Shown piece after piece: positions 1 through 64,000 of a stretch of DNA of 64,000 nucleotides. A program made the position numbers and the translations under genes. The stretch's first letter is position 1, and every line of letters begins with the position of its first letter. The stretch lies in NCBI GenBank assembly GCA_943788175.1, contig CALSPG010000006.1, positions 64,001 through 128,000 on the forward strand, in the 5' to 3' direction. The notes beneath the pieces were generated by a model. That model saw nothing but the letters and a program-made list of their open reading frames with translations. It was not told where the DNA came from and did no database searches. This DNA comes from an uncultured bacterium. Its GTDB lineage: Bacteria > Fidelibacterota > Marinisomatia > Marinisomatales > UBA1611.

Positions 1-668
1 TGACGTCCAGGCCAAAGAACTTCTTCTTGAGTTTTATGAATATGCCTATTAAATGATATACCCCAAACCATATCTTTTTTATTTTCAAATTGAAAAACAA
101 AAAATGGAATTCTTACCTCCGCAACCCAGCCACTATCGTTTTTTGAAACAGCAGCATCCCAAACAGCATTCCAACTTCGATCATAATCTTCTTGACCAGA
201 AACGTTTACATCAATCTTTACTCCTGCTGCATTTATGCCAAACCATTTACCATTGTAGTCATCATTTCTTGAATCAATTGCAAATCCAACAAAATCAGAT
301 GCATTATTAAAACCATCCATGTATGCGTCTCTTCTTGTAAGAGGTGCTCTAATTTTATCAGGCCGTGAATCAAAATTTTCAAAAGCTATATAAATTGCAT
401 TATCATCATGTAAAATTCTAACTATTGTTTTTTCAGAAGGTACACCAAATTCAATTGGCTCAATTTGGTGGAAATCATCTAATGGTGTTGCATCAGCCCA
501 AGATACATCATCAAGAATACCGTCAACAATCGGTGAATTCTCACATCTGGACGAATAGGCAATTTTATACCTTAATGAATCTGGGTTAATGTTTTTTCGA
601 CTATTGCTGTTTCCGTAAGTAACGATACTTAAAAATAGCAGACTAAAGAAAAATTTAAGATGAATCAT
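1..668 (-). CDS. Secreted CBM9-like/DUF5916-type protein, N-terminal part (runs off window start)
   Basis: Not in ORF track. Translated by hand from ATG at 668: MIHLKFFFSLLFLSIV...PIVDGILDDVSWADA...FHQIEP...WNAVWDAAVSKNDSGWVAEVRIPF...WGISFNRHI, open to the window edge; motifs typical of CBM9-like domains. Confidence 0.75.
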   Translation of the reverse strand, partial: MIHLKFFFSLLFLSIVTYGNSNSRKNINPDSLRYKIAYSSRCENSPIVDGILDDVSWADATPLDDFHQIEPIEFGVPSEKTIVRILHDDNAIYIAFENFDSRPDKIRAPLTRRDAYMDGFNNASDFVGFAIDSRNDDYNGKWFGINAAGVKIDVNVSGQEDYDRSWNAVWDAAVSKNDSGWVAEVRIPFFVFQFENKKDMVWGISFNRHIHKTQEEVLWPGR

Positions 669-896
669 AAAAAGTATTAATTAGTTTATTTGGTTGTGGA
701 TTTTTAGTATCTATAATTTTTTTTGAATTTTGTGAAAATTCTATAAAATTAATACTTATTAAAAGAATTAATAAACAGCGTATAATTTAATCAAATATGA
801 AATTAAAAATATGATACAAATTAACCTATTGATTATCTACTATATAAAAAATAACAGGCTTTTTCCCTTTCCATTTTCCCCATAGATAGCGTCGAA

Positions 897-2126
897 TTAT
901 ATTAAAGCTTTAATACGGTCAATAGTTGGAGGATGGCTGTAAGACAAGAATACTTTGAATGGATGAGGAGTTAAATGAGATAAATTATTAGCGGCTAAAC
1001 CTACTAACATACTGATCAAGGCTTCTTTGTTTTTAGTTGTTTGCAAAGAATAGTTATCTGCTTCAAACTCATTTTTTCTTGAAATAGCATTAGAGATAAC
1101 TGAAGTAATCATCGTAACTGGGGCATACAACATTGAAAAAAATATAAGGCCAGCATGAACAGATAAATCATTTACACCGAAAACTCTAAATAGCGCATAA
1201 TCATTCATTATGAAGTTGAAAACAAAAAGCATAATACCAGTTTCGATGATGCCAATAATGGTCCCATGTATTATATGTTTTAATTTGTAATGCCCAACTT
1301 CATGCGCCACTACTGAAACAATTTCATCGTTCGTGTGATTTTCAACTAAAGTATCGAAAATTGCTATTCGACGTGATTTACCAAAGCCACTAAAATATGC
1401 ATTCGAATGCGCACTCCTCTTACTGCCATCCATAATATCTATACGAGCGATAGGAAAATCTACTTGGGTAGTATATTTTTCTATTGCTGTTCTAAGCTCA
1501 CCGTCTTCTAATGGTGTAAACTTATTAAACATTGGTGAAATGACATGAACGAATAAGGGTTGAACAGCAATCATAAAAAGCGTAAGTAATGACCATGCTA
1601 TCAACCATCCAAAATTTTCATATTCATGAAACAAATACAATATTGGAGTAATTATTATAGAACCCATTACAATGAAAATTGCATATCCCTTTATTTTGTC
1701 AGATATAAACAAGCCAACGGTGGTCTTATTAAAACCAAACTTTTCTTCAATGACAAATGTGCTGTAGAGAGAAAATGGTAGGCTAATGATATCTTGAAAA
1801 ATATAAATTATTGAAATAAATAAAAGGCCCTGCAAAATGAAATGATTTGTCTGCAAATTAACAAACTCATTAAGTACTCCAAAAATGCCTAGGTGTATCA
1901 CTAGAAAAATAAGAACAATACTAAACGTGCTTGAAACTAAGATGAATTTAGTTTTAGTCTTTAAATACTCCTGCGATTTGGCATATTTTTTTTTGTCATA
2001 TGCTTTTTTAAAATGATCTGGTATGTCTGGATTAATATTACCTAAATCTAAAAAAGAACTCACGCTAGAGATTACATACTCAAACACAATTGCTGATATA
2101 ATGATATAATAATAGATATTCTCCAA
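897..2126 (-). CDS. M48 family membrane zinc metallopeptidase (Ste24-like)
   Basis: AHEVGH (HEXXH), NAYFSGFG, EFEAD and YSHPP motifs; multiple TM segments; TTG start. Confidence 0.92.
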   Translation of the reverse strand: MENIYYYIIISAIVFEYVISSVSSFLDLGNINPDIPDHFKKAYDKKKYAKSQEYLKTKTKFILVSSTFSIVLIFLVIHLGIFGVLNEFVNLQTNHFILQGLLFISIIYIFQDIISLPFSLYSTFVIEEKFGFNKTTVGLFISDKIKGYAIFIVMGSIIITPILYLFHEYENFGWLIAWSLLTLFMIAVQPLFVHVISPMFNKFTPLEDGELRTAIEKYTTQVDFPIARIDIMDGSKRSAHSNAYFSGFGKSRRIAIFDTLVENHTNDEIVSVVAHEVGHYKLKHIIHGTIIGIIETGIMLFVFNFIMNDYALFRVFGVNDLSVHAGLIFFSMLYAPVTMITSVISNAISRKNEFEADNYSLQTTKNKEALISMLVGLAANNLSHLTPHPFKVFLSYSHPPTIDRIKALI

Positions 2127-2146
2127 ACTAATAACCTTTTTATACG

Positions 2147-3049
2147 TTATTTATTAATAGCATTTCGCAGTGAGCCATTGGCCATTTTAATTAGATCGAG
2201 CGCTTTGACATAATCACATGAATTTGAAATCATTATAATTGCAACTTTTACAGATTTATTCGCTTCAAATAAAGCTTCTTTTGACTCATCATAATCAAGG
2301 CCTGTGACTTGTTGAATAATTCTAGTACCTCGATCTACTAGTTTATCATTCACCGCCATTAGATCTATCATAAGATTACCATAAACTTTCCCCATAGAAA
2401 TCATCGTAGCTGTTGATATCATATTTAGAATCATCTTCGTTGCAGTTCCACCCTTCATTCTGGTTGATCCTGCTATTATTTCAGGCCCGGTATCAACAGC
2501 AATAACTGTGTCCACCTCTGCTGATATAAAAGGAGTAGGGTTAGTAATCAAATAAGCTGTTTTAGCCCCCTTTTCTTTTGCATGTTCTAGAGCAGATATA
2601 ACATATCTTGCAGCACCACTACAACTTATGCCTATTAATGTATCCTTTGAATTTATGTCAAAATCTAATAAATCTGTTTTAGCTTGAGCTTTATCATCTT
2701 CAGCTCCTTCAATAGATTCTTGCAATGCTCTGTCACCACCTGCTATAACGCCTATGAACCAGTCTTTTGGAACAGAATAAGTTGGTGGACACTCTGAAGC
2801 ATCTAGTACACCTAGCCGTCCACTAGTCCCAGATCCCACATAAAAAACTCTTCCTCCGCTACTAAGGCTAGATTTTGCGTACAAAACAACTTCCTCTACA
2901 TCTGACAAAACTTTATTAACAGCAAAAGCAATATTTTGATCCTCTTTATTTATCGTCTCAAGTATCTTAGGAATTGTGAACTGGTCTATTTCTAATGAAT
3001 TTTTATTTTGCTGTTCTGTTTTTAATGTTTCTCGCTTAATCATAATCAT
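2147..3049 (-). CDS. murQ: N-acetylmuramic acid 6-phosphate etherase
   Basis: GSGTSGRLGVLDASECPPT and GPEIIAGSTRMKGGTATKM motifs. True start may be the ATG at 3043. Confidence 0.96.
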   Translation of the reverse strand: MIMIKRETLKTEQQNKNSLEIDQFTIPKILETINKEDQNIAFAVNKVLSDVEEVVLYAKSSLSSGGRVFYVGSGTSGRLGVLDASECPPTYSVPKDWFIGVIAGGDRALQESIEGAEDDKAQAKTDLLDFDINSKDTLIGISCSGAARYVISALEHAKEKGAKTAYLITNPTPFISAEVDTVIAVDTGPEIIAGSTRMKGGTATKMILNMISTATMISMGKVYGNLMIDLMAVNDKLVDRGTRIIQQVTGLDYDESKEALFEANKSVKVAIIMISNSCDYVKALDLIKMANGSLRNAINK

Positions 3050-3063
3050 ATAATTTACATCAT

Positions 3064-3954
3064 ATGCCCGCTTGGAAAAATATAACGCTTAACATACCTG
3101 AAGGTGACTTAAATCAAATTTCTGAAAAGATTTCAGAAATAAATAGAGTGCTTTCTATTACAATCTTAGACAGGACAGATGAGGTTGATTCTCGGTGGTT
3201 TGATGAAAATGAGACTATCCAAAACCTTGATGGACAAACCCATTTAATTAGATTACTGACATCTGCTTCTGTTGATTCCTATACGATTAATGAAGAGATC
3301 TGTAAAAAGCTTGATAGTGATGTAATTGAAGTATTGAATGAAGAGATTTTTGAAGATCGAGACTGGATTCAATATTCAAAAAGTCAATTTAGGGAAATTC
3401 AAATAACCAATAATTTGACAATATTACCTCCATGGGTTGTTGATAAAAATCAAAATGGAGTTTCAATTATTATAGAACCTGGTTCAGGGTTTGGAACAGG
3501 GTCACATCCAACGACACAACTTTGTTTAAAATGGATTGAAAAGAATATTAAACCGGATTATCAACTACTCGATTATGGATGTGGCTCAGGGATATTATCA
3601 ATAGCCGCAGCAAAACTAGGGTGTTCAAAAATTGATGGCATTGACAATGATCACCAAGCACTAGCGAATGCAGAAAGAAACAAATCACTTAACGCATCCA
3701 ACGTTAATTTTTTCCATTCTGATACTTATATTCAAAAAAAAGAATATGATTTTACTGTTGCAAATATCTTATTAAATGCGATTATACAATTAAAGGAAAA
3801 GCTAATATCAAGTTTAAAACCAGGGGGTACGTTAATTCTAAGTGGAATTCTCGAAGATCAAGCATCCTCAATCATTGATACCTTTAGAAACGAAATGATA
3901 ATAAGTATAATTGATCAAAATGAAGGATGGCTGCTAATGAAAGGTCAAAAATAG
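3064..3954 (+). CDS. prmA: 50S ribosomal protein L11 methyltransferase
   Basis: EPGSGFGTGSHPTT, LDYGCGSGIL, ANIL and LILSGIL motifs. Confidence 0.94.
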   Translation: MPAWKNITLNIPEGDLNQISEKISEINRVLSITILDRTDEVDSRWFDENETIQNLDGQTHLIRLLTSASVDSYTINEEICKKLDSDVIEVLNEEIFEDRDWIQYSKSQFREIQITNNLTILPPWVVDKNQNGVSIIIEPGSGFGTGSHPTTQLCLKWIEKNIKPDYQLLDYGCGSGILSIAAAKLGCSKIDGIDNDHQALANAERNKSLNASNVNFFHSDTYIQKKEYDFTVANILLNAIIQLKEKLISSLKPGGTLILSGILEDQASSIIDTFRNEMIISIIDQNEGWLLMKGQK

Positions 3955-4017
3955 ATATAAATAGTTTCAGTTTCATATTTGCATCTTCTTTAAAAAAATA
4001 GCCTAGGTGATATAACT

Positions 4018-4908
4018 TTAGAGACCATGCTCTTGCCTATACTTATTATAAAAATCGTCTAAAGCTTTTGGATATAAGTTTCCTTTCCATACATACTTTA
4101 ATGAGTCTCTAATATGAGATTGTCTTATTTTTAAATATGGTTTTTGGATTTGAATAAAAAACTGTTTGCCAATCCGTAACATTTGCTCATCATTTAACTT
4201 ATGACCCATTACTTTTTGCATCAATCCAGAATGATTTTCTTGTAAATGTGAAACAAGCATGCTTTCAAGTCTTGATTCCAGGCCCGGAACCCAACTTGCT
4301 TTTAATGCTGTCTTAATGATAGATGAAAGTCTTGGATTGTTTTTTCCTTCCAAAGCTATTCGAGTCGAAATCATATTTTCAAAATCTATATCTGCTATAA
4401 ATAAATCGGAGGAGATACCCATACCATTATAATTAAAAGAAGAAGCAATAGATTCTCTAATCATATCCCATATCTCATTTGCCGATAATGTACCTTCTCC
4501 AAATTGAATTAAAATTTTACTATTCATAGAAGCTGATAAAACTATTTCTTCTCTGCCTACTGGTGTCACACAATCTATTGTTACGATTGATGGCGTATAT
4601 AGAATAGAATTATTTTTAATAGCATAATTCATTTGGGTTTTAAGAAATCTTCCAATTGAGCCGAGACTGGTGATAATTACTTCCTCATAATTATTTCGTC
4701 TGCTATTAACTCTTATAGTTAGTACAGAATTATTATTGTTTGTGGCAATCTGTGTAAAAGTAGGCTCACACTCTATTCTAAAATGATTTAATTCGTTATG
4801 TATCTTATTTATAAAATTTTGAGAAACAGATTTTAAACGATTATTATTTGCTTTTATTGAAGGGATAATAAATAAAAAACAAAAGATTATTAAATAAAAC
4901 TTCTTCAT
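4018..4908 (-). CDS. Hypothetical secreted protein
   Basis: 296-aa ORF with Sec-type signal peptide; no family recognised. Confidence 0.7.
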   Translation of the reverse strand: MKKFYLIIFCFLFIIPSIKANNNRLKSVSQNFINKIHNELNHFRIECEPTFTQIATNNNNSVLTIRVNSRRNNYEEVIITSLGSIGRFLKTQMNYAIKNNSILYTPSIVTIDCVTPVGREEIVLSASMNSKILIQFGEGTLSANEIWDMIRESIASSFNYNGMGISSDLFIADIDFENMISTRIALEGKNNPRLSSIIKTALKASWVPGLESRLESMLVSHLQENHSGLMQKVMGHKLNDEQMLRIGKQFFIQIQKPYLKIRQSHIRDSLKYVWKGNLYPKALDDFYNKYRQEHGL

Positions 4909-5070
4909 GTTTGATGAAAATAATTAAAAAATCTACTATGAACGTCGTAAGAGTTAAATCTTTTTATAGTTATCTTATAAAAACTATTTCTTACGAAAAT
5001 AAAATTCTTAAACTACTAAAAACATAGTAAAAGAACAAAAATCCGAGGAAAATAACGAGTTTTTGTGTAG

Positions 5071-5144
5071 TACGCCTGAGAGGACTCGAACCCCTAACCT
5101 TCTGGTCCGTAGCCAGACACTCTATCCAATTGAGCTACAGGCGC
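5071..5144 (-). tRNA. tRNA-Arg(ACG)
   Basis: GCGCCTGTAGCTCAATTGGATAGAG...TCTGG-CTACGGA-CCAGA...GGTTCGAGTCC...CAGGCGTA; CCA not encoded. Confidence 0.96.
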
Positions 5145-5277
5145 ATATCTTTATAGAGTTATTAAGTAATTTAATAAACTAAATTTACAAATAATATTAT
5201 CTGTATTGCGTTAAAAATAAATTGTGATCTGTTAATATTTTCAAAATTAATTTTAAACTAAAATTTTAATAATATTT

Positions 5278-6117
5278 ATGATTAAAAAAGTTTACCTATT
5301 TTCCTTTGCGATGTTTTTTTCTTGCGATGTTGGTGATTACCAGGATTGTAATAGCGTAATAAATGGAGGAGCTTACTTTGATGAATGCGGTAATTGTGTT
5401 GGTGGAAGGACAGGATTGACAGAGTGTACTACCGATTGCAATGGAACTCTTGGGGGAACTTCTTTTTTAAACCCTTGTAATATTTGCGTTGAGGGTAACA
5501 CGGGTATAAGTTTAGACTCTTGCACGAGCTTAAGCTATAATGGTGAAACATATAGAACAATTATTATTGGAAATCAAGTTTGGTTAGGTGAAGATCTTAG
5601 AACTAAAAATTTTAATGATAACTTACCTATTCCAGATTTTGATATATCAGAAGCTGATTCGATAGGCACAAAATTAGTGATTCCTAATTCAGCAATACAA
5701 ACTGACCAAGTATTTTACAGTCCACTTGCTGCATTAAACAACATGATAGCTCCAGATGGATGGAGAGTCCCAACAAAATCAGATCTAGAAAACTTATTAG
5801 AGCAACTGGGTGGAAATTCTATAGCTAGCGGTAAATTAAAAGAAACTGGATATAAAAGTTGGAACTTTCCCAACCAATTTGCTACTAATGAATCAGGCTT
5901 TTCTGCAAAAGGAACTGGCTACAGTAGTTCACTAGGAACTTTGAAAAATGTTGGAGAACGGTATTCATTTTGGAGCATAAATACTTTTGATGAAGGTGAT
6001 ACAACAAATACACTATATTGGACTCTTAGGCTTAGCTTTAACAGCAATTATGCTATTCTTGCACCTGATAGTGCAAATATAGGTCACCCCATCAGGCTAA
6101 TAAAAAATAATAAATGA
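5278..6117 (+). CDS. Lipoprotein with Cys-rich repeats and FISUMP (Fibrobacter succinogenes major paralogous) domain
   Basis: Lipobox-like FFSC; two DCNxxxxGxxxxxxCxxCVxGxTG repeats; YRTIIIGNQVWLGEDL, PDGWRVPT, NESGFSA, GHPIRLIK. Confidence 0.85.
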   Translation: MIKKVYLFSFAMFFSCDVGDYQDCNSVINGGAYFDECGNCVGGRTGLTECTTDCNGTLGGTSFLNPCNICVEGNTGISLDSCTSLSYNGETYRTIIIGNQVWLGEDLRTKNFNDNLPIPDFDISEADSIGTKLVIPNSAIQTDQVFYSPLAALNNMIAPDGWRVPTKSDLENLLEQLGGNSIASGKLKETGYKSWNFPNQFATNESGFSAKGTGYSSSLGTLKNVGERYSFWSINTFDEGDTTNTLYWTLRLSFNSNYAILAPDSANIGHPIRLIKNNK

Positions 6118-7022
6118 GTCCTGCAAAATCTTCCATAATAGCATCTATGCTATCAATCTTTATTTCATGTAATAGTGGAATAAACAATGATGAAAACGAA
6201 ATAATAAGTGAAAATTCTTATTTAAGTATATCGAATACTAATAATCAAAGCGAGGTTTCAGGGTTAGAGAACATTTATATAAATGTTAAAAACTTTACAA
6301 ATATATGGAAAATCTATTTAGTAATAACGAATAATCAATCTATTGCATTTGAAGATAGAATTTTATTAGATACTACAAGCTCATCTGATAGTATAATTTA
6401 TAAGACTATTTGGGATACTAATTTATTTCCAAATGGTAATTATGATCTTTTTGCAGAAATAATTGACAGCACTAATCAGAGAATAATCTCGACAAAAAGT
6501 TTTACCATAATAAACTATAATACCTTAAAAATTATTAATAATCATGAGGTTTCAATTAATTATCTAATTAACTCGAATAGTGGGATGCTTTTTTCAAATT
6601 CTATAACGCACCTTCAGATAGAAAAAATATTTGATGAGACCAATCTAAAATGTGATATTCAAGAACTTCCTTGTGGAACAACATTCTCATATAATTTCTT
6701 CGTTAAACCTGAAAGTATCGATCAACCAATAATAATTGAACCGGATAGCAACTCATTTTTCCTCAGAATACAAAATAAATTATTAGTAGAAAACTCTATA
6801 AATTCTGTTTTAATTCAGGCAAATGAAAATATAGAAGAGTGCAACAATTTATCTATTCAAAATGATAATCAAGTTTATTCATTAGGCTACTTTAATTTAG
6901 ATAATGATTTGTACCAGCAAGGGAAAGTAGAAATATTAACTAGATATGGTAATAATACAGACACTACGAAGTTGACATTTTTTAATAAATCAATATTAAT
7001 TGATACATTAATTATTAATTAG
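6114..7022 (+). CDS. Hypothetical lipoprotein, possible Ig-like domain
   Basis: IFISC lipobox-like; WDTNLFPNGNYDLFAEIID resembles bacterial Ig-like folds; ATGA-type overlap region with upstream gene; very AT-rich. Confidence 0.65.
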   Translation: MSPAKSSIIASMLSIFISCNSGINNDENEIISENSYLSISNTNNQSEVSGLENIYINVKNFTNIWKIYLVITNNQSIAFEDRILLDTTSSSDSIIYKTIWDTNLFPNGNYDLFAEIIDSTNQRIISTKSFTIINYNTLKIINNHEVSINYLINSNSGMLFSNSITHLQIEKIFDETNLKCDIQELPCGTTFSYNFFVKPESIDQPIIIEPDSNSFFLRIQNKLLVENSINSVLIQANENIEECNNLSIQNDNQVYSLGYFNLDNDLYQQGKVEILTRYGNNTDTTKLTFFNKSILIDTLIIN

Positions 7023-7051
7023 CGACGAAAAACTGTTTTTAAAGCTTATTG

Positions 7052-8536
7052 CTACTTCAGCAATAATGCTTTTTTGGTATCAATAATTGAAGGAGTCTCT
7101 ATTTTTATAAAATACATTCCTGATGGAAATTTAGAAGCATTCCAGTTAATATTATGGAACCCAGCTGCAGTGTAAACATTATTAACCAGAATAGAAATCT
7201 GCTCACCCAACATATTATATACCACAACTGATAAGTTTGTTTCTGTTGGCAGAGAATAAGATATTGTTAATGTAGGATTAAATGGGTTTGGATAAAGACT
7301 TTTAATATTTGGAGTGTTTGGCAGAGATAATAATTCTCGTTCAGAAAATTCTTTTTCTACATTTGCTTTAATATGAAATCCTTTTTTTGATGCTATTACA
7401 ACATCATGAACATTTAAAATATGCTGACTAGGAATATTTAAATCAATTTTTTTAACTAAACTAGTTCCAGATAAATCATAGGCATAAAAATTATAATTAT
7501 TATTTTTAGAACTGTAAGTCATCGACCATCCATCTGGAAGAATTAATTGATCTAAATATCGATCAATCTTAGTAAAAGAGGATAAACTAAACTGGAATCC
7601 TCCAATTTCTGAAGTTGATTCAATGCTTATATAATTATTTTCGTTTTCTTGAGAAAAAAACAGGGTTCCTTCGTCTTCTTCATTGTTTAGAAAAGAAGGC
7701 ATATTATCAAACAACACCATATTAACTAGATTAACAACATCAATAATATTAACATTATTATCACCATTTATGTTTCCAGCCTGCTCTCTACATTCTGAAA
7801 TGGGTAATAACTCTGAATCATTTAGTTGAAAATGATCAAGTAATGCAACGACATCAAAAAAATTGATAATAGGCAAATTATTTTCGTCTAGGTCACCATT
7901 TACGTTTCCCGTGCTAAAGACATTAACATTATCGCAAATATCACAAGCATCCCCACTACCATCTTCATCTATGTCAGCTTGTAGGGGGTTAAAATTCTCG
8001 GGACAATTATCTTCATCAGTATCGATACCATCCTCATCAAGATCAGATGGCAAATCTTCTAACGCTTGATTAATTGTAGCTATTATTGCAGCTTGATTAT
8101 ATCCGGTATCTGAGTAGAGAACTTCACCATCGCCACCTATAACAACATTATGGGGTATGTATCCAACACCAAAAAGACCATAAATATTATTTACGTCATC
8201 AACAATAGGATGAGAAAGACCAAAAGTTGTTCCCCAACCGGTACAACTGTATGGCTGGTTCCAATCTTGACCAAACCCTACTAAGACTAATGAATCATTT
8301 GTATATTGTTGAAATACTGCTTCTGCCTGCGGAGCCTCCGTAGTACAAGATGGTCACCAAGAGGTAAAAAGATTAATCCATACAACCCTATCTCTACCAT
8401 TTTCCTCGTAAGACCACGTACCGTCACCATTATGACAGATATCTCCGGAAAAATCGTTCACATAATCGCCTACTGTATATGTCTGACCAAAAGCACTGAC
8501 GAAAAACAGTGAGTATATAATGAGAATAATTTTCAT
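7052..8536 (-). CDS. Predicted 494-aa secreted selenoprotein: UxxC thioredoxin-like domain + TSP3-like repeat + dockerin-like module + T9SS-type C-terminal sorting domain
   Basis: Track ORFs 8354..8536 and 7052..8053 share a frame (offset 483 nt) and the 300 nt between them are stop-free. Only interruption is TGA at 8354-8356 in INLFTSW-U-PSCTTEAP. Then YIPHNVVIGGDG, DLDEDGIDTDEDNCPENFNPLQADIDEDGSGDACD, GNINGDNNVNIIDVVNLVN, YPNPFNP...SGMYFIKI...KKALLLK. Confidence 0.85.
8322..8350 (-). promoter_or_regulatory. Putative bacterial SECIS element
   Basis: mRNA 3' of UGA: CCAUCUUGUACUA-CGGA-GGC-UCCG-CAGGCAGA; hand-folded hairpin with G-starting apical loop beginning 17 nt after UGA. Confidence 0.6.
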
Positions 8537-8648
8537 AAATAAACTTAGCCTTATTTAGTAATAAAAGTTAAATATTAAATAAGATAATATGTTTATAGCT
8601 CAATGCCATAAAAAATTAAAATTTTAATTTTTTGAATATGGTTTCAAT

Positions 8649-10634
8649 TTAAAATATGGCACTGTAGGAAAGTTTTAGCCCATCGTTAAATGGTTGTAAT
8701 ATTCTACAAATTCCGTTACTACAAACCAAGCCACCTTGAATAGACCCATAAAGAAATGAAATCCGCTGAGTTGATGAAAGATTATATGAAAATTCTAAAG
8801 ACACCCATTTATTCTTAGTAAATGGTGGTGGATTATTATCATTTCTCTGTCCTTTGAAATATTTTACGTCTCCATATATAAACGCTTCAAGAGGATTATA
8901 CTTTGGGTCAATAGTAATAATTTCTTGAACATTTGTCCAATCATAGTTTAGAGTAAGTGCCCACTTTGAAGCTTTACCAATTGATAATGAAAACATCCTA
9001 TTAATTTGAAAAGGTGTTTCGTTTGGGTAATTACTAGTAGTCTCATTGCTGGAGAGATTAGGATTAGTCTCATCATTTAATATCCATGTAGAATCGGCAT
9101 AATTATAGAACCCACCAGCATTTCCTTTTTTTACATTATTTTTATATCTTTCTTGATATGCAAGACCAAGTCCTATTGAATAGCCATTATTTAATGAGAG
9201 TGTAAAATCAATGGGAATTGTAAATGATTTTGATTTTTGATAAAGCATAGTCTCTATCTGATTTGTTGTGGTGTCCATGCTAACTATTTGAGAGTCTAAA
9301 TAGAACCAATCTTCTCCGTACCATATCGAATCAGTATACGTCCAATTTTCTGAAATAGTGTTAGAGAGACCTTTGAAAAACCTATTTACTTTAGTGACTT
9401 CCTCATTTGTTCCGATTGCTGTTTTGAACTGCAGTCTATTATTTAAAAGATAACCATTTAGTTCAGCATAAAACTCTAAGTAGGGTAATGCACTAAAATT
9501 AGTTGTCGGCAGGAGACCAGATATGTTTTTTCTATTCCATTCAATCGGACTTATAGATTCCCAAGTATCGTTTCTACTTAAATGAGAAAATTGTGTCACA
9601 ACTTGAAAACCATTCGACAAACCACCAGATAGCTCGACTTGATAACCGCGCTCATCATTTGCGTTAGTTTGATGAGCAGCTCTACCCAAAAAACTATGAT
9701 TTTGTTCGCGATATAGAATTGGCATAACCTGATAATCAATTCTATTACCATAATTATTTATAATATAATCAGTATCAACAGGGTTAAGTCTATCAAAACT
9801 ATACCGTTTGTATTCAAAGAACAAAGACCAGTTCCCTACATAATAATTTGAATTAAAATAAGCAGCTGAACCTCTTTTTAATGGCGTAAGTGATTCTATC
9901 TCTTGCCCTGAAAAATTAGTTTGGAAGGTTCTACTTTTTGATTGTTTGTCCATATATTCTATAAAAATATCCATATTAGACCCAAACCAAGATATATATG
10001 CCCCATGCAATCTATGATTAATATCCACAGTATCCATCACGCCAAGAGGTTTCAATTGATGAAGTTCATTTGACTGTAAAAAAGACAACCCATAACTAAA
10101 AGGGTAAGCCTCAAAATTAATGTTCGTGGCATCAATATTGTGGGTAAACTCAAACTCTGGGTGCCTCAGGTCAGCACCGAGTTGAGCATTCACAGTCTCT
10201 CCGCTCATTTGAGTCACACTAATATTGTCAGATTGATAATTAATCAGATAGCCTCTAGAACTATTGTCAAAATCAATACCCTGATCATCTAATTGGGCAA
10301 GTACTAAACCCCTTCCCCATACCTCATAAATATCACCATATTTTATTGACCATGGACCAGAACTATATTCAATTCGGTACTTTCTTAAATCTTTAATCGA
10401 AAATCCTAATTCTGGAGGATCTGAATATTCATATTGCAACCATGCCGAGAAATTGTTTTTAAAAAAATTAAGATCCATACGGTTTTCCATATAGGTAAAG
10501 TCATCATAGCTATCACCGAAATTCATGACAATACCCGCATTATAATTCCAAAAATCTAAATCAAAAACTGAGAAGGCGTCTTGTTCAGATTGAATAAGAA
10601 AAGGGAAAACAGCTAATAAAAATTTTTTGTACAT
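8649..10634 (-). CDS. Outer-membrane beta-barrel protein, DUF6029-like
   Basis: Signal peptide; GDIYEVWGRGLVL; aromatic-rich strands; C-terminal GGLVCSNGICRILQPFNDGLKLSYSAIF ending in Phe. Family name from recall. Confidence 0.75.
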   Translation of the reverse strand: MYKKFLLAVFPFLIQSEQDAFSVFDLDFWNYNAGIVMNFGDSYDDFTYMENRMDLNFFKNNFSAWLQYEYSDPPELGFSIKDLRKYRIEYSSGPWSIKYGDIYEVWGRGLVLAQLDDQGIDFDNSSRGYLINYQSDNISVTQMSGETVNAQLGADLRHPEFEFTHNIDATNINFEAYPFSYGLSFLQSNELHQLKPLGVMDTVDINHRLHGAYISWFGSNMDIFIEYMDKQSKSRTFQTNFSGQEIESLTPLKRGSAAYFNSNYYVGNWSLFFEYKRYSFDRLNPVDTDYIINNYGNRIDYQVMPILYREQNHSFLGRAAHQTNANDERGYQVELSGGLSNGFQVVTQFSHLSRNDTWESISPIEWNRKNISGLLPTTNFSALPYLEFYAELNGYLLNNRLQFKTAIGTNEEVTKVNRFFKGLSNTISENWTYTDSIWYGEDWFYLDSQIVSMDTTTNQIETMLYQKSKSFTIPIDFTLSLNNGYSIGLGLAYQERYKNNVKKGNAGGFYNYADSTWILNDETNPNLSSNETTSNYPNETPFQINRMFSLSIGKASKWALTLNYDWTNVQEIITIDPKYNPLEAFIYGDVKYFKGQRNDNNPPPFTKNKWVSLEFSYNLSSTQRISFLYGSIQGGLVCSNGICRILQPFNDGLKLSYSAIF

Positions 10635-10673
10635 TGTTGTATAATGATAAAAATAAAAATTTTGTTAAAATAA

Positions 10674-11189
10674 TTAATCCTTTTTTAAGGATAATAGAAG
10701 ACTTTCAATCTGTTCTTTAATTTCTAATTCTTCTCCAGGCATATACCCTTGATGTCGCCACTTTACTGTTGCATCTTTATTAACAAGAATCAGATTTGGC
10801 ATTATTTGGCCATTTAGCTTTTTTGAGATTTGCTGATTAGGGTCTATGCTTACTAAAAAATCGTAACCCTTACTATTTATATACGCTTTGACTTTACCTA
10901 AGCTCCTTGGTGTGTCTTGGTTTATCATTACTACTGTTAAACCCTGGTTTTTGTAATCATTATGATATTTGTTTAGATGCTTCATTACTTGCTTGCAAGG
11001 TTTACACCAAGTCGCCCAAAAATCAAGCAAAACAGGACCAGTCTTTAAAAGCTTATACAATGTAGTTTTTTTCCCATTTAATAATTTTAGATCAATGTTT
11101 GGGATTTTACCAAGCGATACATTATCTTGGCTATAAATAGATATCATATTGAAAGATAAAATAAGAATTATTAATTTTATTTTCTTCAT
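10674..11189 (-). CDS. TlpA-family periplasmic thiol-disulfide oxidoreductase
   Basis: LLDFWATWCKPC, cis-Pro loop IMPNLILV, signal peptide. Confidence 0.92.
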   Translation of the reverse strand: MKKIKLIILILSFNMISIYSQDNVSLGKIPNIDLKLLNGKKTTLYKLLKTGPVLLDFWATWCKPCKQVMKHLNKYHNDYKNQGLTVVMINQDTPRSLGKVKAYINSKGYDFLVSIDPNQQISKKLNGQIMPNLILVNKDATVKWRHQGYMPGEELEIKEQIESLLLSLKKD

Positions 11190-11192
11190 ATG

Positions 11193-12503
11193 CTAAAGCA
11201 CAGGCTCCAAAAAATTTTTTAATTCATTTTCATTTATAAACTTCAAACTTACATTGCTTAGATTTTCAACATCGGACATCGGAAGAATAAATTCATATTT
11301 TGCATGAATATTTACTGTCTCCATAGCAACCTGTAAGGACCATCCCCCGACTGTAAATTGAATCATTGGTGTAAACTGGTTTTCTGGAAGGTATAATACT
11401 TTTTCGCTCTTTTTAGAGTGCCATTGCTCTTCAGGAGTATCAGCAACTATTACAATTGGAGTACCTTCTTTATTGAAAAATCTAATTACAGGAACGGTAC
11501 GATGACTGCCTGAAATGATACGATTTGTTAGCTCATCAGAAAGGTTAAATGATTCTTTGCTAAAATAAAAAATTGTAAGACTTCCATTCTGTTCAATTCC
11601 TGTATATGGAAGAGTGTTTAACATTTCCTTAATTATTTCATCTTTAAGAGAATATGTAACATGAAATTGAACAGTGATATAACTGTCATCATCTTTATGA
11701 TAGATAAAGCTGGGTTTTTTCATTTCAACATCATAAGGGTTATCTATCAATTTATTTAAAACATCTTTAAGCAATTCAGTGTTTGGTTTTAAATCAGGAT
11801 CTTCTTCTACTAACTGATTTGCAGAAAAATCCATTGTCCACTCACCACCGTTATCAAAAAGGGTTACATCATTCTTAGATGTTAAGTTTTGATTTTCTTT
11901 TAAACCTAAAAGAACATCCATAGACTCTTCAAGTTTTTTAAATTCCTGGCTCAAGTTTTTTGTTACCATTTCAGACTTAACTGTTACTGGATCACGAGTC
12001 ATAGCAGGTTTAGGATCAATAAATTTTGGTAACACTACCCCTACACTATGTTTCTTATTTGGAAGATATGAAATTATCATCGAGCGTATATTATCACTAA
12101 CCTCATTTTTCATTTTACTTATATCACTATATTCAGCAGAGATATCCTTTGACTCTATTTGATCCCAAGTTGCTAAGTCAATTAATTGGACGGATACATT
12201 AATTTTTTCTAACTGCCTTGAATATTTTCCTAGAAGTAGAAGGTTTCTTGAGGAAATAGGTTGTTTAAGCATAAGTGATCTATCGTTCATAATGACTTCA
12301 AGATCTTGCTTGTTTTGAATCAATAAACCTGGTTCATTTTTAAATTTATTACTAACCATATCAGATAACCCTGATGCAATCCATTCAATAGTCGGATCAT
12401 CTTTTAGATTATCAAAAGGTATTACATAAAAATACACTATAGGCTGCCTAGCAGCAAGCGTAGCTAAAAAAAGTAATAATGTTAGAGTTTTCCGCATCCT
12501 CAT
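11193..12503 (-). CDS. Exported hypothetical protein with TolB-N/CsgG-like N-terminal domain
   Basis: Signal peptide; VIPFDNLKDDPTIEWIASGLSDMV...LLGKYS...VSVQLIDL pattern; 3 nt from the TlpA gene. Confidence 0.65.
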   Translation of the reverse strand: MRMRKTLTLLLFLATLAARQPIVYFYVIPFDNLKDDPTIEWIASGLSDMVSNKFKNEPGLLIQNKQDLEVIMNDRSLMLKQPISSRNLLLLGKYSRQLEKINVSVQLIDLATWDQIESKDISAEYSDISKMKNEVSDNIRSMIISYLPNKKHSVGVVLPKFIDPKPAMTRDPVTVKSEMVTKNLSQEFKKLEESMDVLLGLKENQNLTSKNDVTLFDNGGEWTMDFSANQLVEEDPDLKPNTELLKDVLNKLIDNPYDVEMKKPSFIYHKDDDSYITVQFHVTYSLKDEIIKEMLNTLPYTGIEQNGSLTIFYFSKESFNLSDELTNRIISGSHRTVPVIRFFNKEGTPIVIVADTPEEQWHSKKSEKVLYLPENQFTPMIQFTVGGWSLQVAMETVNIHAKYEFILPMSDVENLSNVSLKFINENELKNFLEPVL

Positions 12504-12564
12504 TTATTTGTTTGTTCTCTCAATATAGTATTGTTTATACAAGAGTATCAATGTATATATTCAT

Positions 12565-14235
12565 TTAACGATTTATCTTTGCCCAGGAATCACGAAGCGA
12601 AACGGCACGATTGAAAATTAAATTTTCTTTTTTTGAATCTTTACTGTCTAAAACAAAATACCCAGTTCTTTCAAACTGATAAATGCAATTACTATCAGCA
12701 GAAGCTAAGGAAATTTCAAGTTTTGCATTTTTAATAGTTTTTAGACTTTCAACATTTAAATTTTTTACAAAGTCGCCTCCGGCTTCTGGGTTTTCATCAT
12801 TGAATAATCTATCATATAGTCGAATATCTGCCTCAATAAATTCACTTGCGCTAACCCAATGTAAGGTTCCTCTAACTTTTCTGCCATCCTCAGACATTCC
12901 ACCTTTTGTTTCCGGGTCATACGTACAATGTAATTCTACAACATTTCCATCGCTATCTTTTACCACATCATTACAAGTAATATAGTATGCAAATTTCAAC
13001 CTCACTTCCCTACCAAAACTGAGTCTAAAAAACTTTTTAGGAGGTTCTTCCATAAAATCATTTCTATCAATAAATATTTCTTTTGAAAATGCGATTTTTC
13101 GTTTACCTGCGCTTTCGTCTTCAGGATTATTTTTTGCATCTATATATTCAAGTTTATCATCAGGGTAATTCGTGATAATAATTTTTATAGGATCTAATAC
13201 TCCCATTACTCGCGGTGCTTTCTTATTAAGGTCCTCCCGAAGAGCATTTTCTAATTTAGCAACGTCGACAATTGCATCTCTTTTTGTTACTCCAATTTTA
13301 TCAGAAAAGTTTCTGATTGATTCTGGTGTATATCCTCTTCTTCTTAAACCCGAAACTGTAGGCATTCTAGGATCACTCCAGCCATCTACATGCCCCTCAT
13401 CAACAAGCCTCTTTAATTTACGTTTACTCATTATTGTAAAATTTAAGTTCAACCTCGCAAATTCAATTTGTTGAGGATGATAAACACTTAAACGATCTAA
13501 ATACCAATCATAAAGAGGACGATGATCTTCGAATTCTAAAGTGCAAACAGAATGCGTTATCTTCTCAATTGAATCCTCTAATCCATGTGCCCAGTCATAC
13601 ATAGGATATATACTCCAATTATTACCAGTCCTATGATGACTAGAATGCAGTATACGGTACATAATTGGGTCTCTCATATTCAAGTTTGAATGACGCATAT
13701 CTATCTTCGCACGAAGTGTTTTTTCACCATCTGCGAATTCACCTGCTTTCATTTTTAGGAATAATTCTATATTTTCTTTAATAGATCTCTCCCGGAAAGG
13801 ACTTTCTGAACCGGGCTTAGTTAAAGTGCCTCTCAGGTTTCTAACCTCTTCGAAGCTAAGGTCACATACAAATGCATTGCCCTGTTCAATTAGAATCAAT
13901 GCATAATTATACATTTTTTCAAAATAGTCTGAAGCAAACAACGGTTCTTTTTCCCATTGAAAACCTAGCCATTTGACATCTTCGATGATTGAATTTACAT
14001 ATTCAGAATCTTCTTTTAATGGGTTTGTATCATCGAATCGAAGGTTGCATTTACCCTGATATTTTGTTGCAAGACCAAAGTTCAGACAAATTGATTTAGC
14101 ATGCCCTATATGCAAATAGCCATTGGGTTCAGGAGGAAACCTGGTATGCACCCTATTTCCCCATTTACCAGAAGCATTGTCATCATCAATAATTTTTGTA
14201 ATAAAATTCTCTTGAATAAGTTTATCTTGGGTCAT
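12565..14235 (-). CDS. glnS: Glutamine--tRNA ligase
   Basis: [43 protein letters not shown]. Confidence 0.97.
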
Positions 14236-15635
14236 AATTGTTTAAACTCCAAAATATTTTCTAATCTTTTGCTGCATACTTCTTTTCCTAAAATTTCCAT
14301 AAAGTCTGGCATTGAAGGGCCAACCAGTTCACCTGCAAGTGCCAGCCTTAAAGGTTGCATCAGCCTCCCCATGCCAATCGATAACTCTTCAACGCATTGA
14401 CGAATTAAGTCATCAATTGTTTTAACATTCCATTCATCAAGTTTTTTTAATTTTGAAAGAAATTGATCTAAGATACCACTGGTATCCTCCTTCCAACATT
14501 TTTTTAATGCATTTTCATCAAAACCTGTTGGGTCTTTAAAAAAATAAGAATGGTCTTTGACGTCTGATAATGTTTTTAATCTATCTTTTATTAATTCAAT
14601 AACCTTAACTAAAAAGTCATTGTTGCGATTATAAGAAGACCAAGATGAATCAAAATCATTTATTAGCTCTAAAAGCTCTGAAGACTTTTTGGCCAGAATT
14701 TTCTGAGAACTTACCCAATCAAGTTTTGTCATATCAAATACTGCAGATTTTTTATTTACGTTTTGAATTGAAAAATTATTTATCAAATAGTTAATATCAA
14801 AAATTTCATCATTGTTACCAGGATTCCATCCTAATAGAGCTAGATAATTAATTAATGATTCAGGTAAATAGCCCATATTTTTAAATGTTTGAGTTCCTAC
14901 TGCACCATGCCGTTTGCTTAAACGTTTACCATCAGAACCAAGAATCATTGGCAAATGTCCAAATAACGGTAAATCCCATCCTAGTGCATTATAAATTAAT
15001 ATTTGTTTGGGTGTGTTCGAGATATGATCCTCACCTCTAATTACATGACTAATATTCATATCATTGTCGTCTACGACTACCGTTAAATTATATGTTGGAC
15101 TCCCATCTGACCTGGCTATAATAAAATCATCTAATTCAGATATCTTAGTTGTAATAGTTCCATATACCTCATCTTTGAAGCTAACTACACCGTCTTCTGG
15201 AACACGAAGTCTAAGAGTAAATGGTACATTATCTTTGAGCTTCTTATCAATATCCTCCTTTTTTCTATCTCTCCAAATGCCAGGGTAAAGAAATATTTTA
15301 TCATTATCTCTTAATGCTTGCAGCTCGTCATTAGTAGCAAAGCACCTATATACTTTACCACTTTTTAGGAGGGATTCGATAACCTCATTGTATCTTTTTC
15401 CTCTCGATGATTGAGCAATTGGCTCTTCATCATAGTCTAATCCAAGCCATTTTAATGATTCTAATATTTGTGCAGTATATTCTGCTTTGGATCTTTCCTT
15501 ATCGGTGTCTTCAATTCGGACTAAAAATTTGCCGTCATGTCGTTTAGCAAATAAATAGTTAAAAAGAGCGGTGCGAACTCCACCAATGTGAAGCTTTCCG
15601 GTCGGACTTGGCGCAAACCTAACGACAGGGTTCAT
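14232..15635 (-). CDS. gltX: Glutamate--tRNA ligase
   Basis: [35 protein letters not shown] overlap with glnS. Confidence 0.97.
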
Positions 15636-15695
15636 AGGATTTAAAAATTATAACTTAAAAAAAAATAGGACATAGCACACAATAAATAAAGATTG

Positions 15696-15784
15696 TGGAG
15701 GGGGAGGGATTCGAACCCCCGGAGGGTATAAACCCTCGCTGGTTTTCAAGACCAGTGCATTCAGCCAGGCTCTGCCACCCCTCC
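15696..15784 (-). tRNA. tRNA-Ser(TGA)
   Basis: GGAGGGGTGGCAGAG...CTGGT-CTTGAAA-ACCAG, long variable arm GAGGGT-TTAT-ACCCTC, GGTTCGAATCC; CCA not encoded. Confidence 0.96.
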
Positions 15785-15927
15785 TAATCAAATATTTCAG
15801 TTTTATTATAGATAAACTTAATTATTTATTCTTATCAGTACTTATTAATTAATAAAATTTTTACCAGCTCAAATTTGATATAATATTAATTAAATCATTT
15901 TAAAAACTACCAAAATAGGATGAAGAT

Positions 15928-16068
15928 TTATTTTTCTCCATAAAGCCCCTTAAAACCAGACTCCAAAAAAATATCAAACCAGCCAGTGTAATACATATAG
16001 ATATACAGGCTAAGTCCGAATAAAAATAAACTACTTAATAAGATGATAATAAACTTTTTCCCACTCAT
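15928..16068 (-). CDS. Small single-pass membrane protein (46 aa), not in ORF track
   Basis: MSGKKFIIILLSSLFLFGLSLYIYMYYTGWFDIFLESGFKGLYGEK; fills an otherwise empty gap in the local gene orientation. Confidence 0.5.
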   Translation of the reverse strand: MSGKKFIIILLSSLFLFGLSLYIYMYYTGWFDIFLESGFKGLYGEK

Positions 16069-16145
16069 TTTATAAACTCAGCATCAATAAAAGAAATAGT
16101 TAATAATTAAAAGCAATAGAAATTTAACGTATTGAAAAGGCGATG

Positions 16146-18173
16146 TTATTTAAGGCCATCTCTTTTCAAAAGAGGTTCAGTTAGTGGCTCTCTACCTCTA
16201 AATGCTTTAAATAAAATCATGGGATGATCTTGATTACCCTTAGATAATATATTTTCCCGAAAAGATTCTGCCGTTTCACGATTAAAAATCCCTTCTTCTT
16301 TAAACTTCTCAAATGCATCTGCTTCGAGCACTTCAGCCCATTTATATGAATAATATCCAGCAGAGTACCCTCCTGCAAAGATATGACCAAAACTACAAGA
16401 TGTAGATGCTCCTTTAATTGGGCTGAGCAAAGAAGTTTTACTTATTGCTTTATTTTCAAAATCCTCAACATCATCAACATCATTATCCTGACCGTACCAA
16501 GCCATATCAAGGTATCCTAAAGACAATTGTCTTAAGTAAGCGGTTGCGGATAAGAAGTTTTTAGAACTTTTAATTTTCTCAATTAGATGGTCTGGAATTA
16601 ATTCACCGGTCTCATAATGGTGCGCAAAAATCTGTAGTGTTTCTTTTTCGGCAACCCAGTTTTCCATTATTTGAGATGGGAGTTCAACAAAATCCCAAAA
16701 AACAGATGTGCCACTAATTGAAGAATAATCAGAATTTGAAAGAAGACCATGCAAACAATGGCCAAATTCATGAAATATAGTTTCGACTTCCCTGAATGTG
16801 AGTAATGACGGTTTTGATGCTGTTGGTTTTGTAAGATTACATGTAAATGTTACATGTGGCCTTTCTATTTTTCCATTATGCATCCCTTGAGACCTTAGTT
16901 CATTCATCCATGCTCCAGAACGCTTTGTTTCTCTAGGAAACAAGTCTTCATAAAGTATGCCAACATGCTCTTTTTTCTCTGAAATTACTTCATAGACATT
17001 TACATCCTCATGGTATGTTTGAACATTATCCAGAAGTTTAAAATCTAAGCCATACAATTTTTTAGCCACTTCAAAAACACCATTTATCACATTTTCAGAT
17101 TTAAAATACGGCCTTAGAACATCATCATCGAAATCGTATAGTTTCTGTTTTAATTTTTCACTGTAATAAGCAAAATCCCATTTTTGAAGATTTTTTATTC
17201 CATCAAGTTCAAAAGCAATTTTTTTGACTTCCTCAAGTTCTGTTTTGGCTAATTCAAAACAAGACTCATACAAATCATTTAAAAAGTTCATGATATTATC
17301 TTGGTTTTCAGCCATACGTTTTTCCAAGATATAATCAGCAAAATTATCAAAACCCAACAAACGAGCTCTTTTATGTTTTAACTTGACAATTTTTTTAATT
17401 ATCAAAGTATTATCAAAATCATCCCCATTACACTTCCTGCTAAACGCGGACATAATTTCTTTTCTTAATTTTCTATTATCAGAAAAAGTTATAAAGGGTT
17501 GAAAGCTTGGCATCTGGAGGGTTATCAACCACTCATTTGGTTTTCCTTTATTAGTAGCTTCAGTCTTTGCAGCGTTTATAGCTATTTCAGGAAGCCCACC
17601 CAAATCCTCTTCTTTGAGCCATAACTCATATGAATTTGTCGCATTTAGATTATTATTTTGAAACTGAGGTGCTAAAGTAGATAATTCAGCATCTAGTTTT
17701 CGAAGTTTTTCCTTTTCATCTTTTCCTAGAGTTGCACCGTTTCTAATAAACTCTTTATACCATACTTCTGTAAGCTTTTTATCTTGCTTTTTTATACTTG
17801 GACTCATTTGATCGAAAACAGACTTCACCCTCTTAAAGAGTTCTCCATCGAGCATGATATCATTATTGTATTTTGCTAAGATTGGGCTTATTTGACTGGC
17901 TAGAGCTTGAAAGTCCTTATCTGATTCTGATCCAAAAAGATGAAAATATACTGTGCTTACTTTATTCAATTTTTCTGATGACATTTCTAAAGCTAATATT
18001 GTGTTCGAAAAATCTGCAGGATTAGGGTTTTCCGTTATTTTCTCAATATTCTGCACTGCTTCCTCAAGACTAAATTGTATAGCAGACATGAAGTCACTTG
18101 TTTTAATATCTTCAAAGGGAACGGTATCAAAAGGTTGTTCATTTTCTTTTAAGAGAGGGTTGTCGGCAATCAT
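16146..18173 (-). CDS. dcp: M3 family metallopeptidase (peptidyl-dipeptidase Dcp-like)
   Basis: FHEFGH, WDFVELPSQ, GGYSAGYYSYKWAEVL. Confidence 0.9.
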   Translation of the reverse strand: MIADNPLLKENEQPFDTVPFEDIKTSDFMSAIQFSLEEAVQNIEKITENPNPADFSNTILALEMSSEKLNKVSTVYFHLFGSESDKDFQALASQISPILAKYNNDIMLDGELFKRVKSVFDQMSPSIKKQDKKLTEVWYKEFIRNGATLGKDEKEKLRKLDAELSTLAPQFQNNNLNATNSYELWLKEEDLGGLPEIAINAAKTEATNKGKPNEWLITLQMPSFQPFITFSDNRKLRKEIMSAFSRKCNGDDFDNTLIIKKIVKLKHKRARLLGFDNFADYILEKRMAENQDNIMNFLNDLYESCFELAKTELEEVKKIAFELDGIKNLQKWDFAYYSEKLKQKLYDFDDDVLRPYFKSENVINGVFEVAKKLYGLDFKLLDNVQTYHEDVNVYEVISEKKEHVGILYEDLFPRETKRSGAWMNELRSQGMHNGKIERPHVTFTCNLTKPTASKPSLLTFREVETIFHEFGHCLHGLLSNSDYSSISGTSVFWDFVELPSQIMENWVAEKETLQIFAHHYETGELIPDHLIEKIKSSKNFLSATAYLRQLSLGYLDMAWYGQDNDVDDVEDFENKAISKTSLLSPIKGASTSCSFGHIFAGGYSAGYYSYKWAEVLEADAFEKFKEEGIFNRETAESFRENILSKGNQDHPMILFKAFRGREPLTEPLLKRDGLK

Positions 18174-18218
18174 TTTTTTCCTTTTTTTTAAATAATTATT
18201 ATAATTCTATGTATTAAG

Positions 18219-18306
18219 TGGAGAGACAGGGATTCGAACCCTGGTTACGCTATAAACGTAAACACGCTTTCCAAGCGTGCGCCTTAAGCCACTCGGCCAC
18301 CTCTCC
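18219..18306 (-). tRNA. tRNA-Ser(GGA)
   Basis: GGAGAGGTGGCCGAGTGG...CACGC-TTGGAAA-GCGTG, long variable arm, GGTTCGAATCC; CCA not encoded. Confidence 0.96.
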
Positions 18307-18335
18307 AAAAAATTACTAGTAAAATTTAATATAAT

Positions 18336-18362
18336 AAAAAAACCCCAACTAAATGCTGGGGT
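18336..18362 (-). terminator. Rho-independent terminator after the DUF4295-like gene
   Basis: Minus strand ACCCCAGC-ATTTA-GTTGGGGT followed by a T tract. Confidence 0.85.
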
Positions 18363-18394
18363 CTTTAATCTTACTGCAAAGTTAATTTAATAGC

Positions 18395-18712
18395 TTATTC
18401 TTCTTCACCCTTAGCATCAGGGACCGTTGCGACGTCACTTTCATTATTGCTATCAGCGACATCCTCTTTCTTGTCATCCTCATTAGATACAAAACCAGAA
18501 AGATCAATATCTACAAGATTGCTCGCTTCATCCATACGCTTCAGAGCAGCATTTAAGTCTTCGCCTTCACGAACTTTAATCATTTGCTCATTAAATCTCC
18601 AGAAACCTGTTTTTTCAGATTTAACACTTTTTACATACTTAACCATTGTAGCATCAGCATCTCCGCCTCTACCACTTGCCTTATCAGCAAAACTCTTTTG
18701 TTTTTTAGCCAT
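18395..18712 (-). CDS. DUF4295/bL38-like small protein with acidic C-terminal tail
   Basis: MAKK...MVKYVKSVKSEKTGFWRFNEQMI resembles (by recall) the Bacteroidota DUF4295 pattern KxIKxVKSxKTGAYxF. Confidence 0.55.
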   Translation of the reverse strand: MAKKQKSFADKASGRGGDADATMVKYVKSVKSEKTGFWRFNEQMIKVREGEDLNAALKRMDEASNLVDIDLSGFVSNEDDKKEDVADSNNESDVATVPDAKGEEE

Positions 18713-18783
18713 TTTATTATTATCCTAAAATTTTTACGCTGACAAATTTAATTCTTAAATGTAGGAAGTCCAATGGGTTAGAA

Positions 18784-19839
18784 TTATTTAGATGCATTAT
18801 TATTTCGCTCTTTTTGCTGCCTCTTTTCCAATTTTGCGGAAGCTAACTGTCTCATATCAACAACGCTATCATGTTCATCAACAATCTCAACTCCTAATAA
18901 TGTCTCGATTGCATCTTCCAAAGATATTAATCCAGTCGTCGTGCCAAACTCATCTTCAACAATAAAAATTTGCTGTCTCCTTTTTACAAATTGATCTAAA
19001 ATTGTTGATACCGAATCGGAGTCTTTAACCGTATGAACTGGCTCCATTAGTGAATTCATCGTGACGTCAAACTTATCTTCAGCTTGCTTATTAACTAAAT
19101 CATATCGATGAACAAATCCAATTACTTGATCTAAGGAATTTTTAAAGATAGGAATTCTGGAAAAAACCAATGGCGAATATTTATTAACCACTTGGCCGAC
19201 TGTATCCTCATTAGATAAACTAAATATAACTGATCTCGGGGTCATTACTTCCTCAGCCAAAATATTATCCAATTTCATTAAATTTTCAATTATATCCCCT
19301 TCCTGACTATCAATAGCACCCTCATCTTCACTGAGCTCTGCCATAGCGATCAGTTCTGCTCTCGATGCCTTAGAATTATCTTGACTATCTCTACTTAAAA
19401 TTTTTGATATTTTTTCGCCAATAAAAACCATTGGAAATACTAAAAATATTAAAATACTTATCATGTAGGCCGTAAAGCCAACAAGTGACTTTGTATAATT
19501 TGCACCTAGCGTTTTTGGAATAATTTCTGAAAAAAATAATATTGATAGCGTTAATATAATTGAGGAAATAGCTACCCAACTACTACCAAAAACTGAATAA
19601 GTTTGCGCTCCAACACCAGCAGCACCAACTGTGTTTGCGATAGTATTAATCGTAAGGATTGCGGAAAGTGGCCTATTAATATTTTCTTTAAGGGAAAACA
19701 TTAAATTACCTCTCTTGCTACCTCCTTTTACTAAGACAGCAATATGAGCATGAGAAACGCTTAAAAGAACAGATTCTAGTAAAGAGCAAAGAAACGAGAC
19801 CACAAGGGCTATGAAAAAATAGACTAACAGAGCTGTCAT
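18784..19839 (-). CDS. CNNM (DUF21)-CBS domain protein
   Basis: SFLCSLLESVLLS, FSEIIPKTLG, EVMTPR, FSRIPI, SLEDAIETLLG. Confidence 0.92.
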   Translation of the reverse strand: MTALLVYFFIALVVSFLCSLLESVLLSVSHAHIAVLVKGGSKRGNLMFSLKENINRPLSAILTINTIANTVGAAGVGAQTYSVFGSSWVAISSIILTLSILFFSEIIPKTLGANYTKSLVGFTAYMISILIFLVFPMVFIGEKISKILSRDSQDNSKASRAELIAMAELSEDEGAIDSQEGDIIENLMKLDNILAEEVMTPRSVIFSLSNEDTVGQVVNKYSPLVFSRIPIFKNSLDQVIGFVHRYDLVNKQAEDKFDVTMNSLMEPVHTVKDSDSVSTILDQFVKRRQQIFIVEDEFGTTTGLISLEDAIETLLGVEIVDEHDSVVDMRQLASAKLEKRQQKERNNNASK

Positions 19840-19883
19840 ATGTATATGAATTTAGTCTTGTTTTTCAAACAAACAAATCGAGT

Positions 19884-21524
19884 TCATTGAATCTTTAAAA
19901 CTTTACCTTCAAATGGATAATCAGTTTTGATATTTAATAAATTTAAAATGGTTGGTGCAATGTCTACAGTTTCTGCTTGAACTTTAATTTCAGTTTTAGG
20001 TCTACCCTCTTTGACAAAAAGAAGAGGAACATGCGAATCATAATCATAAGGACTTCCATGGCTAGTACCGTATGGATTTCTATAAAGGTAACCAGGCTCA
20101 AGGATGACAAACACGTCAGCGCTTTGCTCAACATGAAGCATATTTTTCAACCTTAGACTAACGTTATCTGTTTTTTTTGAGCTTATAATTTCTGTTTTAG
20201 AAAGGACAGCTTTCACACCGTCAACCATCTCTAAGTACTTTTTGATAATATTTTCTAAATCCGAAGCCTCTATCTTCTTCTTTTTTAATTTATCATGAAA
20301 AAGATAATAATTCGTAAAATCCTTATAAAATAAATTTTCACCATAATATTCAGATATTTCATCCTCAATCCAGTCATATGCTTCTCGCAAATTATCACGG
20401 TTAATGCGACCACCAGATAAATTTAATTGAGGCAAGAACTCAGGTAGGGGTAAACCTCCATGATCAGAAGTCAAAACAAACTCAACATGTTCTAACCCAA
20501 TTGTATTATCAATATGAGTGATTAATTTATTTAATTGAATATCTAATCTGATTAAATAATCCATTGTTTCTTGTGAAAAAGGACCATAATTATGAATGAC
20601 ATAATCCATTGCTGAAAAACCAATAAAGAATAGGTCTGGATTATCATCAGTACCAAGATTTTCTTCATCAAGAATTAATTTAGACAGGTCCACAAGTTTA
20701 TCATCAAACCAAGGTGTGCCTAAGATTTCGGCACCAGGTTTTTTATCATGATCGAAAGATATAGGAAAAACAGGCTTGTAATTATTTGTTTTAATTTTTG
20801 TTTTGGTAATTGAATCATGGTCCATATGGTAAGAATCTACCTCGCCAGTAAAATTATCTAATCGTGAATGCTTTAAGTATATACTATCCGGTAAAATTTT
20901 TGTCCATAATGAGTCTCTATAGGTTTCAAACCTAAGATCATTATTGAAGTCATTTATATATTTTGGTAATGTGTCAACATAATAATCAGATGTTATAAAT
21001 CTATCGATATTGTTATAGTAAAGAACCAAATCAGGGTTTTTACCTCCCATCATTATAGCAGATCTATCTTTTCCAGCAATGGAAATGACTTTTGATTTTG
21101 GATTATTGCTCTTGAGAATATCACCTATCATTTTATTATTATACCTAGCAAATGAACGGGCAAGGCCATCGCCTCCAATTGTTTTTGCTTTAACGTCCTC
21201 CACGCAATTAACAACCTTCCCCAAGGCCCTATCATAATAACTGTTGCCAAGGACTCCAGCAGGCCCGGGATGATTGCCACTTGCAATTGCAAAATGACCA
21301 GGTCCCGTTGCTGTATATCCATGCTGATGAAAAGTATTCTGGAAAGAGATACTATTTTCAACTAGCCATTTAAATCCACCGCTGTACAAGTTTTTAAACC
21401 TTGAAAGATGATCTGGCCTCATCTGATCTGAAACCAAAAAGACGACTAACTTTGTTTTAGGTTTTGATGAGCATGAAATCGAAAAAAAACAAAAAACGAA
21501 CAGGCTAAATAATTTTAATCTCAA
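19884..21524 (-). CDS. Alkaline phosphatase superfamily lipoprotein (PafA-like)
   Basis: SDQMRPD, TATGPGH (Thr nucleophile), KDRSA, TSDHG, HGSPYDYDSHVPL; ISCS lipobox. Confidence 0.9.
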   Translation of the reverse strand: MRLKLFSLFVFCFFSISCSSKPKTKLVVFLVSDQMRPDHLSRFKNLYSGGFKWLVENSISFQNTFHQHGYTATGPGHFAIASGNHPGPAGVLGNSYYDRALGKVVNCVEDVKAKTIGGDGLARSFARYNNKMIGDILKSNNPKSKVISIAGKDRSAIMMGGKNPDLVLYYNNIDRFITSDYYVDTLPKYINDFNNDLRFETYRDSLWTKILPDSIYLKHSRLDNFTGEVDSYHMDHDSITKTKIKTNNYKPVFPISFDHDKKPGAEILGTPWFDDKLVDLSKLILDEENLGTDDNPDLFFIGFSAMDYVIHNYGPFSQETMDYLIRLDIQLNKLITHIDNTIGLEHVEFVLTSDHGGLPLPEFLPQLNLSGGRINRDNLREAYDWIEDEISEYYGENLFYKDFTNYYLFHDKLKKKKIEASDLENIIKKYLEMVDGVKAVLSKTEIISSKKTDNVSLRLKNMLHVEQSADVFVILEPGYLYRNPYGTSHGSPYDYDSHVPLLFVKEGRPKTEIKVQAETVDIAPTILNLLNIKTDYPFEGKVLKIQ

Positions 21525-22729
21525 TTAACCACCTTCAAGAATTTCCTCTTTCCAACTTTTAAAACAAAAGAATCACCCATTGACACTTTATATTGAATGT
21601 CTTTTATAGCTTCGCCATCAATCTTCACCGCAGATTGCTTTATCATTCTTCGAGCTTCACTTTTACTTTTCAACAATCCCGAATCTGCTATTATATTTAC
21701 CAGAAAGTCCTCTTCTTTTAGATTGTACTCTTCAATTTCATCTGGCATTCCTTTTGCTACTGTCACTTGGTTAAAGTGGTTTTCAGCCTCCAATGCTATT
21801 TTTTCATCGTAATATAATGAAACAATCCTTCTGGCTAAGTCTCTTTTTAGCTCCATTGGATTAACATCGCTATTTTTAATTTTTAGCTTAACCTCTTCAA
21901 GAAATTGATTGTCAGCATCAGCTGCTAATGTGAACCACGATAGCATAACATTGTCTGGAATTGAAAGTGTTTTACCATACATATCATTAGCAGAATCTGA
22001 TATACCGATATCATTCCCATACGACTTTGACATCTTCTCAATACCGTCTGTGCCTTCTAATATAGGCATTGTTAGTATACATTGTGGTTTTTGGCCTACA
22101 TCTTTTTGCAGGTTTCTGCCCATGAGTAGATTGAACTTTTGATCTGTGCCACCTATTTCAATATCAGAAACTAATTCGACAGAGTCCTGTGCTTGAGCAA
22201 GTGGGTATAGGAATTCATGAAGAGAAATAGGAACTTCCGAATTATACCTTTTATTAAAGTCATCTCTTTCTAACATCCTCGCAACAGTTGTGGAGCTAGA
22301 AAGTTTAATTACATCAGAAAAACTCATTTTCCCTAACCATTCAGAATTATAACAGACTTTCAATTTATCCATATCCAGAATAGCTTTTGCTTGGTTTAAA
22401 TAAGTCTTCGCATTTTCCTTAGCCTCTTCCAATGTCAATTGAGGCCTAGTTCTATTTCTTCCAGTTGGATCACCTATCATGGCAGTGAAATCACCAATGA
22501 CTAAAACAGCTCGATGACCAAGATCTTGAAAGTGTCTCAATTTTCTTAACACCACACTGTGCCCTATATGAAGGTCTGCCCTGCTCGGGTCACAGCCTAG
22601 TTTAACTACCAAAGGAACTCCATTTTTAACAGAACTTTCGATTTTGCTTCGCAATTCATTTTCTGGAATGATTTCCGCTGCACCTTTACTAATTATTTTG
22701 TATTGTTCATCTACAGATAAAACATTCAT
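21521..22729 (-). CDS. tyrS: Tyrosine--tRNA ligase
   Basis: LHIGH, KMSKS, C-terminal S4 domain. Confidence 0.97.
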
Positions 22730-23181
22730 CTATTTCTCTTCATTTCTCTTTGCATCACTTTTTCAACATCTCGTCTTTTTTTTGTTTCACGCTTATCAAA
22801 TAACTTTTTACCTTTAGCCAATCCAATTTCTACTTTTAACCATCCTCTTTTATTAAAATAAATCTTTAACGGAACAGCGGTAAGACCTTTTTCAGCTAAT
22901 TTTTGATTAATCTTTAAAATTTCATTTTTATGAAGCAATAAACGTCTTTTCCTGGTCAGCTCATGACCTGTAAATCCAGTATGACTATATGCGCTAATAT
23001 GCATTCCCCTAAGCCAGGCTTGTCCTTTTTTAATTAATACATAACTTTCCCTTAAACTAGCCTTACCTTCTCTTAGACTTTTAACTTCGCTACCTAATAG
23101 CTCAATTCCGGCCTCAAAGGTCTCAAGTATTTGGAATTCATGGTATGCTTTTCTATTATTCGAAACCGTGATTTTTTCCAT
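22726..23181 (-). CDS. smpB: SsrA-binding protein
   Basis: [40 protein letters not shown]. Confidence 0.97.
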
Positions 23182-23338
23182 AACAAAAGGCCTGCTAAAT
23201 TACGCTCCCTGGAATAATTCGTCCAAATGTATTCATTGAGGCAAAGCTGATAAAATTTTTAATGCATATCTCCATATTAAGTCATATTTAGATAAACGTA
23301 AATTACACAGCCATTTTTAAAAAAAATCAATATAAATA

Positions 23339-24448
23339 ATGAATATATTAATAGTTGAACCATACTATACTGGGTCTCATAAACAATGGGCTGAAGGGTA
23401 TAAAAAACATAGTAACCACAAAATTAAAATAATTTCAATGAAAGGACAGTTTTGGAAATGGCGAATGCATGGTGGCGCAGTAACCCTAGCTAAATCTTAT
23501 GTCGAATTGAACTGGAAACCAGATGTGATATTTTGTTCTGACATGTTAGACCTTTCCACTTTTCTATCTTTAACTAGAAAAGAGACAAAGAATATTCCCG
23601 TAGCAATTTATTTTCATGAAAACCAAATATCATATCCTTGGTCACCAAACGATCGAGATGTGAGAAACAAAAGAGATAATCATTATGGCTTTATAAATTT
23701 TACTTCTGCACTTTCTGCAGATAAAGTATTTTTTAATTCAAGTTTTCATATGAATACTTTTCTTGATGATCTATCACCATTTTTAAGGCATTTCCCTGAT
23801 TATAATGAATTAGATACAATCAAGGTCATTAAAGAAAAATCAAAAGTGTTACCCCTTGGACTTGAACTATCAAAATTTAATAATCTAACTATTCAAAAAG
23901 ATCAAGATCCGGTTATACTATGGAATCATCGTTGGGAGTATGACAAAAATCCTGAATTTTTCTTCAACACTTTAAGTAAATTAAAAAAGAATGGGTTGTT
24001 TTTTAAATTAATCATAATAGGTGAATCATTTGGAAAAATTCCAGAGGTATTTGAAAAAGCTAAAATTGAATTTGAGGAAAATATTTTAGAATGGGGATAT
24101 TTGAAAACATTTAGTCAATATGCTTATTCACTACATAGGGCTGATATTATTCCGGTTACTTCGAATCAAGAGTTTTTCGGGGTTAGTGTAATGGAAGCAA
24201 TTTATTGTGGCGTATGGCCTATTTTACCTGAAAGACTCAGTTATAAAGAACTATTTTCAGATGCAAATTATAAAAATAATTTTTATTCTGATGATTCACT
24301 TTTTTATGAAAAAATTAAACTTTCAATTTTAAATATTAAAGATATCAGAAAAAAATCAATGAAAAATATTCCTAAAAAATATGATTGGAAAAATATTACA
24401 AAAAAGTACGATGAGACCCTTGAAGATTTAGCTAAAAATATTCAGTAA
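23339..24448 (+). CDS. DUF3524 / GTDC1-like GT-B glycosyltransferase
   Basis: EPYYTGSH, WKWRMHGG, YFHENQISYP, FNSSFH, WNHRWEYDKNP, EFFGVSVMEA. Confidence 0.85.
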   Translation: MNILIVEPYYTGSHKQWAEGYKKHSNHKIKIISMKGQFWKWRMHGGAVTLAKSYVELNWKPDVIFCSDMLDLSTFLSLTRKETKNIPVAIYFHENQISYPWSPNDRDVRNKRDNHYGFINFTSALSADKVFFNSSFHMNTFLDDLSPFLRHFPDYNELDTIKVIKEKSKVLPLGLELSKFNNLTIQKDQDPVILWNHRWEYDKNPEFFFNTLSKLKKNGLFFKLIIIGESFGKIPEVFEKAKIEFEENILEWGYLKTFSQYAYSLHRADIIPVTSNQEFFGVSVMEAIYCGVWPILPERLSYKELFSDANYKNNFYSDDSLFYEKIKLSILNIKDIRKKSMKNIPKKYDWKNITKKYDETLEDLAKNIQ

Positions 24449-24470
24449 AAAATCTATATATACATCAACT

Positions 24471-25928
24471 TTATTTTTCTAACATATCTAGAACTAATCT
24501 AATACCAACACCAGTAGCACTGCCTTTAGGGTCAACACTTGAAGGTTTTGCGCCCCATGCTGTACCAGCAATATCAAAATGAACCCATGGTATATCTTTT
24601 CCAACAAATTCTTTTAAAAATGCTCCGGCAGCTATTGAACCAGCCTGTCCAGCAGAACCCATATTTTTGACATCAGCAATATCACTCTTTATTTGTTTAC
24701 AGTATTCTGGCCATAAAGGTAACTCCCATACTTTTTCACCTGTAGATTTCGAAGATTCTTTGACTTTTCGCATTAATTTATCATCGGTGCCCATTACCCC
24801 AGTTGCAACGTGGCCTAGTGTTACCACTACGGCTCCTGTTAGGGTGGCAAAATCAATAATAAATTCTGGGTCATAGTGTTTAGATGCATATGAGAGACCA
24901 TCTGCAAGAATCAATCTTCCTTCTGCATCTGTATTTAAAACTTCAATGGTCTTACCATTGTAAGCTGTAAGGATATCACCAGGCTTGAAAGCTTTAGCAC
25001 CAACGAGGTTTTCTGTGGAGGGAATAATCCCGACGACATTTATTTTCGGTTTTAAAATAGATAACGCATGAAGTACGCCCAGCACTACAATTGAGCCACA
25101 CATATCATATTTCATTTCATCCATCTTCGAAGCGGGCTTGATTGAAATTCCTCCTGAATCAAAGGTTAAACCTTTTCCAACAAGGACTTTTGGTTTTTCA
25201 TCACCTCCATTATTGTATTCAACAACAATAAATTTTGGTGGTTCATCTGTTCCTTGAGCAACTCCTGCTAGACCGCCCATACCCATTTCAGTAAACTCTT
25301 CTCTATCAATAACTTTTAATGTCATTTCATCTATTTTTGAAATTTCTTCAGCTGCATTCGCAAGATAAGTTGGTGTAGAAATATTTCCCGGATGATTTCC
25401 TAAATCTCTCGCGAAGCAGATTGCATTACCAATTGCAACACCTTTGTTTAATTCTTGATCATTACAACCATTAATGGAAACCTCTTCGACTACGAAAGAA
25501 TCAATAGAATTTGTTTTGTATTCAAGAAATTGATAACTACCCAAGACTGCACCTTCACCCATTGCCTGGCAGCTATCTAACTCGGAACAAAAGCAATCGA
25601 CTGTAACAGTTTTTGCTTTTTTTGTAATTGCCGCTCTAATTGCTGAACCAGTTGCAAGTCTTACAACTTCTGAAGTGACTTTTTCTTTATCGCCCAAACC
25701 TATCAATGCAAACCTTCTATTATTATAATAAAAAAAGTTAACCTCACCTGTTTTCCCTTTTACATCCCCAACATCAACACCACTTTTAATAATATTTTTT
25801 AAATCCTGATTAATGTCACTTCCTCCTGGAGTAAATGAGCTATCTTTGTAAACTCCAATACATATTAAATCGCTTTTAATTTCCATCAACGGAGTATTTA
25901 CTGTTTTTACGTTATGAATGTGAGACAT
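24471..25928 (-). CDS. pepA: Leucyl aminopeptidase (M17)
   Basis: GKGLTFDSGG, MKYDM, NTDAEGRLILAD, HFDIAGT. Confidence 0.96.
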   Translation of the reverse strand: MSHIHNVKTVNTPLMEIKSDLICIGVYKDSSFTPGGSDINQDLKNIIKSGVDVGDVKGKTGEVNFFYYNNRRFALIGLGDKEKVTSEVVRLATGSAIRAAITKKAKTVTVDCFCSELDSCQAMGEGAVLGSYQFLEYKTNSIDSFVVEEVSINGCNDQELNKGVAIGNAICFARDLGNHPGNISTPTYLANAAEEISKIDEMTLKVIDREEFTEMGMGGLAGVAQGTDEPPKFIVVEYNNGGDEKPKVLVGKGLTFDSGGISIKPASKMDEMKYDMCGSIVVLGVLHALSILKPKINVVGIIPSTENLVGAKAFKPGDILTAYNGKTIEVLNTDAEGRLILADGLSYASKHYDPEFIIDFATLTGAVVVTLGHVATGVMGTDDKLMRKVKESSKSTGEKVWELPLWPEYCKQIKSDIADVKNMGSAGQAGSIAAGAFLKEFVGKDIPWVHFDIAGTAWGAKPSSVDPKGSATGVGIRLVLDMLEK

Positions 25929-26062
25929 TTGGTTTCCTTTTTATTCTTTTAATGACAATTTTAATATCAAAATTACTATTTGTAATTTCCCTATACAAAC
26001 ATACAGTATGCACAAAAAATATAATTCGTCGAATTTGTTGTAATGTTACTGATATATAAATA

Positions 26063-29000
26063 ATGTCGATAATAAAAATAAAAAAAGAAGAAGTCTATCC
26101 AATCATCCTTTTGATGATGATGTTCTTTTGCATTGTCGGTTCAAGTATTACCGGCGCTAGTGCAAGAGACACATTCTTTTTGACACAATTTGACAGATCC
26201 TTACTGCCTCTGATGTTTGCATTAGTTGCAGGATTAATGGTAGTGGTAATCTCTATTTATAACAAGATGACATCCAATCTTGATTTGGTAAAGACAATAA
26301 TCTTTTCTTCAGTCTTCTTTTGTATAACCCTTTTTATTATACGATTTAATTTAAATGGTTTTGTCATTCCGCTATTTTATGCTTGGACCGATGTAATCAT
26401 ATCTATTACAATTTTTCAATTCTGGTTGCTTGCTAGCGAAATATTTAACGCTCGCCAAGCCAAACGTCTTTTTAGTGTTATCGGAATTGGAGGCTCAATC
26501 GCGGGAATTAGTGCCGGATACATAATGAGACCTTTTGTATTACGGTTTGGCGCTGAAAATCTATTAATACCTACTATTATATTTATTGCTTTAATAGGCA
26601 TTTTTGCAGCTTATCTAAACCCATTTAGGGCAAAAAAAGACAATAGCTTTAAAAAGGATACAAAGAATGAAACCTCTAAAAATATTTTTGATCCTTATCT
26701 AAAATCAATTTTAGTGATGGTATGTTCCGCAGCTATTTGCTCGAGGATAATAGAGTATCAATTTAAAATTACAGCTGCTACCACTTATTCATCTACAGCT
26801 GAGCTTGCATCTTTTTTTGGCGAATACTATATGTATTTAAATGGAACAACACTAATAATGCAACTTTTCCTTACAGGTTTCATTTTACAAAGGTTCGGGA
26901 TTCTAGGAGGATTAATTATTATGCCTCTCGGACTAATAGTTGGCTCGATGTCTTTTCTAGCTTTGGCTAACCTATCAAGTATTTTTATTGCTCGCCTTTT
27001 TGATCAGGCCTTTAAATTTTCTATTCAAAGCGCATCGAATGAAATGTTATGGACCACCATACCAAAAAATAAGGCTCGCCGAGCGAAACCAATTATTGAT
27101 TCATCAATAAAATCTGTTGCAGAAGGCATAATAGGTTTAATTATTTATGCAATTATAGCAAATAGATTTTTAGAAGATACACAAATATATCTACTTAGTT
27201 TTCCTGTAATAATTGTAATAATATTATGGCTATTAAATAATCTAAGGATTAAAAAAAATTATATTTCATCAATTGAGCAGGCAATAAATCGTCGCCATCT
27301 CAATTTGAAAAATATTCAATTTGATGTAACAGATAGTCATATTATTGACACGATTGATAAAACTTTAATATCTGGTGATATTAATAAACAGTCATTCGCA
27401 TTAGATCTAATAAAAAACATGAAAATCGAAATATGGCGTGATACTTTAAATAAATTATTATCTTTAAAAAATAAAGATATACAGAAACAAATAATGCTAC
27501 TTGCTTTGGAAAAAGGCAATTTTCTTGATAATAATATTCTGATAAAATTGTCTAAACAAGATGACGAGATTGGCGCATTAGCAATTACATTACTTCCTGA
27601 TATATTCATTAAAAATAATATGAACTTATTTTTAGAAAATATTAATTCTACTGATGCACACATTTCTGCAGCTTCATCAGTAGTTATCTTAAAGCAAAAT
27701 TCAGAAGAATCGAAAGCTAGAAAAAAGCTAAATGAATTTCTTGATGTAAAAGATGAAAGAACAACAGCCTTAGCATTAAATTATTTAAAAAACTCAAGTG
27801 AACTACTTCCTAAAAACATACTAAATGATTTATTACATCATTCATCATTAGAGATAAGTAAATCAGCACTAAATGTAGCCGGTAAGCGCCTTGACAACTT
27901 TTATCTACCAGCAATCATATCAAATTTAGAAAATATAAAATGCACCCATAAGACAAGAAAAATACTAAAACTATATGATTATAAAATTGTTGTTAGATAT
28001 CTTGAAAAACAATTGAGCACAAATGGAAATAATACAAATTTAAAAAAAGGCATCATACGTTGTTTAGCTGGTTATAATGACGACCGTGTAATTAGAATAA
28101 TTAAACACCATTTAATTGTAGATGATATCGATATGTCAATTATTTGCTCAGAATCATTATTAAAGATTGCAAAACACAGGTCAAAAACATTTTCTTTTGA
28201 GGATTATTTTTTTGATACTATTAAAATTTTTGCTCATCAATATTTTAAGCTTCATTGCTTTCAAATTTTATTACCAAATAATGAAAACACATTTTTTATC
28301 AAAGATCAGATAAATTATGAAATGAGGAGGTACCTCTACATAATTTTAAAGGTCGTTACCCTTGAAATTCCAAATTCTCCAATAGACTCACATATTAAAA
28401 ATATTATTGAGAATAATGATAAGGATCTACCATATGTTCTTGAATTTTTTGAAACTTCATTTAATAAAAAAACATTAAATCTATTGATGCCAATAATTGA
28501 CCCAGAACATGATTATAAAGACGAAAAAATTCAAAATCAATTAAACAATGGTTCTTTTGATAGTTGGATAAAAAGCTGGTCAGAATCTGATAATAACTGG
28601 AAATCAGCAATAAGTATAGATTATGGTATAAAATATGATAAAAAACTGATTAATAGCATTGATTGGTCAAAAGTTATTTCCAGCCCCATTCTTTCGCAGG
28701 TTTTAGAATACTGTGATGATAAAGAGATATCAATTCCATTAGAAAAGTTTCAAAACAAGACGGAGAAAACTATGTTTACAATTCTAGAAAAAACAATTTT
28801 ACTAAAAACTGTTGATCTTTTTCAAGATATACCAGGAGAATTGTTATCCCAAGTTTCACAAATTTCTAAAGCAAAAAATTATGATAATGGTGAAACAATT
28901 TTTAAAGATGGAGATATTGGCGATTCTATGTTTATAGTGCTTGATGGTAAAATATCGATAACTAAGGGCGATAAAGAAATAGCCTTACTAGAAAAAGGTG

Positions 29001-29203
29001 ATTCTCTTGGAGAAATGGCGCTATTAGACAACGAAAATAGATCTGCGAATGCAATAGCGAAGGCGGACTCAGTACTACTTAAAATCAATCAAGATGTTTT
29101 CTATGAGTTGATGGAGAGCAACGCTGATATAATGAAACAAATTATAAAATTATTGACTGGTAGAATTAGAACAGCAAATGCTAAACTTGAGATGAACCTT
29201 TAA
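26063..29203 (+). CDS. NTT/TLC-like nucleotide transporter fused to HEAT repeats and a cyclic-nucleotide-binding domain
   Basis: N-terminal multi-TM region with [18 protein letters not shown] and RAKPIID; helical repeats; C-terminal [14 protein letters not shown]...[15 protein letters not shown]. Confidence 0.82.
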
Positions 29204-31130
29204 TAAGACTTTCAACGACACTAGGGTCAGCTAAAGTTGAAATATCTCCCATACTATTTACATCATCCTCAGCAATTTTTCTCAAAATCCTTCTCATAAT
29301 TTTTCCTGAGCGTGTTTTTGGAAGAGCAGGTGCAAACTGCATTTTATCAGGTTTTGCATGTGGTCCTATTTCTTTAACAACGGAGCTTATTATAGATTCA
29401 AGAATGACTTCAGATGAATCTACACCGGTCATTAGTGTTACAAATGCATAAATACCTTGTCCTTTAATATCATGAGGAAATCCAACTACTGCTGCTTCCG
29501 CAACACCATTTGCTTTGCCTATGGCACCTTCAACCTCAGCTGTTCCAATACGATGTCCAGAAATATTTAATACATCATCAACCCTTCCAGTAATCCAGTA
29601 ATAGCCATCTTTATCTCTTTTTGCTCCATCTCCAGTAAAATAATAGCCTCTAAACTGCGAAAAATAAGTATCAAAGAATCGTTTATGATCCCCATAAATC
29701 GTTCTCATTTGCCCTGGCCAAGAAGTATTTAATGCTAGCAAACCTTGCGTATTATTTCCTTCAATTTCCTCACCGTCATCAGATAGTAATACAGGGTTTA
29801 TGCCAAAAAAAGGTAATGTAGCAGAACCTGGCTTTGTCGGAGTTGCAGCCGGCAAAGGTGAAATCAATATACCACCTGTTTCTGTCTGCCACCAGGTATC
29901 AACAATCGGACAGTTTTCTTTTCCAATAATTTTATTATACCATTTCCATTCCGGCTCTTTGATTGGCTCTCCGACAGTGCCCAAGATTCTTAGACTACTT
30001 AAGTTTTTAGATTCAACCCAAGTATTACCCTCCTTCATTAAAGCTCTTAAAGCAGTAGGAGCAGTATAAAACTGATTAACTTTATGTTTATCTACAACAT
30101 CCCAAAACCTTCCAAAATCTGGATAATTTGGTACACCTTCAAACATAATGGTTGTTGCTCCGTTTGACATTGGACCATAGACTATATAGGAGTGCCCAGT
30201 AATCCATCCTATATCTGCTGTGCACCAATAAACATCATTTTTCTTATAATCAAAAATTATTTCATGAGTATAAGATGCGTATACTAAATAACCTCCTGAG
30301 GTATGTAAAACACCTTTAGGTTTTCCAGTTGATCCAGACGTATACAAGATAAAAAGAGGATCTTCTGAATCCATTTCTAAGGGTTCACAATCTTCACTGG
30401 CAATTATAGTTTCTTCGTGCCACCAGACATCGCGACCATCAACCATTTCAATGTTTATACCCGTCCTTTTTACTACTACGACAGAATCTATCGAGGGTGT
30501 ATTAGTTAAGGCTTTATCAGCATTTTCTTTCATAGGAATGTTGTTTTTTACACCCCGAACCCCAGTGTCTTGCGTAATAAGAATTTTACAAGATGAATCA
30601 TTAATCCTATCGCGCAAAGAATCCGCACTGAAAGCACCAAAAACTACTGAATGAACTGCGCCGATTCTACAACAAGCTAGCATTGCTATCGATAGCTCAG
30701 GAATCATTTGCATATATAGACAAACACGATCTCCTTTTTTTACCCCTAAAGATTTTAAAACATTTGCGAATTTTTTTACCTCTATTAGAAGCTCTGCATA
30801 TGTGTATTTTTTATCTTCTGAAGGATCGTTTCCTTCCCATATTATTGCAGTTTTATCACCATTTCCTGATTCAATATGGCGATCAAGGCAATTATAACTG
30901 ACATTAAGTTTTCCATTTAAATACCAACTAATTTTGGCTTCTTTATAATCAACATCACTTACTTTGTCCCACTTTTTGTACCAATCAATCCTATCAGCAA
31001 CCGATGCCCAAAATTGATTGGGGTCTTTAATTGATTCTTCATATATCTTATTATACTTTTCGATTGAATTGACGTGCGCATTTTTGAGCCATTTTAAAAG
31101 AGGAAAATATGTGCTTTTATCTTTTACCAT
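29181..31130 (-). CDS. acs: Acetyl-CoA synthetase
   Basis: [31 protein letters not shown]; 3' end overlaps the convergent gene by 23 nt. Confidence 0.97.
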
Positions 31131-31144
31131 TTTTGTACCTACCT

Positions 31145-31549
31145 TTATTTAAGCATTTGCTTATGAGCGCATTTTGTATATAAACCATCCACTTGTTGCT
31201 TTACAGCAACCATAGTGAATTCAGCGACACATGCTAATCTTCTATCATCATGCCGACCTTCAGCATATGCTCGAACATGTACTTTTATAGATGTTTTTCC
31301 TAGTTTTGTTACCACTGCTTCAAAATTGACCCATTCACCAACATATACGGGTTCTTTAAACTCTGTGGCATCTATCGCTCTGGTTACGGCTGAGTCTGCG
31401 GGAGATTGTTTTAAAATCCTATGCGCTGCTTTACTAACTGCAATATCCATCCAAGATATCATTTGACCCCCAAACAATGTCCCAACAACATTTGCATCTT
31501 GAGGCATAACTAATTGAGAATAGCGAACTATATCTGATTTATGATTCAT
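31145..31549 (-). CDS. Hotdog-fold acyl-CoA thioesterase (YciA-like)
   Basis: [34 protein letters not shown]. Confidence 0.9.
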
Positions 31550-31669
31550 ACTTTTATCCTAATAAAATTTCATTTATTTACAATTAAAAAAAGTTTCCAA
31601 AGACGAGATTCTCATAAAACAAAACTTAATAGTTAAATAAAATTTTATGCAATGATAATCAATCATCTC

Positions 31670-32938
31670 TTAAGCTGTAAAATTTTTAGCAATCCTTTCA
31701 CCTTCATCGAAATCAACCCTAATCAGTATTAAACCTCCACCAATAAATAATATAACTAATGCAAATAAACCCATACGAGCATTTCCAGTGATTAGAGTTA
31801 CTGTACCCAATAAAACTGGTCCAACAACAGCAGAAAATTTTCCAAGCATATTATAAAACCCGAAAAATTCACCCTCTTTACCTTTTGGAACTAATCTTGC
31901 AAAGAGACTTCTACTAATTGCCTGTATTCCTCCTTGGAATAGCCCAATAATACCAGCGAGAATATAAAAATGTAGTTTCGAGTTCATGAAATACGCCGAA
32001 CTAGTTGCAATGGTATAGAATAAAATTGCAACTAAAACAGCTTTTTTTGGTGTTATTATCGAGCTAAACCAATTGAAAAGTAGACCAGCAGGGAAACCTA
32101 TTAACTGAACAATAATTAATACTGACAACATATCGCTCGCTTCAAAACCCATTGAAAGAGCCAACTTTCCAGCCATTCGTATAATTGTATCCACCCCATC
32201 CATGTACAACCAATACGAGAAAAGAAATAAACCAACAATTTTCATTTTCCTAATTTCTTTAAAAGTAGATTTTAACTGCGTCCAACCAAGACTAATTGCG
32301 CTGAGTAAAGAAACATTATCCTTATTGTTTGGTTCTGGAATAAAAAGAAAAATTGGAACAGAAAAAATACCCCACCAAACCGCAACGGATACAAAAGATA
32401 AACGAATAGCAGTTGTGGCGTCTGGGATTCCAAACCATTGAGGATTTTGATACATTAATATATTAATAATAAATAGTACTCCACCTCCCAAATATCCCAT
32501 CGAATAACCAAGAGATGAAACAAAGTCAAATTCTTGCTTTTTAGCAACTGATGGTAACAATGAATCGTAAAAGACATTACTACTAGCAAAACCAATTGCG
32601 CCCACGGCATAAAGTATAGCTGCAAGCTGCCAGTCTCCTTGCTCAACAAACCATAATAATGAGGTCGCTAAAATTCCCAAAAATGCAAATGTAAAAAGAA
32701 ATTTCTTCTTTGTTGAACCCGTATCAGAGACAGCGCCTAAAAATGGAGCCATCATAGCAACGATTAGTGAGCCAGCTGAATTACTTACTCCAAGATAAAA
32801 AGTGCTTTGATCAACTAATTCGGGATTTGACCAGTATTTCTCAAAAAAAATAGGGAAGAAACCAGCCATAACAGTTGTAGCAAAAGCAGAATTTGCCCAA
32901 TCATATAATGTCCAGCTTAACACTTTTTTTCTATCCAA
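31670..32938 (-). CDS. MFS transporter, UMF1 family
   Basis: SWTLYDWANSAF, FYDSLLP, QAISRSLF, EFFGFY. Confidence 0.9.
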   Translation of the reverse strand: MDRKKVLSWTLYDWANSAFATTVMAGFFPIFFEKYWSNPELVDQSTFYLGVSNSAGSLIVAMMAPFLGAVSDTGSTKKKFLFTFAFLGILATSLLWFVEQGDWQLAAILYAVGAIGFASSNVFYDSLLPSVAKKQEFDFVSSLGYSMGYLGGGVLFIINILMYQNPQWFGIPDATTAIRLSFVSVAVWWGIFSVPIFLFIPEPNNKDNVSLLSAISLGWTQLKSTFKEIRKMKIVGLFLFSYWLYMDGVDTIIRMAGKLALSMGFEASDMLSVLIIVQLIGFPAGLLFNWFSSIITPKKAVLVAILFYTIATSSAYFMNSKLHFYILAGIIGLFQGGIQAISRSLFARLVPKGKEGEFFGFYNMLGKFSAVVGPVLLGTVTLITGNARMGLFALVILFIGGGLILIRVDFDEGERIAKNFTA

Positions 32939-32941
32939 TGA

Positions 32942-34478
32942 TTACCACCCTTGCATATATGTTGTTATTCCAGAATATAATTTAAAACCTTCAAAAGTAT
33001 TTTTTGCGTTCAATGTTTTTTTATATCCAAAAACAATGTCAAAATTAAATGGTCCAATTCGATCTTTTGATTTAGAATTTAAAACCCATGTTTCTAAACA
33101 TAAATCCCATCGTTTAGCTTCAGAATCATAACCATCATGGCTTTTCCATCCATCTATCCCAATTACTATCTAAGGAGGTGTAATCATCCCTGAATTTTGA
33201 AAAAGTTAACGATTGAACTTTTAACAAAATACGTTCTTTAACAATTTGGGTTTCATATCCAATAAGAGTGCGAACTATACTCCCTTCTTTAAATTTATAT
33301 GTTTCACCAACCTTGCTAATAATGGAGTCAGGATTTGTGTGAGCACCAGAAAATATATTTAATGGAGTATATAATAATTCCGAGGCACTTGATCCATAAC
33401 TTAAAGAACCATATATACGGCTACTGGTTTCATTTTTCCAATTATAAGCTCCAAAGAGCCCAAGCATTAAGCGAGTAACTCCAGAGCCTATGTTAATTTG
33501 TGAAAATTGTTTTTTTCCCACATCACTAAATGGTTCAATTGTAAACCCAAATGGTATGGAAACAGATACTCGTCCATAGAGTACTCCAGACTTTTTTCCC
33601 ATCCAAGAAGGGTCTCCTTTTAAAAGAGTAGTTATTCCAAATTTTATGTCGCCTATACCTGACGATGAACGAATTGGCTGATCATAATATTTCGCTAGGC
33701 TATCAAAAGTTACCGTGTCACCAGTACTAAAATTTGGTGTCATGAATCTTGGATCAATAAACCCCCTACTGAAGGGGTCATCTTTTGCATATAATACCCA
33801 TGCAACGCTGTGCTCACCATCTATTGTATATAAATCATTATAAATATTTTGCAACGTGTCCCTTGTACTAGTGGGTAACGTTAAAAATGAGGATGTTTGA
33901 AAAAAAGAATCAAGTTTTGTTTTTGCACTTATATGATAATCAATAATTTCATCTGCGCCGTAAATACGGTCAATATTTGAAGAGACCCTGTAAGCCTCTT
34001 TTAATGAACTGATATTAGGAATCTCAACGCTTAACATTAAATCATTTGAAATACCATAATCTAACTTAATTATACTACCAACTTCTTTTTGCTTTCTATT
34101 TTCTGAAAAAACACCATTTGATAAAACTGCTCTGGATGTATCAAAATAACCTGCATTAAAATCTGGCAGATTTTGTTCATAATTAATATTAAAGATTTTT
34201 AAAAATGATTCAGTAGTGACAGATTCGCCTAATTCATTAGATCCAATATGAAATAAATCATTTGAGCTATTATAAAACCCAAATGCATTTTTCTTTGAAT
34301 CATTAAAATATGCATGACTAATTCCGTGCATACTAAATTTTTGATTACGTAAGCTTAATTCCTGAGAGCTATTATAATTTTGAATAGTCACTCTGAATAT
34401 GTTCGCTGGAACAGTAGGTAAAACTTGTCCTAAACAAAAAGACATAATCAATACTAGGGAAAAGTGCTTCAATATCAA
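32942..34478 (-). pseudogene. Exported, probably outer-membrane protein with a single-base frameshift near its 3' end
   Basis: Track ORF stops at 33135. Removing one A from the run at 33142-33145 adds 66 aa (SHDGYDSEAK...FKLYSGITTYMQGW) to TAA at 32942, 3 nt before the next start. May be a sequencing error. Confidence 0.7.
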
Positions 34479-35776
34479 TACAAAAGAAATTTGTTTCTAA
34501 ATTTACTAAACTCAATTTCATCGTGCATGTATTGTGGGGAGAAATAAGATGGAGGTTTTTTTTGAGCTATGAAGACCCTTAATTGATTGGATCCAAAAAG
34601 CTTGTCGATATAACCGTTCGCCGCCCATCTAAATTCTCTAGGATGAAGCCGCTCTATCAAAGCTATAATTGATGTCGCAGTCTCCACTGGTTTTACTTTA
34701 GTCTTATCATTTACAATAATTTTTATACCGCTGCAAGCTTTACCATTATACTTAGGTATCCTATTGTTAAAAATTGAACCTTTTGGACGATACTCTATTT
34801 CTTCAAAACTAAGTCCAGGCAATTCTAGCATATCTAGTTTTTCTTTAAAAAAAGCTGCTGCTAACCATGGAGCTCCAAAAACCAAATAAGGTGAGTCTGT
34901 TCCAAACCCCACATTTATATTTGTACCTCTTAATAAATCCATGCCTGAATACATTAATAAAGAATTCATATTATAAATATAAGGAGCTGGTTTATTCCAA
35001 GGAAGTTTAGTATCATCTAAGTAATTGCTTCTATCCCAATTGACTACAGGAATAATACTTAATTGTACTCTTTTTAAATCTTTGACCCACCCCATTTCAT
35101 TTACCATTAATAATATTTCACCTATGGTCATACCATGTCTTATGGGTAAAAGGTGATAGGCTTCAAAAGATTGATAATTTGGTCTAGGAAGAGGACCTTC
35201 AATTATTACACCCCCAACAGGATTTGGCCTATCTAAAATAATTATTGGAATTTTATGTTTACTCGCAGATTCAAATAACTTTGAAATCGAAGCAATGAAA
35301 GTTGTATATCTTGCTCCAGTGTCTTGGATATCAACTACAATTAAATCTAGATCTTTTAATACCCAATCGGGAGGATATAAACTGCGTTCAAGTAAATTAA
35401 ATACTTTAGCCCCAGAAACAGGGTCGATCCTTTCATTGCCGAGCAACTTTGCTCTTTTGTCATCCATGCCCCAAATACCATGTTCCGGCTCAAATATTGC
35501 TTTAACAAAAATATTTGGATTTTTACCAATTAAATCTAGAATGTGATTATCATTTCTATTTACAGCAGTGTGATTACAAAAAATTCCAATTTTTTTATTA
35601 ATCAAAAATTTGAAATCCATTTGTTCTAGAATATCAAGACCTGTGTATATGTCATCAAAAAATGAAAGGTCAGGAACAGAAACAATTGAAGTATAATCAA
35701 ATTTTTCTGTTTGAGCTGAAACTATACTTAAGCTAATTAAAATGCTTAATGAACCAATAATTGATATTTTTCTTAT
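34475..35776 (-). CDS. namZ: DUF1343 / NamZ exo-beta-N-acetylmuramidase-like protein
   Basis: FEPEHG, DIQDTGARYTTF, LDRPNP, RHGMTIGE. Frame is open 52 codons upstream of the track ATG (35620), with a signal peptide and TGLDIL; proposed ATA start at 35776. Confidence 0.8.
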   Translation of the reverse strand: MRKISIIGSLSILISLSIVSAQTEKFDYTSIVSVPDLSFFDDIYTGLDILEQMDFKFLINKKIGIFCNHTAVNRNDNHILDLIGKNPNIFVKAIFEPEHGIWGMDDKRAKLLGNERIDPVSGAKVFNLLERSLYPPDWVLKDLDLIVVDIQDTGARYTTFIASISKLFESASKHKIPIIILDRPNPVGGVIIEGPLPRPNYQSFEAYHLLPIRHGMTIGEILLMVNEMGWVKDLKRVQLSIIPVVNWDRSNYLDDTKLPWNKPAPYIYNMNSLLMYSGMDLLRGTNINVGFGTDSPYLVFGAPWLAAAFFKEKLDMLELPGLSFEEIEYRPKGSIFNNRIPKYNGKACSGIKIIVNDKTKVKPVETATSIIALIERLHPREFRWAANGYIDKLFGSNQLRVFIAQKKPPSYFSPQYMHDEIEFSKFRNKFLLY

Positions 35777-37203
35777 CTCGCGGATAATAGCTTATTTTCT
35801 TTTGTAACGAAAAGCCCAAGACAAACAAGCAGAGCATTAACTATTAGAATTTCAAACCCAATTGAATAATAAGTTTGAATTATATAGCTTAGAGCTGGAG
35901 CAATAATTGCGATATAGGGAACAAGCTTATCATTCACGTTATATGAAGTAAAAAGTCCAAAGAAATATAGACCTAGAAGTGGACCATAGGTGTACCCAGC
36001 CACACTAAATATAGAACTAATGATACTTTGGTCATTGATAGCATGTAAAGTCAATATTACAACCAAAATGATAATTGAAAATAATAAATGAATATATTTT
36101 CTTCTTATAATACTTGATGAATCTTTAATATCAATTTCTAAAATGTCCACACAAAAAGAAGTTGTTAATGAAGTCAATGCAGAATCAGCGCTTGAGTAAG
36201 CAGCTGCAATTAAACCTAAAATAAAAATTAGTATTATAGGAAATCCTAAAGTCTCGCTTAAAACAACAGCTGGAAATAAATCATCCGGTTTTGAAAAATT
36301 GATTCCATATTTCCCGGCAATCGAATAAAGCAATGCACCTAGACATAAAAACAATAGGTTTACAATGACCAAGCTAAGGCTAAAGTACATCATATTTTTT
36401 TGAGCTTCTTTAATATTTCTACAACTTAGATTTTTTTGCATCATATCTTGATCTAAACCAGTCATAACTATTGCTATAAATGCACCAGTAAAAAACCGTC
36501 GCAAGAAATGTTGGTCACCTTCCCAAAAAAATATTTTTGAATAGTCACTTTCAATGATAAAAGGAAAGATACTTGCATAGTTTAAACCAAGATCTTTTCC
36601 GATTAGGTAAACAGAGAGAGCCAACGCAAGTAACATAAAAAAAGTTTGAAGCGTATCTGTCCAAATAATAGTTTTTATTCCACCCCTAAAAGTGTAAAAC
36701 CATATTAGTAAAATTGTTATTGATACAGTAAGAAAAAACGGGACACCCCAACTTTGAAATACACTTAAGTGTAGAACCCTCGCAACAATGTAAAGCCGAA
36801 ATGATGCTCCAATAGTTCGAGAAATAATAAAAAAAATAGAACCGGTTTTGTAAGAAGCTAATCCAAACCTATCACTAAGGTAAGTGTATATTGAGGTTAG
36901 GTTAAGCCTATAATAGAGTGGCATTAATACTGCTCCTATGAAAGCATATCCTAATAAGTAACCAAATACCATCTGCATGTAACTAAACTGACTTGATTCT
37001 ACCCAACCAGGAACAGAAATAAAAGTAACGCCCGATAATGAAGTACCTATCATTCCAAATGCTACTATGTACCATGGAGATGATTTATTACCTAAAAAAA
37101 ATGATTCATTGGTATCATTTTTCCCTGTAGACCAAGATATAGTAGATAGAACTAAAAAATAAAGAATGATGCAAACAACAATGTAGATAGAGTTCATTAG
37201 CAA
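35773..37203 (-). CDS. Sodium:solute symporter (SSS family)
   Basis: FGMIGTSLSGVTFISVPG, GGIKTIIWTD, GLDQDMMQKNL. Confidence 0.92.
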   Translation of the reverse strand: MLMNSIYIVVCIILYFLVLSTISWSTGKNDTNESFFLGNKSSPWYIVAFGMIGTSLSGVTFISVPGWVESSQFSYMQMVFGYLLGYAFIGAVLMPLYYRLNLTSIYTYLSDRFGLASYKTGSIFFIISRTIGASFRLYIVARVLHLSVFQSWGVPFFLTVSITILLIWFYTFRGGIKTIIWTDTLQTFFMLLALALSVYLIGKDLGLNYASIFPFIIESDYSKIFFWEGDQHFLRRFFTGAFIAIVMTGLDQDMMQKNLSCRNIKEAQKNMMYFSLSLVIVNLLFLCLGALLYSIAGKYGINFSKPDDLFPAVVLSETLGFPIILIFILGLIAAAYSSADSALTSLTTSFCVDILEIDIKDSSSIIRRKYIHLLFSIIILVVILTLHAINDQSIISSIFSVAGYTYGPLLGLYFFGLFTSYNVNDKLVPYIAIIAPALSYIIQTYYSIGFEILIVNALLVCLGLFVTKENKLLSAR

Positions 37204-37296
37204 TAATAAAATTTGTTATTGAAGTATTTGAATATATTATGTTTCATTTTATGAAATTAATTTTTTCTTGCATAAAACAAAATAATACACCAGTTT

Positions 37297-38832
37297 TTGT
37301 ACATGTCAAAAGAAAAAGAACCAGGGGGCGGTTTTGATAAAACCACTGATTTTAAGTGGTTTGGAATTGGTCTCCTTGTCTTTGTAATAATCTGGGCTAT
37401 GCCAACGCCTGATTCAATGATGGATAAAGCGCAAGAATTATTTAGTGATTTAACTCCTGATCAAATCACTGCCAAAGCATTCAATATGAAAATTATTATA
37501 GCATTGTTAGGCTGCTGTACAGTTTTTTTTGCTACAGAAGCTTTGCCAATGCCAGCAGTCGCACTTTTTATTGGTCTTGTTCAACTATTTTTCGGTATAA
37601 CAGAGCCAAAAAATGTCGTAGCGACTTACGCACATGATGCAGTCTGGTTTATAGCCGGGTCTTTAGCGATGGGTGCAACAATGGTTAAATATGGCCTAGA
37701 TAAACGAATCGGTATGTTAGTAATGAATTTATCTGGTACAAAAGTTAGGAATGTTGTACTTGGGATATTAGTAGGCACTGCAATACCATCTGCTTTCATT
37801 AGTGAGGCATCAATTGCTCCAATGTTTTTGCCGATAGCCATGGCTTTATACACTTTAACAAGTAAGAAGATTGGCGACGCACCTCAATTAGGGAAGCTTT
37901 TGATGATGTCAATTGCAATAGGATGCATGGTCGGTGCTCCTATGAGTCCTACTGGTGGTGCAAGAAACGCTATTATGATAGGATTTTTAGGTAATCTAGG
38001 CCCAGAATATGAAATTAGTTTTATGCAGTGGATGATATTAGGATCGTTTTATACATTTTTTCTTGGGTTATTTTTTGCATTTTTACTACCTTTGTTATAT
38101 AAACCTGAAGTCGATGATTTATCTGATGCCGTTAATACATTAAGAGAAGATTTAAAAAAACATGGCAAAATGACTAGAGAACAATGGCTAGTTAGTGGCA
38201 TTGCTTTACTTATGATAATAGCTTGGATAACAGACAAAGATTTGATTGCTCCTCTTCTTGGTTTTCCACTTGGTTTAGGCGGTGTTGCCATGACTGGGAC
38301 TGTATTGTTTATGTTACTTGGTTTAACCTCATGGTCTGATTATGAAAAAAATATTAGTTGGGGTGTAATTGTTTTATATGCTGGTGCAATTAGCTTAGGA
38401 GCTGTTTTCAAATCAAGTGGAGCTGCAAAATGGCTTGCAGACAGTTTAATAGATATTTTAACTACATTTAACATACAGGAAGGTCTTCCTCTCGCAATCT
38501 TGGTTGCTGTAATTGGAGCATTAATGACAAATTTAATGAGTGCTGGTGCAACAGTGGCGGTAATTGGACCAGTAGTTCTTGAAATGGCGGTAAGCTCAGG
38601 AACAAATCCGATAATTGTTGGCGTGGCTCTAGCAATTGCGACGTCAATGGCATTTTGGCTAGTTATCGGAACTCCAGCCAGTTCTGTTGTTTATTCAGCA
38701 GGACTACTAGATGCAAAAGACTTTATAAGAATGGCAACTTTTGCTTGGCCGGCTGCCTTGATTATTATGATAGTAATGATCACATTTTACTGGGTAGGAC
38801 TTGGACTTCAACCAATAATGATCGGAAATTAA
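37297..38832 (+). CDS. DASS/SLC13 family anion symporter
   Basis: TEALP, SPTGGARNAI, ISWGVIVLYAG, IGTPASS; likely start is ATG at 37303. Confidence 0.88.
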   Translation: MYMSKEKEPGGGFDKTTDFKWFGIGLLVFVIIWAMPTPDSMMDKAQELFSDLTPDQITAKAFNMKIIIALLGCCTVFFATEALPMPAVALFIGLVQLFFGITEPKNVVATYAHDAVWFIAGSLAMGATMVKYGLDKRIGMLVMNLSGTKVRNVVLGILVGTAIPSAFISEASIAPMFLPIAMALYTLTSKKIGDAPQLGKLLMMSIAIGCMVGAPMSPTGGARNAIMIGFLGNLGPEYEISFMQWMILGSFYTFFLGLFFAFLLPLLYKPEVDDLSDAVNTLREDLKKHGKMTREQWLVSGIALLMIIAWITDKDLIAPLLGFPLGLGGVAMTGTVLFMLLGLTSWSDYEKNISWGVIVLYAGAISLGAVFKSSGAAKWLADSLIDILTTFNIQEGLPLAILVAVIGALMTNLMSAGATVAVIGPVVLEMAVSSGTNPIIVGVALAIATSMAFWLVIGTPASSVVYSAGLLDAKDFIRMATFAWPAALIIMIVMITFYWVGLGLQPIMIGN

Positions 38833-38835
38833 CAA

Positions 38836-39165
38836 ATGGACAGCGGTATCTTACTTATAATTGCCCTTATCATCATTGGTTTTGCGATAACATGGAGCAA
38901 CCAAGGTCAAATCAAAGAAGTTGAATCACGTCAATCAGAATTTGCAAAAAAAAGAGATGAAATAGCTGACCATGATAACCAAAGTGAAATTGAAGTTGAT
39001 GAGCAGCGAAATGAAATGTTGAAGACATTAGATGAATCAATAAAAGATAATCAAGAGCAACTGGATAAAATCAAAGATATCATAAATGATTGGGCTAATA
39101 TGAAAATAAAATCTTTTAAAAATAGAAGATCATGGGTACGTAACCCTGATGAAGATCATGTATAA
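38836..39165 (+). CDS. Hypothetical membrane-anchored coiled-coil protein
   Basis: N-terminal TM helix then charged helix; 3 nt after the DASS gene. Confidence 0.7.
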   Translation: MDSGILLIIALIIIGFAITWSNQGQIKEVESRQSEFAKKRDEIADHDNQSEIEVDEQRNEMLKTLDESIKDNQEQLDKIKDIINDWANMKIKSFKNRRSWVRNPDEDHV

Positions 39166-39167
39166 TA

Positions 39168-39809
39168 TTATTCGACAAAAATAATATTATTGGGTTCGTT
39201 TCGATTATCCCAAACATCAAATTTTTTCATCATATTATTAAAAATATCTAGTTGTACTAATTGCTCAAGCCATTTTGACAAATTGACAAATATTTCATTA
39301 AACCTGTTTATGTCTACATTAGAAAATTGTCGAATAAAAGGTAGTAAGGCAATATCGCCTAAAGAAATTTGATTACCAAAAAGATTATCAGAACGCTCTA
39401 ATATTCTTTCATAATTATCTAATATTTTTTCACACTCCGAACGATAAAAACTTTTTTTATAATCAGGGTACCTAACATGATATTTATATTTATCTAACCA
39501 TTTTTTAAAATGAAAGTCATTCACAAAAATAGCTTCTAATTGCTTTTCTTTTGAATTATGAAACCATTTTTTAGGATCATTTAAAGAAATAGCCCATTGC
39601 ATTATCTCAAAACTTTCATCAATTACTTTGCCTGTTTGCAGTTCTAAAACTGGCACTGTCCCTTTAGATGATATATTGTAAAGTTCTCTTGGCCGATTTT
39701 TTAATGAGATTTCTCGATGTTCATAATTTATTTTTGAATAGTACATCGCTAAACGAGCTCTCATTGCATAAGGACATCGGCGGAAAGTATATAAGACAGG
39801 TAGATTCAA
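39168..39809 (-). CDS. Glutathione S-transferase family protein
   Basis: LYTFRRCPYAMRARLA, KGTVPVL, DES, LGDIALLPFIRQF. Confidence 0.9.
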   Translation of the reverse strand: MNLPVLYTFRRCPYAMRARLAMYYSKINYEHREISLKNRPRELYNISSKGTVPVLELQTGKVIDESFEIMQWAISLNDPKKWFHNSKEKQLEAIFVNDFHFKKWLDKYKYHVRYPDYKKSFYRSECEKILDNYERILERSDNLFGNQISLGDIALLPFIRQFSNVDINRFNEIFVNLSKWLEQLVQLDIFNNMMKKFDVWDNRNEPNNIIFVE

Positions 39810-40837
39810 TTATCAATTGCTGAAAATTGTGGACTTTTAAAGTACCGTCTTTTATCAGGCGTATTTTGGTTCTTTCTAAGCTCTTTTTGAGTTTCAATTG
39901 GTAAAGAGGCTATCTCTTTGCATTTATCTGAGCAACAGCCATTTAAATCACGCTCGCATTCTTCACATTGTATAAATAATATATGACAGGCATCATTTTT
40001 ACAATCTCGATGGATGTCAGAAGATTTATTACATATGTGACAGTTTGATATAATATCATCTGAAACACGTTCTCCAAGTCTAGCATCAAACACAAAATTC
40101 TTCCCAACAAATTTAGATTTCATTCCGTATTTTTTTATATCATGTGCATATTGGATTATACCACCTTGTAATTGCTTTACATCTTTTATACCTTCATTTA
40201 TTAAAAATGAGCTCGCCTTTTCACAACGTATACCTCCAGTACAATAAAGTAGAACTTGGTGATGTTCTCTTCCATTTAGCATTCTCCTTACTTCAGGTAA
40301 TAATTCTTTTGATTTATCTACTTGCGGTATCTCAGCATTCTTGAATTTCCCAACCTCACTTTCATATATATTACGCATGTCAATTATAGTTGTTTGTTCT
40401 TGATTTAGAGCACGATTAAATTGATCAGTAGTTAAATGTTTACCAATTATTTTCATATTATATTCATTTTTCGGAATGCCGTATGCAACTATTTCTTTTT
40501 TTACTTTAATTACTAATTTATAAAATGATATACCTTCACTAATCGCTTTTTTGATTTGAATATCAGATAATTCACCTATTTCGCTTATTCTTTTTAAAAA
40601 ATTAACCCAATTATGACTTGGTACACTTATTTGAGCATTTATACCTTCATCTGCGACATATATCCTACCAAAAATATTCAAAGTATAAAAAACAGAATAA
40701 AGAGTATCTCTAAAATTGGTTGGGCTATTGATTTTTATATAATTATAAAATGAACATGTAATACGATTGAATGTTTCAGCCTCTAGATTTTCTATAAGCA
40801 TTTCTTTACTTTTCTGATTATATAATTTTTTAATCAT
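39806..40837 (-). CDS. trhO: Rhodanese-domain tRNA uridine(34) hydroxylase (TrhO/YceA, UPF0176)
   Basis: GRIYVADEGINAQ, YCTGGIRCEKAS, QLQGGII, FVFD. Confidence 0.9.
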   Translation of the reverse strand: MIKKLYNQKSKEMLIENLEAETFNRITCSFYNYIKINSPTNFRDTLYSVFYTLNIFGRIYVADEGINAQISVPSHNWVNFLKRISEIGELSDIQIKKAISEGISFYKLVIKVKKEIVAYGIPKNEYNMKIIGKHLTTDQFNRALNQEQTTIIDMRNIYESEVGKFKNAEIPQVDKSKELLPEVRRMLNGREHHQVLLYCTGGIRCEKASSFLINEGIKDVKQLQGGIIQYAHDIKKYGMKSKFVGKNFVFDARLGERVSDDIISNCHICNKSSDIHRDCKNDACHILFIQCEECERDLNGCCSDKCKEIASLPIETQKELRKNQNTPDKRRYFKSPQFSAIDN

Positions 40838-40840
40838 ATT

Positions 40841-41971
40841 TTATTGATTTAAATAAATATATTTTGTCCTACCACCAATAGCTGTAAGCAAAACATAAGC
40901 AGTACTATTTATATTTTCAGCAATGGTTTCAACTTTAATTTGACCAAATTCATTCTCACCAAAAAATAAAACATCCTCACCAACGATTGGAATTGTTTTC
41001 CCAAAATCTATCATTAATTGATCCATGCAAACTCGTCCTGCAATTTTATAGTTTTTACCTTTATAATTAACATATCCATCTTGGTACCAAGGACGCGGGA
41101 AACCATCGGCAAAACCAGTTTGGATAACGCCTATATTAGTTTCAGAAGTACTTTTATAAACACCACCGTAACTAATATGCGTTCCTTTTTTTACTTTCCT
41201 AACATTTACTATGCTACCGTAAAAACTCATCACGGGTTTTATTCCAATGTTGTCTTTTACTTCATTAGAAGGCAAGGCACCGTACAACAACATACCTACA
41301 CGAACCATATTAAAATACGAATCTTTGATATTGATAATAGCTCCGCTATTTGAACAGTGTATATTCTTAAATTTAATTCCATATTCGTGAGCCTTTTCAA
41401 TCACTGTCTTAAAATTTTTCAACTGCTTAGTGGCATAAGACAAGTCCCCTTCATCTGCAGTAGCAAAATGCGTGTACACGCCTTCAAGACATGTGACTAT
41501 ATTTTTATTAAGATTACCATATATCAGACTAGCATCTTTAAGATTAAATCCCAAACGAGTCATACCTGTATCAAATTTTAAATGATATCTAGGGCAAGCG
41601 CCATTTAACAAAAAGTAAGAATTAATTTCATCTATATCTTCAATAGTAGAAATATTTAAAATAATATTATTTTCATGCGCTGACTTAATATATTGTGATT
41701 GCATCCTCGAAAACACTAGTATGTCATTTTGTATATTTGCATCTCGAAGTTCAAGAGCTTCTTCAAATGAAAAAACCGCAAATTGCACATTTTCAATATT
41801 TTCGATTGATTTAGCAATCTGAACTGCCCCGTGGCCATAACCATTAGCTTTAATGACGCAGAGAAGTTTTCTACCACCAATCCTTTTCTTAATAGCTGAC
41901 AAGTTTGAACGGCAAATATCTAAATTAATATAAGCTTTTGGGCCAATTATTTTATTTTTTTTAATATTCAA
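40841..41971 (-). CDS. alr: Alanine racemase
   Basis: VIKANGYGHG, DTGMTRLG, GFADG, GRVCMDQ. Confidence 0.95.
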   Translation of the reverse strand: MNIKKNKIIGPKAYINLDICRSNLSAIKKRIGGRKLLCVIKANGYGHGAVQIAKSIENIENVQFAVFSFEEALELRDANIQNDILVFSRMQSQYIKSAHENNIILNISTIEDIDEINSYFLLNGACPRYHLKFDTGMTRLGFNLKDASLIYGNLNKNIVTCLEGVYTHFATADEGDLSYATKQLKNFKTVIEKAHEYGIKFKNIHCSNSGAIINIKDSYFNMVRVGMLLYGALPSNEVKDNIGIKPVMSFYGSIVNVRKVKKGTHISYGGVYKSTSETNIGVIQTGFADGFPRPWYQDGYVNYKGKNYKIAGRVCMDQLMIDFGKTIPIVGEDVLFFGENEFGQIKVETIAENINSTAYVLLTAIGGRTKYIYLNQ

Positions 41972-42042
41972 GATAAACAGGCTAAATAATTATATCATAT
42001 TTTCAAAAAATTAAAAACAAACTAAATAATAAAAACGTTAAT

Positions 42043-42792
42043 TTATTGTTTAAGTTTATTTTTTATGAGGATTGAATTTATAAACAATAGTAAAAAGCTA
42101 GAAAGGACTGGAATAATGGTAAAAGCCCAATCAATAAATCCACTAAACAAATAAGATTGCATTGATTTAATACACATTACCAAAGGCAAGAAAGATAAAA
42201 TACTATTTATTGTTGGCGGATAAAAATCAAGACTAATAAGCAGACTACTTCCAAAAAATATAAAAAATATAAAGCCAAATAAAGAAATGAATAGAGTAGA
42301 TAATTTATCCGAAATAATAGAAACAGTTATAAAGATATTTGCTAATAAAAATGTGTAAATACAAAAATAAAAAATAAACCCAAATGTTTGAATAATCCCA
42401 AGGGGATAAGGAATAATTGCTGAAAACAATATAGCTGAAAACAATCCAAAACTTAAACTTTCAACAACAGCAACAATTGAAAAACTAAAAATCATATATT
42501 TTTTTGAATAAGGAGTTAAAGACAAATAAGATAAAACTTTATTATGAACTCTCAAATCAAAAAGGTCTCTAAATATGGATGGCAAAATAGCTAACCCTGT
42601 AACTAAAAAAATCATGCTTGGATATATCCATATATCAAAGGATATATCATATAAACCAATTGAAGGTATTTTTCTAAATGCTAAATTTGTAAAAATAAAA
42701 ACTGTCAATGGGAACAGAAATAAAATTACTAAACTCGAAGTTAAATTATTACCTAGCAACCAGAGTCTCCTTGATAAAAGTGCTTTTATCAA
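42043..42792 (-). CDS. ABC-2 type transporter permease
   Basis: About six TM helices; TTGA overlap with ABC ATPase. Confidence 0.75.
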   Translation of the reverse strand: MIKALLSRRLWLLGNNLTSSLVILFLFPLTVFIFTNLAFRKIPSIGLYDISFDIWIYPSMIFLVTGLAILPSIFRDLFDLRVHNKVLSYLSLTPYSKKYMIFSFSIVAVVESLSFGLFSAILFSAIIPYPLGIIQTFGFIFYFCIYTFLLANIFITVSIISDKLSTLFISLFGFIFFIFFGSSLLISLDFYPPTINSILSFLPLVMCIKSMQSYLFSGFIDWAFTIIPVLSSFLLLFINSILIKNKLKQ

Positions 42793-43715
42793 TCTAAGCC
42801 ACCTCCAGCAAATTCAGAGTCCATCAAATCTACTAAACCTAATTTCTTAACATTTAAATCAATCATGTAATTTTCTGATGCCTGTCTAACAATATCAAAA
42901 AATACATTTCTCTCTCTTCCATAAAAATGAAATATATTATTAATCCTACTTGGTGATACAACCGTTGTAATTTTACTGAGCGTGTTATATAAGTCATCAC
43001 TCAAATTTTCAAACTCAATTTGAAACTGATGGTAATCAAGAGTGCTTTCTAATAGTTTATCTAAATTACCGTCCATTATTATTCTTCCATCTCGAAAAAC
43101 TAATATTCGATCATGAGCCTGTTCAACTTCTTGTAATGAATTGCTCACATAAATTATAGATTTTTCACCTTTTAATTTTTTTAATAAATCCCAAGTAAGT
43201 CTTGAAGATGGTGCATCCATAAAACCTGTAGGTTCATCCAATATTAAGATTTCAGGGTTATGGATTAGAGCTCTTACTAACATCGCTCTTTTCTGAATTC
43301 CATAAGATACTGATGAAGCCAGCTGACCTAAAAACTTGTCAATTGCTAATGTGTGTGAAAAAGACTTAAGTCTATTTTTGTAATCTTTACTATTAACATT
43401 ATATAATAATGATGAAAATTTTATGTTTTGCTCAATAGTCAACCATGGATCTAAATCTGTCTCATGCGGAACAAGACCAACCAGTTTTCGGGTCTTTTTT
43501 TTCCTTTTTTGCATATCTAATCCGTGAACAAATATGCTTCCATAATCTGGCTTTTCTAAACCTGATAAGAGTTTAAGTAGCGTTGTTTTACCTGTATCAT
43601 TTGCGCCAATTATTGCAACTAATGACCCTCTTTCGACTCCGAATGTTAATCCAGCAACAATAGTTTTATCATCTATTTTTTTGCCAACTTTTTTTAAAGT
43701 AATACTTGCTTCCAT
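42789..43715 (-). CDS. ABC transporter ATP-binding protein
   Basis: Walker A GANDTGKT, Walker B ILILDEP; degenerate signature VSYG and H-loop replaced by VSN. Confidence 0.9.
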   Translation of the reverse strand: MEASITLKKVGKKIDDKTIVAGLTFGVERGSLVAIIGANDTGKTTLLKLLSGLEKPDYGSIFVHGLDMQKRKKKTRKLVGLVPHETDLDPWLTIEQNIKFSSLLYNVNSKDYKNRLKSFSHTLAIDKFLGQLASSVSYGIQKRAMLVRALIHNPEILILDEPTGFMDAPSSRLTWDLLKKLKGEKSIIYVSNSLQEVEQAHDRILVFRDGRIIMDGNLDKLLESTLDYHQFQIEFENLSDDLYNTLSKITTVVSPSRINNIFHFYGRERNVFFDIVRQASENYMIDLNVKKLGLVDLMDSEFAGGGLD

Positions 43716-43723
43716 AATTTGCC

Positions 43724-46429
43724 TTAGTGGGCTTCAAACCAATCTTTTCCTGAACCATAATCTACAATTACAGGGACTTTCAACTTCATCGCATTTTCCA
43801 TTGATTCTTTTACTAAAGGAATTAAAACATCTTTTTCATCAACAGGAAATTCGAACAATAATTCGTCATGAATTTGCAAAATCAATTTTGAGTTCATATG
43901 CTCGAGCTCTATATTTTTTTGAACATCTATCATAGCAATTTTAATTAATTCTGCGGCCGAACCTTGAATCGGCATGTTAATTGCAATTCTTTCTGCTGCC
44001 TGCCTTTTTAAAGCATTTTGGCTATTAATATCCCATACTGACCTTCGTCTACCAAGTAAAGTCTCAACATAATTATCAGATCTAGCCTTATCAAGAGTGG
44101 CCGAAATGTACTTTTTTACACCAGAATATTGATTAAAATATTCTTTAATTATTTCTTGTGATGCTTTTCTCGAGATACCAAGTTCTTGACTAATTCTAAA
44201 AGGTCCAGCACCATACATGATACCAAAATTTATAACTTTTGCAGTTCTTCGCATATCAGGTTGAACATCATCAATAGAAACGTTATATATTAAACTTGCG
44301 GTTCTGGTGTGAATATCTAAGTTAGCATTAAATGCATTGCAAAGTTCAAGATCTTCAGATAAATGAGCCATAACTCTTAACTCTATTTGAGAGTAATCAG
44401 CAGATAATATTTCCCAATTATCTCTTTGCGTAATAAAAGACTTCCTAATCTCCCTACCTTCTTTTGTCCTTATCGGAATATTTTGAAAGTTTGGATTTGT
44501 ACTCGATAGTCTTCCTGTTGATGCTATTGTCTGATTAAAAGTGGAATGTATTCTATTTGTATCAGGGTTAATAACAGTTGGTAGTGCATCAACATATGTA
44601 TTTTTTAATTTATTAAGCTTACGATATTCTAATATTAAGGTCGGTAATTCATGCTCTTGAATTAATTCTTTTAATACATTTTCAGCTGTAGATCTTTTTT
44701 TAATTTGTGTTAGCTTTAAATCATCAAATAAAATTTTAGCTAGCTGTTGAGTTGAATTGACATTGAATTCAGTATCAGAAATTTTATATATATCTTTAAC
44801 AAGAATGTCCAATCTGTCACCTATTTTTACTGACATTGCATTTAACGATTCTTGATCTACAAAAACTCCTTCCAGTTCCATCTTAGTTAAAACAGTTATT
44901 AATGGCATTTCAATATCAATGAAAAAATCCATTTGTTTATTTTCTTCAAGTTTAGATATGAAAATTTGCGATAGTTGTAAAACGATGTCTGCATCCTCAG
45001 CAGCATAATAAGCAGCTTTTTCAATTGGAACCATATCCATTGTTATTTGGTCTTTACCTCGACCAATAAGGTCCTCAATAGGAACCATTGTATAATTTAG
45101 AAACTCTATACTTAGCATATCTAGTTTATAAGATCTTGCAGATGGGTTCAAAATAGATGCTGCAACCATTGTATCAAAATAAATTCCTGCAACATTAATA
45201 CCATTTCTTGAAAAAATTAATGTATCATATTTAATATTTTGACCAACTTTTTTTATTTTATCATTTTCTAAGAAATCTTTAAGGTTTTCTAGAACAATTT
45301 TTAAATCATCCGCACCAAAATTATTTTTATTTTTTTCCAAGTATAATACAGGTATGTAAAAGCCTTCATCTTTTTTAAAAGAAATACTCACTCCAACAAT
45401 TTCAGCAACCATTGGATTAACAGAAGTCGTTTCTAGGTCAATAGATACCATATCTGAATTTTGAACCTTTTTAACTAATTCTTTTAATTCATCAATATTC
45501 AAGATCGTTTTATATACTTTTTCAATTGTTTTTGTTTTTATATCTACATCATCAACTGATAGATATTTCAATAAGCCAAAAAATTCTAATTCTTCAAATT
45601 TTTTGGATAAATCTTCGTGATTAAATGAGTTTATTATAAAATTTTCGATACTAGTATCAACGTCTACATCTTTTACTATTGTTACTAGCTCTCTACTCAA
45701 ATAGGCAATCTCTCTGCCATTAGTTAATCCATCATAAACACGTTTATTTTTTATCTTTGAAACATTATCTAAAACAGATTCAATATTATCATATTCGTTT
45801 AATAATTTTACGGCTGTTTTAACACCAACCCCAGAAACGCCTGGTACGTTATCTGATGAATCACCCATTAATGCTAGTAGATCTATAATTTTTTCTGGAG
45901 GAAGTCCCCATTTTTCAATAACACCTTGCCTATCATAAATCACTGGAGGATAATTTCTTTTACCTGGCGCATATAAAAATACTTTATCATTAATTAACTG
46001 CATAAAATCTTTATCGCCACTGACGATATAAGATTCAATTTGACTTTCTGAAACTGAATTTGTAATGGTACCTATAATATCATCAGCCTCGAAACCAGGT
46101 TTTCTTAAAACTGGAATATTCATTGCCTCAAGCACTTCCCATAGATGAGGAATTTGATGTTGCAATTCAAGAGGCATTTCAGGCCTATTTGCCTTGTAGT
46201 TTGAATAAATTTTGTGTCGAAAAGTTTTTTCTTTTGAATCAAATGCACAAACTAAATAATCAGGCTTTTCATCATTAATAAGTTTAATTATATGATTTGC
46301 AAAACCAAAAAGAGCACTAGTATGAAAACCATAGCTCGTAATCAAAGGATTACGTATCAATGCATAATGCGCTCTATATAAAATTGCATATCCATCAACA
46401 ATGAATAGTTTTTTCTTGATTTCTGTCAT
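43724..46429 (-). CDS. polA: DNA polymerase I
   Basis: 5'-3' exo (EADD, SGDKD), 3'-5' exo (DLETT, YAAED), polymerase motifs ADYSQIELR and QIHDEL. Confidence 0.97.
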   Translation of the reverse strand: MTEIKKKLFIVDGYAILYRAHYALIRNPLITSYGFHTSALFGFANHIIKLINDEKPDYLVCAFDSKEKTFRHKIYSNYKANRPEMPLELQHQIPHLWEVLEAMNIPVLRKPGFEADDIIGTITNSVSESQIESYIVSGDKDFMQLINDKVFLYAPGKRNYPPVIYDRQGVIEKWGLPPEKIIDLLALMGDSSDNVPGVSGVGVKTAVKLLNEYDNIESVLDNVSKIKNKRVYDGLTNGREIAYLSRELVTIVKDVDVDTSIENFIINSFNHEDLSKKFEELEFFGLLKYLSVDDVDIKTKTIEKVYKTILNIDELKELVKKVQNSDMVSIDLETTSVNPMVAEIVGVSISFKKDEGFYIPVLYLEKNKNNFGADDLKIVLENLKDFLENDKIKKVGQNIKYDTLIFSRNGINVAGIYFDTMVAASILNPSARSYKLDMLSIEFLNYTMVPIEDLIGRGKDQITMDMVPIEKAAYYAAEDADIVLQLSQIFISKLEENKQMDFFIDIEMPLITVLTKMELEGVFVDQESLNAMSVKIGDRLDILVKDIYKISDTEFNVNSTQQLAKILFDDLKLTQIKKRSTAENVLKELIQEHELPTLILEYRKLNKLKNTYVDALPTVINPDTNRIHSTFNQTIASTGRLSSTNPNFQNIPIRTKEGREIRKSFITQRDNWEILSADYSQIELRVMAHLSEDLELCNAFNANLDIHTRTASLIYNVSIDDVQPDMRRTAKVINFGIMYGAGPFRISQELGISRKASQEIIKEYFNQYSGVKKYISATLDKARSDNYVETLLGRRRSVWDINSQNALKRQAAERIAINMPIQGSAAELIKIAMIDVQKNIELEHMNSKLILQIHDELLFEFPVDEKDVLIPLVKESMENAMKLKVPVIVDYGSGKDWFEAH

Positions 46430-46479
46430 TATCTTAACATAAAAAATTACTTAAATGATGGTTATTGAACATGAATTTT

Positions 46480-46523
46480 TTTAGAATAAAAAAGCCCCAG
46501 ATGTGGGGCTTTTTTATTCTAAA
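46480..46523. terminator. Perfect 20-bp inverted repeat, bidirectional terminator after groEL
   Basis: TTTAGAATAAAAAAGCCCCA-GATG-TGGGGCTTTTTTATTCTAAA. Confidence 0.9.
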
Positions 46524-46541
46524 CAGGTTTAAAGGCAATGA

Positions 46542-48188
<1,647 letters not shown>

Positions 48189-48196
48189 TTAACTCC

Positions 48197-48487
48197 TTAC
48201 ATTATTGCGAGAATATCACTCTCGCGCATGATTATATAATCTGTTCCAGCAACATTTACTTCTGTGCCAGAATATTTACCGTATAATATTTTATCACCTT
48301 CCTTAACAGACATCTTAACTAAAGTACCTGTGTCACTTACTTTGCCTGGACCCACCGCAACAACAGTACCTTGTTGAGGCTTTTCCTGCGCTGTGTCTGG
48401 GAGAATAATTCCGCCAGATGATTTTTCTTCTGCAGCAGCTGCTTCAATTACAACTCTATCAGATAATGGTTTTAGACTTAAACCCAT
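48197..48487 (-). CDS. groS: Co-chaperonin GroES
   Basis: [30 protein letters not shown]. Confidence 0.98.
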
Positions 48488-48583
48488 TTTTAGAACTCCT
48501 TATTTGTGTTTTAGATAAATTTTTCAGTGATTGAGCGTATCAAACAAAAATGATACTTTAATCAATGCTTTCATAGTTGCTAA

Positions 48584-48600
48584 TGCAAAAATTATTCCGA
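48584..48600 (-). promoter_or_regulatory. Possible sigma54-type -24/-12 promoter of groES-groEL
   Basis: Minus strand TCGGAATAATTTTTGCA = GG-N10-GC with TTGCA; -24 half deviates from TGGCAC. Confidence 0.35.
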
Positions 48601-48668
48601 ACTATTATTTCATGCATTCCATCATAAAATAAAGATATACGGGGTGCCAATTTGGCATGAAATCAAGG

Positions 48669-49106
48669 TTATTTACCCGTACTTCCAAAACCATCTTTTC
48701 CCCTTGAGGTTTGAGATAACTCATCTGTTAAATCAAAATGTATTTCAGATCCATCCATAGCCACAATTTGAAATAATCTTTGACCGACCTCTAGACGATG
48801 CGGGATATCTTTAATATTATCAACAGCAGCCATTATCTCACCTCTATAACCCGAATCAATTAAACCAACAGAATTAGCAAGGCGTAATGGCGTTTTCGAA
48901 ATACTTGAGCGAGGCATGAGAAAATATGCTTTCCTATGAATATTTTCACAAGATATACCAAGCTTAATTCTTGACGTTTCCCCTGGATTAATAATTTGAT
49001 CTTCTACAATATAAACATCTAAACCAGCATCGCCCTGATGAAAGTGCTTATGGTTTTTGTACATATTATGGATTACTTTTGAATATGGTCTAATTTTAAG
49101 TTTCAC
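48669..49106 (-). CDS. dut: Trimeric dUTPase
   Basis: AGLD, PRSS, GLIDSGYRGE, RGKDGFGSTG. Confidence 0.95.
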   Translation of the reverse strand: MKLKIRPYSKVIHNMYKNHKHFHQGDAGLDVYIVEDQIINPGETSRIKLGISCENIHRKAYFLMPRSSISKTPLRLANSVGLIDSGYRGEIMAAVDNIKDIPHRLEVGQRLFQIVAMDGSEIHFDLTDELSQTSRGKDGFGSTGK

Positions 49107-50406
49107 TATATGTTTCCGTTTTAATTAATAAATATAATCCTAAACTAATTACAATCAAACATACTCCAATCAGTGATTCAAACGGCTGAAGCCTAATAGT
49201 GTAGTACAAAATCCAAGTATTTAAAATAATAAATATTATTGGAGTGAACGGATACCCCCAGACTTTATAAACTCTCTTCAAATTTGGTTCCTTAATCCTT
49301 AGATATATGAGTGAGCATACTGTAATTGAAGTTGTAATAATCAAAATAATTCCTGTATAGAGCATCACCTCTTCAAAAGTCGATGAAATAATAAATATAA
49401 GACTTATAAAAAGCTGTAGTGAGAAGGCATTTAATGGAACGCCCTGCTTGTTAACTTTTGAAAGAAATTTAATCTTTTCATAATCTTTTCCAATTGCCTG
49501 AATTATTCTTGGTCCAATATATACGTAACTACTTACTGTAGATAAAAGCAGCAGTCCTATAAAAAAAGAAACTATCTTTGCAGTTTTAAGACCGAACAGA
49601 TTTATGCTAGATATATAGCCAATTTCAATTTTCCCCATGAGGGCATCTATTGGAGATATTAATAAAAATACATAATTCAATAGCACGTATAATGCAGTTA
49701 CAATTAAAGTCCCAATTAAAATTGATCTGAAAATATTTTTATTAGGTTGTATAATTTCTCCGACCACATAAATACTTGAGTTCCACCCCGCATAAGCATA
49801 TGAGACCCAAACTAAATTAACTGCAAATTCAGGACTAAATAAAATTCCAAAATCTTCAGATCTAGGTATAAAAGAAATACTCTGTTTATTATCAAATAAG
49901 AGGCCTATAGATACAAAACTAAATATTATTAATAATTTTAAAAATGTGGACCAAACCTGAAAAGATTTTCCAGTATCTAAGCTATAGGCATGCATAAAAT
50001 TCATAGATAAAATCACAAAAATTGCTACGATTTTGATATTAATAAAAGGAACTATTGGATTTAGATAACTTGCAAGAGCAATTGCTGCTAAAACAGCAGG
50101 CGCAGAAAAGCCAACAGTCGCTGAAATAAGCCCAGCGCTTAGCCCAATAGACGGATGTAAAATTCTAGAAAGCAAATAATATTCTCCGCCTGATTTAGGA
50201 AGAGCTGAGGCCAATTCACAATAACTTAAAGCACCAAAAAGTGATATCACACCGCCGATTAACCAAAGCATTAATAACGCAAATACAGACTGTATATCAA
50301 CAAGTTGATAACCCAAACTGGTAAATACGCCAGTGCCTACCATACTCGAAATAACCAACGATACAGCTGCAAATAAACTTAAATGACGATTCTTTCCACT
50401 AACCAA
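49096..50406 (-). CDS. APC family amino acid permease
   Basis: MVGTGVF, ELASALPKSGGEY, YAYAGWN, YKVWGYP. Confidence 0.92.
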   Translation of the reverse strand: MVSGKNRHLSLFAAVSLVISSMVGTGVFTSLGYQLVDIQSVFALLMLWLIGGVISLFGALSYCELASALPKSGGEYYLLSRILHPSIGLSAGLISATVGFSAPAVLAAIALASYLNPIVPFINIKIVAIFVILSMNFMHAYSLDTGKSFQVWSTFLKLLIIFSFVSIGLLFDNKQSISFIPRSEDFGILFSPEFAVNLVWVSYAYAGWNSSIYVVGEIIQPNKNIFRSILIGTLIVTALYVLLNYVFLLISPIDALMGKIEIGYISSINLFGLKTAKIVSFFIGLLLLSTVSSYVYIGPRIIQAIGKDYEKIKFLSKVNKQGVPLNAFSLQLFISLIFIISSTFEEVMLYTGIILIITTSITVCSLIYLRIKEPNLKRVYKVWGYPFTPIIFIILNTWILYYTIRLQPFESLIGVCLIVISLGLYLLIKTETYSET

Positions 50407-50413
50407 TTATAAA

Positions 50414-50782
50414 TTAAGATAGCTTATAAATATTATAGGCAAAGGTTAACCAACTTGCTATCAAAACGACTCCTCCAACAGGAGTTATCATACCAAATTT
50501 TTTAAAGCCACCTAGAGAAACTAAGTACAAACTTCCCGAGAAAATAACAATCCCAACAATCATCATAATACCAGGTGTGCTTATAATCTCCTCAGCTAAA
50601 ATGTATCCGAGTAAGCCAAAAATTAATAAACCAAAGGAATGATACATCATATATCTAGTTGCAATTTCAAAAACAACTAATTGATCTGAACTAAGTTTTT
50701 CTTTAAGAAAGTGAGCGCCAAATGCGCCAAATAAAATGGATAAAGAAGCAAAAATTGAGCCTACTAATAAGAACAACTTCAT
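50414..50782 (-). CDS. DUF423 membrane protein
   Basis: GAFGAH, FSGSLY, ITPVGG. Confidence 0.92.
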   Translation of the reverse strand: MKLFLLVGSIFASLSILFGAFGAHFLKEKLSSDQLVVFEIATRYMMYHSFGLLIFGLLGYILAEEIISTPGIMMIVGIVIFSGSLYLVSLGGFKKFGMITPVGGVVLIASWLTFAYNIYKLS

Positions 50783-51858
50783 TTTTTTTCATTTTTATGA
50801 ATGATAGTTCTCATTGGGAATGGAATTTCAATACCCACTTCAGCATATTTTTTATGCAAAAGCTTAATAAATCTATCTATAATAGGGTTCTGATCTCCGT
50901 AACGATTTCCTCTAAAATAGACCATTAAGTTTATACTTGATTCACCAAAATTTTGAAAGCGCATAGTGGGCTCATACTTTTTGTTCGTTTCATCCATAGA
51001 AATTTGAATTTCTTTAATTACTTCATGAGTCACTTTTTCAACTTCATCTAAATTTGAACTATAACCAACGCCCACGGGGATTTTAACAGAGAAACTAGGA
51101 TCACCGCTATCAAAATTCTTAATAATGGCAGAAGATAATCGAGTATTAGGTATATGAATTATATTATTAGTTCTTTCCATTATCGTAGTATTGCGCCACG
51201 AAATATTTTGGACATAGCCCATATCACCAGTATCTATTTGAACAAAATCACCAACTTGGACTTTTTTGCTAAGTAGTATATGCAAACCAGCAAAAACATC
51301 CGTAAGGGTATCTTTTAATGCCAAAGAAACTGCAAGACCACCAACTCCGAGTGCAGTAATCATTGGAGCAATAGAAATACTTAAAGCATCTAAAATAATT
51401 AGAGCGCCGATAACATATATTGCAATCCTTACAAAATTTGTAAACATCGTTGTCGATGGGAAGCCTTTTTCTTGGTCTCTTGCCCAAGAATTAAAAAGGC
51501 TAACAGCTAACTTCCCAAAAGCTAATGTTATTGAACCGATGAGCATTATTACCAAAAATTTTGATACGTAGTCATTTAAAAAACTTTTTAAATATGTATT
51601 TTCCATCGCTATAGAGTCAATAGTAGAAGTCGCTATAGATAAGGCACCAAGGAAAAACCAAATAACTATATGAGGTTCAATAGCATCAAGGACTGCATCA
51701 TCTCCAGTCCAAGTGGATTTTTTTGCTGCTAGTTTAAGTTTTGAATGAATGGACCTTTTAAATACAAACCCAAAAAGGATTCCGACAACTACTATAATTA
51801 AAGGCGAGGCAAATATTTCGAAATTATTATAGAACCAAATTTTATCCATCTTAATCAA
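50779..51858 (-). CDS. Small-conductance mechanosensitive channel family protein
   Basis: LGVGGLAVSLALKDTL, VGDFV, IPN, FGESSI, IEIPFP. Confidence 0.92.
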   Translation of the reverse strand: MIKMDKIWFYNNFEIFASPLIIVVVGILFGFVFKRSIHSKLKLAAKKSTWTGDDAVLDAIEPHIVIWFFLGALSIATSTIDSIAMENTYLKSFLNDYVSKFLVIMLIGSITLAFGKLAVSLFNSWARDQEKGFPSTTMFTNFVRIAIYVIGALIILDALSISIAPMITALGVGGLAVSLALKDTLTDVFAGLHILLSKKVQVGDFVQIDTGDMGYVQNISWRNTTIMERTNNIIHIPNTRLSSAIIKNFDSGDPSFSVKIPVGVGYSSNLDEVEKVTHEVIKEIQISMDETNKKYEPTMRFQNFGESSINLMVYFRGNRYGDQNPIIDRFIKLLHKKYAEVGIEIPFPMRTIIHKNEKK

Positions 51859-54800
51859 AACTTACAGAAACTAGCTTTGATACTCCCTTCTTTTCTTGGG
51901 TTACTCCATACATGTGATTCGCTATTTCCATTGTAAGTTTATTATGGGTAACAACAATGAATTGAGTTTCATCAGCAAATTGTTTAAGTACTTTTGTGAA
52001 TTTATGAATATTAATATCATCTAAAGGAGCATCAACTTCATCTAAAATGCAATATGGACTGGGTTTAACTTGATATATTGAAAAAAGAAGTGAAATTGCA
52101 GTTAATGCTTTTTCACCACTCGAAAGCAACCTTAATGAAGTATTTCTTTTTCCCGGCGGTTGAGCATCAATTACGATATCTGCTTCTAATGGATCAGGGT
52201 CTCCCACTAAACGCAAAGCTCCATACCCCCCTTCAAAAAAAAGATTGAATAATTTTTTGTAATTTTTACTTATAAGCTTAAAAGTCTCTTGGAATTTTTT
52301 TCTAGCAATTCTGTCAATTTTTTGAATAGTCTCTCTCAAATTTTCTTCTGATTCAACTAAGTCATCTCGTTGCCTGCGCAAATGACTTAAACGTTCTGAG
52401 TCTTCGTTATACTCATCTTGGACTGCCATATTTACAGGTCCAATATTATCTAAACTTCTTTGGATTTTATCAACCTGATATGATAATTCATCTTCTACAT
52501 GGTCAACAATTAATTTTTTAGGTATCGAGGTGTCATAACGTTCTTTAATTTGTTCTCTAACAATTTCAATTTTTTGCTTTAATTCATTTAATTTGAATTC
52601 TGATAATTTCAAATTTTCTAAAATAGATTCTCGATCTTTTTGTTCAAGTTTAATTTTTGTTTGAATCTTATCAATACTATCATAAGTATCTCTAAAAACA
52701 GTTTGTTTTAAATCAATTATCGATTTTTGTTTTTGTAGCTCAGCGTTTGTTTCGGTTAGTTTTTTTTCACCATTTTCAATATTTTGGGAATACTCTTTTT
52801 TTAATAAAATCATTTTTTTCTCTTCCTCAATGATTTCAGATTGAATTTTTTCAATAGTCTTGATCTGCTCTTTTGCAGAATTAGATTTATAAACTATATT
52901 ATCATTTTTTGATTCAATATTGACCATTTCTACTCTAGCATCTTGCAATATTTGTTGCTGAAAATCTCTGCTTTTTCCTTGATCCAAGACATTTTGATTA
53001 GCTTTATTTATTTTTTCTTGAAATGATGATACTAACTTTTCAGCTTTTTGGATACCAGGCTCTATTTTTTTTAAGGAGAGCTGTGAATCATTTAGTACTT
53101 TTTCTGTTTCAGCCAACTCATTTTTAAGATTTCCCAAGCTTTCTAAAATTTGAGTCTGATTTAGATGGTTTTTCATCAAGGATGAATCTAATTGACTTAG
53201 TTGACTCTCACTATTTTTTATTAATTCTTGTTTTTTATTTAACTCAATTCTTGATGAATCTATTTTCTTTTCAATCAATGCTTGACTTGTAATTGTTTTT
53301 TTCTCTTCGCTTTTTGAATGAGCTAATTGTTCAGAAATAATTTCAAGTTTATTGCGTCTGCCAATTAGGTTTCCGTGCTCAGAAACTTGTCTGCTTTTTA
53401 TAACTAAATTTTTTCCAGAATATGTACCATTTAAATCAACCAGTCTCCAGCCCTCTAATTTTTTATCATTTGCAGCATGTTTCAAATCACTCACCACGAT
53501 AAGATCACCCAAAATATAGTCTGCGAGCGGCGATAGTTTCTTATCGGTTTTTACCAATTGAGAAGCTAAAGCAATAACATTATCTGACTTTGGTAAAGAT
53601 TTTAATTTTACTTTATAAGCAATTGCTTCTTTTAAAGGAATAATTGTTAAGTCACCTGCATTATTCTCAAGAGCCTTTTCTAATGTAGACAAGCCAGTCT
53701 TTTTATTTTTAGTTATTAGACAATGTGATAACTCACCTAACCCATTTTCTAAAGCATCCCTATATTCTTCTTCGACCTGAAACATATCCGCAACAGTACC
53801 AAGCACACCTGGGAAGACTTTAGGATTTTCAAGAACATATTGAGTGCCCTCAGGAAAACCTTCATTTGACTCAATTAACTCCTCATAAAATCTAGCCTGA
53901 TCATTTAACGATTCAATTTTTACAATTAAACTATTATTATTTTTTATATACTCTTGCTGTTGATCAATTAAAGTTTGAAGTTTTTTCTGAATCTCAGTTA
54001 ATTCTTTTTTTTCTTCCAAATAATTATTATCAATTTTAAGTTGTTTTTGCTCAAGTGATTTAATAGTGCTACTTATTTGTTTAGACTCTTTTTTTAATTC
54101 AAATATCTTTTTACTAATAATCGCAGCATTAGAAGTTTTATCATTTATTAAATTTTTTGTTCGATCATACATTGACTTATTTGAAGCAATAGTTTTTTGG
54201 TGGTTCCACCTCTCATTCTGAACTTGATCGAGATATTTTAATTCTTCATGGTACTTTTTTTCAATCTTATCTAATTCTTCTTTTTTATTTTTATAGGAGG
54301 ATAATGCAAGATCCAAGTCATTTTGCAATTTTTCACTCTCTTCAATAAAGGATTCATCCTCTTTACTCAAAATGGCTAATCTTTGGTTATTCGTTTTATA
54401 ATCTGTTTTTCCTCTTTCAATGGAAAGTGAGGTGGAATTACCTTTTTCAGTCCAAATCAGAATGTTTTGCCTTACTTCCTGACGATTTTCCGTAAGGGTT
54501 AGGAATTTAGATTGCAAAGCATTCAATTCATCTTCTTGTTCTTTATATATTAATCTATTTTTTTCTAATACTTCTTCATACTGCGAAGATTTATCTGTTT
54601 TTGAGCTTTTAAGGTGATTATAATCTTTAATCTCTTGTTCAAGAGGAGACATGATGTTTTGGTATTTGTCAACTTTCAAAAATGCTAATTCAATATCTTT
54701 TTCTCGAAGCTGATGAGAGAGATTTTCATGACGCTTAAACCTCTTTAGCTGAAGTTCTAGACCATGAACTTTTTGTTCAACCTCAGAAATAACATCATTA

Positions 54801-55372
54801 ATTCTTTCAAGATCAAATCTAGTAGCATCAAATTTTCTTAATGTTGATTTTCTTTGCTTTCTATATTTATTTATCCCTGATGCCTCTTCAAACATTCGCC
54901 TTCTATCATCACCATTTTCAGAGAGTATTTGTTCAATCATTTTTAATTCTATTACGCTATAAGCATCAGAACCCATACCGGTATCAATGAAAAGATCGTT
55001 AATATCTTTGAGTCTACATGGTGTTTTATTTATCGTGTATTCACTCTCTCCATTTCGATATACTCTTCTTCCAATTTCTATGTCATTATATTCGATTGGA
55101 AGTTTTCCTTTATTATTGTGCACTGTAAGCGTGACGTCACAGACGCTTAAAGGTTTCATGTTTTCTGCGCCATTGAAAATAACATCTTCCATTTTACCAC
55201 CACGTAAAACTGAAGATTTTTGCTCTCCTAAGACCCACCTTATTGCATCAACGATATTTGTTTTACCGCAACCATTAGGTCCAACGACCGTGGTCACGCC
55301 TTGACTTAGCTTTAAAACTTCTTTTTTTGCAAAAGACTTAAAGCCGTGCATTTTTAATTCTGAGATATACAC
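51851..55372 (-). CDS. smc: Chromosome segregation protein SMC
   Basis: GFKSF, GPNGCGKTN, hinge, LLSSGEK, LDEVDAPLD; GTG start. Confidence 0.97.
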   Translation of the reverse strand: MYISELKMHGFKSFAKKEVLKLSQGVTTVVGPNGCGKTNIVDAIRWVLGEQKSSVLRGGKMEDVIFNGAENMKPLSVCDVTLTVHNNKGKLPIEYNDIEIGRRVYRNGESEYTINKTPCRLKDINDLFIDTGMGSDAYSVIELKMIEQILSENGDDRRRMFEEASGINKYRKQRKSTLRKFDATRFDLERINDVISEVEQKVHGLELQLKRFKRHENLSHQLREKDIELAFLKVDKYQNIMSPLEQEIKDYNHLKSSKTDKSSQYEEVLEKNRLIYKEQEDELNALQSKFLTLTENRQEVRQNILIWTEKGNSTSLSIERGKTDYKTNNQRLAILSKEDESFIEESEKLQNDLDLALSSYKNKKEELDKIEKKYHEELKYLDQVQNERWNHQKTIASNKSMYDRTKNLINDKTSNAAIISKKIFELKKESKQISSTIKSLEQKQLKIDNNYLEEKKELTEIQKKLQTLIDQQQEYIKNNNSLIVKIESLNDQARFYEELIESNEGFPEGTQYVLENPKVFPGVLGTVADMFQVEEEYRDALENGLGELSHCLITKNKKTGLSTLEKALENNAGDLTIIPLKEAIAYKVKLKSLPKSDNVIALASQLVKTDKKLSPLADYILGDLIVVSDLKHAANDKKLEGWRLVDLNGTYSGKNLVIKSRQVSEHGNLIGRRNKLEIISEQLAHSKSEEKKTITSQALIEKKIDSSRIELNKKQELIKNSESQLSQLDSSLMKNHLNQTQILESLGNLKNELAETEKVLNDSQLSLKKIEPGIQKAEKLVSSFQEKINKANQNVLDQGKSRDFQQQILQDARVEMVNIESKNDNIVYKSNSAKEQIKTIEKIQSEIIEEEKKMILLKKEYSQNIENGEKKLTETNAELQKQKSIIDLKQTVFRDTYDSIDKIQTKIKLEQKDRESILENLKLSEFKLNELKQKIEIVREQIKERYDTSIPKKLIVDHVEDELSYQVDKIQRSLDNIGPVNMAVQDEYNEDSERLSHLRRQRDDLVESEENLRETIQKIDRIARKKFQETFKLISKNYKKLFNLFFEGGYGALRLVGDPDPLEADIVIDAQPPGKRNTSLRLLSSGEKALTAISLLFSIYQVKPSPYCILDEVDAPLDDINIHKFTKVLKQFADETQFIVVTHNKLTMEIANHMYGVTQEKKGVSKLVSVSFD

Positions 55373-55451
55373 TATATACGATTATTAGATGGTCAATAAA
55401 TCTAGCAATTTTACTAGATATTTACACGAAGAGAATAAAATGAAATAAAAA

Positions 55452-56051
55452 TTACTTGTTCTGCAAAAACCGGTTAAATGATATATGAATTAATAAGCCA
55501 CTATAATCTTTCTTCTGGTCGGCTTCTTTTTTCAGTTTAATTATATCTGAACCTATATGCAACGCAACAGAACTTTGATTGTACCATCTGAATTCAACTC
55601 CTCCCCCGAAGAAAGCAATAGGAGACCACTGCGTTTCTGCTTTTCGCCATATTTTTTTGTAACTACCGTCACCTTCTATTCCATCGATGGAAAGGTTTAA
55701 CCCTCCTCTAATAGCAACAAAAGGAGAAAAGTTATTTGCAATTTCTCCTGCAAAAGGATGATAATTGAAGCCAACTAAAACCGGTATAAATAATAAATTT
55801 TGCCCGCTAATCGTTATATATTGATTTGTCCAATTATCATATACTATGCTTTCTGTTTCTCCTTTAATGTCGAAATATCTAACCTCACCAACAAAATCAA
55901 AATTTTTTTTATTATTCCCATGCAAATAATTAAAAAAAATTCCAGATCCTCTTGATCCGACATCTAATCCAGCACCAAATCTTGTATTTAACGAATTAGA
56001 AAAAACTATGTTAATTAATAGGATAAATATTATGAAAAACTTTACCATCAT
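55452..56051 (-). CDS. Hypothetical exported protein, probable small outer-membrane beta-barrel
   Basis: Signal peptide; Gly/aromatic strands such as FSPFVAIRGG and FFGGGVEFRW. Confidence 0.6.
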   Translation of the reverse strand: MMVKFFIIFILLINIVFSNSLNTRFGAGLDVGSRGSGIFFNYLHGNNKKNFDFVGEVRYFDIKGETESIVYDNWTNQYITISGQNLLFIPVLVGFNYHPFAGEIANNFSPFVAIRGGLNLSIDGIEGDGSYKKIWRKAETQWSPIAFFGGGVEFRWYNQSSVALHIGSDIIKLKKEADQKKDYSGLLIHISFNRFLQNK

Positions 56052-56381
56052 TTACCTAGTGTTAAGCTGGTCTTTTGTGGCTATCAATTCTGAGACAGGT
56101 TCGTTATTGATGATTGACTTTTTAAAAATCTTTTTAATATCCTTTTTTTTTACATCTAAGTACCAAAAGCCATTAGGGTATATTACCATTGCTGGGCCTT
56201 TTTCACAGACATCTAAACACCCAGATTTATTAGCTCTTACTTTTCCTTTTAGATTCGATTCATTAATCATTCTAACTAGATCTTTTCGCAAATCTAGACC
56301 ACCACAGGAACCACAACTTTTTCTTAAACTATTTTCATCGCGTTCATTTGTACAAATGAAGATATGTTTTTCAAATTTCAT
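56052..56381 (-). CDS. Thioredoxin-like [2Fe-2S] ferredoxin
   Basis: HIFICTN...SC...SGCLDVCEKGPAMVIYP. Confidence 0.92.
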   Translation of the reverse strand: MKFEKHIFICTNERDENSLRKSCGSCGGLDLRKDLVRMINESNLKGKVRANKSGCLDVCEKGPAMVIYPNGFWYLDVKKKDIKKIFKKSIINNEPVSELIATKDQLNTR

Positions 56382-56548
56382 ATATCTTCATATTCAGCAT
56401 CTTGGATATCCATTTTGCTAACCTTCCGTTTAAAATCTGCTTTAGTTGCTTCGTCTTTTATTTTTGATTTTACTTTAAACAAGGATAAAACAAAAAAACT
56501 AATTTTATATACCGAGTATCCAAGAAATATTAATAAGATTAGTTTCAT
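56378..56548 (-). CDS. Small membrane protein (56 aa), not in ORF track
   Basis: MKLILLIFLGYSVYKISFFVLSLFKVKSKIKDEATKADFKRKVSKMDIQDAEYEDI; starts 4 nt after the kinase stop; TGA overlaps ferredoxin ATG (ATGA). Confidence 0.75.
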   Translation of the reverse strand: MKLILLIFLGYSVYKISFFVLSLFKVKSKIKDEATKADFKRKVSKMDIQDAEYEDI

Positions 56549-56552
56549 TCAT

Positions 56553-57194
56553 TTAAAATTCTGTTACTGGATTGAAAAATTTAGTTCCTGATACTGGCTG
56601 TCTTATATAATCAATAACTTCTTTTAAATCATTTTCATTTTCTACAAAATCTATATTATTCGTATTTATAATGACAAGAGGCGTGTCCTGATAACGAAAA
56701 AAATATTCTGTATACACCTGATTTAAAGCATCTATATATTCCCAGGTAACGTTTTTTTCCATATTTCGACCACGCTTTTCAATATTCTTCATTAAAACAT
56801 CCGTATCTGCTTGAAGATAAATAACAATATCAGGTTTAATAATATTTCTTTCAAGAAGACTAGCAACTGTGTCATATAGCTGCATTTCTTTATCTCCTAA
56901 GTTTAAAGAAGCGAATAAACGATCTTTAACAAACATATAATCTGTAATTAATAATTTTTGAAACATATCGACTTGTCTTAAATCTTGTTGTTGACGATAC
57001 CTTTGTAAAAGAAAGAACAACTGAGTTTGGAAACCAAACCTTTCAGGATCGTTATAAAAATCTGGAAGAAAAGGATTGTCTTCGAAATCTTCAAGAACAA
57101 GTCTCGCTCCTAACTCTTTAGATAATAGCTGGGCCAAGCTTGTTTTACCAACCCCAATCGGGCCTTCAATTGCTATATAATATAAATTTCTCAT
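56553..57194 (-). CDS. Deoxynucleoside kinase
   Basis: IEGPIGVGKTS, NPFLPDFY, QLFFLLQR, PDIVIYL. Confidence 0.93.
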   Translation of the reverse strand: MRNLYYIAIEGPIGVGKTSLAQLLSKELGARLVLEDFEDNPFLPDFYNDPERFGFQTQLFFLLQRYRQQQDLRQVDMFQKLLITDYMFVKDRLFASLNLGDKEMQLYDTVASLLERNIIKPDIVIYLQADTDVLMKNIEKRGRNMEKNVTWEYIDALNQVYTEYFFRYQDTPLVIINTNNIDFVENENDLKEVIDYIRQPVSGTKFFNPVTEF

Positions 57195-57703
57195 GCTTTA
57201 TTTCCCAATTCATACATTTTAACGAGAGACGTATCCGCGCATCTTATAAGAAGCTCATTAACTGTCAAATTAACATATGGTATTTTAAAATCAGGAGCAA
57301 TCTCATCAAATGGAATTAATACAAATTTTCTATTAATTAGACCTGGATGTGGTATAGCTAATTCCTTTGTTTCTATAACCGATGAACCATGAACTAATAT
57401 ATCTATATCAATTGTTCTGGGCATGTTACGTTTCAACGTTTTTCGCCTACCTAGCATATTTTCAATACTTTTAATGAAATCTAATAATTGAAACGGATTT
57501 AGATCTGAATCCAGTCCTACCACCGTATTAATAAAATATTCTTGATTTAGATTATATAACGGTTCTGTTAAATAAAAAGAGGCGCTAGTTAAATTATAAT
57601 TCTCTCTTGGTACCTCAATAGCTGAAATTGCTTGAGCAATATTAGATTCCCTATCTCCAATATTTGAACCAATAGATAAATATACTTTATTTCCAACTTT
57701 CAT
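57191..57703 (-). CDS. folK: 6-hydroxymethyl-7,8-dihydropterin pyrophosphokinase
   Basis: LSIGSNIG, PRTIDIDIL, IPHP, RKFVL. Confidence 0.95.
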   Translation of the reverse strand: MKVGNKVYLSIGSNIGDRESNIAQAISAIEVPRENYNLTSASFYLTEPLYNLNQEYFINTVVGLDSDLNPFQLLDFIKSIENMLGRRKTLKRNMPRTIDIDILVHGSSVIETKELAIPHPGLINRKFVLIPFDEIAPDFKIPYVNLTVNELLIRCADTSLVKMYELGNKA

Positions 57704-58056
57704 TTAAATCTCTGTAGTTCCACCTCAACATTTTTAAAATCAGCTTCTATAGGAGCATGAGGTTTCCTTACCCGTATGACAATTTTATCTAAATCAAACT
57801 CTGCCAACAACCTATCGCAGACAGAATTAGCGACAGCTTCTACTAATGAAAAACGTTTTTTAGTAAACTCCTCAATTGTGCAAGAAATTATTTCTTGATA
57901 ATCAATAGTATCACTCAGCGCATCTGTGTGTCCAGGTTTTTCTAAGTTACAGTGCAAAACTAAATCTATTTCAAAAGTACCATCCTTAGATTTCTCAAAA
58001 GCATAAACTCCATGTCTAGCTATTATTTTTAAGTTATTAATTCTTATTGTATCCAT
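57700..58056 (-). CDS. folB: Dihydroneopterin aldolase
   Basis: HGVYAFE, DTIDY, LVE, RKPHAP. Confidence 0.93.
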   Translation of the reverse strand: MDTIRINNLKIIARHGVYAFEKSKDGTFEIDLVLHCNLEKPGHTDALSDTIDYQEIISCTIEEFTKKRFSLVEAVANSVCDRLLAEFDLDKIVIRVRKPHAPIEADFKNVEVELQRFK

Positions 58057-58062
58057 TACACT

Positions 58063-60015
58063 CTATTTTAGATAAATAACCTTTTGGGTGTTAACATAAT
58101 TATCCGATGATAATTGAATAAAATAAACACCTGCAGGTTTTCCTTTTGCATTCCAAGATTCGTTATGAAAACCTGATTGAAACATCTTCTTCGTTAGCGA
58201 TTCTACTAGGCCACCATTAATATTAAAGACATCGATACTAACATTATGATTACCAAGCCTTGGATGAACATAAAAACTCAGTTTTAAATTTGAATTAAAT
58301 GGATTTGGGTATGCAAGTTGAACATCTATATTTTTAGGCATAAGATGATCAATCCCATTCGTAGTATAAGACACTTCTTTTAATATCCAGTTGTTTGGGT
58401 CTAAAGTCACGTTTTCCACAAAAAAATTGAGTCCAGATATTTCATACAAATGGTTCAAGCTATTATTTTCAACAACTATTGTTGTATCAATTAATAATGG
58501 TCCAATACTTCCAGAAAAATTAAGGTCTATTGGCATGGAAAAAAGCCCGCTAGATTGAATTTGGTCAATTTTTACTTTATAAGTTTCATTGCCATCATGC
58601 CACCAAGACATTTCATACTTAGGATAACCTTCTTCATATATCCATTGTTGAAAAAACAATTCTAAATTTTGACCTGAAATATCTTCACTGATTTTTTGAA
58701 AATCAGCCGTTGAAGCTGCATTATAGGCGAGTGTATCATTAGACGCATAACTTTTTAAAATTTCAAAAAATGTATCATCCCCCACTTTGTGCCTCAACAT
58801 ATGTAGTACCCATGATGCTTTATTATAAGATAAATTAGAATTAAAAATCTGAGAATTTGAAGATGGGTTTTCAACATATATTGTCCCATCTCCATAATAG
58901 GCATAGTCATTCATAAAACTAGCATATGCTTCTTCACCATTTATGTGTTCGAACCACAGTGCTTGACAATATCTTGCAAAGCCTTCATTAAGCCAAATAT
59001 CATTAAACGTTTTGCAGGTAATGAGATTTCCCCACCAACTGTGACCTAACTCATGAACAATAAGATTTTGAGATGAAGAACCCATACTTGAAAGAGTTTG
59101 ATGCTCCATTCCCCCACCCCATTTAAAATCTGCATGCCCATATTTTTCTGATATAAAGGGATATTCACCAAACAAGTCAGAGAAAAACCTAATCATTTCG
59201 CCTGTTAATGAATAATTGGAAAATGAAGACTCGTACCGGTCAGGAAAAACATAATGTTCTATTGCCATTGTATCATTAGAAATAGAAGAAATATATTGTT
59301 CACTCCAAATTGTGTATGGATATATTGCCAATGAGACAAGGTACGTAGTAATGGGATATTTCTCTTTCCAAAAAAATGTATTTTTATCCCCATCACTTAT
59401 AATATTATCAAGCAAGCCATTTGAAGCAACAATAAAATTTGGATTTGCAGGAACTGTAACTCTAATATATACAGAATCTGCTTTATCACTAGGGTCATCC
59501 TTACTAGGCCACCAGCTTCTTGCACAATAAGCCTCTGACAATGTCCAAACGTGATCGACGCCTAAGTGTTCATCAAATTTAAAACCACCGGCCCCGCAGT
59601 CTTGAGGGGAGCCTTGATATTTGATAAGTATTGAAAAATAATTATCATCTTGAATAATGATATTATTAATCGGGATTTTTATCTTATTCTGCTCATGCAA
59701 AAAAGACACTTGCCCATTATTTTGCAAAATCGAATTAACTGTCATATTGTTGTAAAAATCTAATTCAATATATTCAGGAAGGTTATTATCTACAAAACCA
59801 TTTACACCTACGGAACCATTAATAGTGTTTGATTCAAAATTTATGTCTATTGAAATATCGTAAAATGAAATATTAATTTTACTTTGGTCCAGTGATAATG
59901 TTGAGCTGTTAGATATCCACCTCTCTACTGACTTTCCACGAGAACATAAATGTTTTGGCTCTTTTTCAGCACCACCTAGAGATAACAAAACAAGAAGAAA
60001 AATTGTTGGTTTCAT
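58063..60015 (-). CDS. Secreted M1 aminopeptidase with T9SS-type C-terminal sorting domain
   Basis: GGMEH, HELGHSWWG...WLNEG, YNKAS; tail YPNPFN...AGVYFIQL...QKVIYLK. Confidence 0.9.
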   Translation of the reverse strand: MKPTIFLLVLLSLGGAEKEPKHLCSRGKSVERWISNSSTLSLDQSKINISFYDISIDINFESNTINGSVGVNGFVDNNLPEYIELDFYNNMTVNSILQNNGQVSFLHEQNKIKIPINNIIIQDDNYFSILIKYQGSPQDCGAGGFKFDEHLGVDHVWTLSEAYCARSWWPSKDDPSDKADSVYIRVTVPANPNFIVASNGLLDNIISDGDKNTFFWKEKYPITTYLVSLAIYPYTIWSEQYISSISNDTMAIEHYVFPDRYESSFSNYSLTGEMIRFFSDLFGEYPFISEKYGHADFKWGGGMEHQTLSSMGSSSQNLIVHELGHSWWGNLITCKTFNDIWLNEGFARYCQALWFEHINGEEAYASFMNDYAYYGDGTIYVENPSSNSQIFNSNLSYNKASWVLHMLRHKVGDDTFFEILKSYASNDTLAYNAASTADFQKISEDISGQNLELFFQQWIYEEGYPKYEMSWWHDGNETYKVKIDQIQSSGLFSMPIDLNFSGSIGPLLIDTTIVVENNSLNHLYEISGLNFFVENVTLDPNNWILKEVSYTTNGIDHLMPKNIDVQLAYPNPFNSNLKLSFYVHPRLGNHNVSIDVFNINGGLVESLTKKMFQSGFHNESWNAKGKPAGVYFIQLSSDNYVNTQKVIYLK

Positions 60016-60018
60016 TTC

Positions 60019-60210
60019 TTAAAAGAAGGAACTGAAATGCTTGTAACCTAGCCAAGGAATTATAAGGTATAAGATAGAATCTCTAACAAGGTAAAATAAA
60101 AAAAAAGCTGCTAAGACACTCCACCCTTTTTCTTTCAATAATCCTTTTATACCGCCTTTTTTAAAAGATTCAATCCAAGATTGCAGGAACTTAGGCTTCA
60201 AGAATGACAC
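60019..60210 (-). CDS. Small hypothetical membrane protein
   Basis: 63 aa, FFLFYLVRDSILYLIIP; GTG start overlaps upstream TAG. Confidence 0.7.
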   Translation of the reverse strand: MSFLKPKFLQSWIESFKKGGIKGLLKEKGWSVLAAFFLFYLVRDSILYLIIPWLGYKHFSSFF

Positions 60211-60659
60211 TAGTCATCCTTAGGCTTAATTTTTCTAAATTGAAGATCTTCATATTTTTCTAACAATGTACTGCCAGCTGCTTGTTGGAATCTAAATGCA
60301 AATTCTAATGATTCGTAAAAAGGTCTATTAGCATATTCTCCATGTGAATAAAACTCATCTACCCACTTTACCATTTGATATATATCAACCTGATTTAAAT
60401 AATCGAAAATTCCATAAACTAATTCAGCTCTATTATCATAATACCATTCGGTAATTCCACCATATCCAATGTCCTTTTTTAATTCAGTATGTGTCTCATA
60501 TACTTGTACCAGATATGAAAATAAGAAAGTTTCTTTTTCTTCAATTGATAATGTTTTCCAGTATGTAACTACAGGCGAGAGAGCCACGTCATTTTTAAGA
60601 CTTTGCCCAATACCTAGAGAAAAAATGCAAAGTATTAGAAAATATTTTTTCATGACCAC
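60210..60659 (-). CDS. Hypothetical exported protein
   Basis: Signal peptide MKKYFLILCIFSLGIG; GAGGTGG RBS suggests start at ATG 60653. Confidence 0.72.
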   Translation of the reverse strand: MVMKKYFLILCIFSLGIGQSLKNDVALSPVVTYWKTLSIEEKETFLFSYLVQVYETHTELKKDIGYGGITEWYYDNRAELVYGIFDYLNQVDIYQMVKWVDEFYSHGEYANRPFYESLEFAFRFQQAAGSTLLEKYEDLQFRKIKPKDD

Positions 60660-60725
60660 CTCTTATAATTAAAACGTATTTATTCTATACCCAATTATAC
60701 AATATAGATAAAATCAGGAACAATA

Positions 60726-62654
60726 CTAATCCTCAGATGGCTCAACCCAATCACCATTATCTTTTATTAGACTAATTAATGCATCAACTGCTTTTTCTGA
60801 GGGAATATTTTTTCTTACAACGCTTTGTCCTTTATAAAGCGAAATATTTCCTACACCTGTTCCAACATAGCCATAATCAGCATCCGCCATTTCACCAGGG
60901 CCATTTACGATACAACCCATTATTCCTATCTTTACACCTTTTAGATGATCAGTTACTGAACGAATTGCATTTGTTGTAGATTGTAAATCAAATAAAGTAC
61001 GTCCACAAGAAGGACAAGAAATATATTCTGTTTTGGATATTCTTAACCTTGAAGCTTGTAAAATGCCAAAAGAGGTCTGGTTTGATAAACTTCTATCAGA
61101 CAGATAATTAATATTCATACCATCAACTAATCCATCTATCATCAATGAACCTATATCTATTGCACTACTTAATTGGAATTCTGAATTTGATTTGGAGGCA
61201 TAATTTTTCCAAACAATTACGGGACTGGCAATACTTTGATTAATCATATCTATAATAAAATTGCGTTGTGACTTTAAACTATGCTTTTGATTGTGGCCAA
61301 TTACAAGCGCAATAGTACTGTCACTTGCCAGTAATGATTTCAGCTCACTAGAAAACGTTTTTTCTTTAATGCTTAAAAAATTTAATATTTTAGACTTTTT
61401 TGTTGCGTTTTTATAGTTTTCAATATCATAGAAAGGAAACACCCCCGTACTTTCATCCCATACGGAGTGATGTTGAATACCTGATAAAAGCCCAGGTAAC
61501 TCAAAATTGATTTTATTTTTCCCAATAAAAAAATAATCAGCTGCTTGGTCTGATATATGCCATTTATCTTTATCTGGAGAATATAGATACCCTAAAGGAG
61601 CTAAAGATTCTGGCGTAATTTCATCAAACCCAGATAAGTCACAAAATACTCTAGGAACATTATCACCGCCAATGTGGTGAACCTGTGATGTTATCCTCCT
61701 TGAATGAAAATAAGGGTTATATGGAATTTCAGTTTTTAGGTTTGGAGGTATTGAGCTTTCTAAATCGTCATATCTTTGAGCTAAAAATTTAGCAACCGGT
61801 ATTTCAGCCTCAGGATCTTCAGTAAGTGAAACTCTAATGGTATCTCCAATACCATCTTCTAATAATGCCCCTATTCCAACTGCTGATTTAATTCGACCAT
61901 CTTCTCCATCGCCAGCCTCAGTTACGCCTAAATGTAACGGGTAACACATATTCTCTTTCGCCATTTTATTAATCAGCAACCGATAGGCCTGGACCATGAC
62001 TTGAGTATTACTAGCTTTCATACTTAGTATAATATCATTATAGTTCCAATACTCACATATTCGTAAAAACTCCATCGCTGATTCAACCATTCCTAATGGC
62101 GTATCACCATATTTGCTTAATATTCTATCTGAAAGAGAGCCATGATTAGTACCTATGCGCATTGCTGTACCATTATTTTTACATATCTTAACTAAAGGTG
62201 AAAATCTTTCAGATATTCTAATTAATTCATCTTCATAACTTTGATTTGAATATTCAATTACTTCAAACTTTTTTCTATCGGCAAAATTTCCAGGGTTTAT
62301 TCGAACTTTTTCTACAATTCCAGCAGCAACTTCAGCCGCATTTGGCGTAAAATGTATATCAGCAATTAATGGAACTCTAAAGCCTTTGGCCTTTAATGAT
62401 TTTTTAATTAATTCCAAGTTTTTTGCTTCTTTAATACTCGGCGCTGTAATTCGAACTAACTCACATCCTGCCTTAATCATTCGAATGGATTGTTCAACAG
62501 TTCCTTCAGTATCCATCGTATCAGTGGTGGTCATGGACTGAACTCTAATAGGATTATTTGCACCAATAGATACGTCTCCAACCATCACCTCTCTTGTTGG
62601 AAACCGACTGTATCCTTTAAAATCCATGCAATATTCTTGTAAATCTAATTTCAT
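60726..62654 (-). CDS. ispG: 4-hydroxy-3-methylbut-2-en-1-yl diphosphate synthase, long form
   Basis: VQSMTTT, ADIHF, RINPGN, HLGVTEAG, ISCPSCGR, IMGCIVNGPGE; large central insert. Confidence 0.96.
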   Translation of the reverse strand: MKLDLQEYCMDFKGYSRFPTREVMVGDVSIGANNPIRVQSMTTTDTMDTEGTVEQSIRMIKAGCELVRITAPSIKEAKNLELIKKSLKAKGFRVPLIADIHFTPNAAEVAAGIVEKVRINPGNFADRKKFEVIEYSNQSYEDELIRISERFSPLVKICKNNGTAMRIGTNHGSLSDRILSKYGDTPLGMVESAMEFLRICEYWNYNDIILSMKASNTQVMVQAYRLLINKMAKENMCYPLHLGVTEAGDGEDGRIKSAVGIGALLEDGIGDTIRVSLTEDPEAEIPVAKFLAQRYDDLESSIPPNLKTEIPYNPYFHSRRITSQVHHIGGDNVPRVFCDLSGFDEITPESLAPLGYLYSPDKDKWHISDQAADYFFIGKNKINFELPGLLSGIQHHSVWDESTGVFPFYDIENYKNATKKSKILNFLSIKEKTFSSELKSLLASDSTIALVIGHNQKHSLKSQRNFIIDMINQSIASPVIVWKNYASKSNSEFQLSSAIDIGSLMIDGLVDGMNINYLSDRSLSNQTSFGILQASRLRISKTEYISCPSCGRTLFDLQSTTNAIRSVTDHLKGVKIGIMGCIVNGPGEMADADYGYVGTGVGNISLYKGQSVVRKNIPSEKAVDALISLIKDNGDWVEPSED

Positions 62655-63775
62655 TTAATAATGTTGCTATATGGTTTTTCTAAATATTCTTTTGCTTGTC
62701 TAGATGAATGAGAAAGGTTATCAAGTTTTGTACATAATTTATAATATTTAACTGACTTACTCCTCTGACCTTGTGAATCATACAACTTACCTTTGAGCAA
62801 ATATAGATTTCCTAAAACGATATCAAGCTCTCCTGAATAATCTTTTATTGCTAAGTCTGCTAAAACCATTGCTTTATCGTAATCATTTTCAAGAAATGAA
62901 ATCAACGCTTTTTGATAATCAAAATATGGCTTATACCATTCTTTTTGTCGATCAGACAAAAATGTGTATCTAGTATCTAAATTCTTAATCAAATTATTTG
63001 CATTATTAAAACTATTGGTCCTTGTTAAAGATTCTAGATATAGTATACTGAAATAAAAATTATTTGGAAATTCTTCTGATAGTTTTTTAGTAATTGGGAC
63101 TGCGTCTTCAGGCTTATTTTCAATCCAAAGATAGATAAAAGATAAGATACCAGAAGCTTCTATCCATGCCCAATCACTATTGATTGCTGCATCTTCGATT
63201 TTATAAATACCTTCTTTTTTTGAAGTGTCAAGACCGTATAGTTTTACCAACCATCGTAAAAAAACATTACTGACACTTGCATAATAGCCAATGATTCCGA
63301 TTGGCAATTGGGCATCTATTAAGTCTGGTCTATTTTTCGAAACATCCTCAATAATTAAAAAACCTTGATAAGCTTGGTTAAGCACAGATAGCCAGTCTTT
63401 TTTTCCAAGACTTACTCTCGCTCTCATCCCAAGCGTTGAACCCAAATAGAGTTTATACTCCGCATTTTGTGGGTTTTCGCTTACTAATTTTTGATAAATG
63501 GGTTGAATTTCATCTAATGCAGATTCCAAAGTATCATAAGTAGCATCAATGGGGTCTACACCTTGACTAATGTAATACTTTGAAGAAGCCCATATAAAAT
63601 GAACGCCAGGGTGATTTGGATAATCAATTCTAGCTTTCCCCAAGATTTTTATAGAACTTTCAAAATCATAATTATAAAAAGCTGTGACTCCATTCATTAT
63701 TGTAGAATCGGCTTTAGTATTTAAAGCAAAGTTAAAGCTAGAAGCGAAAATAAAAGTTATTAATAGTTTTACCAT
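62651..63775 (-). CDS. Exported TPR-like helical repeat protein
   Basis: Signal peptide; TPR-like patterns such as LYLLKGKLYDSQGQRSKSVKYY. Confidence 0.75.
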   Translation of the reverse strand: MVKLLITFIFASSFNFALNTKADSTIMNGVTAFYNYDFESSIKILGKARIDYPNHPGVHFIWASSKYYISQGVDPIDATYDTLESALDEIQPIYQKLVSENPQNAEYKLYLGSTLGMRARVSLGKKDWLSVLNQAYQGFLIIEDVSKNRPDLIDAQLPIGIIGYYASVSNVFLRWLVKLYGLDTSKKEGIYKIEDAAINSDWAWIEASGILSFIYLWIENKPEDAVPITKKLSEEFPNNFYFSILYLESLTRTNSFNNANNLIKNLDTRYTFLSDRQKEWYKPYFDYQKALISFLENDYDKAMVLADLAIKDYSGELDIVLGNLYLLKGKLYDSQGQRSKSVKYYKLCTKLDNLSHSSRQAKEYLEKPYSNIIK

Positions 63776-63806
63776 TTCTGAAAAGAATGGTTAATATCAT
63801 TTTAGA

Positions 63807-64000
63807 CTATGATTCTTGGTCTGATAAAATCAACCAACCTTGGGATTCATTATTATCAGGCTTTATAATCATACTTTTTTGCCAAGAACTTTTGGCAAGA
63901 ACTTTTTCATCCATATTCCAATATGTTAGTCCTAATCCTAGGTATGCTTCAGCACTACTTGGATCTAATTCAATAACCTCTTGGTATGCAGCTAAAGATT
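63807..64000 (-). CDS. TPR protein, C-terminal part (start outside window)
   Basis: Hand translation SLAAYQEVIELDPSSAEAYLGLGLTYWNMDEKVLAKSSWQKSMIIKPDNNESQGWLILSDQES-TAG. Confidence 0.8.
   Translation of the reverse strand, partial: SLAAYQEVIELDPSSAEAYLGLGLTYWNMDEKVLAKSSWQKSMIIKPDNNESQGWLILSDQES

Follow-up and report, generated by a model that had tools for sequence, protein, structure and literature searches.

A cluster of four genes lies on the minus strand of the window (the whole 64,000-nucleotide stretch of DNA analyzed), and the last of these genes contains an in-frame TGA at codon 61 (Table 1). The program-listed open reading frames (ORFs) at the locus, under genetic code table 11, are one of 60 amino acids (aa) (8354..8536, minus strand) and one of 333 aa (7052..8053, minus strand). 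Translation with TGA as selenocysteine (U) gives 494 residues, of which U61 is the sole deviation from table 11. The residues around codon 61 read VVWINLFTSW-U-PSC-TTEAPQAEAVFQQY, with the letters tgg TGA cca tct tgt at the center.

Table 1. Features of the selenoprotein gene and its upstream neighbors, with positions in the window
Feature	Position	Strand	Basis or remark
Whole gene, 494 codons plus stop (7052-7054)	7052..8536	-	TGA 8354-8356 almost certainly selenocysteine
T9SS type A C-terminal sorting domain, residues 414-494	7055..7297	-	Pfam, TIGR04183
Cohesin-like beta-sandwich, residues ~284-400	7337..7687	-	Fold only
Dockerin-like module, residues ~205-283	7688..7924	-	Two GN(V/I)NGD...D(V/I)V segments, three helices
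Thrombospondin type-3-like calcium-binding repeats, residues ~162-204	7925..8053	-	Pfam, NCBIfam, invariant columns
ResA/TlpA-like redoxin (thioredoxin-fold), residues 22-148	8093..8473	-	Pfam, Foldseek
Candidate SECIS hairpin CUACGGA-GGC-UCCGCAG	8327..8343	-	Comparison of Sec versus Cys forms
TGA read as selenocysteine, codon 61	8354..8356	-	Kept in relatives; aligned Cys/Ser in homologues
Predicted Sec-pathway signal peptide, residues 1-17, MKIILIIYSLFFVSAFG	8486..8536	-	Read from sequence
DUF6029, large outer-membrane beta-barrel, upstream same-strand gene	8649..10634	-	Pfam DUF6029, E 2e-28
171-aa TlpA/ResA-like redoxin, W-C-K-P-C, leader peptide	10674..11189	-	Pfam Redoxin, E 1e-21
436-aa exported protein, first gene of the cassette	11193..12503	-	Kept in 8/10 wider loci

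The preliminary description of this DNA had joined the two ORFs into one 494-aa frame running through the TGA, and the domain matches bear this out. The Pfam matches to AhpC-TSA (PF00578; residues 22 to 141; 31.3 bits, cut-off 26) and Redoxin (PF08534; residues 22 to 148; 28.9 bits, cut-off 26.6) both cross the TGA, so that the unity of the frame is not due to chance, and AhpC-TSA/Redoxin matches are found in 21/21 orthologues. The 60-aa ORF supplies the leader, as had been proposed: the N terminus is hydrophobic in 21/21 aligned orthologues, and residues 2 to 15 are modeled as a helix. Under table 11 the frame is broken at this codon, and NCBI annotates a truncated product alone (409 aa, N-terminally truncated, “T9SS type A sorting domain-containing protein”), as might be expected if the TGA had arisen by nonsense mutation or faulty assembly, leaving a pseudogene or two genes. 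However, the TGA, with both halves conserved, occurs in all full-length relatives, the most distant at 37% identity, the Pfam domain spans it, and contigs assembled in independent studies contain the stretch (found in 20 of the 24 runs listed, from 13 studies). A defective gene is hardly credible and already contradicted. No variant at 8354-8356, and so neither TGT nor TGC, which the preliminary description had named as the reading that would undo its claim, occurs among the 40 of 65 differences listed for contigs of four public runs. The TGA is also crossed by contigs of two RNA libraries, although such contigs may contain DNA.

Exactly one TGA was found in each of 12/12 full-length relatives (37 to 94% identity), and at the inspected loci it always occupies the same W-U-x-x-C position, with invariant residues on both flanks in the orthologue alignment. 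W-U-x-x-C is present in 35/35 distinct selenocysteine (Sec) forms, and homologues carry W-C-x-x-C or S-x-x-C at the codon 61 column. The TGA is retained among relatives, with Cys or Ser in other homologues, and is not a private allele. An order-wide search found the domain in 89 of 201 genomes; the match rows (n = 140, counted by hand) comprise 84 with TGA, 55 with none, and 1 with TAG. On a quick tree, for which 20 “no TGA” rows were chosen by hand, six changes among the Sec, Cys, and other labels are required, only one of them forced by well-supported branches. The Sec redoxin domain has no paralogue in its own genome (E < 1e-10).

A search of the genome for the selenocysteine machinery, suggested in the same description, found all of its components encoded: selA (467 bits), selB (316 bits), selD (396 bits), and tRNA-Sec (57.3 bits) score above their cut-offs, selD itself contains a TGA, and ARAGORN reports a tRNA-SeC with anticodon TCA. 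Reading of the TGA as Trp, or another read-through (genetic code 4 or a suppressor), would give W-W-P-S-C, which is the motif in ENA and JGI entries; ENA, JGI, and Logan entries of 492 to 498 aa print W at codon 61. Nevertheless, TGA is the stop for 10 of the 38 ORFs of ≥200 aa in the window (extensions would be short if it were read through), and code 4 was rejected because TGA serves as a stop elsewhere in the window. Cys at the aligned position in homologues and the full Sec machinery also argue against Trp, and a W-W-x-x-C redoxin would be without its attacking residue, making tryptophan at this site highly improbable. As judged from these sequence comparisons, the TGA at 8354-8356 is almost certainly a selenocysteine codon. 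Its proposed placement inside the UxxC site of a thioredoxin fold agrees with the Pfam span, the TGA of relatives, the Cys forms, and Foldseek. Gene callers had been expected to split such a gene, and they do mishandle it, with a truncated NCBI product and a Trp in ENA and JGI. The gene, widespread within a lineage that is abundant in the ocean, is mis-annotated, either truncated or with Trp at its catalytic residue.

Comparison of Sec with Cys forms pointed to a candidate SECIS hairpin. Its 11-nt core, CGGAGGCUCCG (8330-8340), begins 13 nt past the UGA; the hairpin overlaps the coding sequence for a conserved (T/S/A)-E-A-P motif. Of 35 distinct Sec forms, 33 have the identical core, a conservation forced in part by the conserved E-x-P protein motif, and the remaining two, which belong to different clades on the quick tree, carry a compensated change of C-G to U-A. 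It is absent in 9/9 Cys forms, several of which still encode E-A-P with other codons. Paired cells amounted to 77.4%, versus 67.5 ± 1.7 in shuffles (0/500 as high), and the covariation score was 0.241, versus 0.084 in shuffles (0/500 as high) and ≤0.084 in slid controls. Pairs changed on both sides numbered 4, versus 3.9 in shuffles (397/500 as high), and further pair types 8, versus 7.8 (302/500 as high). The hairpin alignment was also folded with RNAalifold. In single sequences, the 21-nt hairpin of the copy with the TGA at 8354 folds at -4.7 kcal/mol (z -0.56; 57/200 shuffles fold equally well), and the 71 nt downstream of the UGA have no stabler fold than shuffled sequences (z +1.43), so that the comparison by itself carries the case for a SECIS element. 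An Rfam scan of 8150-8450 returned three chance-level matches (E 0.33 to 6.9), none of them relevant.

Bacterial SECIS elements have a guanosine in the apical loop, according to a figure legend of PMC2398784, and the loop here is GGC. Some genuine bacterial elements deviate from the standard model, as stated in the accessible text of PMC12013277. A signal this small, embedded in the coding sequence for a conserved stretch of protein, may be missed by thresholds of the bSECISearch type. SelB with Sec-tRNA would recognize the hairpin as a SECIS element, and selenocysteine would be inserted to give the W-U-P-S-C active site.

The redoxin domain has the active site W60-U61-P-S-C64 and an invariant P128, which is likely the cis-Pro. 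Foldseek matches of the model are to ResA and further thiol-disulfide oxidoreductases (TM[target] 0.71 to 0.82), and the top NCBIfam matches are ResA, StoA, and DsbE. The scores for the ResA subfamily (NF002854; 35 bits versus 170) and DsbE (TIGR00385; 22.1 versus 123.15) are below the cut-offs, and as far as the models go, the likeness to ResA and DsbE is at the level of the fold only. The structure model of the 494-aa protein is of moderate confidence (pLDDT 73, pTM 0.45). Extra cysteines at C34, C98, C178, C198, C201, and C249 are conserved in the orthologue alignment.

U61 would attack substrate disulfides or oxidants and would then form a selenenylsulfide with C64, from which chemistry a surface thiol-disulfide oxidoreductase is proposed. 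A disulfide reductase would need a reductant, and to our knowledge none is known outside the outer membrane. The protein could instead be a genuine selenoenzyme whose main role at the surface is that of a peroxidase or a scavenger of oxidants, or a metal- or thiol-binding module, rather than a disulfide reductase or isomerase. AhpC-TSA, the best Pfam match, is a family that includes peroxiredoxins, and marine “Prx-like” UxxC selenoproteins are tabulated beside peroxiredoxins in the accessible text of PMC2398784. However, the active site has the layout W-U-x-x-C-x-x-E-x-P, the structures matched by fold are those of ResA, DsbE, and TlpA-type oxidoreductases and not of peroxiredoxins, the best NCBIfam matches are of the same kind (ResA, StoA, and DsbE), and the operon has a second, ordinary CxxC TlpA-like redoxin. 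A primarily peroxidatic or binding role is accordingly a serious but unlikely contender to disulfide exchange.

The redoxin domain is followed by a modular stalk, which has no paralogue found in its own genome. The thrombospondin type-3-like repeats reported earlier were recovered: Pfam TSP_3 matches the fragment at an E of 0.0023, below its cut-off, and matches 13/21 orthologues at an E of ≤0.01, and NCBIfam throspo3_MtsC matches the repeats at an E of 2.8e-8. In the orthologue alignment the repeats contain an invariant C178, an invariant C198-x-x-C201, and invariant D/N/C columns. The dockerin assignment made at the same time stood in part. Dockerin-like segments are present, with helices modeled at 226-237, 245-254, and 264-276, and several public homologues of shorter length carry a precomputed PF00404 match. 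Nevertheless, Pfam Dockerin_1 (PF00404) scores 13.3 bits here versus a gathering score of 22.9 (E 0.098) and reaches an E of ≤0.01 in 1/21 orthologues; since the match is below the gathering score, the name is restricted to dockerin-like.

No Pfam match, including Cohesin (PF00963), was found for the cohesin-like region in the protein, its fragments, or the 21 orthologues. Its modeled strands span 288-396 (pLDDT 80 to 90), and Foldseek matches include 2w1n (cohesin+FN3; E 1.4e-8), the archaeal cohesin 2xdh (TM[target] 0.51), and the scaffoldins 4fl4 and 3kcp. Contact prediction between the dockerin-like and cohesin-like modules scored 0.53 (best of three controls, 0.00); at least 92% of the contacts are shared between runs, and partner pLDDT is at least 51. 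The mark for contact is reached by 58/80 solved complexes and 2/110 mismatched pairs, and the passes with scores of ≤0.60 comprise only 7 of the 80 solved complexes and both passing mismatches. Because cohesin-dockerin complexes are already solved, the pass may reflect memory, and the prediction lends weak support to the two modules touching each other. The thrombospondin type-3-like stalk would be stiffened by calcium, and the dockerin- and cohesin-like modules may tether the enzyme to itself or to other surface proteins.

The type IX secretion system (T9SS) tail seen in the initial reading is matched by Por_Secre_tail (PF18962; 45 bits, cut-off 27) and TIGR04183 (43.3 bits, cut-off 23), and the sorting tail is above cut-off in 21/21 orthologues. 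SprA (586.9 bits, cut-off 200) and PorU (583.6 bits, cut-off 420) are present in the genome, and a PorV-like protein reaches only 131 bits, below the cut-off of 250. About 50 other places in the genome match the PorU model in its C-terminal tail section only; these are apparently the sorting tails of different proteins. The N-terminal leader would route the protein via the Sec translocon, and the type A sorting domain would pass it to the T9SS, placing it on or outside the outer membrane.

TlpA and ResA relatives function in the periplasm, and in Bacteroidota T9SS cargo is sometimes released rather than anchored. The selenoprotein might likewise stay in the periplasm or be released to the water, its tail and dockerin- and cohesin-like parts giving no surface display, and the PorV match below cut-off and the weak dockerin and cohesin assignments are compatible with such a fate. 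It is nonetheless decidedly unlikely, given the tail above cut-off in every orthologue and the encoded SprA and PorU; the conserved extra cysteines suit an extracytoplasmic protein. Most likely, the locus is one 494-aa selenoprotein gene of marine Fidelibacterota (Marinimicrobia/SAR406), whose product is predicted to be a surface thiol-disulfide oxidoreductase.

The selenoprotein gene closes a conserved cassette with the order 436-aa protein, CxxC redoxin, DUF6029 barrel, and Sec protein, the last slot being of the redoxin or Omp28 type. A DUF6029 match occurs in the upstream flank of 26/39 distinct places and in 8/10 wider loci. The DUF6029 protein is modeled as all-beta (pLDDT 63), with 22-strand barrels matched at TM 0.3 to 0.38; assignment as a TonB-dependent transporter was rejected, as barrels of that type match at these low values only, and “large beta-barrel” was kept. 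The 171-aa CxxC redoxin is retained in 8/10 wider loci and matches the NCBIfam ResA subfamily at an E of 1e-24, below the cut-off. The 436-aa protein has no Pfam or NCBIfam match, and an atlas search gave CsgG/LpoB/TolB_N-like clusters at just 0.80 to 0.83, which are leads and not evidence.

The cassette partners probably share one envelope process with the Sec protein. It is conceivable, though doubtful, that the four genes (an exported CsgG/LpoB-like protein, a periplasmic CxxC redoxin, the DUF6029 outer-membrane barrel, and a T9SS-sorted selenoprotein with an exchangeable Sec head on its calcium/dockerin/cohesin stalk) form an envelope module that moves thiol/selenol redox across the outer membrane to the cell surface. 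If so, bacteria would have in this module their first extracellular system of selenoenzymes, and the redoxin-type and Omp28-type Sec heads would be alternative tools in one slot. The pairing with DUF6029 and the two swapped Sec heads provide a testable handle on DUF6029 and on surface redox chemistry.

The preliminary description knew of no characterized protein with this architecture. This stands for the full architecture, which, like the small hairpin signal and the conserved cassette, was not found in the literature searched, but not for its parts, as UxxC Prx/Trx-like selenoproteins are known (PMC2398784) and NF045500 shares the same stalk. The literature search found nothing on Omp28 together with a selenoprotein and only unrelated work on a selenoprotein together with dockerin; no description of T9SS cargo with selenocysteine was found in the literature searched. 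The terms searched for do not occur in the BSepDB paper. Single-cell genomes of SAR406 are listed in the accessible part of PMC5029168, as is a family named “Prx-like thiol:disulfide oxidoreductase.”

In 2008, Zhang and Gladyshev (PLoS Genet, PMC2398784) catalogued selenoproteins of the UxxC Prx/Trx-like kind from ocean metagenomes. The Prx-like and Trx-like families of the accessible text have in common with the present protein a thioredoxin fold, weak similarity to pfam00578/pfam08534, UxxC, many Cys homologues, and a marine origin. One entry, “Prx-like 3 fused to Unknown_3,” has a partner domain with three conserved Cys, including a CxxC, and fits because C178 and C198-x-x-C201 match that description. 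As far as sequence features and the accessible text allow, the catalogue probably includes the redoxin-stalk fusion. It was drawn from short reads, and in its accessible text the calcium repeats, dockerin- and cohesin-like modules, T9SS tail, and neighborhood are unnamed, and the words thrombospondin, signal peptide, outer membrane, and periplasm do not occur. The modular stalk and gene neighborhood appear undescribed.

ResA, TlpA, and DsbE (CcmG) share with the present protein the fold, the W-x-x-x-C-x-x-E-x-P layout, the usual cis-Pro proline, and a leader. Unlike these proteins, it has Sec for the attacking Cys and about 330 extra residues of stalk and T9SS tail, and it is predicted to exit the periplasm. 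NF041054 (“ResA-like WAxxUGC motif-containing protein”) is also a curated ResA-like selenoprotein, to which the present protein does not belong, as it scores 16 bits versus a cut-off of 300 and has U-x-x-C rather than U-G-C. Cohesin-dockerin systems likewise have two calcium-loop/helix segments and a cohesin-like sandwich, but here both follow one another in a single chain attached to a redox enzyme, with a weak Dockerin_1 match and no Cohesin match. With T9SS type A cargo of the FCB group the protein shares an N-terminal leader and a Por_Secre_tail above cut-off. The gene points to selenocysteine enzymes exported from the cell by the T9SS.

A close parallel in modular design is NF045500, “Omp28-related selenoprotein,” from the same lineage, with a leader, a U-P-Y-C site, and the same thrombospondin type-3 plus dockerin-like stalk. 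Residues 148-275 align to positions 257-376 of its model (E 3.6e-30). The 494-aa protein is not a member, as it scores 105.6 bits versus a cut-off of 200 (positive controls, L033 at 518 and L031 at 534 bits) and only its stalk is matched. The Sec head of NF045500 is an Omp28-like domain, whereas here it is a redoxin, and true NF045500 members occupy the same cassette slot in other genera.

The gene at 7052-8536 on the reverse strand is very probably a real selenoprotein gene. The 60-aa open reading frame at 8354..8536 (-) closes at a TGA, and the 333-aa frame at 7052..8053 (-) lies downstream in the same frame; as the preliminary description had proposed, translation with TGA as U joins them into 494 residues, with U61 as the sole departure from table 11. 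The active-site stretch reads ...INLFTSW-U-PSC-TTEAPQAE.... Pfam matches to AhpC-TSA (residues 22 to 141, 31.3 bits; cut-off, 26) and Redoxin (residues 22 to 148, 28.9 bits; cut-off, 26.6) span the TGA, and a T9SS sorting domain forms the C terminus (45 bits; cut-off, 27), in agreement with the UxxC thioredoxin-type site and T9SS tail described earlier. In an alignment of 21 full-length orthologues, invariant residues flank the TGA upstream (G23, C34, N36, and W60) and downstream (C64, E67, A68, P69, P128, H129, and N130), and both halves are therefore selected as one protein.

Sec/Cys pairing at one position is typical of selenoprotein families. In a search of 40 related genomes, excluding the gene itself, all 12 full-length relatives (37 to 94% identity) had exactly one internal TGA, which was the site of W-U-x-x-C in the loci inspected. 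Order-wide, the redoxin domain was detected at an E value of ≤1e-10 in 89 of 201 sampled genomes and 33 of 54 genera; counted by hand, the 140 match rows comprise 84 with TGA (one with two), 55 with none, and 1 with TAG. Twenty of the no-TGA rows were fetched, and their aligned active-site column held W-C-x-x-C or a serine form (S-S-R-x-C or S-S-H-V-S). Codon 61, which the preliminary description had singled out for comparison, is kept as TGA in the full-length relatives, with Cys or Ser in other homologues. The serine-type derivatives (loci L080, L082-L086, L089, and L090) replace W-U-x-x-C, form one well-supported clade in a quick tree, sometimes occur on 560- to 586-aa proteins, and may be redox-dead or monothiol versions. 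Another homologue (L069, G165:C8) has two adjacent TGA codons in its active site (W-U-U-P-C). One relative carries several 280- to 320-aa paralogues arrayed within ~13 kb (G010:C1:258854-271916), combining a TGA-containing redoxin with TSP3/dockerin; some have TAA or no internal stop.

A code 4 reading, in which TGA would be a sense codon throughout, was ruled out because TGA terminates 10 of the 38 window ORFs of ≥200 aa, read-through extending them by 0 to 41 codons. The source genome (2.27 Mb, 92% complete) encodes all four components whose presence was to be checked: selD (396 bits), selA (467 bits), selB (316 bits, adjoining selA), and, on the window's own contig, tRNA-Sec (57.3 bits, anticodon TCA). 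The selD match (G000:C7:396580-397506, outside the window) holds one in-frame TGA, and SelD is therefore probably itself a selenoprotein.

Of 24 listed public runs, 20, which come from 13 studies, contain the stretch; one run carries a possible-source flag, and six are RNA libraries. A 10.7-kb DNA contig from another study spans the gene with two differences, and contigs of 576 and 421 nt from RNA libraries, which can hold DNA, cross the TGA. At 8354-8356, where a check of raw reads had been proposed, public-run contigs showed no variant, and hence neither TGT nor TGC, among 40 of the 65 difference rows. Positions 8322-8387 alone (TGA plus hairpin) recruited extra short metagenome and metatranscriptome contigs (summed depth, ~2-3×) that continue into unlike sequence; these are read as putative relatives sharing only the conserved TGA-plus-hairpin piece.

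Downstream of the UGA, single-sequence folding gave little signal: shuffled sequences fold as well as the 71 nt 3' of it (z, +1.43), the window copy's best local hairpin reaches -4.7 kcal/mol (z, -0.56), and no Rfam family matches around the TGA. With the U of UGA numbered 1, positions +17 to +27 read CGGAGGCUCCG in 33 of 35 distinct Sec-form (W-U-x-x-C) sequences; the other two, from different clades of the quick tree, read UGGAGGCUCCA, the outer C-G pair becoming U-A. This core includes the wobble positions of four codons (x-C-G GAG GCU CCG), which do not vary in this AT-rich lineage, and it occurs in none of nine Cys forms (W-C-x-x-C), although these often keep the amino acids E-A-P, encoded by GAG GCT CCC, GAG GCC CCT, GAA GCA CCT, and others. 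In a 31-sequence alignment, 77.4% of cells in the helix (columns 13-20 with 24-31) were paired versus 67.5 ± 1.7 in shuffles, and the covariation score was 0.241 versus 0.084 (slid controls, ≤0.084), each observed value being matched by 0 of 500 shuffles. Flanking pair 16-28 is UA 13, GC 7, AU 2, GU 1, and unpaired 8, and pair 15-29 is AU 14, UA 6, GU 4, and GC 1; pairs changed on both sides (4 versus 3.9) and further pair types (8 versus 7.8) showed no excess over shuffles. RNAalifold predicts a 6-bp consensus stem capped by a GGC loop. Small as it is, and mismatched (A-C) in the window copy, this is a candidate SECIS hairpin specific to Sec forms, placed where a bacterial SECIS should sit, and a passage of PMC12013277 reports that some real bacterial SECIS elements deviate from the standard model. 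Omp28-type selenoprotein genes (L031, L032, L033, and L035) have, read by eye, a mini-hairpin of different sequence similarly far downstream of the UGA, UGCGA-GUU-UCGCA or CGCAA-GUU-UUGCG, whose stem changes look compensatory.

An AlphaFold model of the 494-aa protein (21-row alignment; pLDDT, 73; pTM, 0.45), compared with known folds by Foldseek, gave the modules tabulated below. TSP3 repeats were matched by Pfam on the fragment (E, 0.0023) and in 13 of 21 orthologues (E, ≤0.01), and an NCBIfam MtsC model matches the same stretch (E, 2.8e-8). The Dockerin_1 match is weak in the window copy (E, 0.098) and reaches an E value of ≤0.01 in 1 of 21 orthologues; several shorter homologues in public databases carry a precomputed PF00404 annotation. 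Contact between the dockerin-like and cohesin-like pieces is weakly suggested by co-folding (score, 0.53; best of three controls, 0.00; contact agreement, at least 92%; partner pLDDT, at least 51). Of 80 solved complexes, 58 attained the mark, as did 2 of 110 mismatched pairs; only 7 of the 80, together with both of those mismatches, did so at scores of ≤0.60. The pass may owe to cohesin-dockerin complexes that have already been solved. Additional conserved cysteines (C34, C98, C178, C198, C201, and C249 in the 21-orthologue alignment) would fit an extracytoplasmic protein.

Modules of the probable selenoprotein (residues) and neighboring genes (window positions)
Feature	Position	Strand	Remark
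Leader helix	residues 2-15		AlphaFold model
Thioredoxin fold	residues ~22-161		TM(target) 0.71-0.82 to ResA, DsbE-like, and other thiol-disulfide oxidoreductases
Acidic stretch, poorly modelled	residues 162-204		interpreted as thrombospondin type 3 calcium repeats
Three helices	residues 226-276		two GN(V/I)NGD...D(V/I)V segments
Beta-sandwich	residues 288-396		cohesin resemblance: 2w1n E 1.4e-8, 2xdh TM(target) 0.51
Sorting domain	residues 414-494		profile matches
Fib_succ_major-domain protein	5278-6117	+	E 1.4e-21
302-aa protein of no family	6114-7022	+	follows Fib_succ_major gene; convergent with selenoprotein gene
661-aa DUF6029 protein	8649-10634	-	upstream of selenoprotein gene
171-aa TlpA/ResA-like redoxin	10674-11189	-	upstream; ordinary W-C-K-P-C site
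436-aa exported protein, no known family	11193-12503	-	upstream
Class I Glu/Gln-tRNA synthetase type, 556 aa	12565-14235	-	conserved left border of cassette
Class I Glu/Gln-tRNA synthetase type, 467 aa	14232-15635	-	adjacent; 4-base overlap

A DUF6029 match occurs in the short upstream flank at 26 of 39 distinct places examined, its orientation having been inspected by eye at five. The order GlnRS, 436-aa protein, CxxC redoxin, DUF6029, and head protein is intact in 8 of 10 wider loci (L103-L108, L111, and L112), including Cys forms in G026 and G084, and the other two are paralogue copies that lack the cassette. In G009 and G034, also among the eight, the last slot holds an Omp28-type selenoprotein (NF045500) and not the redoxin type. 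Modelled from a 9-row alignment (pLDDT, 63), the DUF6029 protein is all-beta, its strands long and its last residue Phe, and is loosely like large outer-membrane barrels (TM, 0.3-0.38); in a passage of PMC9603273, HHpred likens DUF6029 to the barrel Wzi. Elsewhere, the source genome encodes a DsbD-type membrane protein. In two genera (G016 and G019), an Omp28-type gene (L031:139-1335 and L032:152-1354) lies directly upstream of the redoxin type on the same strand, encoding a U-P-Y-C protein of ~400 aa without the cohesin-like part or T9SS tail. The Fib_succ_major gene and its neighbor are conserved as a pair only within the genus.

A T9SS route is plausible for the selenoprotein, since profile searches of the source genome give SprA at 587 bits (cut-off, 200) and the sortase PorU at 584 bits (cut-off, 420); the PorV-like match falls below its cut-off (131 versus 250 bits). 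At about 50 further places, the PorU model is matched through its C-terminal tail region only, and these resemble sorting tails carried by other proteins. The SprA match (G000:C7:328244-334275, outside the window) is in pieces, one of which (328662-329009) holds a TGA; a frameshift, gene splitting, or a further Sec codon may lie behind this. Judged from sequence and model, the gene at 7052-8536 most likely encodes a selenol-thiol oxidoreductase, ResA-like and sorted by the T9SS, that is borne on a calcium/dockerin/cohesin stalk.

Public annotation mishandles the gene, as had been anticipated: NCBI holds a truncated 409-aa [quoted passage not shown] (in NCBI taxonomy, Fidelibacterota of the FCB group), and ENA, JGI, and Logan entries of 492 to 498 aa print W-W-P-S-C at the active site. 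A literature search found no paper describing Sec in a T9SS cargo, a selenoprotein of the Omp28 type, or Sec and dockerin in one protein. This redoxin type lacks an NCBIfam model, the highest-scoring matches being below cut-off (ResA, 35 versus 170 bits; WAxxUGC_long, 16 versus 300 bits).

The preliminary description knew of no characterized protein of this architecture, but the enzyme class and the stalk are already on record. Passages of PMC2398784 describe Prx-like 1 (pfam00578, UxxC, 225 sequences), Prx-like 3 (pfam08534, UxxC, 68 sequences, marine-enriched), and Trx-like families. There, Prx-like 3 is also fused to an "Unknown_3" domain with three conserved Cys including CxxC, which fits C178 and C198-x-x-C201, and the protein is, as far as those passages go, probably of this fusion type. 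A selenoprotein on such a stalk is already curated, since NF045500 ("Omp28-related selenoprotein") matches residues 148 to 275, the stalk (E, 3.6e-30), and the U-P-Y-C proteins encoded by related genomes score as true members (518 and 534 bits). The gene still stands out for its small hairpin signal, its complete architecture, and a conserved cassette with exchangeable Sec heads.

Follow-up and report, generated by a model that had tools for sequence, protein, structure and literature searches.

Three adjacent genes in a 64,000-nucleotide stretch of DNA from an uncultured bacterium (the window) encode a periplasmic TlpA-type thioredoxin, an outer-membrane beta-barrel of the DUF6029 family and an exported thioredoxin-fold protein, and they constitute a real, conserved and undescribed three-part module. 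We propose that the module probably operates a thiol-disulfide relay across the outer membrane, in which electrons would pass from DsbD to TlpA, from TlpA to a dithiol hairpin of the barrel and from the hairpin to a surface UxxC client; a predicted complex points to the inner half of this route and comparative genomics to the outer half. We also lean towards regarding DUF6029 as the DsbD counterpart of the outer membrane: the inward dithiol hairpin of its 24-strand barrel would be loaded by TlpA and unloaded by surface thioredoxins or selenoenzymes. No description of a trans-outer-membrane thiol relay was found in the open-access literature, supplements aside.

The locus consists of four co-oriented minus-strand genes with glnS and gltX upstream (Table 1), in a marine genome whose homologues are named mostly after Marinimicrobia/Fidelibacterota. 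ORF coordinates in the window bear out the intergenic gaps of 3, 39 and 112 nt given in an earlier note on this DNA, and the redox-type pairs that it assigned to three consecutive genes are all present: TWCKPC in TlpA, C-x4-C in the barrel and UPSC in the selenoprotein. That note had also listed the first gene, for a 436-aa protein, with the other three; this protein has no cysteine and is a passenger of gltX-glnS. Its gene lies upstream of 27 of 49 evaluable Marinisomatota barrels, none was found in loci of the Bacteroidota group and it is absent from second (duplicated) TlpA-barrel cassettes, a patchy linkage that rules it out as a module member. The redox unit is TlpA, the DUF6029 barrel and the exported thioredoxin. 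The TolB-N/CsgG-like label of the 436-aa protein survives weakly and for its N-terminal domain only, and fails for the rest of the protein (Foldseek against CsgG/TolB, E 3e-5, TM about 0.2 over the query); no Pfam or NCBIfam family matched and Atlas leads stood at 0.78-0.82. Contigs from four RNA libraries span the genes, some bridging junctions (8164-10301, 10090-10857), with cover that is flat over 15.5 kb and DNA possibly present. A promoter scan gave no signal (45 sites against 47.6 expected). On the plus strand, a Fib_succ_major lipoprotein-like gene and an exported gene without family (window 5278-7022) converge on the selenoprotein gene.

Table 1. Features of the locus, in positions of the window.
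Feature	Position	Strand	Remarks
436-aa exported protein, TolB-N/CsgG-like N-domain, cysteine-free	11193..12503	-	local neighbour of gltX-glnS, outside core
Barrel-dedicated periplasmic TlpA-type thioredoxin, 171 aa	10674..11189	-	TWCKPC, Redoxin/AhpC-TSA family
DUF6029 outer-membrane beta-barrel, 661 aa, C-terminus GGLVCSNGICRILQPF...F	8649..10634	-	PF19494 and structure model
C638-x4-C643 beta-hairpin (GGxxCxxGxC) of barrel, between last two strands	8706..8723	-	
Secreted selenoprotein (client), 494 aa with one in-frame TGA read through, TSWUPSC	7052..8536	-	
In-frame TGA (codon 61), predicted selenocysteine	8354..8356	-	TGA kept in relatives, Cys in other homologues
SECIS-like GC-rich hairpin, 4-bp stem, loop opening with G	8330..8340	-	16 nt from UGA start
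T9SS C-terminal sorting domain of selenoprotein	7070..7297	-	PF18962 E 1e-11; TIGR04183

The barrel is a clear DUF6029 member (99.7 bits against a gathering cut-off of 27, E 2e-28; Atlas 0.99). Its AlphaFold2 model, built from 148 sequences (pLDDT 94.9), has about 24 wall strands and lacks an N-terminal plug. The protein has only two cysteines, both on a small hairpin between the last two strands. The C-terminus of outer-membrane barrels is usually periplasmic, and by this rule the Cys hairpin has the topology of an outer loop. A variable Cys pair would speak against a relay, and this is not what we observed: all 172 barrels whose C-terminus is intact have C-x4-C in the loci sampled (including the best 80 of 247 named), and the pair is present in 114 of 116 representatives of at least 460 aa among the best 150 of 1843 matches, the two others lacking the C-terminal motif of the family as well. 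In 107 of 135 barrels there is no Cys beyond the pair. No fusion of the barrel to other domains occurred among 3861 longer candidates, which is weak evidence. A sequence search of solved structures found no homologue of the barrel, its RecA matches being spurious, and mutual-information contacts within the barrel were discarded as an artefact of invariant columns, which made up the top pairs.

The TlpA of the window (W-C62-K-P-C65) has a signal peptide and neither a lipobox nor a T9SS tail. It has the fold, WCxPC, cis-Pro and export signal of TlpA/ResA-type redoxins (PF08534, 77.7 bits), and among solved structures its profile matches PDB 2m72 best (E 7e-44). Because it scores under the ResA/TlpA equivalog cut-offs, we place it in a separate subfamily, which bears the motifs DxPRS and HxGYxPGDE, with C and P invariant.

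How closely is this TlpA tied to the barrel? Counts over 121 Marinisomatota and 201 Bacteroidota genomes (322 together) overstate independence, because the profiles (A6 and A8) derive from genes next to barrels, cut-offs were fixed once the scores had been viewed and absences cluster in whole families. On these counts, the dedicated TlpA co-occurs with the barrel also in genomes where the two genes are unlinked. Among Marinisomatota, 62 genomes encode the barrel and 64 the dedicated TlpA, and in the two with TlpA only the barrels are cut by contig ends. All 52 barrel-positive Bacteroidota encode the dedicated TlpA (51 at E<=2e-45), and in the 149 barrel-less ones no TlpA-profile match is better than 4e-41; nine reach 1e-34 to 4e-41, and the five of these that were inspected have no barrel near the match. 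Distances among TlpA sequences correlate with those among barrels (r 0.91), and each paralogous cassette retains its own pair. The module is kept in genomes as small as about 1 Mb. SprA occurs in all 121 Marinisomatota and the barrel in about half of them (62-64), so that the barrel is not a core T9SS component. On a quick tree, second Marinisomatota barrels at two loci (L059, G038:C10; L076, G052:C71) group with Bacteroidota/Balneolota barrels, a placement for which cassette transfer is possible.

Predictions of the barrel together with TlpA gave ipSAE values of 0.85, 0.85 and 0.84, whereas none of three controls exceeded 0.00; among pairs with a solved structure 116 of 157 attain the score mark, and among mismatched pairs 2 of 215 do (approximate for our own alignments), and the score expresses model confidence, which close cousins of true partners pass too. 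At least 89% of contacts are common to the runs, with partner pLDDT of at least 87. In the model, the interface joins barrel C638 and G641-C643 to TlpA residues 59-65, including both cysteines, and also comprises DxPRS and HxGYxPGDE. TlpA sits in the periplasmic mouth, touching the wall all round, and the strand ends that it contacts alternate exactly as the periplasmic face. Since the conserved outer loops 103-116 and 303-312 touch TlpA as well, three loops appear to be folded into the lumen. Conservation is higher at the interface (0.47) than elsewhere (0.29). A Cys pair buried out of reach, named beforehand as another observation against a relay, is not what the model predicts: the WCKPC region of TlpA contacts both barrel cysteines. 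The predicted complex supports TlpA binding and access to the barrel hairpin from the periplasmic side.

We examined the neighbourhood of the barrel in 60 Marinisomatota regions plus the window, in 40 of the 52 barrel-positive Bacteroidota genomes and in further loci of one clade (the best 80 of 247 named; Balneolaceae, Rhodothermales, KSB1, Bacteroidales, Flavobacteriaceae, Saprospiraceae), with three overlapping regions and identical barrels dropped. Lost linkage had likewise been named as grounds for abandoning the relay, and linkage proved conserved: in this sample, which includes the best 80 of 247, TlpA immediately precedes the barrel in 154 of 166 evaluable loci and is no farther than 2.5 kb away in 162; a CxxC/UxxC gene of thioredoxin fold is as close in 145 of 151, and the client bears a T9SS tail or, by a loose pattern, a lipobox-like motif in 124 of 151. 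Client profiles were derived from such barrel neighbours. An independent Pfam scan of 40 picked neighbours returned redoxin, Omp28 or DUF1223 in 35 and a T9SS tail in 21; one of the 40 is DsbD, directly before tlpA-barrel (L068:10537-12465, minus strand). Client class switches at least nine times on a quick barrel tree, and two thioredoxin families alternate. No client lies within 2.5 kb of the barrel in 6 of 35 Bacteroidota cases. In many Marinimicrobia clients a dockerin-like part forms the C-terminus and a tail is missing, which makes their surface location uncertain.

The clients follow the barrel across genomes. Of 121 Marinisomatota genomes, 34 have Omp28 clients, and each of these belongs to the 64 with the dedicated TlpA; of 201 Bacteroidota genomes, 31 score above the cut-off, all barrel-positive, and five barrel-less ones have weak matches. 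In the Marinisomatota sample, 34 genomes match the client family of the window at E<=1e-27, and 33 of them encode the barrel; weaker matches in 10 barrel-less genomes lie in ordinary TlpA-sized frames. In the exception (G121; completeness 96%, 110 contigs), five Sec clients are present, their array sitting at contig ends, and neither a barrel nor a dedicated TlpA was found. The earlier note placed TlpA genes and Omp28-like cargo beside DUF6029-like barrels in Bacteroidota; the TlpA and thioredoxin-fold linkage holds, and the client of the window is redoxin-type, not Omp28-type. Four loci (L042, L057, L060 and L067, in G010, G016, G011 and G019) carry arrays of up to five UxxC/CxxC clients and an additional TlpA-barrel cassette next to a gene for a SpoIIE-type sensor. 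By eye, Bacteroidota cassettes are often flanked by a small PorT-like-looking barrel (the gene after Omp28 in L178, L183 and L214) or by a PorA-like-looking protein (neighbour genes in L185, L194 and L195).

The selenoprotein of the window comprises, in order, a signal peptide, a redoxin domain (U61-P-S-C64), a TSP3/dockerin-like part, a linker domain and a T9SS type A tail. Sec at its UGA is supported by what the sequence offers, namely a UGA aligned with Cys, a SECIS-like hairpin and sel machinery (tRNA-Sec, selA and selB in the genome). Of 55 clients that encode Sec, 41 have a short GC-rich inverted repeat at a fixed distance past this codon; of 30 that encode Cys, 3 have one, and of 58 TlpA genes, none. 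The 93-nt stretch taken whole is not more stable than shuffles (z +1.6). With its signal peptide and tail, in a genome with SprA, PorV and 77 tail matches, the client is a predicted T9SS type A cargo. C34 and C98 (8243-8437, minus strand) form a second, nearly invariant Cys pair of the redoxin domain, which may be either structural or resolving.

Elsewhere in this genome, two UxxC proteins with T9SS tails and a hairpin after the UGA are unlinked to the barrel (G000:C1:333769-334614, minus strand; G000:C8:48119-48898, plus strand) and are candidate extra clients. A thioredoxin-like frame that contains TDWUTWC and lacks a T9SS tail (G000:C2:67302-67958, minus strand) is likely another selenoprotein. 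The N-terminal part of sprA lies in short frames separate from the 1791-aa main frame (G000:C7:328244-333384, plus strand), through either a frameshift or an assembly error. A full DsbD is encoded. Among 80 tail-bearing proteins, 38 have at least four Cys, and such Cys-rich secreted proteins, together with the two unlinked UxxC proteins, suggest that the task at the surface is disulfide reduction, reshuffling or repair.

What would be the path of the electrons? DsbD would reduce the dedicated periplasmic TlpA, which, following the complex model, would dock in the periplasmic mouth of the barrel against the lumen-folded loops and reduce C638/C643. The thioredoxin-fold client would reach the surface by the T9SS or as a lipoprotein and, as the genomic linkage suggests, might enter the outer vestibule to be reduced by the same hairpin. 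The reduced client, here a UxxC selenoenzyme, could then reduce or reshuffle disulfides, or repair oxidised residues, of surface and secreted proteins. We infer that electron flow is outward.

Alternatively, the barrel could be an usher- or Slam-like export pore that translocates the neighbouring thioredoxins or other cargo, with TlpA and the hairpin gating the pore or reducing cargo in transit. The best fold match of the barrel is indeed the FimD/PapC usher pore (Z 18.6, rmsd 4.1, 359 aligned), clients without a tail need some way out, and Porphyromonas gingivalis PorA (PG2172), numbered beside the Omp28 protein PG2173 and the thioredoxin PG2175 (PMC13744359), surfaces without the T9SS (PMC7712824; see also PMC8754138 for PorA export). 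In shape the barrel is usher-like; it has no usher Pfam match, and its model has no plug or periplasmic chaperone-binding domains. However, the usher match is a generic one, at 9% identity, and the model's fold-search matches in general are to generic barrels only. Clients also vary in family, size (170-870 aa) and export signal and share only the CxxC/UxxC fold, a T9SS tail is present on 21 of the 40 scanned neighbours while SprA is in 121 of 121 Marinisomatota, and TlpA is predicted to contact the wall of the periplasmic mouth on all sides. We thus consider an export pore unlikely.

A second possibility is that TlpA serves as a maturation factor or permanent plug and the Cys pair as a structural or gating disulfide, the barrel being a channel or receptor for small thiols, disulfides, metals or polysaccharide on whose substrate the surface thioredoxins act. 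The complex model would suit a plug and a donor equally. TonB-dependent transporters are the top Foldseek matches (TM about 0.4), and the one work found on DUF6029 reports HHpred similarity to Wzi-like barrels and suggests polysaccharide export (PMC9603273, as far as its text is available). Against this, TonB-dependent transporters have an N-terminal plug and 22 strands, whereas the DUF6029 barrel begins at model residue 14, without a plug domain, and has about 24 strands; the Wzi fold match is weak (Z 13.1), and no polysaccharide genes were noticed among the neighbours, which were viewed without systematic annotation. Moreover, both active-site Cys of TlpA are kept in 135 of 135 sequences, and the dependence of Omp28 on the barrel would be left unexplained. 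We regard this possibility, too, as improbable. Inward flow, in which surface thioredoxins insert disulfides or harvest external reductant and electrons pass from the hairpin to TlpA, is very doubtful: the contacts are symmetric regarding direction, Cys-rich tail-bearing proteins abound (38 of 80) and no VKOR was found, but TlpA-type proteins act as reductants and are supplied by DsbD/ScsB (PMC3322552), dsbD precedes tlpA-barrel in L068 and the T9SS surface thioredoxin HBP35 has reductase-type activity (PMC2907840).

The outward relay makes a sharp prediction, with two named cysteines and one named partner. If true, it would assign a role to an unstudied family that about half of the sampled Marinisomatota genomes and a quarter of the Bacteroidota ones encode. 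The FCB group, from streamlined marine SAR406 to oral Bacteroidales, would then have a heme-free connection between reductant in the cytoplasm and the cell surface, and an additional kind of trans-envelope electron transfer would be known.

Several parts of the module have known relatives. GOS_C proteins, marine UxxC selenoproteins that the available text of PMC2398784 describes without a function and that are also listed in PMC13188914, take the place of the client in relatives (563 and 518 bits for NF045500) and have the TSP3/dockerin-like part in common with the window client. In the window, however, the NF045500 match is confined to this tail part (105.6 bits against a cut-off of 200), and the catalytic domain, which it does not match, is ResA-like. 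Geobacter ExtI was considered as a Sec-porin precedent and set aside, the selenoprotein there being ExtKL (PMC5877670). In P. gingivalis, PG2174 is an uncharacterised vesicle protein (PMC4335976), and the accessible portions of these sources describe no function for the trio within PG2175-PG2172; the client of the window is instead a redoxin-type selenoprotein. HBP35 (PG0616), a surface T9SS cargo of P. gingivalis with thioredoxin activity (PMC2907840), is a precedent for the client, with Cys where the window client has Sec. For surface thioredoxins such as HBP35, the Omp28 family and the abundant marine GOS_C selenoproteins, no re-reduction route outside the outer membrane is described, and a dithiol-relaying barrel, if true, would be such a route for surface thioredoxins and selenoproteins.

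In porin-cytochrome conduits such as MtrAB, a large barrel is entered by a periplasmic redox protein and electrons move outward. MtrAB (PDB 6r2q) aligns with the DUF6029 barrel at Z 14.6, rmsd 6.4 and 8% identity and is unrelated in sequence. Such conduits have CxxCH multiheme partners, whereas no heme motifs were found here and the barrel neighbours have redoxin and Omp28 folds; the proposed relay would differ in being a two-electron dithiol exchange on the barrel's own loop. In the DsbD/ScsB-to-TlpA pathways, a membrane Cys pair is likewise met by thioredoxin folds on both sides and TlpA is the carrier (PMC3322552). Those proteins are helical, lie in the inner membrane and end in the periplasm, whereas here an outer-membrane beta-barrel would serve a client with a T9SS tail. 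The hairpin chemistry may nevertheless be common to both, LVCSNGICR of the barrel and QVCNERLCY in the N-terminal domain of this genome's DsbD having the same C-x4-C spacing.
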